64,000 nt of DNA, taken from Paraspadella gotoi (Eukaryota; Animalia; Chaetognatha). The stretch spans positions 26,897,932 to 26,961,931 of the forward strand of contig CM119266.1 in assembly GCA_051294375.1 (NCBI GenBank), in the 5' to 3' direction. The translations under genes were made by a program, and so were the position numbers. Positions 1 to 64,000 of this stretch are shown one piece after another. The notes beneath the pieces were generated by a model. That model saw only the letters and a list, made by a program, of their open reading frames with translations. It was not told the DNA's origin and did not search any database. Each line of letters begins with the position of its first letter. Position 1 is the stretch's first letter.

Positions 1-972
1 TGCCAGACGTGGCAGCATTCTATGTGCTTTATTCTTCCTGAGGTATTAACTTGGTAAAATTTTGATGGGCTTGCAATCTTACCTTTCCCGAAATTACCAT
101 TGTTTCCTCAGGACGAAGACGATGAATCGTATCTCTGCTATGTCTGTTCACACCCTCCTGGAATACGCGACAGCAAGCGCCGCCTCGAGGAGGTAGAGGA
201 CTATCTCTTGTCTGGCGAGTTGACGCGTCTTCCCCGTCCCGCTCCTACATCCGCCGCCGGAGCCCTCATTCCATTATCCCTTGATACTCGGCCTCGAATC
301 ACCTACGGAAAGAACGATGGCGCTGGGGACGCGAGCTCCTCCAGTTCAAACTCTCTCGACAATCTCGCCGCCGTCAATTTGAGGGGCCACGAATCCCAAG
401 CGGGATTCTTTAAGACGGTGGGAGCGGCGGTCAACGCCGTTGCCGCTGATGTCAGACGAGTGGAAGACTGTCTTCATGGCACCAAGCTGAGAATGCACAG
501 GCTAAAGGCTCTGGTCGACAGCAAATTGCAGCCACCGGCCAAAGAATACCGTCCGACGACGTCATCCGATTCCAAGGATAACGATAATACAGTGACCCTT
601 CGTCCCGAACCAGACTGGGCGGCGTTGTTGACAAAAAGTGCCGAAGAGATCGGCGTCACTCATGACGCCCTCGAACGCCGTTTGGACGCGCTCGAGGCGG
701 AGATGGACGCCGCGGAGGAGATTTGGGACGCGTCCGACGAATTCGTATCATTGCCTCCAGGCAAGAGACCGCGACCTTCCGTCGACGCTGGCGGTGATCG
801 GGCGAACGACACCAGCGGTTCTACACCGCCTGTGGCTGGGCAAAAGGCTCTCGGGGATCGCAGCAAAGAAGAAGTTGAGAACACGTTGCGCATCAAACGC
901 GCTCTTCGCGGTCTCGTCGCTGATTTGAATACGGTTCAGCGGATAGCGTTTTTGAGAACGGTCAAAGAATGA
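1..972 (+). CDS. PHF20: PHF20/PHF20L1-like PHD finger protein, last two exons (1-42, 112-972); 5' end lies outside the window
   Basis: Splicing the GT-AG intron 43-111 gives CQTWQHSMCFILPEDEDDESYLCYVCSHPPG, which matches the PHF20-family PHD end (CxxWQHSxC...YxCYxCxxPPG). A coiled-coil tail follows, and AATAAA is at 1063. Confidence 0.8.
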
Positions 973-1140
973 TTGGTAAAGAAGAAAGTAACTTCCGGAT
1001 ATACGTTTTTTTTTCTGAATCTGACCTACCGTTGGATATTTGTTTTTTGTTTCATCCAGCAGAATAAATGTGAATAGTGTTAAATTTTAAATTGTGTTAT
1101 TTTCTGGTTCAGTTTCGGCAGTTTTTTTTTCTCGGCTAAA

Positions 1141-3426
1141 ATGGTTGATCCGTTCAAGAATCAACAATCCCCACCGCCTCCGATTGGGTTCGCTACCCAA
1201 CCTTATCCGAACCAGGCCCCTCCGCCCTATAACACCGCCGCTCCTTATCCTGCGGCTGCTCCCTACCCAGGGGCCGTTCCATTTCAAGGGGCCGCAGGAC
1301 CTTTTCCTGGAGCATCTGCGCCCTTCCCGGACGCTCCGGGGGTTCCTCCGACAAGGCCGCCTTTTCCACCTGGTAAGTTATTTTTATTTAATTATTAATT
1401 CTAAGGACTTAGGAAAAAATTTTCCTACTCTATTCCTATAGTCAAGAAAAATTTTATTTAAATATTCGCTTATGAAATTTATTGTTTTTAATTAAAATTT
1501 AAATGTCAAATTGTATGTTATAATCATTCATTACAGTATTACCACCAATGCGACTATCTAATTTTAACCGTAAGTTGACTTCCGAATATTTCTCCTTAAT
1601 TCTCTGGGGAATTCTCCGTATTCACTGACAAATTAGATAATGGCCCGTTTTCTGCCGTGACAGTGTCTCCTTTTCGCTCGTAGTTTAGGTCAACGATAAA
1701 CACAGAATTTGCGGTGATTCCTCTAACACGTTTTATTAATACTAATATACTACGCCTCCTTTAGTCAGCCGTCGACAACTAATCCAAAGATTTCTTGCAT
1801 GGTCTTCTTACATTTTTGTCGTAAACTATCTCCTCTTCCCCAGCCTCGTCTGATATGTACGGTTCTAACGACGATGGAGCCCCGCTCAATAACGCCGAGA
1901 CGGGCGCTTTTGGCTTCTCCGAGAAAACCATCAGAATGGGTAAGATTAAATGCAAGAGTTTATTTGCTTGTGCCATAAGGAATGACTAAAACTTAAACAG
2001 CAGCATAATTACCTTTTTGTCATTATTCTGTTTTGCTGAACCTTGGCAAGCCAATTCTGGGCAGCCTCAAAACCATGCGCCTTCAATGACGGCGCCCCCT
2101 GTCGCGAGTGCCGCGTTCGGTAGTACTTCCCCTTCCACGGCGAACCTCGTCACCATTAACAAACCCGGGCGAAGCGTTTCATCCTTTTTCCAAATAACGC
2201 CGTCTTTTACCTTTTCAGAAAAATCAATACGGACCGGTATGGGTCTATCATTTGCACGTCGGGATGACTCACAGATCTCACAACCTCAATTAGGAAGCAC
2301 ATATAAAATTTATTTTTCACTGCAGAAATAAGCGTCCGATTCGTGGCGAATATGCGTCTGCAATCTCATTGCTTTCTTTTTCCCCTTCTCTCAGCTTTTA
2401 TTCGGAAAGTTTACGGGATTCTTACCGTCCAGTTGTGCGTAACCATCGCCATCATCTGTCTGTTCTTTTTCACGTAAGTTCGAAATTCCTTTACCGTGTT
2501 TTCCCCTGTCGTGATAAAAGGCTGGCGTCCTCACGATCATCTTTTACTTTCAGGAAGGGGTTGAAAGATTACGTTCATTCAAACCCTTGGGTCTTATACG
2601 TGGCATTAGCTGTGACTTTTGTGTGCATCATCGCTCTCGGATGCTGTCCCGGCGTTCGGAGATCTTACCCAATGAATTTCATCTTCCTGGGAATTTTTGT
2701 AAGGCAATGTTAAAGGTTTTTATTGTCTTAGATTGACTCTAAAATAGATAAATTTTTAACTCATTGTAGACGCTCTGCGAGGGATTTTTGCTCGGAGTCG
2801 TTGCCAGTCGCTATGACACCATTACTGTTCTTATTGCCGCCGGGATTTGCGCTGTAAGTTCACAATGTTAACGTTTAATTGGTTTATGACGAAAAGTTTA
2901 AAATAAAAATTTAAACCGAGTGTTCGTAAAAAACAATATTTCTTTCTTGTTCAGGTGGTTGTTTTAAGTCTTACCATCTTCGCATTTCAAACGAAGATCG
3001 ATTTTACCATGTGCGGCGGATTTTTATTCGTCGCTCTCATCGTTCTCGTTTGTTTCGGATTCGTAATGATCTTCTGGCGGAATAACGTACGAATCCGATG
3101 ACCTTCCTACAGTATCAACGAAATCATAGTTATTCCATTGTTTGCTCCGGTTTCTCCTAGGTGGCCTATTTAATCTACAGCTGCATTGGGGCCCTCATCT
3201 TTAGTCTTTACATCGTCTTCGACACCCAAATAATGCTGGGCGGAAAACACAAGTAAGAATCTGAAGAGTAACGAATTTCTCGCCATTTTATATTTTGATA
3301 TTTTTTACATTAATCAGGTACGCAATATCCCCGGAGGAGCACATCTTCGCCGCCCTCAATTTGTATCTCGACATTGTACAATTGTTCATGTTCCTTCTTT
3401 CCATTGTGGGTTCCGCCAGAGACTGA
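1141..3426 (+). CDS. Lfg: Lifeguard / TMBIM (GRINA/FAIM2-like) Bax inhibitor-1 family membrane protein
   Basis: Pro-rich N-terminus. Exons 1141-1372, 1844-1939 (or 2051-2236), 2395-2473, 2554-2698, 2770-2853, 2955-3086, 3161-3252, 3318-3426 give FIRKVYGIL, RRSYPMNFIFL, FQTKIDFT, VFDTQIMLGGKH and SPEEHIFAALNLYLDIV. Confidence 0.95.
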
Positions 3427-4013
3427 GGCAAAAAACTCTGGCGATAAAGGAAAAAGAACTAACAAAAGCAAAACTCTGGACCTCCAGGATTGATCTGCTT
3501 CTTCCACAAAATCACGTTTTTTTTTTCCCTTTTTCCAGCGCCCATGCTTCCCTTTGCTGAGTGACTTGAATTCGAAGTGGTTCTTTTGCTCAGATTTCTT
3601 TATTTTTGTTAACTGCTTGGAATTTTTCGATCTGACATGATCTGATACATCATTTAGTTATTAAACCATTTTGATTCCGTTTTTTGATTTGCGGGTTTTA
3701 TTTATTTTTTTTCTAAAGCAACATTTTTAAAAATCTTTGTCCTTCCCCTTTGAAATCATACTTTTGTAGTTGTCTCTTCCATGTACCAAAACCTTTGCTT
3801 TATGTCAACTTCTATAATCTTCCGTCATCAGTGAAGTCTGTGGTTAGATTCGATATTGAACGGGGAGGATGCAATCCAACTGTTCGCGCGATAGTTTGAT
3901 GCTTACATAATGGCGACAAAGAACCGGTAAGCTTTGAAACGATCTTTTGAATAGTAGTTTGTTTTTAGTAGTTTGTTTAGTTTTGTAACTAATTCATGTT
4001 GGTTTGAAACTTA

Positions 4014-4559
4014 CTATCTAGGAAAAAAGTATATCACATAATTCATTTATTCAATAAAAAATATATAAAATATGGGTAAAATATTTTAAATATTTAGTAT
4101 GCCTTTTTTAGTATTGATTTTTGTTTACATTCATCTGGGTATGCTTTGATACAGCAAATTGAGGTAAATTGAGGTATGACAATAAAATATTTTTCCATAT
4201 CTTAAACGCAATTTTTTTGGAAATTATAGTAATATTTTTTTTTACTAAAAAGAGGTATAAAGCTTTTAGCATTATTAAATTAAAAAAAATTAAAATAATT
4301 AATTTTATTTGAAATAAAAATAAATAATTAAATACCAAAAATGGTAACAAATTAAATTAATTTTTTTTAACATTTTTTATTTGAAATAATAATATTTTTT
4401 TGCCTTTAACTTTTATACGATTCGACCTATAAAAAATGCAAGTAAACTACTGAAAAAAAATTTAATATAAATTTAAAAAATATTTTAATTTTTTTAAATT
4501 AAACAAATTTTTGAGTAGATATCTTTGTTAAAATTGTGATATACTTTTTTCCTAGTTAG
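4014..4559. mobile_element. MITE with ~28-bp TIRs and TA target duplication (Tc1/mariner-type)
   Basis: TA|CTATCTAGGAAAAAAGTATATCACA ... TGTGATATACTTTTTTCCTAGTTAG|TA, with an AT-rich non-coding interior. Confidence 0.8.
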
Positions 4560-5482
4560 TATAACCGTTTTTTGTGTCTTAATGCATATTCTTTTACGCT
4601 TAAATCGAATCTTCCTTCGATTTTAAAATTTAAATTTCTAGTCAATCCACTCTTCTGTGTAAATCCCAAGCTGCTATAAAAAAATTACCATGTGCAACAA
4701 TTGACAATTAATTTGGTAATGTACAATTTGTACATAGTCATAGGTAGTCAGAAGTCAAAGTTTAGCTATGGCTCGTTATTTCATTACGTTGAAGACGCTG
4801 TCGGATCAGCGACACGGAGAAAAGATTTCGCCTCAACGCTCATTGGCGGATCAAGCGAAAACTAACGAATCAGAGATCGACAAGAAATAGCACAGACTAA
4901 AAGAGTTTACATTTTATGAAAATTGAAACGTTTTTTGATGATTGCTTGTGAAATACTTAATGTACAATTACGATCATTGTATTATTAGATTCTACAAAAT
5001 TGTACCTTTAATTCGATATGTATTTTCACAATGTTTATTGCATTTATCAATTCATAAACATTCTATTTGTATGTTTAAAATAGCAAACGGATCCGGTGTT
5101 AGGGTGAAAATACCAAGTGCTTTCGATCAGGTCCGATCGCGATATACATAAACATTGTATTTTTGTCAATTGTCGCTGGTTATTATTTTTCGATAATAAA
5201 CTTTACGTCTACATTAAAAAGTGCTCCTTTACTCGACTTAATTTTCTTTAGCATTTCCTCTAAGAGGTATCAATCCGTATAAATCTAAGAGGTATAAATC
5301 TAAGAGGTATCAATCCGTATAAATCCCCAACGATCTTGACGTTAGTCTTTTGGTTGGAAATCTTCCGGCCTCCGGTTGGTGAGCGAGCCTCCAGCCTTCT
5401 CTCCTCGTATTGGCCGATCTCGTTCTCAACCAGCGCAACACACCCAGGAAAAAGGATTCCAAATGGTAGTGGACGAGAACAA

Positions 5483-5530
5483 TCACGTGACCAATACAAG
5501 TGATTCACTGTCTCGTAGAATCTGACGTCA
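5483..5530 (+). promoter_or_regulatory. Candidate ALIX proximal promoter: E-box/CLEAR-like TCACGTGAC, CCAAT and CRE TGACGTCA
   Basis: Motifs at 5483-5491, 5491-5495 and 5523-5530, 110-160 bp upstream of the ALIX ATG. Confidence 0.45.
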
Positions 5531-5641
5531 CTTAATTTATAAATTTCATTCTTCGGCTTAAACTTTAAAAGTAAAAGGATATTAATTCGAGAAAAACGAT
5601 AAAAAATTGTTTCCCCCTCACGATTTTTTTGCGAGAAAAAA

Positions 5642-8600
5642 ATGACGGAATACCTCGCGGTTCCGTTAAAGAAACCGAGCGAGGTGGATTTGGCGAAGCC
5701 GCTCAAACGGTTCGTGGAAGCGACTTACGTTTCCAAAGGCGAAACCATCGACCAGTTCCTTACACCCATCGCCGAGTTCAACAAGTTAAGAAGCAACGCC
5801 ATCTCCAAGTCACTGGACAGGCACGAGTCTGGACTGGAGGCTCTCTACAGGTGATTTAATTAAGGGAAGATCGGCCTTTGAAATTTGAGTATGTTGATTG
5901 GTATTAACTAATTAACCGTATTATATTCATTTCGTTTTCTACAGATATTACGATCAACTGGTCGCAACGGAAAATAAGCTTCCCATTCAGCCGGGACAGG
6001 TACTTTTGGGAAATTTGTCGCTAGTCATCAGATATAAATATTGCAAAGAATTATCTAAAATTAAAGTTAACAATTACTTCCCTAAATGCAATGCTGAGTC
6101 TGAGGTCACAATTTGGTTGCTGAATGTCAAACATCCTGAATTAATGAACGCTTGAAACTCATGACGTTAAAATAGTTTCACCGTTTATAAAGTGTTGGAT
6201 TGGTAGTTATTCATAATTAGTGCATTTTTTCAGATTAACATAACCTTTAAATGGACGGACTCTTTCGATCGCGGCGGTATTTTTGGGAAAGCCTCCATGT
6301 CGGTGCCGAGTGGCGCCTTCGAGAAGTTTTGTTGGATGTTCAACATCGCGGCGCTGCAGTCAGGCGTCGCCGTCGTGCAGAACCACGAGGACGACGAGCA
6401 GTTAAAGAACGCCGCCAAGTGAGCGTTTCTTCTTTGTCCTGGCGATCCCGCGATTCCGCCGCCCATTTTTATTTCCAGTTTTCCCTCCGTCTGCGCAGAT
6501 ACTTCCAGCAAGCCGCCGGCATCTTCGCCCACCTCAAGGACCACATGTTGTCTTCGTGCGGCGGGCAGGAGCCTACCCCTGATCTCCGTCCGGACTCTTT
6601 GCACGCCCTGTCCGCTCTCATGCTGGCACAGGGTCAAGAGGTCATCTGCCGGAAGGCACTCAAGGACAAGATGAAGGACTTGATCGTAGCGAAGCTTGCG
6701 CAACAGTGCAGCGACCTGTACTCCGATGCCATGAAGTTGGCGCAGCTGCAGTCGATTAGGGATCAGTGGCCGAGGGTAACGCGTTTTGACTTTAGTAGAA
6801 TTTAAGTGGGGAAATATCTAAGAACGTGTTACGAGGTGGATGATACCGACGGTGGTTTGTCCATTGCCATGTGTTGTTTGTGTCGATAAAAAAGTTGTAT
6901 CCTGAACAGTTTAAAATTTAAAAAATATTCTAATGTTTTCTTTTTAGGAATGGGTCCCAACCATGGCAGCCAAACAGGCGGGCCTCCACGGTCTGGCGCA
7001 GTATCATCAGTCTTGCGTTTGCAAGGGCGCCAATTCTTATGGCGAGGAGATTGCCCGACTCGATTACGCACACGAACTTTTCACCACTGCCAAGGAGCGA
7101 TGCAAGGATCAAGTGAAGTTTTCGGAATGGTTCGAAAAAGTCGATAAGGCCAGAACCGCCGGTGAGTTTTTGTGGTTACTGGTTAGTTTAGTGGTTCAAA
7201 CTTCAAAGTTGTAATAATTTGTTCATCCTCAATCAAAAAATCATGGATTTTAATCGATATATATTTTTCTTTCTTTAAAGCCAAAAAGGACAACGACTTT
7301 ATTTACCACGAGAAAGTACCGGAACGGAAGTCACTCAGCGCTATCGGCAAAGCGGTCATGGCGAAGGCACTACCCATCGCCAAACCCATGAGCCCAAATT
7401 CAAAGGTAAGTCTGAAGGTTGACAGGCAAAGTGAGCTTCTTTCTTTGTCGGATTTAAATAAAATGTTATCTAGTTTTTATTTTATTAAAAAGGACATGTT
7501 CGAAAACCTCGTGCCCCTTGATGTTCATAATGCGATGGTCGAGTACGATTCGAAGAAGGGCGGCCTCATTCAAAACGAGATCGGGAGAATGAGAGAAGCC
7601 ACTCAGCTCATGAACGGGTTAAGTCTATTTCCCCCTTTCGCTTTTTCCCTCCCAACTTTTTTTCTCTTTTAAATTGGGTTTTCAATAACAGAGTTCTAAA
7701 CTCGTTGAACCTCCCCGCCGCCATCGAAGACATAACCGGAACTTCCGTTCCTTCTTCGCTCTTGGAAAAATCGCAGAAGGTTCGACAGTTGGGAGGGATC
7801 GAATTCATCGACCGGCTCATGTCGGAGTTACCGGAGTTGTTGCAAAGGTTAGTTTCTCTCGAGAAAAGTCTACGGTATTTCGATTCACCTGATTCACCAT
7901 CATAACGATACCAAAGCACATGATCAACCCTTTGGTTTAAATTAAAGTTAGGATAAAGTTTGAATTCGAAATATTTGGCGAAAGATTCTTTATATACCCC
8001 CGTGTCCGTTCGCGAGTGACACCAAAAAAATCTTTACTATACTTTAAATATTTAATAAACAGAATTAATAAGTATATCATTAGTTGGAGAACTACTTGAC
8101 GTTTTTTATGTATAAGTTTTATTTCGTGTTTAATTCATTTACTATTCTTTGTTTAATTTTTTATCTAACACAGTAAAATTGGCAAAAAAGACCATTTTAG
8201 GCGTGTTCTTGATTGAATTTTTAAAAGATTTTATATCATACGAAATCCCAATTAATGGTCTAATCAATGGTTTATCTGAATTATCGTAATGTTGAGTAAT
8301 TTTCGAGTAATGATTTTTTATTTTATTTATTCGTCCAATTAGAAAAAAATGCTATCCTGGGCATGTTTGTGACTGTTTTGAGTAATTATTTTATATCGTA
8401 AGGATTCCCAGATAATTCTTAATTTAATAGTGTAAATGAATTTTAATAATTTTAAATATTTAATGAGTAATTAATTTATAATGATTTTATTTTTTTAAAA
8501 AGATTCAGTTATTTACTGAAGATGAAATTTAATGACCATTGAAAAAAAGTTGTTTTACATATGTAAATATCAAATTAATCTTATGAAATAAAAGTATAAT

Positions 8601-11600
8601 AAACGTCAAGTACTTTGCTACAGAATGAGGAAAAAAAATTTAAAAAATATTTATTCAATGAGAAAGGGTACACATTTTTTTGGTGTCACTCGCGAATAGA
8701 CACGGGGTATGACTTATATATGACTTTTTAACAGGAATGATGTATTGTACTCTAATCTTGCGTTGTATAGATGCTCCCTCTATATCCAGAAGACAACACT
8801 GACCTCCACCACCCAAAAATGAAATATTAGATATTATGGCAACGGGAGGATTACCTGTGATACCCGGGGCGAGGGGTATCTCACCAACTGGCGTTAGGGG
8901 CTGTGGACCCTCAGTGACCGCCTCCTATCACTGTATGTTTAGACCGGCTCCGTCACAATTAGGCCAGAACCGGGATACCCAGGAATTGAACCTGGGATGC
9001 ACAGTTGAAACAAGATTATTTAGCCTGCTCACCCATTGAGACGAGGCTGAGGATGGACAGCAGTGAGGCAACTTTAAGTTTGCTACCACAGGATCCCCCC
9101 ACCAGATTTCTCCCCAGGGGTGTCAATCCTGAGAAGATTCTTGAGAGAAGGTGTTGATCTCATTGCCATAAGCTAGCGCATCTGGTGCGTTACCAGAGTA
9201 GGGCATATGCGTGATATGCATAGTATGCATGAGTATGCATTGCATACTCTATGCGATGTAAGCATGTGTACGGTGCACGGCAGTTGTGTGTTCGAAAGTA
9301 GGGTTAACCACTTATGGGGCGGGGTATCTCACCAACTGGTGTAAGGGCTGTGGACCCTCAGTGACCACCTTCTATCACTGGCATGTTTAGACCGGCTCCG
9401 TCACAATTAAGCCAGAACCGGGATACCCAGGCATTGAACCCGGGACGCACGGTTGAAACGAGATTGAGCCTGCTCAGCCATTGAGACGAGGCTGAGGATG
9501 TTCAGCAATCAGCAGTGAGGCAGCTTTAAGTTGTGCTGCCACAAAATAAAGATAAATAAAAATAAAAAAAAAACTATATATATAGTTAAATAGGGGTAAT
9601 TTTGCAAATTTTCATATTTTTATTTTCTGTGTGGTATTAAATAAAGTCTACAATATGCCTAAAACTCATCAATACGAATTGAGTATAGTCCGCTTTTCCG
9701 TGGCCTAAACGTTGAACGGTTCCACCTTATGATTTTCTTTCCTTTCTATCCCAAAGAAGCGACAGGGCGCGTCTCCCGCGGTGGATGTAAAAAGACGTAG
9801 AATTCCCGCCACAGCAATCGAAACGACCAGACCCCCGGCGCAGAAAGCAAAAAGCGCTGCGTAAAAAGAGACGGTCGCTGCCATATGCCATATTCAAAAG
9901 TAAAAAACGAAATACTCGCCCCATATATCGGTGACTTGTATTCCCTGTGTCGATCCTTCTCGACATAAATGATATGGGTCGTAACCTACTCTGGGTATCT
10001 TCCACTTTTCCTGCATCTTGTCGAAATCTCCCGTTTGTTGTGAATAATGTACAAAGGCATTGAATAATCGCCGCAGAACGATGGCTTATGGAATAATCGA
10101 GGAGTTTAATGGTTGTAAGGCAACTGGCCAATTGATCTCTTTTTCTATTTACCGCGATGTCGCTGTTTGTTGAATATGAGACCCAAATCTAGTTTCCATT
10201 CCGTCTGATCGTCGATCAATTGAAACTCGCAGTTTATTAATTCTTGTAAACAAGTAAATTTGACGTTATGTATTATTTAAAATTAGTTGAATTTTTTTTT
10301 TCCCTTACCTCTTGTAAGAATATCGTTTAAAGAAGAAGACATGTAAACAAAGGCTGTTGAATTGCCTACCAATCTTTTCAGTTCCGGTTTCGTGCAATAA
10401 GTCGTCTTGCATTCCTTTTTTTCGGGGAAATTAGGGAAATTTGGTTCACTTTTATTTCTAGACGTTTCTCCTGCCCTCCTCTTACTGGAAGCATCCAAGT
10501 TTCGCTGAGCGATCGATACTTTTCACGCAATTTTATCACGCCCTCTCCACCGTGTTCCTGGAGACTTTTCCGAAAGGCGACGCCTTGGTTGAAGAAGTAT
10601 TTCATAGATTTGTCGTTGGTGAGCGCCTCCAAAGAGTCCAACGAACCCCGCATTTTCATAAGAGTTAGACTCGAATTTAACTCGGCGCTGTAAAGGCTGT
10701 TTGACCGGATGTTAAGGTTTTGTTACATTTTCAGAAAAAATACTACTATTCTTACCTCAAGAGGACAAGAGTAAACCACAGCCATACCAGTCCGGCGATT
10801 CGGAGGGGCAGGTTGTATAAACTCGCTGTTGCCTTCATTCCCAAAAGCGAGTAGGCGAAAAACCAGTAAACTTGTCTTTTTTCCCCTCCATCCGCTCTGG
10901 TGTTTTCTTGTGATATTGGAAAGGCCCGATTGATAAAATTAAGCATAAAAGTTTGTTTACTGCTTTAATTTATAGTTGACAATTTGCCGCTTTAGTTTTT
11001 AATTTTACCTGTTCCTTTATTTGGTGCCATTTTATGCAGAGCTGATACGACGAGGAAAGAAAACAGCAGCATGCCTATTATGGTGTACCATGTTATAGCC
11101 GCAAAGGGATAGAATATCAACTGCCACTTCGTACTCTCCGTGTTTGTTCTGAATATGTTTAAAAAATGAATTGCTGTAGAATGTAGTCGTTCGTTTTAAA
11201 CGTCTTACTTGAAAAGAATTCCGAGACCCGTTCGTTGTAAGGGAACGGAGAAGTCGATCACTGACGCTCTTTGCGAGGTCATGCTAAAAAATTGCAGGCC
11301 CAGGTCTGCGTCTCCCCGAGCGACTTCTCCGATCATGCCTGATCATTATAATTACATGTCCAATTATAATTATAGATCCAATTTAAGTTGCGCAAGGCTA
11401 ATCTATGTTTATAACCATTCTTACTCAATGTTCGCTCTTACCATCAAAGATCTTCGCCGTATCGTTGCTGCCGGTGGGTTCTCCCCAAAGGCCGTCTCTA
11501 GATTGGCGCAGTTCATATTTAAAGTCGCAATAGTGTGTCGTAAGCTCGTTAAATAAGTCAACGATATATCCGGCCAGGAGCGTGCCGTTTGCGTCTTTCA

Positions 11601-14600
11601 AACATGATGGGTGGTAAAATCGTAAGAAATTGCAACCTATCGATTTTTGTCTTTTTGTATAGAATATTAGAAGTCGAAGCTTTCGGGTCGTTAGTGAAAA
11701 TTGTAGAAACACACTCACCCCTCGCTACGTCCTCGCACGGGCGCGAAAAGAAGGACGCATCGTTAAGTTTGGTGCCCCATTTCTCGTACACAACGCGCAC
11801 AGACCCGTTACTGTCCTTGACTGCGTCGCAAAGTTTGACGAGGTGCTCAGGAACTTCTCTTTGAGTGGAGGCCCCACCTGAGCCTGCGAGGACGGTCAGC
11901 GTCGCGATTCTTCGCAATAAAGGGACGAACATGATCGATTAAATTTTCTTTATTCCCCGTTTTAGAAATCGGGAAATCCTTGACGAGTCTCTACGAATTC
12001 TTGAAGAAGAAGAGAGCTCGGACACACAGCTCCGCGATCAGTTCAAAGAGAGATGGACGCGGACAGCCTCTGGTCAGCTGACGGAACCGCTCAAGTCGGA
12101 AGGCAATAAGTACAGGTATGTAAAGAATAAAATGGCGGCTTTGTTGTTTTGTTCCCTGTTAGAATCGTTAAAAATTCCGATTCGGATATAAGGCAAAAAA
12201 GGCACTGTACGCTTCAAATAAATCGAAAGTGATTCTTTGGCAAACACCGTTGCGTACATATCCGCGCGGCAAAACTCTACCCATCTGGTTCTTTTTACCT
12301 CTTGTCGAGCGTGGCGTAGAATTACGACGCGTTTTTCTTTCCAAAGCAAACAAAACGATTTACTCTTTATTTCCTTGGTGTCTCTTTACATTTTGTGGTG
12401 TCAATTTATCCGCACCAGTTAGGAGCGTTGTCGTTTAGCGACAATTATTTTGTGATCCCCTTAATAACAAATTTCCCCGCCCCTTTTCCTCCGCACCCTC
12501 CCCTCTCACCCATTTTGACAGCCAAATCCTCAACAACGCCATCGCAGCGGATTCCATAGTCAAGACCAAGTATGCGGACAACAAAGAAGGATTCCTGCTG
12601 CTGTCTAAAGACGAGTCCAGCCTGAAGAGCAGCTTACCGTCGGCGTCGCCGGCCGCCGCGCTGCAGGGCTCGCCCGTGGTGGCCGGTGAGACAAAAGAAA
12701 GATTTCGTTTCAGATTCGAATCTGGAGGATTCTTCTTTTGCCTGTTTGTCCCCTTTTGTTTGTTTTTTCTTTGTTTCGGGTAGAATCTAGACTTTTATCG
12801 ACTTTTCTATGCGGCCCAGAGCTTCGCGGATACATGGAGCAAGTGGAGACGATGAAGGCCGAGCGCGATGTCGTCGAGGCTGAATTGAAGGCTTTGTCTG
12901 AATCAAGCGCCAACGCCAATATGAGAGAAACGTTTTTGAAGGTAAGTTGAGTGGGAGATAAACAAATATAAAAGCATTTTAAAACCATTCTTTGATCCTT
13001 TTCTGTCAAGGCGTTAGCCTCTGACGGGGCGCTAACTGGAACCGAGGCCTCTCTTTCGGAAACGGAGCTCGACAGATTGTTTCAGCCTTTAAGAGAACAG
13101 GTTAACGAAAGTTTGAAGCGCCAAGAAGATCTACTGGCGAACATCCAACGGACCAACACTCAGTTCAGTGAGCAGGTAGTTTTTGCTTTTTAATTAAAAA
13201 AAACTGAACTCTTGTCTTTGGTTAATACTTAATACCATGATGGGGGAAAAAAAATGGTCGCGGTTTGGAAAAGTCGGTTAATTTCATTGTCAAATATATT
13301 TTTTGGCTGGTAAATAAGTGTAATAAAAATAAATAACTGAATAAAAATATTTTTTCATTTTAACAAAATCTTTAATTTTCTTTTTTTTGGACTTGTTTGA
13401 TATTTTGTTCTGATTATAACTTTTATTAATACTCTACAATATAAAAAAATATTCTGGAGCATCAACAGCATTAATGTATTTTTAATTCCGTTATTTTTTT
13501 GACATATGAATTAAGATGGAGATGATGCAATAACTATTTGACATGAGACTGAGAAAAGGAAAGGATTTTAATTGTAATAAAAAAACTTAAAAATTAGTAT
13601 AAATAAAAAGTATAAATATAAAGATGATTAAAAAAAAGGAAGTATTTTTTTTTGGACAACTCATTTTCTTTTGCATAGAACTCTTGTATTTTTTGTCGTA
13701 TATAAATGAGACACAACTCATATAAATCACAAAAGGCCAAAGTTTATCGATTCTCACATTAAAATGCCGAAAAATAATTGGAAAGTAACCACGACAATTT
13801 TTTTTCCATCATTGTATTATAAATAGCTTATGTAAATTTATTGTTTTTTTAGAAATCATCCGGGGGCAACGAACGAGAAACAATGTTGAAGAACATATCC
13901 ACTGCGTTTGACGCTTTCATGGAATTGAAAGGAAATTTAGAGGAAGGAACCAAATTCTACAACGACCTGACGGAAATCCTTGTCAAGTATCAGTCAAAAG
14001 TAAGATTCGTTTACCCTCTGGTCTGATTACCGTTCGACTTTAATATGATTGTGTTTTGTTATTTGTATTTTAGGTTCAAGATTTCTGCTTTGCCCGACGG
14101 ACGGAGAAGGAGGAGCTGCTTAAGGACCTTAACGCCAACATTGCGAGACAACCGGCCTCCTCGGCCCCGAAGACGCCGGCCTATCAGCAGTCTACTCCTG
14201 CGGCAGGTGCGTTGTCCTCTCTCTTTTACCCTCGATCGTGGGTTGTTTCGCGGCCGTAAAACCTTATTTTCAAAGGATTGAGCCTTCAAGAATTTTGTTT
14301 TTTATCCCACCCAAAATAAAATAAACAACGTAAAGGCGATCGGCAGGCTCCGGAAAGGCCTCCTCCCCCTGCCCGACCCCCACCCCCTAACATTGCCACC
14401 GCAGGACCGGCGCCCCCGGTGCCAGCGAGGGGGTCATCGCCGGCGGGTGAGTCAGAGACCTTCCCCCTCTAATGGTTAAAAAAAACCTCGGTTTTTCGTT
14501 GATGATGTTAGCAGTTTTGGTTGGTGAGCGCGATCTTGACATAGCGATTAGTCGCTTTTTACGTATATAGATAAATGAAATGCTTAGAAATAGAATGGCC

Positions 14601-15357
14601 TTCAAGCTTTAAAAGTTCTCCAACTATTTTGTTATTCCTTTTGTCAAAAAAACCTTGAATCGGTGCGCGTTAAGGTACAAAGAAAAATCATTAACAGTAA
14701 TACCGTGTAATAATTTGTTTACAATAAACACAAACCTTTCTTTTTTTTACTTTCATTATTTTTACTTTCATTATTTTTACTTTCATTATTTTTACACTAC
14801 GCTACTATGGATTACTTAAAACTTACGGGAATCATGACAAGTTCTCTTCAAGAAATTTACTAATATTACATTATTAACATTACATTATTATTTTACTTTA
14901 CTACGGCTTGTTTAAGTTATTTGGAACTATAATTCTTGCCATAAAACTTCATTTTTTCTTCCGCAGTACCCTCTTCTACCGCCCCTGCTCCGCCTCCTAC
15001 AGCTCCTTGCGGCGTACCTCCCCAAGCTCCTTACCCACAACAGCCGCCAGCGGCGCCTGGCTACATGCCGCCATATCCTCAGCCGTATGCGCCGCCCCAG
15101 GCAATGCCCTATCCAAATTATGGAGCACCGCAACCCCCTTACGGGTATCCGCAGCAACCGCCTGCGCCGCAGGGCTACAATCCTTATGCACAGCCTTACC
15201 CTCAACAGCCGCCGTACGGCCAAGGTAGGTTTTTTAAGCCTGTTCAGTCTGTATTCAGTTATAGTGTGTTAAGAATTAAATGCCATTTTTTATTTTTTTA
15301 GCATATCCACCGCCCGGATACCCTGGTTACCCACCACCACAGCAACAATGGCGATAG
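5642..15357 (+). CDS. PDCD6IP: ALIX / programmed cell death 6-interacting protein (Bro1, V and Pro-rich domains), multi-exon, with a ~4.1-kb intron at ~7848-11965
   Basis: [57 protein letters not shown] and a Pro/Tyr-rich tail ending QQQWR*. Confidence 0.96.
7997..8707. mobile_element. MITE with ~34-bp TIRs and TA TSD in the ALIX intron
   Basis: TA|CCCCCGTGTCCGTTCGCGAGTGACACCAAAAAAA ... TTTTTTTGGTGTCACTCGCGAATAGACACGGGG|TA. Confidence 0.85.
8888..8967 (-). ncRNA. Twister ribozyme type P5 in the 3'LTR (T2 GC dinucleotide lost, probably inactive)
   Basis: Minus strand: CTGGC CTAA TTGT G A CGG A GCCGGTC TAA ACAT A CAGTGA-loop-TCACTG A GGG TCCACAGC CCC TAAC GCCAG. Confidence 0.65.
9336..9415 (-). 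ncRNA. Twister ribozyme type P5 in the 5'LTR; predicted U^A cleavage between 9389 and 9388
   Basis: Minus strand: CTGG CTTAA TTGT G A CGG A GCCGGTC TAA ACAT GC CAGTGA-loop-TCACTG A GGG TCCACAGC CCT TACA CCAG. Confidence 0.72.
9705..11932 (-). CDS. Divergent ionotropic glutamate receptor / Ionotropic Receptor (IR)-like gene, nested antisense in the ALIX intron
   Basis: S1 [10 protein letters not shown]...DGLWG...[14 protein letters not shown]...[13 protein letters not shown]; M1 YPFAAITW; M3 [10 protein letters not shown]...[11 protein letters not shown]; S2 [13 protein letters not shown]...C; M4 hydrophobic exon. No amino-terminal domain. Confidence 0.85.
13235..13814. mobile_element. Degenerate MITE with TA flanks in an ALIX intron
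   Basis: TA|CCATGATGGGGGAAAAAAAATGGTCGCGGTT ... AACCACGACAATTTTTTTTCCATCATTG|TA. Confidence 0.7.
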
Positions 15358-16014
15358 CTCGATTTTATCTGTTGAACTGAAGCATGGATTCCAAACGCTG
15401 ACTTTTAAATACAACAGAAATATATTTTGGTGATCATAGACTTGTATATTTAGGTGGTGTTAGCGACACCTTGTCCTGTTCAGTAACATTTGTTTAAGGA
15501 TAGCTATTGCGTCAAGGGCATGCGGTCTCTCGCATTAAATTTTTGTCTTCTATAATGGCTTATTAAAACATATTTTTATTGACCTAGACGTCAGATATTG
15601 CTTCTAAGAAAATTTATGGCCTCTTTACATTTTTTTTCAATACTTCTGTGATTTTTTTATAATTTAATGTAGTTAATCTATTATTATTTCAGTCATTTTA
15701 GTTTTTTTATTTACGTGGGCCTGGTCACTGAAACTCGAGGAGCTGGGAAGTGATAACTAATTATGGTGTCAAAAAATTCTTGGGGCAAACTATTTAAGGC
15801 CGTGTGCCAATTTGTCTTTATTTTTATAAAGTAAATTTTAGTTCCTCACCTCCCTTACCCCATCCGCAAAAATAGTTTTAAAATAACTGTTTCGCTGTGT
15901 AATGAAAAAATAAACTTTGATAACAACCCATTTATTTTTATATGTATATTTTTGCTATTAGTCCCACAGTGTTCATTATTTGGCCACGAATCGTAGCTAA
16001 TTAGAATTGACCCC

Positions 16015-16682
16015 ATGACTTCGGCCGGTGGGTTCGTGACCCATGTTAGTTGCGCCCTCTTTTACTTCAGCTTGATAGAATGGCTCTCGTCGACCTGCAA
16101 CAGAATCCCCTTCCTCTCCAAAATTCCCTGTTTCGTCTTCGCCGTGACTTCCACCCTCTCGCTCCTGTTGTATCTCACCGTCTGGTTCGCCTATCAAGTA
16201 AAATTCGTAAATGGTTATTATTATTAACAATTATGTACTAATTGATAATTTATTTCCAGAAATTGTCCAAAGACATTATAAAGTGGTTTTTCCGCTTCGA
16301 CGACTTTGATCTCGATCTCAAGATCCAACCTCTCTTGGCCGTCGTCGTCGCCGCCTCCTTCCTCGACGCCGCCCTCGAGATCGGCGTGCCCGGTAATTCA
16401 CCGGGCTTCGGCATAGGCGGGCTCCGAGCCGCCTACGAGGTCGTTCTCTTCCTGGTGTTACGCTGCGTCGCTGTCGTCAAGTGGACCTTGAAAAAGATTT
16501 TCGTATATTTCGTCTACATCCCCGCCATAACTCCGCTTCGGTTTTTCTGGGATTTGACCCCGCGGGTCGTCAAATGCGGCTTAGGTTTTCTGGCTGGCCT
16601 CAGCGGGGTCGTCCTAGTCGTTAACGAAGTGCTCGACTTGTTCGATGCCGAAACGGAAGAGGAACTCGAGTCGGATCCATGA
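16015..16682 (+). CDS. Uncharacterised multi-pass membrane protein, ~201 aa, exons 16015-16197 and 16260-16682
   Basis: Two GC-rich ORFs joined in phase by a GT-AG intron, with several hydrophobic segments and an acidic C-terminus. No family recognised. Confidence 0.65.
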
Positions 16683-17417
16683 AAATTAATACTATAGTAC
16701 TATTGTACTATTGTATTGAAAATGATTTCTTTTCTCGTGGGAGAAAAACAAAAGATATGTTAGACTTCATCCAAACAATAACCGAGGTTTTATACTTCGA
16801 CCATGCTGAGAACGGGCGTAATTTACGAGTCATTTGTCAGAAATATAGTTTTCGCGAAAGTCAAACGGGGCCTCTCGTTTGTCTTTTGTTTTATTTTTCG
16901 GAGTTCTTGGTTTGGGGGAATCTCCGACAGAGGGATATTTTTTTGACACACTCACTTGTACTGGATATCGGTCGCCGTGAAAATTAAATGTTTCTTCTCG
17001 GAATACTGACTGTAATCGCTCTGGATTTTATTTATTGGGTTCTCTCAAATTACCTTTTGGGTGGCTTTTTGATTGTGAACCATATTTAGCTGCGACAACT
17101 TTTAAAAACAGTTTGGAAGTAATATTTATGTGATACTACGTCGCAACAACGTCCCTAAATAAGTACAGTGCTTTTGTTTTTCTGTTACCAGATTTTCGAC
17201 TATATTGTTGCGTTAACTCTTTATAATTATATTTTGTTTTATAGTTTGCTAAAATTTCTCGCTACAACTGGCTGGGATTTTTTTGTTATTAAGTTGTAAT
17301 ATTTACACATAACAAAAATACTAATTGTAATGAGAGTTCATGCGACGTTAAAAAAACAAGGAATCGTTCGTTCATGCTAATTCGATGTGTGGATGAAGGC
17401 TTCGTCTCATTCTGCTC

Positions 17418-19702
17418 TCACTCCTCCTCGGCGATCTTCGATTTTCGATCCTTGAAGGAGGAACCCTTGGTGCTCCTGGACCGGTGCCACTCGGGCGTTT
17501 CCTTAGTTTCCTGATTCGAAAGATTTATGTTGTATTAGTTGAATTAAAATTCCCTCGACCATAGTGGATCGATTCCTACCTCCTCCTTCAGACCCTTGGT
17601 GAAATCTGTGAACTTGTCAACCTGTCGCAGGGTCGTGTTGAGCGCCGGAAATTGCGACGCCTTCTGCTGCTCCTGCATTCGCGCTAATTTGGTCTGCGTT
17701 TTGGAAACTCGGTTCAGTATCGGCTTGATGCTGTGGAAGAAAGGGCGCGTCTCTGCGGTTTATCCAATTCTTGCTGAATTAACTTACGTGAGAATTAAAC
17801 AATAATTTTCTAATTGTGGCCGAATTCGGACCTACTAGTATCTTTGCTCACAGCTTTCGGTCATTGTTACATTTTTGGGGCTTATCAAAGTAGTAATACT
17901 AAATTTACAATTTGCCCTTGATGTCGTTAATCCTGACGACGGCTTCATTGATCTCGAAGTCCTGTTGGCAGAGCTGCTTCTCCCACTCGTAGGTCTCGTC
18001 GTGCAGGTCCAAGATTCTGCGGTAGAGCGACTTGCAGAGCTCGATCAGGTCTAGAGTCAACCGCAAAAGGTTTTTATTTTTTAATCTTTATCATATTGTC
18101 AACTGTACTGTTTACGTAAAACAAATCTCACCCTTCTGCGATAACCCGTCGATTTTTAGGGGTTGAACTTTCTTCTCCAGATACTCGTCTCTGAGACGAT
18201 CCTTTTTCTCCGCCTCCAACTTCAGATCCTCCATCGCCCTTTTCATAATGAGGAGCTTTAGCTTGCGCCGACGATCCGGCGTCAGCTTAAACTTGCGGCG
18301 CGCCTGATGCCGGATAAAATGTGGGTAAGACTTTTTAGGTTTTTAAGATGCCGCGGACTGTTACCGAGACCTCTTGTAGACTCACTGATTAGCCTACCTT
18401 AGATTCCTGCCTTGATACGCCCCCCTCGCTCTGCCCGCCTCCGCCGATGCTTCCTCTCTTCTGCACCTCGAAACGTTCGTCGCGCAGCTTTCGCTCGGAG
18501 GCTCGACGCGCTTCCGCCCTTCGCTTCTCCTCCTGCGTTCGCTTCATTTCTTTTTCTTTTCGTTTCTGTTCCTCGCGATCTTTTTCCTCCCTTTCCTCCC
18601 GTTCCCTTTCCTCGCCTTCCCTTTCCTCGCCTTCCCTTTCCTCGCGTTCCCTTTCCTCGCGTTCCCTTTCCTCGCGTTCCCTTTCCTCGCGTTCCCTTTC
18701 CTCGCGTTCCCTTTCCTCGCGTTCCCTTTCTTTTCTTTCCTGTCGTTGTTTTTCCTCACTCTCTTGATTTTCCTTTTTTTCTTTCTCCTGCTTTTCTCTT
18801 TCTTCTCTTTTTCTTTGATCTATTTCCTCCCTTTCTCTCTCCTCTTTTTCTTTCTCTTCCCTTTCTCGTTCTTCTCGTTCTTCTTTTTCCTTAGCTTCTT
18901 GCTCCCTTTCGGCTTCCTCTTTTTCAGCTTTTCGTTGTCTTTCTCTTGTCTCTCTCTCTTTCTCTTCGTTCGTTTCTTTCTCCTCGGTACCGGCAGAGTA
19001 GTTATCTCTAAAAACATTTTTAATAAAAGCAGTTTTATCATTTTTAGTTACTGCTCGCAGACCTGCTATTTGGTATTTACCTTTCCTGCCTTCTGGCCTC
19101 TCTCCTTTCGCGCCTTCGCCGGTCGCTGTCGCTTTCTTCCTCTCTGGCAATGATCCTTAATTGTTTGAATTTTATTTTTAGTGCCATTAGTGCAATTAGT
19201 CTTGCTCAATACTCATTTATTGTTTAAATGTCATATTGTTTCAAATCGTTTAATCTTCTTATTGTCTTAATTGTCAAATTGTCTCTTTTATTTCCAAAAA
19301 AAAAAAAAAAAAAATTCCTCTCTGGTTTTCCCAATATTTTTTGACGAGAATTTATGAGGATTAAATAGAAAAAGGAAGGTGAATATGAATGCTGAGTCGC
19401 GCGTGATTGGAATCACTCGACCATAGTCTCAAGGTCTTATATTTCCTACCCGCAATATCAATCGTACTTACCCCCCGGTCGGCGTTTCCTTCGCCCTCCG
19501 CCGGTCCCGCCTATAGTCGGTCTCCTCTCCGCCTTTACTTGATTCCGCTCTGGTCAAGTTAAAAACGTTTTGACAAGACGTTCTCTTTTTAAATATGGGT
19601 AAAATTGTTTTCAAAGTATTTGTAAAATCGTTTTTACGTTTCTAATCGTTTCTTGCGCCGCTCCTCTCGTCTGGCTTCTCTCTCGGCGTCGTAATCCGCC
19701 AT
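17418..19702 (-). CDS. TnI: Troponin I, lophotrochozoan type, with a long Glu/Arg-rich N-terminal extension
   Basis: MADYDAEREARREERRKK... LTPDRRRKLKLLIMKRAMEDLKLEA, ETYEWEKQLCQQDFEINEAVVRINDIKGKFIKPILNRVSKT, ETPEW. Confidence 0.92.
18592..18730 (-). repeat. Coding 15-nt tandem repeat (EREER/GEERE) in troponin I
   Basis: (TTCCCTTTCCTCGCG)n on the plus strand, about 8-9 units. Confidence 0.9.
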
Positions 19703-20886
19703 CGATATCCTCTCTCGCTCGCCCGATTCTCTCGCCGATACTGCGGGCGACGCTGCGGTAAAAATCGAAGAAAGATCCTCGGTAATATTAAGAGAGCGAA
19801 AAAGGATTTCGTTAAACTATGTAACAAAATCCTGTGGCTATGAGCTTTATACATATAGGTCCGCGTTCAATGAATAATTATTAATTCAATTCCCTTTTTT
19901 TTTTAAATTCGTGAATCGAATGGTTATCTCAGCGTAGGAAAAAAAATGATTATTTTCCTAGATTCCTTTGTCGATGAGATCGCGATAAATATTAGTCTCT
20001 TGAGAAGGCTGCCAAGAATAACAGAGGCGCTGGAAGATTCTGGAGGAGTGTTTCATACAACATTTTAACGTAAACTGAACTTTGTGATTAGATCTTGATG
20101 AAAGCAATTAAAATTGTTTTTTTATTATAGGAAGTACGTACAAGTACATGTTTCTAATTTTTTAAAACAAAATGAGTCTGGAAAACGTTTATACTTGAGG
20201 CCTTTTCTAGCGGAGAAAGAACATTTTGATGATCACTGTGATTATCACTGTGCTGCTCTCTCGATTCTGTCCGAAGTTTTAAACAAATCGTCTCCGCTCA
20301 AAATTGTGAAATCCAAGTTATCTTTTCCCGTCCTCGATCCCGAGCGTCTGGATCGTGCCGCCGAAATCGAAATGGTGGAGGGGAAGAGTGAAGTGGGTTC
20401 CTCAGAATCGAGAATAATCGTGGCTGAGGGAACTTTTTTTTTAAGAAAACGATAGTGGGGACCACCACAGCCTCGAAAAACTCCAACCGAGCACATTCTC
20501 AATCCTCAACACCCACTTGTAAGCCAAGTTAGTTAACTTGCCACCACCCCACCGCTGTAAGCGCATTTAGCCGTCGGCATCTGGGACTCGTTAATCTTGG
20601 GTAGACTTTCGACAACTTTTCGGAAGAGGGGTTTATTTCTGCTCAGACCCCCCCCCTGATTTATTTTTGAACTTTTTGTATAATCATTGTAAACTATTTA
20701 TTTATAATAATGATTTATTTTAACTTTTTGATCTCTTATTTGGATTTTCAAATTTGCCCGAATTCGCAGTTGACTCGAAAGCACCAACAGGCCTTACGCT
20801 CCAATCCCCAACTCCCTCCATCCGAGACAAAAAAGATCTTCAAATTAAATCCTCTTAGTCATCGACCGTTTCTAGACGCGGGAAAG

Positions 20887-22738
20887 ATGACTCTGAGCAA
20901 GCACGATGCGGGCGCCGACAGCGAGGCCTCTACTCCGTACAAGGGCAGTCGCTGCTGCGTCGGCTTCTTTCAGTGCCATCTATGCGGCCACGAGTGGTCC
21001 AGCGTCTTCTCTTGGGCCAACTCGGGCCAGATCTGCAAGCCCTGTTCCTCGGGTTCCGGTCGCGGGCGTCGTCAAGTCTGGGTCCTTCCCTTTCGCCAGA
21101 TCCCCAAGGCCAGGAAGCACGAGTTCTTCTGCGTCGATTGTGATCGCTACATCGCCGAGTCTTACCGCAACCGGGATGCTTATCAGGTTTATCGACGGCT
21201 GCCTTGTTTATCGTTAATATTGTTTAAATTAATTTATAAAATGCTATAACTCCCAGGGCATTCACTGCAAAGGCTGCAAGAAGATCGTCTTCCCCGACTG
21301 GGAATTCGTGTGCGACTCGTGCGACTCCTCGACCCTGATGGCTCTGTCAAAGGGAGTGGCCATGCGGGGCATCGATTGCGAATGTGGATCCTTTCTCTAC
21401 CCTAAGCACATGAAGAGCCTCAACAAGAAGCACGAGAGCCGCTTCTGTCAAAAGTGTCAAGAATTGGGCGTTAGTTGCTGCAGCCCCGCGGTCAAGCGAG
21501 CCGGCGTTGTTGCCGACGTCCCGGCCGTAATGAGCCGTCTTCCGGTGAAAGCTAGAAAGGATTCCCGAGAGAAGACGACGACGGAAAGAAGGCGTCGCAC
21601 CTCCTCGGGTCGCGCCTCCACTGGTCGCACCAAAAAAGTTTCTACGTCGAGCGAAAACGAAGCGGGAAAAGTCACTCATAAGAGGACCGCCACAGTTCAA
21701 GGAGCAGCCCCCGTTGCTGCCTCCGCCAAGCCTCGTCGAAAACAAGTACGCAAGACTTCGTCGCGCGGAGTCAAAGATGACAGTGGATTTGGTGAGACGA
21801 CGGCTGCGGAAACGTCGGTCGAGTCAGCCGCCGCTCCCGCCCCACGCGGCGCCAGCCGCGGCGGTCGGGGCGGTCGCGGCGGTAGGGGTCGCGGCCCTCG
21901 CCCCGCCACCGGCAGGGCTCGTAAACCCCGGAGGTCTCTTGGCGAAGAGGAGGAAACCGTGGACGTGGATTTTGCAAAGGAATCCAAATCGGCACCGACG
22001 CCTAAGAATGCCGCTTCCGATTCCGCCGGCGCCGGGCCTCGACGCAAGAAGCTTTCCCAACCTCGACGCCGTCGCAGCGTGAAGAGCGAGAACGGCGCCA
22101 ACGATGCAGCGTCCAAGAGCGACGCCGCCCTAAAAGCGGAAGTGGAGGCGTTGGCCGATAAAGTCGCGACCGCTGTAGTTATCGACGCTGCAACGGAAGC
22201 CTATGCCGCCCGAGCTAAGAGCGATGCCTCCAACATCGCTGATGTCCAAGCCGCTTCCGTTAAGCCAGGCGACGAGAATAACAACGACGCTGCTGATAAA
22301 GAAGTAAAGCAAGTGGAGAAAGTCGTCGAAATCGGTGGTGGTGAGAACGATGCTGCCACAGCTTCCAAGACGAAGGAGGACTCGCCCGATCTAAAGGCGG
22401 GTCATCCTCCAGCGCTCAAAGTGGGAGGCCGTCGCGTCTCCAGGAGCAACCGAAAAAGTGAGTCCGAATCGGGTGCCGCTGCCGAGAGGCGCAAGTCCGA
22501 ATCCGCGCCTGAAGAATATGGCGCCGTGCCGGAAACCAGCGCTGAAAGAGAAAATGACGCCACGATGGATAAGAAAGCCGAGGGCGGAGTCGTCGCGACG
22601 TTGCACCCCAAGTCGCCAGTCAAGCAGGCGCCATCGCCGACGAAACCTTCCCCCACCAAGGACGCCATCAGGATTCCGAAGCTTAATGCTCAGCATCCGA
22701 TTCACAAGTATCCGATTCAGCAGCCGAGGAAGGACTGA
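20887..22738 (+). CDS. Fusion protein, ~593 aa: ZCCHC24-type 3CxxC zinc finger, RGG/basic disordered linker and C-terminal DAP1 (death-associated protein) domain; exons 20887-21186 and 21257-22738
   Basis: TPYKGSRCCVGFFQCHLCGHEWSSVFSWANSGQICKPC...HESRFCQKCQELGVSC matches the ZCCHC24 C-terminal domain. LKAGHPPALKVGG...IQQPRK matches both DAP-family motifs. Confidence 0.85.
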
Positions 22739-23651
22739 TCCAACGGCACATTCGAAATTATTGGGTTATTGTGGCTGGAAATATTTACAAGAGGTTCTGA
22801 CACATTATTTTTATCATTGGTTCAGGAGACCTAGTGATTTGCCTGAGATAAGAATTGACGCACCATTAACCAATTTTTCGTGATTTATTTGTCATAAGCT
22901 TGGAGAGAGTCTTGCTCTGATTTTAGTCGTCGGAGTTAATTTTTGTGACGTCTCAGCCTCAGGTTATTTGCTATTTTCCTGTAGTCTTTTATGCGCCATA
23001 ATTAACGGTTTAATTAGAGTTTATAAAAAAGCTTTGATCCCAAATTTTTTGAAGATTATCCTGTGAGCGTATATTTTACTCAGAAGTTCGTGTTGAACAT
23101 CTTTATCAGTTTGATTCAACTAACGCGTCCTCTGCCGAAAGGTGCCTTAAAAAATGGGGATCAGGCAAAAAATTGGTGCTGGTGTTTAATCATTATTTTT
23201 CTGGTATAAATTAGATATAAAAAAGTTGCCTGCATTCCATTTTAAACGTTGATCGTTGAATTTTCATTTATATGTATACACTAAATTTGAACCCTTCCAA
23301 TTTACTCTTGTTATAGTTTTAGCGAAAGTTAATTCTCTGTTGAAATTCTTTACAATCAATTTACCTAGCTTATTTAAGAAAACCAATATTGCATTAGATT
23401 ATTATTCTTCTCGCCAGATTGTCTCTTTCCGCGTTATCTGAGTGATTAATCGATTTTTGATTTACAGATCACAATAAAAATTTCGTCCTTTCTCCCTTGA
23501 CCACCGACATAAAAATGTGCACCACGTAAAAAGCGTGAAAATATTTTCGAAAAGACGAGAGACTGCGATAATTTGCGTCTAGATTATCAATGCTTTTTTA
23601 TGCGTAAAACTGACATATATTATTCAAGTAACCGATCGCATAAAAACTGAC

Positions 23652-33297
<9,646 letters not shown>

Positions 33298-34044
33298 CGT
33301 CGTTAGAAACAATACAGCTTTAGAGGGCCTAGTGTATCCCCCTCAATTTCGCCCACTCTTCACCGTGAACTATCCATTCTTGAAGCTTGGAGGGCGACCA
33401 TTTGATGCCTCGATGCGGATAACCAAAATTAAGGAGAAGATTTATTGACCAAATATAGCAGCTGATGGTGGAAATCTCAAGACGAGGAATTGAAGACGCC
33501 CGCGTTTTCCAGATACCCAATCCTCTCTTCCTCTCCCTCATATAAAAATAAGGAAAAAAAACCTTTCGCCCTAATGTCTCGCCATCGCCCGTTCAAAGTG
33601 CAGCAGCCAAATACTGCCAATGTATTTGGTTGAATTCCACTTTTCTAGTCAAAAGTTGGTTTGGCTACCATGAGTATTTCCGGGATCGTTAACTACCTTT
33701 TTCTCGTGTTCCTTATTTCTTTCGTGTTTTCTCTCTCTTTCTCTCTTTGTGCGAAAATTTGTATTCATCGCCGTTTATACAAAGATATAAGTAATTTGTT
33801 TAACTATCATGTTAACGAGTTCCTTTTTATGCTCTCTATGGTCCCTTTTATCTAGTCAGTTAAAGAATGTCTGTCTCTTTGTTCACTAAAGCTTGTTAGA
33901 AACGAATTTGATATCATGGACTTGGGTTACATTTAAGTGCAATCATTTAAGCTCTATTCTATTGACGAGGCATATTTTTACTTTTTTATTCGATCATTTA
34001 TCGGTTTTGTGTGTCAAAATGTAACAGGAATTGAAGGAAGAACG

Positions 34045-35277
34045 ATGATCGTCGCGAAAGCGTTGACGAGGGTGCTCCTTATTCTTCCGACTCTTAGCGT
34101 TAAATCGAATTTGGCGACCGTTTTATTTTCCTCTTCCCCGGCAGCCTCGCCAGCCCCCTCGCCCCTCAATGCTACTTGGGCATCTCAAAGCGGAATGTCG
34201 GCTCGAAAATTCCGAAAGGTTAATTTGTTTTGTTTTTTTTACTCTTCTTTCTCTAATCAAGATTTTTTTCTGCTATCTTATAGTCTTGGAACAGTTTCGT
34301 TTTTTCCTTCCCCGGTGCACACAAAGTTGTCGCTCCGATCAAAATCAATGCGGTGATTTCCCTTTCGACGGCGAGGGAGATCGTGACGGGACCCGGGGTC
34401 GCTCGTCGTTTGGACTGCCTCCCCTCCGCCAACAACGCTGCGTGCAACTTGTGCGACGTGCGATTCGAAACGGAAGTAAGGACGTTGATATGGTAAATTG
34501 GTAATGTCCCCCTCAGTATTGAGGCTTTAAACTAATTTGCAAAAGAGAAAATAAAAATCCGAATAAATCTCGCAGTTTTTCAACCACCGAATCATCCTCC
34601 CGCTTCCGCGACGCCGCTTCGCCGCTTTTGTCGGTTCCTACCGCGATCTCGCCTTTCGACGACGCCGCTTTTATCGCCGCCCCGCCGAATCCACTACGGC
34701 GGTGTCGACGGCGGCGCTTCCCACGCCCGCCGTCGACCGCGTCGATTACTTCCTCGGCTGGGACGCCGGCGTCGTTCGTCCGCGCAACATTTCCGTCGAT
34801 GAGCGGAATTCTAGTTTGGGGGGAAAAGACGACATAGTCTGCGTTCCACATTGGATGGTAAGTCGTTCACCTCCTACTTCGATAACACATAAGGATCGTA
34901 CTAATTCCTACTTCCTCTTTTAGACAACCGTCCAATGCACTGCCCGCGTAGAAAAAGCCCAAGGAAACCCAACGCTTTCGACGACCGAGGCGTCCTATCG
35001 TGTTTCCATGGTGATCGACCTTGAGTCTTTCGGTCTGCTCATCCGCAGACTGCTCGACGCCGCAGATGGACGAGTTCCTATCGGAAATACGGTAAATGTG
35101 TGATGGCTTGCGACGACTACGATTAAAGAACCATTTTTTTTTAATGACGAAACCCTCTTCTTTGCTCCCTCCACTCTTTCCACCCTTCATCATTTACAGA
35201 TGAACGTCGACGAAGACGCTTTTTTCAACATCATGGAAAAAGTTAACGGACGTCGTCTGTTGCGACACCCAGATTAA
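34045..35277 (+). CDS. Uncharacterised 5-exon gene
   Basis: GC-rich exons joined by phase-0 GT-AG introns give an open frame ending ...GRRLLRHPD*, followed by AATAAA. The start codon is uncertain (34045 or 34195). Confidence 0.6.
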
Positions 35278-36001
35278 TAAATAAAACAACAAAACAATTG
35301 ATCTTTTTACTATTGCTCCCATTTATTTTTGATATTTTTTAACTTACATCTTTCTGCCTTTTTACCTTTCAATTCTCCAAAACTTTTTACCTATCGCTGC
35401 TCGTATTTGGTTTTTTTATAACATTTGTGAGCCTCATGACCGTTTTACGAGTTTTTACCAGTTTTTATCATACGTCTCTTTTTAACTTTAATTTGATTTT
35501 TACAGGTAACATGATAGTTCCGTGGAGGAATCAGCCTGTAGCCATCTTCAATAAAATCCCGAAAGTAAAGCCAATCGCAGTGCTTCGTTTAAATACAATC
35601 GACCATAGATTTAGGAACGCGAGGTGTTATTTATGCACGAACCGTTCGTTGGAATAAAGATTTTATATAAATTGACAAACAGATTGTCAGTGTAAATATA
35701 TGTATAATTTTTGGCGAAACGTTTATAAATATTACAAGATTGCAACATTTGAATTTGCATATATAGATAGTATACCTAGCTAGTTTTATTCTTGTAAATT
35801 GTCTATAACATAACTTTTTTTCGCATAATATCAGAGAAGGTTTAATTTAGTTTTCGTGCGTAAAAATTCCTCGTTTACGGCCGACAGCTCGAACGAGACC
35901 AGCGACCATTGCTGTAATCCAGCGCATATTAGCCCAAAACTGCCGTCATTAAATTCGCCCCGTTTCATTGTCGCTCTTGGAAAATTGCGACCCAAAGGAA
36001 G

Positions 36002-39000
36002 ATGTCAAACCGCGACCCAACGATATTGGCCGAGACCCCGTCTTTTGTTCGACGTCGGGTTCGTCAGTCCTTCTCCGACTGTCCGTCCCTTCGCGCTTCA
36101 AGCCCTATCCCGATTCCGGAAATTGAACAAAAGATCCAGGTCCACCAGCGGTCCGCCTCTTTCTCCGCCGCCCGAGTCGTCAAGGAGGGAAGTCAACGTT
36201 TACGTGAGCGAGCCGAAACGCCGACGAAAGCGAGGCGCCGTCCCTCCGTAGTCGGCCTCCCCGACGCTTTTTCCGGTCTTTCCATGACCCCGGAATCTCC
36301 CATGGCGGGGACGACGACGACCACGGCGGTGATCAAATTTCATCCGCTTTTGATTTCTCAGACTCAACCGAAATTTGAGGAGGACGAAGACAAAGAAGAT
36401 CTAAGGGTAATACGTATAATTGGTCTGCCAGTTAAATTGCTATTATTTTCTAATTTGGTTGAAGGGTATGAAAAAGGGGAAAAGTGTGAGAATCGCCAGG
36501 AGAACTCAATAGGCCAAGCACCATTTTTTTACTCTAATTTTAAACAACAATTAGCCACTAAAGGAGATAAAAAAAGGGAACTATCCATTGGATCCAAGTC
36601 AAGTCTACGTACTGACTGAATCTATTTAATTCCTGGAAAGAGCCCGAATTGATTTTTTTATAAATAAGTCTTTACTTAATATCTTATACACATAATTTAC
36701 CAAATTACAGGAACCGAAGTCCAAGGTAAAGAACAGGAAGTGATGAGTCAAGTTGTTTAAGGAAGAGATCTCGATCTCATTAGTTTTATGACTCAATGTT
36801 CATTGAGGAGTGAAAAGTTGAAAACCGCAAAACTGCGATTGTTACATTTACAGCTGGCTAAAACTAGATTTAGGCTTAGGGTCATTATAATCTTTTATTT
36901 ATTTGAAAATTAGTTCCTTAAATTTATTCATAAGTATTCATTGTGGGATATCCAGTGTGTATTTGAAGTCAGCACGCGAAATCTTTTCTTTGGCGGAAGG
37001 AAGAGTTGGTTATTTCCTTCAAGTCAGCCTTTTAAAACGATTTATTATGGCGCGTAAATTTAAAAATTAAATTTCAAATTAAAAAAAGTTGGTAATGATC
37101 TCTAAGGTTAACTCGAACTATGCCATCGAGTCGTTTCTCCGGTATTACAGTAACTACTATATTTGAAAATATTTTTCCTCGCCACGAGCAGGACGAGGAC
37201 ATTTTCGATTCTCTTCCAACTCCGCCATCGACGCCGCAGCACGGTCTGCGCTGCGCGATTACGATGGCACCGGTTTCGGAGTCAGCCTCCCCCTTGTTTC
37301 CCGTCTGTTCGGTGCCGTCGACGGTCACGGAGTTTGACTCACTGCGGCCGCCGCCGATGACGTCGAGGTCAACATCGCCCTCTATTCCTATTCCAGGTTT
37401 TTTTCACTATATTTTAATTAACACGACTCAAAATATAGGGTCCAACTCCGGAAATAATATAAAATTTCGACTATGCAAATTCTTTTAAGTTGTCTTGACT
37501 AAATATTTGAGCATTAATTTAAAAAAAAAATTTACATTATACGTCTTGATTAATACATTAAATATTACTTGTCTTTTTTCACATTTTTTTTTTAAATCTT
37601 CAAATTGTTTGATGGATTCTGATAGAGCATAAAAAGTTACAGGAAATATAATTATTGCTTTTAAAAATTCCTAGTACGTTTTTTAAGTGAAAATATAAAA
37701 GTTTACGGTTTTTCTTATTTTTAAGCGAGTGCTTATCATGAAAATATTTAAAAAATAATTATACTTTGTGTAGACAACTTTTTATGAGCTATCTGAATAT
37801 GGTCCTAAAATTTAAAAATGATCAAAAAGTTAATTATTTGGGTATAGACTCTAGAGCCATATAAGAAATGTCTTGTCCATTGAAAGTCTATTTAAAAATG
37901 TATAAATTTTCATTTGAGCATGTTTATAATAATTACAATCATTCTAAATTTTTTTTAGTATATATATATATATAGTATATATTGGTTGTACCAATTTCAT
38001 ATAAATAATATAAAATGAAATATAAAGTAAAAATTTAAAAAATAATCACATCCTAGTCTTGTCTCGTTACCTACATATTTTTCTCTTATCGCGGAATTTA
38101 ATTTGAAAGTTAGCCAAAAACTTACGAGCGTTCCGACAAAAGTATCTTTGCCATAACCAAGACTAGGAAATACAGAAAGTAGTCGGTAAATATAAGTAAT
38201 AATCCCATCCGACAGGGAAATCCGTGCAATGCCCGGACGGCGACGACGACGATCCTAGCGTTTCTTCGGCATCGTTTTCCTTCGAGTCGGCGTTGGAACG
38301 ACGAGCATTTGACGGACGCGTTATGGCGGCGGTGTCGCCGCCGATTTTTCGTGTTGGCAGCGACAGCGATTCTACACAGAATTCGCCGGAGATCGGCCAC
38401 GGGTTATATGAATTGATTTTATCTTTCGATATCCTTAAAATGACTTTAAGAATTAAGATAGATTAATCTCACAATATCCCCGCCCAAATTGATAAAGGTC
38501 CGGGTCGTCGTCGTCCATTCGTGTTCCCAGTTTTGCCTTCAACGCCGCGCGGCGCCGTTATGGTCTTTTCGGCAGCCTCAATTTTGCAGCCTCGCCTCTT
38601 GGTCGAGAACCCGCCTCACTTTTTGAGATGAGGGTAAATTTAGAGTAAAGTTTCTGCAAGTCTGGGCGTACCTTTACTATAAAGACTCTTTTATAATCTC
38701 GCAGCTTTCTTCGCCCCCCCCTATGCACCGACCTGATACCGAACCGGAACTAGCCGGATCAGTGAGATCAGATCTGGACGCGGACGACGAAGGCCCTCCT
38801 CCGAGGCTGGTTCATTCAGTCGCCAACCTGCCGGACATTGTTCCCAGGTAGTACTGCGATATTGTTTATTAGGCCGGAACAGGTTGAAAGCTAAAGTTCT
38901 CTCAAATAAATAATGGTAAAGTGACTGTTAGAGAATATGAAAATAAAAATAGTTTTAAAAAATTATCTTATTAATAAGCGCACGGAAGCCTTTAAAGATT

Positions 39001-40138
39001 ATTTTATTACTATATAAAGTTGAAAAATTTTTTTTGAATTTTTCAATTTTTTTTGATAGATTTTGTTACATAAAGGTTATTAATACAAATTTTTTAAAAA
39101 ATTTTGTTTTATTGATAAAAATTTTAAAAAACTATAAAATTCAGCCAATGTCAATGATGATGATGATGATTTTTAAACGTTTTTTTTTGTTTTTAACCAA
39201 TTTCTTATCAAAATTTTAAAAAATTGTAGTACTAACTTTCATTTAATTTTTCAAGCTCTATAGGAATCCGTTCTTAAAAAATAAATTTTTTTAAAAAAAA
39301 TTTGTCATTTGTTATATATTAATAAATATTTAAAAGCTTCAGTGCAACAACCCAATGAACTAATTCAAAAAGTTGCATTGAAAATCTATTTAGTAATAGA
39401 AGGAAAAAAGAAATTTTTTTGAGAGAATTAGAAGTTATAAAAAGTGTTCAATTTTGGCCCGCCTTATTGTTTATGGCTGCATACGAATACGATAATACGT
39501 GATACTATTGTAACAACCGGGTTGCCTGTGATGGCCATTGGGATGGGGCATCTCACTGTTGGCTTTTAGGGGCTACCGATGCTTAGTGACGCCTCCTGTC
39601 ACTGGTGCGGTTACCCTAGGACGGTGTCGCTTTCCCAACGCAGAGGGAAGTCGTGAGGACTGTTGATGGATGGGACGCTTGGGATGGGGCCAATGGGATA
39701 GTGGATGTGAGGCGGTGTGAATATACTGCCACAATACCCTAATACTGACAGAGTAATTTAGCATTTTTCCCTATTCTTTCCAGCGAGGAGCGTCGGCAAA
39801 CGGAGTCTACTTCCGGTCAAATTCGCGTGGAACGTCAGATAATCATGGAATTAAACCTCATCGCGGAAGAGATCGAGGCGCGCCTAGATCGAGGGGATCG
39901 TTTTGACGCCGTCCCCGTTAGGACGCCGCAGCCGCTCCGCTCGTCCGGATCGGCGCCGGCGCAGACGTGGCGCCGCCTGGTTAGACGCATATCTTGGTGG
40001 ACGGGAAGGCGTCGTGTCCGCTCGGAAAATCAAGGCTGCGCCGTGGGCGGACAGGGCGCCCCGGCTCAAGACGATGGTGTCCCGGAAGGCCCATTAGCCA
40101 GGGCGGAAGACCGTATACAGAGATTCGAGAGTCCATAG
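36002..40138 (+). CDS. Uncharacterised Ser/Pro-rich disordered protein, ~6 exons, with a BH3-like helix in the last exon
   Basis: GC-rich exons near 36002-36406, ~37108-37397, ~38216-38402, ~38498-38633, 38705-38848 and 39784-40138. Only the last two were checked in frame. Confidence 0.55.
37497..38058. mobile_element. Degenerate MITE-like insertion
   Basis: TTGTCTT|GACTA...TAGTC|TTGTCTC; the AT-rich interior resembles 30500-30780 and 39000-39300. Confidence 0.5.
38870..39465. mobile_element. Non-autonomous Mutator-like element with a 9-10-bp TSD
   Basis: ATTGTTTAT|TAGGCCGGAACAGG...CCCGCCTT|ATTGTTTAT. Confidence 0.72.
39506..39733 (-). mobile_element. Solo LTR (subfamily A) with a decayed twister ribozyme and a perfect 4-bp TSD ATAC
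   Basis: ATAC|TATTGTAAC...CTGCCACA|ATAC. Clearly homologous to 26968-27222, but with catalytic G>C, T2 GC>AC and P4 disrupted. Confidence 0.85.
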
Positions 40139-41720
40139 GGATGTCACTCATTTGGTTTTTTCCCCCCAAGTTGACATTTTTAAAAGAGTTGCTGCTTTCG
40201 TTCGAATTTATATTAATACTATTATGAATATTGAATTAATGAATATTGTGGAGAGTAAATTGGAAGACTGGAATTTTTTCTTGACCTTGTTTTTATCTCG
40301 AATCCTTCCTTCAATAAGAAAGAGAGTGAGAGAGAGAGAGCTGCCCTCAAAAAATCTTTTATTCCTCCGAATTCTCAATTATTAATGTTTAACGTAATTT
40401 TTTTATTCCTTTGTCTCCCATTTTTTTATTGTATTCGTAGTATTCTGACTTAATCTCATCTTCGAAGTCTGAATCTCTTGCATTTCAGAAAACGATTACA
40501 TATTATTTTTTTTCACACGATTGGAAAGAATTCTCTGACCTTGGAATGCCGTAGGCACGCGTATTCTTTTCGAAGAATTTTTTTCCGTGTCATTCGCCTT
40601 TTTTGGTAATTGTACCGGTGCATTTGTGCTGTATATAATCTATTTTATATTGTATATATTTCGGCTGTCGTTTTCCTCCTCCGTTCGGATTTTAATTTAC
40701 GATAATGTTATCAGAGATTAGAGCGTAGAGGTAATATTATGTACCAGATTGTCTTGGTCTTTGGGCAAGTGTTCTCTCTCTACATAAATTTTCTAGCAAT
40801 TTAATGAAGTTTATTTTAGCAATTGGGAGTTTACTATTTTTCCGCGTGAATATTTCACATTTCCGCGATATTATACTTTTATTGCTGTGGATTTTAAAAA
40901 ACAATTATTTTAAAATGGTTCTTTTTCATTTAGGTTTTTCCATATTACACTTTGGAGCCCTGAATTCAAGATAGTTGGCTAGAAATGATTATTAAAAAAC
41001 TTTCTTCGTTTATTTGATAATTTAAAACTTTAATAATAATGAAACTCACCCCGCTAATTTAAATTTTTAATCGCTTCTGCAAAATAATCCGCTTTGTCCG
41101 TCTGTTGGCCACCTCTCGTTGATCAGTCAACCATTTAGAACAACTTATGTATGTAAAAAATACGATGTCTAATCGTCCGTCTGTGCAATTCAGCAGAAAT
41201 TTTGTAACTGGGTGAAAAATTAAACTGAAAATTTTATCTTATCTTACCTTAAATCGAATCTTTTTCACAAATTTTATATTAATAATAATAGATTTATAAT
41301 TAGCAGATTAGCTGATTATTCGGCTAAATTATCGCGGGCGTACGCGCGATTGTTCATCCTAACTTGTTTGGGACCTAATTAATTTTAGTTAAACTTGATT
41401 ATACTACTGTATGTAGTAGTGATGTGAAAATGAGAAAATTAAAATTTAGCATATAAAACATGAAAATAAAAGCCAATAAAAATACTTGGTAAATTTATTT
41501 TTTAATTTTATACATTATTGGGCACCAGTGAGCTATGTTTATATATAGTAAAAAGTATATAATAGGTTAAAATTTTTAGTTTTCCAGATATAACTGCTAA
41601 ATTTTGATTCTAAACTTTCACTTCACACTAGTATGTAGTTACTACTAGTTAAATATTTACTTTAGTTCACCCAAAGTGTTCTGAGATTTGAAAATAAATT
41701 AATTTCCCCTCACCACCGTA

Positions 41721-43748
41721 ATGGCTTCGCCGCTCAAAGACGCGTTTCTACCGCGTTCGGTCACCGCTCGAGAATTCACGACGACGCCCACCCTGCGGGG
41801 TCGCCGGCACGGACGGTCCGGCGGTGCCACCTCCGTCCCTGTCCCCTCTAAATCTGTTCCGGATTTAACCCGCTGTCTTCGCGTCTCGCGTCCCGCTTCT
41901 GGCCCCGCCCACTATTTGAAACAGAAGGAGATAGAGATGGACGACGGAGTTTCCCACTTGAAGCCAATTTATCACCGCAAAAACGATATCCTTTTCGTCG
42001 AATTTCCGACCACGGAAGACGCCAGTAAGGCCGCGAACATCCTGCGACAGTTCAAAGTCAGCGGAGTCTCGGCCACGATCGAGATGGAGAACTGCGCACT
42101 GCGCGAAAGCGGCGCGGCAGCGGGAGCGGCGGCGGCCGACGCACAGATGAAGCGAATCGACGCTTTGATTAAGGTTCACATTTGGAGAAACTTTTTTTTT
42201 GGTGATAAACTTGCAGATCATTCCATGGTGTCATTTTTTTCGAAGTCACATTATGACAATCCTCGCAAACCCGGAGGCGGAAGCGCATCTTTCAAACCGG
42301 CGAATCTGAAGAACCAAAAGGAATCTCATTCGAAAGCCAAAACTCGAGACGACGACGACGACGATCCCTTTAATCTTGGAGGCATCAAAGACCCCCGTGC
42401 GAACAGGGAACTTGATTCGTTGGCGCCGCGAAAGTCATCGCCTGGTTTAACGCCTGTTAATATGCTTTGTCAGTCTTCTCGTTCTAACCTCGGATCAGTT
42501 TCGGTCAATGCTTCCCCTGGCTCATACAGACCCTTAACACCGCGCGATAGCGATGGCGGGAACGGGAACGCGACCACTCCGATATTTCCCCCCAAATTGT
42601 CGCCCGAATCGGCTGAGAGAAACAGAGCTTTATGGCGCGGTGGGCCCGCGCAGCCTATTCCCCAACCGCCACCGACGTCGACGCCGCAGTTGGCAAAAAC
42701 GTCGACGCCGCGGTTGGATTCCACTTCGACCCCCGATTTTTCAGCCTTCGACGATCAATCGAAAACGGCGTTGCTGGGATTGGCAGATTTGATCGAGGCA
42801 CAGTGGCGCCGCTTGGACGCCTCATGGCAGGAGCTGGACCAGAGCCGACGCCGTCTCGATCAAGACCGTCAGACTTTGGAAAAAGAGCGCCAGACGCTCG
42901 ACCGAGAGCGAAGGGCGGTGGAGCAGCAGCGACAGGCGCTGGATCGGGATAGAAAATCGTGGGAGCGCGATCGGAGGTCGCTGGAGTCGGAGAAGCTGCG
43001 CCACAAAAACGACGCGGCCGTGGAATGGAAGAGGCTTTCAATGGAGCGTCGCCTCCTTCTGGAGCGAATTGTCGACGACGACGCTGCCGAATTCGGGACG
43101 CGCGACGTACGCAGATTCGACGATGCTAACCTCGTCATACATCGGGAGACGTGCCGTCCTATGGAGACCGCTGGGCCCGCCGCGCAAACCTTGGAGGACT
43201 TGTTGCGGTGGGACGATTATCCCGGACCTTCGCCGCTGACGCCGTCGTCGGCGAAGAATAAGGCGCCGATGTCGATGAATTTGCCGTCGCCCATATTAAG
43301 TCCCCGCGGGTCGACGCCGTCGCCGACGCCCCTCGACATCGTCCTCGATGAGTTGGATTTGCAGGGGTTCGAAGCCAAGGCGGCCGAAGCAGCCGTCGCC
43401 TTCCAATCGATCATCGATCGTAATAATAATGCCGCTTCGGGATTATGCGGCGGGGTCAATGAGAGTGAGAGTAAAGGGAAAGAGATGGAGGTATTAGAAA
43501 AAAAAGGGGTGGAAGAAGGGAAAGGGGTGGAAGAAACGGAGGTGGAAGAGAAAGAAATTATTGATCAGGGTGAAAGTGAAGGCGTGGCAAATTTTTTAGA
43601 TTGCAATGACGGCGGTCACAATGAGGAAGAAAAAGAGCAAAATGACGAGTGTTCAACCGATGACTTCGAAGTCCGCAAATCGGAACATCTGGGTGATGCC
43701 CGGGGGTCCGACGACCCTCCTCCGTTAACCGTTATCGATGACCCGTGA
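41721..43748 (+). CDS. Uncharacterised protein with a degenerate RRM, Pro/Ser-rich region, coiled coil and acidic tail (probable in-frame intron 42174-42245)
   Basis: 675-codon ORF; ILFVEFPTTEDASKAANIL is RNP1/helix-like; heptad repeats LDQDRQTLEKERQTLDRERR. Confidence 0.7.
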   Translation: MASPLKDAFLPRSVTAREFTTTPTLRGRRHGRSGGATSVPVPSKSVPDLTRCLRVSRPASGPAHYLKQKEIEMDDGVSHLKPIYHRKNDILFVEFPTTEDASKAANILRQFKVSGVSATIEMENCALRESGAAAGAAAADAQMKRIDALIKVHIWRNFFFGDKLADHSMVSFFSKSHYDNPRKPGGGSASFKPANLKNQKESHSKAKTRDDDDDDPFNLGGIKDPRANRELDSLAPRKSSPGLTPVNMLCQSSRSNLGSVSVNASPGSYRPLTPRDSDGGNGNATTPIFPPKLSPESAERNRALWRGGPAQPIPQPPPTSTPQLAKTSTPRLDSTSTPDFSAFDDQSKTALLGLADLIEAQWRRLDASWQELDQSRRRLDQDRQTLEKERQTLDRERRAVEQQRQALDRDRKSWERDRRSLESEKLRHKNDAAVEWKRLSMERRLLLERIVDDDAAEFGTRDVRRFDDANLVIHRETCRPMETAGPAAQTLEDLLRWDDYPGPSPLTPSSAKNKAPMSMNLPSPILSPRGSTPSPTPLDIVLDELDLQGFEAKAAEAAVAFQSIIDRNNNAASGLCGGVNESESKGKEMEVLEKKGVEEGKGVEETEVEEKEIIDQGESEGVANFLDCNDGGHNEEEKEQNDECSTDDFEVRKSEHLGDARGSDDPPPLTVIDDP

Positions 43749-44453
43749 GGATTAGTTATTGTATTGGTATTGATTATTGAACTTTCATAAACTGAGCGAA
43801 TTAGAAATGTTACTTGTCGTTTCCTGTTTAATCAACTTTTGTGTTTTGTTTTTTCCTTTTATAGAAATAGCGTTTCTAGTACTTTCGAGTTTAGCAGTTG
43901 TTTTGATCTGATGCTTCATCCCTCGATGGTGTATTTTTTTAGAATTAGTCATTTTCTTAACTCACGAAAATACGTGAACTGGTTTTCTTCAATTATGTAC
44001 ATTTTTCCTCCTGATTTTTTTGTTTTTTTGTCGAAGGCCTGTGTTTTTTGCTTTTCTATCATCCGAGCTGAAGGCTGGAGTCGGATCCGCTTACGTTTGT
44101 CCTACGTATTGATTACCAGTTACCCGCCTCAAGTTGTCCGTTGTTAACGTGAAATAAGAACTATACTAATCGATTCCATCGTATGTTTGGAAACAGAAAC
44201 ATTCAGTCTTAATCTGGTCTCTCAAAGGTGAAATGTTTCAAACAAAAGGCGAACGGATTGTATCTTACGTGCTTTGGTTATTGTGGTAAATTTTTTCCAC
44301 AAAAAATGAAAAGAACTCGTCTTTATACAGTTGTAAATTCTTTGTCCTCAATTTAACTTAAAATTTTCAGGCCCTCGTATAATAAAGTTAACATTTCAGT
44401 TTGACTGGTATCATATCATATCTTTTGTTTTTACCTGACAAAAGCCTGCTACC

Positions 44454-47400
44454 ATGTCTGACTGGGATGAAGAAGAAGAAGCCACCCCGGCTCCAGCCTC
44501 GTCTTCCGGAGGCGGATTTGGCGGATTTGGAGCTCGCAGTTTTGGATCTGGTGGAGGTTTTGGCGGCGGCGGTGGTGGTTTTGGTGGTGCTCCGAAAACT
44601 TGCTTCAAGTGCAAGGAAGAAGGTCATTTGAGCAGGGACTGTCCAAATGGTGGTGGAAGTGGAGGAGGCAACAATGCTTGTTTTAAATGCGGGCAAGAGG
44701 GACACCGGAAAAGCGAATGCCCTTCCGGCGGGGTGGGGGCAGCAACGCCTGCTTCAACTGCGGGCAAGAGGGACACAGGAAAAGCGAATGCCCACTGGCG
44801 GGGGGGGCAACAATGCCTGCTTCAACTGCGGGCAAGAGGGACACAGGAAAAGCGATTGTCCCTCTGGCGGTGGGGGCTCGAGGAAATGTTTCAAATGCCA
44901 GGAAGAAGGGCACATGAGCCGCGACTGTCCTAACTCTGGAGGCGGGGGTGGAGGAGGAGGTTTCGGCGGGTTTGGAGGTTTTGGAAAAAAGTCAGCCGAC
45001 GCGGAAAACTCCTCCGATTTCGCGGGATTCGGCGCGCTGACCACTAAATCCTCCGACTCTGAGAAACCATCCGGATTCGGGGGTTTTGGTGGTTTCGGTG
45101 GTTTGGGAAAATCGAACGACGGCGATAGTGGCGGCGACGGAGGTCGCGGGGGCAGCGGAGGAAGCGGCTGCCGCCGCTGCGGTGAAGAAGGACACTATGC
45201 CCGCGAGTGCCCCCAAGGGGGCGGCGATGACAACAAATGCCGTTATTGCAAAGAAGAGGGCCACATGGTCAAGGATTGCCCTACGCGTCCACCGCGGGAC
45301 GACGACAACAAATGTCGCTATTGTAAGGAAGAGGGACACATGGTCAAGGACTGTCCGACCAAGCCGCCCGACGACGGAAAGTGTCGTCGTTGCGGCGAGG
45401 AGGGACATAAGGGTTTCGAGTGTACCAACATCGAAGAAGGAAAACCGGGTGAGACGAGGAGAGAGAGGGAAGGGGGAGATGGTTGCTGTTGATTATATCT
45501 CGATCTCCAGGAGTCTTATTAAAAAAGGATTATAAAAATGAAAATTTAAATTTGTTCTCATAGTAAATTAATAATTTTTGTTATTATTTCAGGCATCGAC
45601 GGTAAGCCGGCCCCAGTGACATACATCCCAGAATCAGAAGAGGCCGACGAAGAGGCTCTGTTCAAACGCGGCTGCAACACCGGAATCAACTTCGACCGCT
45701 ACGATTCCATCAAAGTCGAAGTCTCTGGTTCGAAATGTTTTCCCCCTCTTTTTTTTATCTTCCCTCTCTTTTAATTTCCTGCTCTCAAATAAATGCTCCC
45801 CTCCCCCCCTGAAATCAACCTCTTAGGCCCCGATTCTACTAAACACGCGAAGATCACCTCCTTTGACGAGGCCGAGCTCTACGATCAGACCCGCGCCAAT
45901 GTCAAGCGCTCGGGCTACTCTCGGCCAACGCCCATTCAACGCTACGCCATTCCAATCATTAACGCAGGCCGCGATGTTATGGCGTGCGCCCAGACGGGGA
46001 GTGGGAAGACTGCAGCCTTCCTTCTGCCCATCATCACGGGGATTCTAAAAGACAACTTGCTGACAAGCTCATACCTCGACATTCAAGAACCCGCGGCACT
46101 GATTATCTCTCCGACCAGAGAGTTGGCGAGGCAGACGTATTTGGAGGCCAGTATTGTTTGTGAATTTCAGAGCCTTAATTCTGCAATTTCATTTTACTGA
46201 TGATTGTCTTCTTCCCACCTCTTGGAAAATGCTACTCGAACAATTAAGAAATGTTGGAAAGTCGCTTTTTTAAATAAAGGCTCTTACATTATAAACAAAC
46301 TTTTTCTCTTAACGCAGGCGGTGAAATTCACTCGCGGGACAATGGTCAAGCCGGTGGTCGTCTACGGCGGCGTCAGCGTTAATTATCAGCTGAGCAACGT
46401 TGGCAAGGGCGCAGACATCGTGGTCGCCGTCCCCGGACGCCTCCTGGACTTTGTAGAGAGGGGCAAGATTGGATTGAAAAAGATTAAGTATTTCGTCCTC
46501 GACGAGGCAGATCGCATGCTCGATCTCGGGTTCGAACCCTGCATCCGCAAGCTCGTTGGGGAGTTGGGGATGACTCCGAAGGTGAGACGATTTTAGTCAC
46601 CGGATGTGTACTATATATTCTTACATTGTTTTATATTTCTCCCTCTCTCTCTCCCTCCAGGAGGAGCGCCAAACGATGATGTTCTCGGCAACCTTTCCAG
46701 AATCTATACAAAGGATGGCGATTGACTTCATGAAGCCCTATTTGTTCATCACCGTCGGCATCGTCAGCGCCGCCAACGCCGACGTTAAACAGATCATCGA
46801 GCAGGTCGAAATTTTATCTTTGAAGCAAGACCATTGATCTTTTTTTTTTTTATCATTCGTGTTCCCCATTGTATCTCTTTGTTCCACCGTTATCTCTTAT
46901 CTTTTCCCCAGGTGACCCAGCAGCAAAAGCGTGATTCCCTTATCGCCGTCCTCGACGAGCACACCGGCGACAAGGCGCTCGTCTTCGTGGAGCAGAAGCG
47001 CAATGCCGACTTTCTCGCCTCCTACCTCTCGCAGACGGGCTACCCGACCACCTCTATTCATGGCGACCGGATGCAGCGCCAGCGCGAGGAGGCCCTCCGC
47101 GACTTCAACTCCAAGAAGAATCCCATTTTGATCGCCACTAACGTCGCCGCTCGAGGACTCGACATTCCTGACGTTAAGGTGCGGTGTTGGTGGTTGGGCA
47201 TGGCGGGATGGAATGCTCTGATGAGGGAGAGAAAAGTTGTCGCCGTAAAATTCAGTAAAGTGCGAAGACAACCGTCATATACAAGAAGTATAAACTAACT
47301 AACAAAAATTAACAAAAACTTCAAACAACCATGACAAGATGCGATAAAGAATTGTTCTTTTTCCATGTTCAAGGTCGTTATTAATTACGATCTGCCCCGC

Positions 47401-48025
47401 GATATCGACGAATATGTTCACCGCATCGGACGAACGGGCCGCTGCGGAAATGAAGGGAAAGCAGTGTCCTTCTTCGATCCCGACTCGTCGGAAGACATGG
47501 GTCTCGCTCGAGACCTCGTCCGCCAACTGAAAAACGTGCAGCAGGTAAGAGCGATTGGACAATTGACATTTTACGTGTACATTGCTGCCACATGGTTCTA
47601 CTTTTTACTGTGTAAAATGTGTACTAGACATTATACTAATTTATAGTTAGACTATACAACGTGTAAAGGGAAGAACACATAATTTTTTCTTTTCGATCCT
47701 TAAATTGAATTATTATTTTTTATCTAGGAAGTTCCGGAGTGGCTTAGTACCGTTTCCGACGGGTTCGTTGGGGGCGGCGCCGGTCGTAGCGGAAATAGGG
47801 ACATGCGCGGCCGAAAAGAAGTCGTCAGGGTAAGCTTAATATTTTTATTTTTTTTTACTATGAATCGAATTCTTAATTTTTGGAACGTCTTTTGTTTGAC
47901 AGGAGGATGCCTTCGGCGACGACTGGGGCGACGATAACAAAGGAGCCAACCTGGCGGCGACTAGAGGAAACGACTTCGGCGGCAAAGGCTTCGGCGCCGA
48001 AGAAGAGGACGACGAATGGGATTGA
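44454..48025 (+). CDS. vasa: Vasa DEAD-box RNA helicase with 9 CCHC zinc knuckles and FG repeats; two apparent 1-nt homopolymer frameshifts in exon 1
   Basis: MSDWD start, [48 protein letters not shown], and an acidic EEEDDEWD* end. Confidence 0.96.
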
Positions 48026-48589
48026 AGAAGGCTTTCGAGATCTCCGGAGGCGGCGATCCTGTTTTTGGGAGAGGCTCATTTAGGATTAGAGGAATTCCCT
48101 TCTCTGTAGTGAAAAAAATTGACTTTCTCCGTCCATTTTTTTGTCATACACTCGTCGTAGCAGCTTCGTCTTTGTTAGCTTGGAAAGTTGGTTGCTTCGG
48201 AGATCGTGATTCATTCCTTATTTTTGTTATTTGTGGCCGTAATATCTTGTCAAAAAACAGTGACATCGAGTGATTGAGTGATTTGGGAAGTTACGATTAC
48301 AGGGTGTTTCGGGTTAGAAACGTCAAATTCTAAGATGTCACATATTTTGGCATGGTGTTAAAGTTGGCTGTTTTTTGTTTAATTTCGTTAGTGATAATGT
48401 TTTAGTTTTCTTAATAAAAGTCCGTTTTATTCGTTTCAATTTTATTCCACTGTGATTTCGACCCCTGAACGCAGATACAGAACTACAGAAGTAAGAAAAG
48501 TTAGTGAGTTTAGATAAGATGGTATCACATTGGTTGTTCGATCAGCAGTCATATGGTTAGGGAGGGTTTAGGGTTAGGGTAATTAGGTA

Positions 48590-48930
48590 ATAATTTTTAA
48601 AAAAATGAATGAATGGATGGGGCGATTGACCTGAAATTTTGTTTGTGGGTAGGAAAGTGTGTGATTAAGCTGGATGGAATCGTTTGAGTGGAAATGTGTT
48701 TAACTGAAAAAAAAACGTTTCACTAATTGATTATGCTTATTTTTTATATTAAATGTAAATGCAAGATGTATTAATTAATCAAATAATTAGTCAATTAATT
48801 CGTCTATAATTAATTAATCATTCAATCAATCAAAACAAATATTACGGATCAAATTAATTATTTGCCTAATTAATTAATTTGAATTAATTAATTATCGTGG
48901 GCAGATCCGACATTGTTTGCTCAAACTTTT
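48590..48930 (+). mobile_element. Partial copy (3' part) of the Helentron-type element at 49992-51692
   Basis: Shares the GATTGACCTGAAATTTTG..GTGGGTAGGAAAGTGTGTGAT block and the 3' end GCAGATCCGAC ATT GTTTG-CT-CAAAC TT. Confidence 0.65.
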
Positions 48931-49991
48931 TTTTACATTACCGTCGTCGTCTCCCGTAATGAACGGTATCTCAGCCGCCGGAGGCCCATATTTACTTCGT
49001 AGACTGAGCCATTCCGACTGGCCTTCTTAAATATAATAATTTCCTTCTCTCTATGACGCAATGCAAGCTAAAAGCTGAAAGAGAGTTCCACCGAGGCGAA
49101 AAAAAATATTATTGATTTCAGCCCATATGAATATTTTTTTTTATTCCCTGAGAAGTTATCCTAAAAAATCTATGCAAAATTGTTACAGGCTATCGAGATA
49201 CAGTAAAATACAGTGAATAATTTAAAAATCTATTACCCATAAATATTATTGGAACTAAACTTTGCCATTGCGTAAAAAGTCATTTCGATCAATTTTTGTC
49301 AATTTCTGAATTTCTGGCTGGGATTCTGTTTTCACATCTATCTTTTTTTCACTTTGACAAGGTACTTTTTTTTCAAATTCATTTTTTTTTGTAAAAAAAA
49401 ATAAGTCTTTCTTAATAACCTTTTGAATCATAATAACCACATATAGTTATAAGCGTTTTAAACCTGAAAGAAAAATTATATATTATGTATATTTTTTTAA
49501 AGGATTATTTCTTTTTACTGCAATATGCAAATGAGATTATTGCATTTTTAGCTTTTTATAATGGAGCATTTGGAAAACTTATTAGAAATCTAACGCATGA
49601 TCTTTAATGGAATAAAAAATATAATTGAAAACTTTAAGAGTAACAAATAGATGAATTTAAACTTATGAATATAAAAAAAAGAAAAGGAGAGAGAGAAAGA
49701 GATTGAATGATAGAAAGAATCTTTGGCAGAAATACAAGTAATGAACATAATTAAATCTAATAAAAAAGATGGAAAATCAAAGCCAAAAAATGAATAATCT
49801 CATAATCCAATTAGGAAAAATCCTGTACTAATTTAAAAGCTTTCAGCATAACCAATCAATCAATCAATCAATCAATTAAAAATTAATCAATCAATCTCTT
49901 TCTCTCTCTCTTTTTGTTTGTGTCTTTTTATTATCTCTCTCTCTCTCACTTTCTTGTAGGTACACATTTATAATATTTATCTTATTAACAA

Positions 49992-51692
49992 TTATTAGTC
50001 GGATCTGCTTTCAGCAGATCCCGACTCTATAATTCACTTTGTCAGTCCGTTGGTCCGTCCCCTCAATATTGTCGGGCACTCATTTATATCATGTCAGAAC
50101 ATTGAATTATGATAAATTATGCAAAAAAAAGATGTTTTTCCGTCCGTCCATCCATCCGTCCGTCCGTCCGTCCATCCATCCATCCATCTATAATTCACTT
50201 TGTCAGTCCGTTGGTCCGTCCCCTCCAATATGTCGGGCACTCATTTATATCATGTCAGAACATTGAATTATGATAAATTATGCAAAAAAAAGATGTTTTT
50301 CCGTCCGTCCTGTCCGTCCGTCCGTCCGTCCGTCCGACCGTCCCACCTTAGCAAAAAACACCAATTACTCGTGATTGGATGATGGATTGAATGAAATTTT
50401 GTGTGTGGGTAGGAAAGTGTGTGATTGAGCTGTATATTAAGTTTTGATGGAATCGTTCGAGTGGAAATGAGTTTAAATGGAAAAAATAAAAAAAATTTCA
50501 CTATTTGAACACCAATTACTCATGAGTGGATGGGGCGATTGACTTGAAATTTTGTATTTGGGTAGAAAAGTGTGTGATTAAACTGGAAATCCAGTTTCGA
50601 TGTAATCGTTTGAGTGGAAATGAGTTAAAATGAAAAAAAGTCATATTTACATGAAGTATTTTTACTTAAATTTACTCCTAATTATTATGTTTATTAAAAA
50701 TTGGATAGATAAATTGAAATGGAATTTTGTGTGTGGGTAGGAAAGTATGTGATAAAGCTGGATATAAATTTTTAGATGGAATTGTAGGAGTGGAAAAGAG
50801 TTCAAATTAGAAAACCAAAAGACACATTTATTTGATTTTTTTAAAGTTTCTCTCAATCTCTCTCTGATTGATTGATTGATTGATAGATTAAATGACCAAA
50901 TTATGCTAATTAACACAAATATGCCAGATGACCAAATTCTGCAAGTTGACCAAATTATGCCAGTTGACTAAATTCTGCAAGCTGACTAAATTCTGCAAGT
51001 TGACCAAATTATGCCAGTTGATAAAATTATGCCAGTTGACCAAATTATGCCAGTGAATAAAATTATGCCAGTTGACCAAATTATGCTGGTTGACCAAATC
51101 ATGTTAATTGACCATATTATGTCAGTTGACCAAATAATGTCAGTTGAACAAATTATGTCAGTTAACCAAATTATGTCAGTTAACCAAATTATGTCAGTTA
51201 ACCAAATTATGTCAGTTGAACAAATTATGTCAGTTGAACAAATTATGTCAGTTGAACAAATTATGTCAGTTAATCAAATTATGTCAGTTAAACAAATTAA
51301 GTCAGTTGACCAAATAATGTCAGTTGAACAAATTATGTCAGTTAATCAAATTATGTCAGTTAACCAAATTATGTCAGTTGACCAAATTATGTCAGTTAAC
51401 CAAATTAAGTCAGTAGACCAAATTATGTCAGTTGACCAAATTATTTCAGTTGAACAAATTATGTCAGTTGAACAAATTATGTCAGTTAAACAAATTAAGT
51501 CAGTTGACTAAATTATGTCAGATATTCCAAATTATGTCAGTTGACCAAATTATGTCAGTTGACCAAATTTTGTCAGTTGACCAAATTATGCCAGCTGACA
51601 AAATTATGTCAGTTGACCAAATTATGCCAGTTGACCAAATTATGCCACTTAATTATCGTAGGCAGATGCGACGTTGTTTGCTCAAACTTGTT
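49992..51692 (+). mobile_element. Non-autonomous Helentron (HINE/DINE-1-like) element with internal tandem arrays
   Basis: 5' subTIR GTCGGATCTGC with a nearby inverted copy, (GTCC)n microsatellite, ~160-bp and ~140-bp internal duplications, 3' subTIR GCAGATGCGAC plus short hairpin, TT flanks. Confidence 0.72.
50917..51647 (+). repeat. 18-bp minisatellite (CAAATTATGTCAGTTGAC)n, about 40 units
   Basis: Visible tandem array that generates the spurious QIMSV ORFs. Confidence 0.95.
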
Positions 51693-51744
51693 TAATGAAA
51701 AGACATCAGTTAAAAGAAATTCAGTCTTGTATAAGAAAAAGATT

Positions 51745-52425
51745 TAAAAATTGGTTTGACCAATGATCATGATAATTATATTTTTGCATAAAAAATGAAA
51801 ATTAAAAAAATGAAAAACATCAGATTTGGCCCAAAATAATTATCTCCAATCTGATGTTTTTAGAAATACAAAATGTTTGCTCGTTTTCTTTATTCTTAAT
51901 TATGAAAAAAAAATTCTGCTTTTTTTCAACTAAAAAATTCAATTATTTTAATAAATAAAAATGCCCTGTCTTCAAAGTTGTACATATTTTTATTCCAAAT
52001 TAATCATGGATTATCATAAAAATATAGATTTATGGCTACTACCCTCCAAATCCATAGGTCTTCTTGTAGAAAAGACATGAGGGCAAAAAAAGTCAGGCTT
52101 ATATGAAAAAATGATAAAAAAAATTGATTTGACCAAGGCTCATTCATAATTATGTTTTTGCATAAAAAATGAAAATATCAAAAAATAAAAAACATCAGAT
52201 TTTGCGCAAATTGATTACCTCCAATCTGATGTTTTTAGAAATGCAAAATGTTTACGCGTTTTCTTTAATTATAATTATGAACGCAAAAAATAATATTTTC
52301 GAAAAACTGGAAAATTCAATTTTTTTATTAAAGAAAAATGTCCTATCATCAAAGTTGTGCATATTTTTTATTCAAATTTATCATGAATGATCACAACAAC
52401 ATAGATTTACTACTACTACCCTCCG
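51745..52425 (+). repeat. Diverged tandem duplication, period ~370 bp
   Basis: TTTGACCAA...AAAAACATCAGATTT...CTCCAATCTGATGTTTTTAGAAAT...CTACTACCCTCC occurs twice. Confidence 0.75.
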
Positions 52426-52975
52426 TTTTCGTTTTTTTTCTCATAACAAAGACATCAGTGCAAAAAAGTAAAATATTTGATAAAAAGTAGAAACCTGTTT
52501 GTCATTCCAAATTTCTGATATATTAATTGATTATGAACAAGCCCTGATTCAAAATTGTCGCAAAAAATATGTAGAGGTAAGGGCTTGGTCTGCTCTAACA
52601 GAATATGTATTAAAAATGCGTTTTTTAAACCATTTTGTGACAGTACCATAATTTCGAAAACATACAGTAAAAAAATTTGTCACACTTTTTTTCATATTTT
52701 TTTCTATTTTGTAAACGATTGGACCTTGTTAATTTCTCACAGGGAAATGACGGTCCTTCACATTGTAACTGAACTTCTGAGTACCAAATGGCTGAATAAT
52801 TGATAATATTGGGTAAAGGAGTTGTCTCTGAGATCAATAAATTGGTGCAAATGTAGGCTGAAACTCCCTTTTAGCTTTTATCTTGCATTGCGACCTATCT
52901 ATGTTACTACTGTTTTTATTTTGTTTTGTTTTTGATTTATGATTATCCGATTCCTCTATCATTATTGTATTCGTC

Positions 52976-53047
52976 GGCGCAGTGGCCAAGTGGTAAGGCG
53001 TCGGTCTTGTAAACCGAAGATCGCGGGTTCGAACCCCGTCTGTGCCT
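52976..53047 (+). tRNA. tRNA-Thr(UGU)
   Basis: Cloverleaf GGCGCAG...CTGTGCC T; anticodon arm TCGGT-CTTGTAA-ACCGA; GGTTCGAACCC; T5 terminator. Confidence 0.95.
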
Positions 53048-53437
53048 ATTTTTCGGAGAAATTAACTTAATTATAATTTTTTATCTTATGTTTTCTAATT
53101 TTTATTTTCTATCTTGAATTATAAAAATTGATAAATATTTTTTTAAAAAATTAAGTGAGCGGTTTTTTTGAAAAGTTACATATATTTACATAAATTTAAG
53201 CAAACGATCAATTTTTACAATATCATTATTCATTATATCTACAAAATTTTCTGTTAGAGATCCCTTTTCATCAGAGAGAAATATTTAAACATACATGTCA
53301 AATACATCTACACAGTCGATTGTAATTACAATTTATTACATTTCGTCGTTTCAGTTCGTAAACGCGTCACCGAGACAACGAGAGAAGTCAAATGACCGAG
53401 TGGGAATTTACCGTTTACCACACCACACCGACTCTAC

Positions 53438-56986
<3,549 letters not shown>

Positions 56987-59745
56987 CGTTCTCGTTTTTG
57001 TTTTTTATTTTGTTTGTTTAATGTTTATAAAGAGTTTTCTACTTATTTTTCCCCCCCTCTCTTTTCGGTAAAAAATATTACTTTTTCGTCATCCGCTCAA
57101 TCGTTTGATATGAATTGCGAAATTCTGGAAAAATAACCTATAATTTGAAATTCAATTAAGAATGCTTAGCTTTGCTTACCACACGTTATAGATGCGCATT
57201 TGTTACTTGAGCCGTTCAGTTAATGATTTTAACGCAGGTGAGGAACAACGGAATTACAAATCGCATCAATTCACACTTCGTTACTTTTTGTACAAAAATC
57301 TAAATACCGTATGGAGAAAGTCAGTTGCATAAAATACATTTCCGACCTCAATTGTTATATATCTATAATTGGTTATTAAAGCCAAAAAAGGGCGCGTTTG
57401 TTTATGTTTTGTTATTGTTTTACTTTTCCGTTTTCTTCTTCAAAACAGGTATGGAAGGAGGAACGACTTGTTAATCCAGGGGTCGAAAATTGGGAAAGAA
57501 TGGTTGTCAGCAACTCATAATATTAAGGTTAACTTTACATCAAGTAATGAATTGCAACATAATCACAATTTTTCCCACCACAAATAATATTATTTTCAAA
57601 ATTATACTAACTTGGAGCTTCGCATTTTTAAAACTTTATATATTATAAACCCCTGCTTTTTTTCGTAACCGGTTTCGTCAGGTAAGGATTTTCAGACGAG
57701 GAAAAGCCCAGTTTATTAAAAGGGAACCGGGAAGAGGAAGAGTGTTTCAAAAAAGTAAGTTCGGTAAGGAAGAGCAGAAGCAGGATGAGTCAATTGAGAT
57801 GACGAATAATGAACGATATTTAAGTCAAGTTTTTGACCAATCGGGCTGCTCCGTCGTCGAGGTGGGCTTTCGTTCGAAAGCGAATCGAAGCGGGGTAAGT
57901 GCGATTGAAAACAAAAGAGTTACCATCGCGTAGTAAGGTTGAATGAAATATATTAATTATTATATTACGTTGTAAAATTAAGATATGAGAAAATGTGAAT
58001 GATGCCATTTGAGGAATGAGGAGCTACCACCGACCAGTGAGCATCAATCAATAGTTTGGAACTTTTGTTTTTATTGATATTCTCTAGCGAAAATCAGCGA
58101 CCTTACAGTAAACGACAGTACACTACTCTTCACTACTCTAACAGAGGCTACCAAGTAGCGCCCCACATTGCTGAAAACTGATATCCATATTCTTTCTTTC
58201 GATCATGTTCCATCAGATCATATTTATCAAGAAATATTTATGAGTTAACTTCAAATTCAATTTCTACCTTGTCCCGCTTATCTTCTGAAATAAATCGATT
58301 TTTTTTTTACAAAATGAGTTTGAAATTGTATTACGCGGTTTTACATCATAATGCACAACGATAACAACGGTTTCGAATGGGTCATTCAAGGGGCGCGGGT
58401 GGGCAATGATTCCTGCGACGATAAATTCGTTTCCTAAAACAGCTCAACACTGTTGAGTCAACAGTGATGCAATAACTCGAGAAAATCAATTTATGATTGC
58501 GTATGAAAAATGTGCTTTGACGTTAATTAAAAGACGAAGAATGACGACGATGAAAAAGCACCGAACTGTCAAAAAAAACAAACTTCGAAACAACGGTTTT
58601 TGTTTATATGACACCCAAAATATCGTACAAACTGTACGACACTTATAAAACGGTGGGAAAATACAGTAGCGAGAAAAAAGTCATTTTGTTGTATTGTCGT
58701 ATTTTAATCATTTTTAACTACCGAAACAAATTGGTGGTTTTCACCAAGGCAAAACAGTTTTTTTCTCGCTTTTCTAAAATAATAATTTTCGACATCAAAA
58801 TTATTTGTAACGAACTGGTTACATATATCTTGATCCAGCGCAAATTATATCTTATTTTTCAGAACCATTTCGAGGATTAGTGTATGTTTACAACTTTAAT
58901 GTAGCAAAAAAATACGCCTTCAAAAAAAGACTTTTTTAATTTTTCATGATTCGTTCAAAATAAATAATCTCTTCAGAGAAAGATGTGTAATTTTATCGGA
59001 CAACTCATTTTTTATGATTACTTTTTTACAGTAAGAACATTTTTCCCCCAAAAGATAACCCTCACGTAGAAACTAGGATCAGTTATTTACTTCCAAAAGC
59101 GCACCAATAACGGATTTTACAAGTACAACTTATTTAAAAAAAATAATTTTACACGCACGCCTTTCAATTTATATAAGCGCGTTTAAACTAAGTCATCTCG
59201 CCTAAACCAAAAAAAAACAAAAAAAAACTTTTACATTAGTATTACGTATACAAAATTATAACACAATGTAACAGAAAACATTTATTTACGAAATAAACTT
59301 TTTCATATATATTGTTTGGACGGGTGAAAGACGGGCCTTCAGACTAGAAAAATTAAAGGGAACGGCGCGAAAGCCAGCGGATGAGAAAACGAATAAAAAT
59401 GGTATCTCGTTTATGAAAAAATTCCCGTTAACAACAGCACCACCGTTTTTGTTTTCATTGAAAAAGTACATCGTTATTCATAAGGCCTTAGTCGCTGCAC
59501 AAACGACAACAAATATCACAAAATTCGACACAAATATTCGAGAGAGAGAGAGAGAGAAAGAGAGAGAAAAGAAATTAGATTTTCACGGCGGACAAATTTT
59601 TTTCCAAGGCTTTGTTTTATTTTATTATCATGCACGACACCACAAGGGAAAAAGAGATGATGGGAGGGGAGATAAAGCAATTGTTGTTTTGTTTTGTCAT
59701 TCGTTCAGTGTTTTTTTGTTTGTTTTTTTTGTTTTTTTTTTTATC

Positions 59746-62700
59746 TCAAGCGTCCCCTTGCATGATGGCGTGCACTTGCTCCAAGCGATACGCCAACTTA
59801 TTCTTACGCGCAAATTCGTCGTCTTCGAGCGATAGCAAGAGAGCGTCGGAATATTTTGCGGCGTAAGAATACAACTCCTGGAGCGCTGCGGTCGTGTTGA
59901 AGTCGTTGGCATGGTTACGAGATTCCTCCGCTAACATGGCCGCCATGTCTTGGTCAGAGTAAGATTCGTGGAGTTGAATGTCGCTGCACAGAGGGAGGAG
60001 GTTTAAAAAAAAAACAAGATAATCAATCGAAATTCCCCAGATGAAAATCCAAAACTCCCGCCAATACACAATTTCCTGCTTCCCCTACTCACCGATAATA
60101 TCTCTCGACCCACTGCTTGTATTTGGGAATGTCCTTGGCGTAGAGGAGCTTGGAGGAAGGGGAATCCTTGCCCAGCTGATGAGCGGACATGGAGCAGGAG
60201 TCCATGAAGGTCTGTGCGACGACGGAGAGGCATGCGTCGAGGATGTTTGACTTGTGGATGTCAAAAATGAAGTTGGGATTTTTGATGAGGTTGACCCAAA
60301 AGCGAAGCGGGAGCGAGTTGGACTTCCAAGTGTGGACCACTTCGGGGTCGGTGACGCCGTGGTGAATGGCTTGGTCATCCAAGAAGTCGAACATGTACTT
60401 GATGGCCAAGGGTAAGGCTGATCCTACGGGATAAAAATATTCGATAACGATTAAATGATAAATGATTATTGTCAGGTAACAATAATGCTAGTAATTGAGA
60501 TATGCAGGTAGCCAATAATCGAATCGTATGACATACTTTAGTTGACTATTTTTAAAATAATTCGTGTTTTTAAGATCTAATACTTACAATACAATTCAAA
60601 ATGAAATCTTAAGGCTTCCCCCCACCTCCTACTTACCGCGGTGAGCCGTCGAGAAGATGGTCTCGATGAGGTCGTCGACGTATTGCTGCAGCGTCCCCTT
60701 GGTCGCCAACAGCCTCGTCAAGTAGACCTCGGAGACCATCTTTCCCTCGCGACTCTCCCCGTCCTTGTCGACTTCCTGAGGTTTGACCAGATGCCAAACG
60801 CGAACCCCGTGGTCCGGGTCCAGGGCTTCCGTCGTGGTGTGGGGGCTTAGTCCGAGACCCTGTCGAGAGAAGGACAGAGAAATTGATGCAATTTTAGGCG
60901 TTTGGTTCGTTGTTTATTCTCACATCAGCATTGATTTGGTTGATTGATTTGATCGATTTAATTGATTTCTTTGACTTTATTATTTTTTTCTTCTTCTTTT
61001 TCTTTTTCCTTTCTTCCTTTCTTTCTTTCTCTCTCGCTTTCTTTTACCTGCGACCCTCTGAGATTAGCGAAGGAGGCGTCCCTGGATCCGCCCCCGCTCA
61101 CGCGGCCCGACGTCATGGGCGAGGGCATGGACCAGCCGCCGCCGCCGTGACCCCCGACGTTTGGCACTCCCCAGGGGGCGTTGCCGTTTCCGGCGGGGTG
61201 TTGTGAGTGGTATTCGACGGAGCCGTTGAGGGGTGAAAAGGCGCGGAGTGATCGGTTCGTCGAAGGCGGTAGGGCGGAGAGGTTGAAAGACTGTCGGGGC
61301 ATGATGGCGAGGAGAGCGCCGTCGGGAATGCCTGAGGTGACGAATGGGAGTGAGGGGTGAGTTACACTTACTCAGGTGAGAGAGTTAACGGTTGGATTGC
61401 GATCTGAAAATTGGCAAGCGATTTTGACTTTCGTATCAAGGAGAATTTTTATAAAAAATGAAAGTAATAAAGATATTTGAACTTTAAAAAAAAACAAAAT
61501 AAAATGGTATAATAAAAATGAAATAGCTGCAATATGCAAATGAGATTTAGGAACTTTCATTAGACAAAAGAAAAAAGAAAAAATAAGATTGAAGATAAAT
61601 AAAAAATCAGTATCAAAATGACTGTGTATATTATCTAATCAAAATGATTAGAATTAAATTAAATTCTTATTTAAAATCACAATGTACTCACGGAAGTGAG
61701 CGATGGTGTTGAGCCTCTTCCAGTGGTTGACGGTTTTCGTGGTGGAGTCGTCGTCGTTGAGGAGAACACGCGCCGTTTTGAAAGTCCGCCACTCAAGGTC
61801 CAAGTCTTCGCGACAGGGACGCAGAGACCTGACGCCCGAAAAGGTGAGGAAATCTCGTGAAAACTTAATAAACTTTTTTTGACATTAAATTAAATTAAAT
61901 AAAAATAATTTTATTTATTTTAGACCATAGTATTTACCTTTAAAATGAATACCTAATTTTTTTTAAACTGCCATGTTTCTCTTATTTAAAAAGTTTTTTG
62001 ATATCTATCAATTTTTGATTTACAATAGTCAATACTAATCGCGTCGCGAGTAAATCTGACCGATGGCGGGATGAACGATTCATCGCGTTTAAATAGTAAA
62101 CCATAAGAAGGCTGTATGTAAAAGATAGATTTCTTAAAAGATATTTTTTTATTGATTATCTTGAAACTACTCGAATAACATATTTATTGGTTGACGTATT
62201 GATTGTCTGACTTTTGTTTTCCTTCCGAATTCCCAGGCCATTCCCCTCCACCTCCCTTTTCCAAATCACTCACCATGGGGCGCTCTTGTAGAAAGCGTCG
62301 AGGATTTTGTCTTTGACTTGGGAAATGCAATCGCAGTCGAGGACGCGAACCTGCACCGTCTGAGGAGACGACGACGGGTGCATCGAGACGCCGTGGGGGT
62401 TCGACGCCACGTAAGACACTGGCGGCACCTGTGAAAGGAGATCGGGTTTTCCTCGGTGATTTATCTCTCGGTTGAAAATTAAAAGTGACCGAATTCATCG
62501 AGCAATCTTTGCTTACCATATATCCGTTGATGGTGGAGGCTTGGTGATGCTGAGGATGACCGAACAGAACTCCGCCGACTCCGTTCGAAGTCACCTGAGA
62601 AACACACAGATGTTGTTTATTCCATTTGTTGTTTATTGAATATCTTCGATTTACCCTATTTTTATCTGGTTTTCTTTGTACATTCGTTAAGTTTTTATTC

Positions 62701-63518
62701 GTATTGTTTTGGTTTTGAACTACGACGCCACGCCCAGAAATCACCTGCATCCCGACTGATGCCGGCGGAATCGGCGTCAAATCTCCGCACTGAACATTGA
62801 GTGTGACCGCCCGGTAGTCGATCGGTTGACGGATGAGTTTGTCTTCGGACAAAGAAAATCGCGCCTCGTGGGTCACAAAGTCCACCGGGCCTGGGGGTGG
62901 GTGGATGAAGGAAGGGGGGGAAGAAGCGAGGGAAAAAGGCAGAGTGGGGGAATAGTAGAATAAAAAGTGGGGAGAGAGAGATAAAAAGGGTGAGGGATCG
63001 GGAAATAAAAAGTAGAGTTGACGGCTCGCAAGGGAAACCAAAAAAATAATACCAGCTCGGTTGAACTAACCTTTTTCTACTTGTTGCTTGATGGCTCTGG
63101 CCAACATGAACAAAGGCTCTCCCGAACATTCCCTCAAATTCTTGTACAACAAGGCAGTGAACCAGTTCGTCAACATCTTCTCAGCAATGCTTTCAGCACG
63201 TCTGCGGGGGGAAGAGAAGGTAGAGTGTGTGTGTTTTTATTGGTGAAAAAAGAAAAAAATAAAATAAAACAAAAAAAAAGAAAATAAAACAAATAAGAAA
63301 AGAAAATAAACAACGTAAGTCCAGACTGAACAAAACCAAAGAACGATCAAAACGAACCTGAGGAGCAGCTTGGGATGACTCTTTCCTTCAATCGATTTTT
63401 CGATCAGCTCCGCGAGGAGAGTCTTCAAGATTTCAGTGCAATACTCCATCTTCGATTGCAGCGCCACCATCACCAACGAAGCCACGTTGACGCGATCGCG
63501 CATCGAGAATTTCTTGTC
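59746..63518 (-). CDS. PlexA: Plexin A, cytoplasmic GAP/RBD exons; 5' part lies beyond the window
   Basis: [82 protein letters not shown]. Confidence 0.95.
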
Positions 63519-64000
63519 TGTAAAGAAGGATATGATTTTAATGCTATTAGAATATTAATCTATATCTTCGTTATGATTACCTAATCAAGAAGAGTATCAA
63601 TGAAAATTATTTCCTTCTTGTTCGTCTCTTTAACTAACTTTAATGTACATTGTACATTGTAAAGGTTCCTAGCGTCGATGAGGTATAGACAATTAACTAC
63701 ATTCAACTACAATTAACTACATTTTTTACAGTATAAAATATTCTACAATAAAATTATTTGGTCTGTTCCTCACTGAATCGATTTTTATGTTACTCTATAT
63801 TTAAATGCTTCAGAGTGTCAAAAATACAGAGTAATATATAATTTTTTTATACAAATTTGTAATTGAATAATTTAAAATATCTTCTGTGTTACCTATAAAA
63901 TATATCTTAAAAATTTTTTTGCTTTTTATGATCTCTAATAGACATTTCCACATTATATAATATATAGCTTACATATAGTTTTCAAACTGTTCCGCATTAA

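Follow-up and report, generated by a model that had tools for sequence, protein, structure and literature searches.

Twister ribozymes, including those in type-P5 order, were reportedly described by Roth in 2014. Type-P5 twisters and the T-variants of RTE/Perere-3 elements have a core, helices P2–P5 and two pseudoknots and tolerate a poor P1, and in RTE/Perere-3 they occupy the 5′ terminus of a non-LTR element (PMC8501958, PMC6765202). Retrozymes have been divided into plant elements of LTR type with type III hammerheads and animal elements of non-LTR type with type I hammerheads (PMC7761336; bioRxiv 10.64898/2026.07.22.740005). The plant LTR retrozymes (PMC4918200, PMC7761336) have a ribozyme in each LTR, a non-coding interior, a 4-bp target-site duplication (TSD), PBS and PPT positions, and solo LTRs, with a tRNA-Met PBS and a unit of about 600–1000 nt. 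Animal non-LTR retrozymes and Penelope pLTR hammerheads combine ribozyme repeats with dimer-type cleavage of weak motifs, use type I hammerheads and are without LTRs, PBS or PPT (PMC7761336; bioRxiv 10.64898/2026.07.22.740005). The animal Helenus TRIMs (proposed TRIMp3) are non-coding LTR–interior–LTR elements of <1.3 kb with tRNA-type boxes A and B in the LTR, a 4-bp TSD, a purine tract, solo LTRs and an inferred Gypsy-type helper (PMC10886601). The searched text of that paper (Kojima 2024) describes no Helenus ribozyme; ‘twister’ has 0 occurrences in it and ‘ribozyme’ stands in a reference title only.

The window analysed here, a 64-kb stretch of the genome of Paraspadella gotoi, holds a 709-nt element that resembles each of these groups in part (Table 1). 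It has the Helenus traits listed above, and differs from Helenus in its LTR ends, TGT...ATA, and in the TGG-initiated segment at its PBS position, which had 0 matches in the searched text of the Helenus supplement (PMC10886601). With the plant LTR retrozymes it shares the structural points named except the tRNA-Met PBS and the unit length; its host is an animal, its ribozyme is a putative twister and not a type III hammerhead, it has tRNA-type promoter boxes, and its unit is 448 nt, with cleavage and circle predicted. It is like the animal non-LTR retrozymes and Penelope pLTR elements in being animal, in its ribozyme repeats and in a predicted dimer-type cleavage of a weak motif, and is set apart from them by integrase-type ends and 4-bp TSDs. 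Its ribozyme fold has the core, P2–P5 and both pseudoknots of type-P5 and RTE/Perere-3 twisters, with a poor P1 as tolerated there, but lies inside an LTR; unlike these twisters, it has an 8-nt self-complementary linker in place of P1 and scores below Rfam thresholds.

A preliminary description had presented the locus as a candidate new system, an animal LTR retrozyme with twisters in its LTRs. As a system it was overstated, the scaffold being of the described Helenus kind and the proposed cycle that described for plant LTR retrozymes (PMC4918200; PMC7761336; PMC6765202). The new part is the twister class together with the dimer-type linker, on a Helenus scaffold with a retrozyme-like cycle. 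We infer that the element works like a retrozyme while falling outside the definition of one, with no hammerhead and a circle that is predicted only. A literature search covering mostly papers outside subscription found no description of a twister in an LTR or of a ribozyme in Helenus.

Table 1. Features of the element and of its relatives in the window.
Feature	Position	Strand	Basis or remark
Non-coding miniature LTR retrotransposon (TRIM), complete, 709 nt	8835..9543	−	LTR–interior–LTR, 231/222/256 nt
5′ LTR, 231 nt, ~26 nt of U5 deleted	9313..9543	−	BLAST; full U5 before the interior in other copies
3′ LTR, 256 nt	8835..9090	−	Family ends marked by contig loose ends at 8834/8835 and 9079
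Interior, 222 nt	9091..9312	−	Between the two LTRs
Variable interior	9174..9312	−	Single-locus depth in 4/4 runs
Conserved 3′ interior block with purine tract	9091..9170	−	Common to a high-depth relative with another upstream interior
TGG-initiated segment, PBS position	9291..9310	−	Same segment joined to sister-subfamily U5 in one contig
Purine tract	9115–9094	−	Ends 3 nt before the 3′ LTR
Left target-site duplication	9544..9547	−	3/4 match with 8831–8834
tRNA-type box A, 5′ LTR	9469..9480	−	Pattern scan; 3′ LTR copy 9024–9035 with one change
tRNA-type box B in T-arm-like hairpin, 5′ LTR	9430..9440	−	3′ LTR copy 8982–8992
Twister fold, 5′ LTR, type-P5 order	9336..9415	−	Predicted cut U9389^A9388
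5′ twister, helices	P5 9415–9412/9339–9336; P2′ 9406–9403; P2 9386–9383; P3 9380–9374/9365–9359; P4 9358–9355/9346–9343	−	
5′ twister, other parts	G9402–A9401; T1′ 9400–9398; linker 9397–9390; T2 9382–9381; L4 9354–9347	−	
Self-complementary linker replacing P1, 8 nt	9390..9397	−	No fold on its own; −10.3 kcal/mol as a duplex of two copies
Second twister fold, 3′ LTR	8888..8967	−	Predicted cut 8941/8940; T2 lost, T1 mismatched
Solo LTR, sister subfamily, 255 nt (27k solo)	26968..27222	−	Perfect 4-bp TSD, boxes A/B, twister T1 and T2 intact; in a rabaptin-like intron
Solo LTR, sister subfamily, 228 nt (39k solo)	39506..39733	−	Perfect 4-bp TSD; twister decayed, with catalytic G, T2 and P4 changed

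That the element is a real, repeated and non-coding TRIM is close to certain. Both LTRs start with TGTGG and end with CCATA, and the longest stop-free stretch in any frame of the 709 nt is 67 codons. Re-measurement bore out the layout given in the preliminary description, namely direct repeats around a 222-nt non-coding interior, a TGG 2 nt past the 5′ LTR and a purine tract before the 3′ LTR. The near-perfect 4-bp TSD reported there was also found; at the element itself it matches at 3/4 positions (chance ~0.056), which is weak by itself, and two solo relatives have 4/4 each (chance ~0.004 each). The element is not the 5′ end of a non-LTR retrotransposon. Penelope pLTR, DIRS and DNA-transposon readings were ruled out by the TGT-start ends, the perfect 4-bp TSDs, the purine tract and a terminal inverted match of just ~9 nt. 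The segment at the PBS position did not fit the window’s tRNA-Thr, the one tRNA compared. Pairing of interior positions 9171–9149 with the U5 end was considered and dropped, since it did not stand out significantly from shuffles (66/500).

The 709 nt represent an aged copy from an abundant family of Helenus-like miniature LTR retrotransposons. The two LTRs of this copy are 86% identical to each other (BLAST, gaps counted), and over 222 aligned columns they differ by 15 substitutions, of which 6 are CpG-type; this divergence and the loss of ~26 nt of U5 indicate that the copy is not young. U5 is intact in other copies, as seen in record 27 of run X6 and from a loose end at 9317 in run X1.

Two further LTR units, absent from the preliminary description, were found by BLAST within the window and have ends in common with the LTRs of the element. 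They are best read, from their sequences, as solo LTRs of a sister subfamily: in aligned columns they are 78–84% alike to the element LTRs and 92% alike to each other. Searching the 64-kb window with a model made from all four LTR units recovered those four and no others. The window is gene-dense, with Pfam matches in 7 of 11 scanned pieces, among them ALIX, rabaptin, a DEAD-box helicase, a plexin and a glutamate-receptor ligand-binding piece. The minus-strand element sits in an ALIX intron (plus-strand exons 7531–7902 and 11943–12188), downstream of a nested receptor-like gene that is also on the minus strand. The element and the 27k solo are antisense to their flanking exons, of ALIX and rabaptin, respectively; the 39k solo is antisense to an unnamed ORF at 39749, a less certain case than the other two.

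The stretch is contained in nine sequencing runs of one organism from three studies, the best of which may be the window’s own source; no run is registered as RNA, and X6 may be RNA. Run evidence consists of contigs, and positions 8500–9900 were compared with four runs, in which 199–1857 contigs per run were placed. These contigs have loose ends at the LTR termini with flanks that disagree (0.45–0.68), as expected from many independent insertions. The locus itself is in one piece in all four runs (contigs over 9075–9335), each with single-locus depth over 9174–9281. In single contigs, the purine-tract block (9080–9170) reaches a depth of 4662, versus 23.7 at the locus, in run X5 and of 5713, versus 18.9, in run X8, an excess of roughly 200–300-fold that is a rough figure, since depth is not copy number. 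High-depth purine-tract contigs run on into another interior. A 577-nt record of run X6 runs from an LTR through most of the interior into a second, complete LTR and differs at 52 letters, which makes it another full-type copy of the element; the interior of the X6 copy (record 27) is about the same length as that of the 709-nt element. In a contig of run X1, a sister-type U5 is joined to the same TGG segment (9283–9317), which makes this segment common to both subfamilies.

No empty insertion site was present among the run contigs examined. Contig joints of a ‘goes back’ type, considered as circles, are explained by diverged LTR copies that fit partly to each LTR. Pattern matches in six viral and five metagenome contigs were set aside as chance, judging from their surroundings and from a BLAST comparison with the three window elements, and the ORF lists of the pattern-matching contigs contained no retroelement.

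Boxes A and B, likewise missed at first, lie upstream of the ribozyme fold in each LTR and make the element Helenus-like (Kojima 2024). The joint A and B pattern occurs at four places in the 64 kb, of which one is a real tRNA-Thr gene, two are in the 5′ LTR and the 27k solo, and the fourth lies elsewhere. Both boxes, A as TRGCY and B as GGTTC, read as in Helenus, with AGG here at the end of box A where Helenus has YGG. ARAGORN called no tRNA at the LTR boxes. The 709 nt and both solos are free of T4 runs, the first T4 lying 15 nt past the end of the element; this absence is not significant alone (13% of shuffles) and is compatible with Pol III read-through.

The twister parts follow type-P5 order in each LTR as originally proposed; of the two LTRs, just the 5′ one has kept the T2 GC. 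The predicted cuts (9389/9388 and 8941/8940) are indeed 448 nt apart. The consensus parts stand in the right pairing, namely the UAA, the GC, the C–G base of P3, the U...AGC loop, the GA before T1′ and both pseudoknots. The core of the twister-P1 consensus, in type-P5 order, is complete in the 27k solo, and complete in the 5′ LTR but for a base of L4, where both element LTRs have C in place of the first of two A in the Rfam consensus and the 27k solo has A. T1 forms 3/3 pairs in the 27k solo and 2/3 in the 5′ LTR, each with T2; the set of core nucleotides and T1/T2 pseudoknots with P2 and P4 is broken in the 3′ LTR and the 39k solo. By eye, a P5 helix of 4–6 bp closes the motif, and it is formed in the minimum free energy (MFE) fold of the 27k solo. 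A 9-bp hairpin that competes with T1′ wins in the MFE fold.

Rfam returned no twister at the gathering score (67.2 bits). The search with the twister-P5 model that the preliminary description had suggested failed, giving no match at E ≤ 10 in 8700–9700 or 26900–27300; only twister-P1 responded, with 15.3 bits and E 5.4 in the 5′ LTR and 15.2 bits in the 27k solo. What stands of the claim that the LTRs contain twisters is a family-conserved twister fold in type-P5 order, sub-threshold in Rfam. No full hammerhead core was seen by eye on either strand, and no hammerhead family was among the Rfam matches. A twister descriptor found two loci in the window, the 5′ LTR and the 27k solo, versus nine loci in 300 dinucleotide shuffles with no shuffle holding two, and a stricter descriptor found one locus in the window versus 0 in 60 shuffles, both descriptors having been composed after the sequence had been seen. 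Across the four LTR units, 85% of cells are paired versus 24–44% in slid controls. Two-sided changes occur at 4 of 24 pairs (one in P2, one in T1 and two in the linker), a covariation that rests on four sequences of two lineages and amounts to at most four events.

The most independent test of the twister fold is the comparison with run variants. Six of the 40 listed variant rows (of 161) fall inside the 5′ twister, four at paired positions and two in the P3 loop. At all four paired positions, 9406 (P2), 9374 (P3), 9351 (T1) and 9344 (P4), the common letter turns a mismatch or wobble into a Watson–Crick pair, and it accounts for about 98% or more of the depth in each of the four runs. The common letters thus restore pairs, and the family keeps the fold better than the 709-nt copy does. 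Among the same 40 listed rows of 161, none is at the catalytic G, U^AA, T2 or the L4 AGC. A twister active at the level of the family is likely.

The 709-nt copy’s own ribozymes are probably weak or dead. In both of its LTRs a single mismatch interrupts T1 and another P2, and T1 is reported to be highly sensitive to single mutations (PMC9901934). The LTRs share three departures from the family-common letters. Two of them, at 9406/8958 and 9374/8927, do not fit CpG-type decay and are probably inherited; the third, the T1 mismatch, may be inherited or may reflect independent CpG decay. Inheritance of the T1 mismatch would mean that the parent was mobile despite a crippled ribozyme, and would speak against cutting as an obligatory step. 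The copy itself is probably no longer able to excise the 448-nt unit.

The P1 helix of the twister is absent, and the linker in its place pairs just as a duplex. The linkers of the two subfamilies differ in sequence, yet both self-pair as a duplex (−10.3 and −11.0 kcal/mol) and neither folds alone. Twisters with altered P1 are active (PMC8501958). The self-complementary linker suggests that the two LTR ribozymes would cut as a dimer; no description of a natural dimer-dependent twister was found in the literature searched.

For intact copies we propose the following cycle. Transcription by Pol III would start close to the 5′ LTR’s box A and run through the element; the ribozymes of the two LTRs would pair via their self-complementary linkers and cut at the two predicted sites; and the 448-nt unit between the cuts, presumably closed by a host ligase, would form a circle of one whole LTR and one ribozyme. 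A Gypsy-type RT/integrase, which we infer, would then rebuild LTR–interior–LTR and make the 4-bp TSD. With both LTRs cut, no terminal repeat would be left and ordinary strand transfer would fail, so that a circle would be needed; with one ribozyme per circle and dimer dependence, the circle would not reopen. The 448-nt unit folds better than shuffles (z −2.64, 2/100 as good) with the ribozyme blocked in the fold, and plant retrozyme circles are alike in this (PMC4918200). We give a probability of roughly 0.5 to intact copies working as a retrozyme by this full cycle of Pol III transcript, dimer cut, circle and Gypsy helper. Its strictest form, an animal LTR retrozyme with a Pol III promoter and a strictly dimeric twister, the P1 strands swapped between the LTRs and the circle non-reopening, is put forward more tentatively.

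Alternatively, an active twister might serve only to end a linear RNA on its 3′ side: with the 5′ copy kept folded away, the 3′ copy would cut, no circle would arise, and the ~100 nt between Pol III start and cut would be an ordinary R region for strand transfer. A T4 terminator in the LTR of a Pol III element would stop the transcript in the 5′ LTR, and the absence of one favours this reading, as do the existence of a blocking hairpin and the fact that the PBS segment can base-pair across the sister subfamily’s cut region (22/500 and 3/500 shuffles). For the element’s own subfamily, however, there is no significant 5′-specific block (46/500 and 237/500), both LTR ribozymes are identical at insertion, and the self-complementary linker fits joint cutting better. 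We regard a purely linear RNA as rather unlikely.

The tRNA head and the twister might also be a captured SINE-like or RTE-derived cassette in an ordinary TRIM, with cleavage dispensable or serving to trim read-through. Kojima proposes that Helenus arose when a SINE inserted into an LTR (PMC10886601), twisters are known at RTE 5′ ends, three of the four LTR units of the window have damaged ribozymes, and the T1 mismatch is common to the LTRs of the element. Against this, pairing and catalytic positions are kept between subfamilies that are just ~78–84% alike in aligned columns, and the family-common letters are the paired ones, which points to selection on the fold. We regard a passenger cassette as improbable.

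It is very unlikely that the LTR stems from an autonomous Gypsy family with its own LTR twister, of which the 709-nt element would be an internal deletion derivative. The continuation of the purine-tract block into other upstream sequence in the high-depth relative would suit such a parent, but Pol III boxes suit short RNAs, as argued in PMC10886601. In addition, the loose ends upstream of the block measure 13–186 nt, the interior of a further copy is similar in length, and a cutting ribozyme would be hard to square with a gag-pol mRNA.

The least credible reading, a twister look-alike serving some other purpose, for instance as a signal for packaging or dimerisation, would fit the Rfam scores far under the cut-off and the palindromic linker, such linkers being typical of retroelement dimerisation signals too, but it sits badly with the right pairing relations of all printed twister-P1 consensus positions, both pseudoknots included, and with the rarity of descriptor matches in shuffles.

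In the supplement of PMC10886601, inspection by eye places the core of a type III hammerhead immediately after the tRNA boxes in the LTRs of the wasp elements Helenus-2_SyJa and Helenus-2_SyUm; these LTRs are published with the hammerhead unremarked, and it occupies the same slot as the twister here, with another ribozyme. Among the 22 places listed for twister-type loop words in the searched supplement text, none was twister-like by eye, in a text whose line breaks may hide motifs.

If true, a twister-bearing LTR family in an animal would run counter to both halves of the retrozyme division, the ribozyme class would be interchangeable, and twisters would gain a second defined role beside RTE 5′ ends. 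With the motif far below Rfam thresholds, ribozymes of this sort may often go unnoticed in repeat libraries. A naturally dimer-dependent twister would be easy to test and, the family being abundant, any circles should be detectable. If the dimeric-twister reading is true, then together with the wasp Helenus hammerhead it would mean that unrelated ribozymes were acquired by Pol III TRIMs repeatedly, and with them a circular-RNA cycle.

The segment at the primer-binding-site position of the 709-nt element, the TGG-initiated stretch after its 5′ LTR (9291-9312, minus strand), is near-complementary to the region around the predicted twister cleavage site in the sister subfamily, both in the solo LTR at 27 kb (27075-27090, minus strand) and in the equivalent region of the solo LTR at 39 kb. 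Equally good pairing arose in 22/500 and 3/500 shuffles, and the cleavage-site region of the element's own LTRs has no such complementarity to this segment. Pairing with the sister subfamily might serve self-priming or blocking. Within the interior, the conserved 3′ block opens, at about 9170, with bases reverse-complementary to the LTR's 3′ end (9149-9171, minus strand), which would be like a U5-leader stem; the pairing energy was not significant relative to shuffles.

By eye, both subfamilies share a hairpin in U5, 3′ of the ribozyme fold (8850-8880 and the 27003-27030 region, both minus strand), with one two-sided change between them; the hairpin is also present in the computed fold.

Adjoining the element is a distinct multi-copy repeat, possibly a MITE, with inverted arms (7998-8037/8668-8707); in sequencing-run contigs, depth is high across 8641-8828 and loose ends occur at 8709. 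Elsewhere in the window, we take the DEAD-box gene to be Vasa-like, and the 681-codon ORF has no Pfam match.

Other genes and repeats in the window
Feature	Coordinates	Strand	Remarks
Long single-exon ORF	58-972	+	304 codons
Multi-copy repeat	7998-8110, 8508-8830
Glutamate/ionotropic-receptor-like gene	~9700-11940	-	Nested antisense within the ALIX intron holding the element
Long single-exon ORF	41703-43748	+	681 codons
DEAD-box gene	44439-48273	+	Helicase domain by Pfam; many CCHC zinc knuckles
Tandem repeat array	50893-51652		18-nt-based unit
tRNA-Thr(TGT) gene	52976-53047	+

PMC10886601, which describes the animal TRIMs named Helenus, does not mention a hammerhead in Helenus-2_SyJa-LTR or Helenus-2_SyUm-LTR. 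By eye, the supplementary sequences of both these wasp LTRs contain a complete type III hammerhead immediately 3′ of the tRNA boxes, comprising the core and three stems, with loops I and II complementary.
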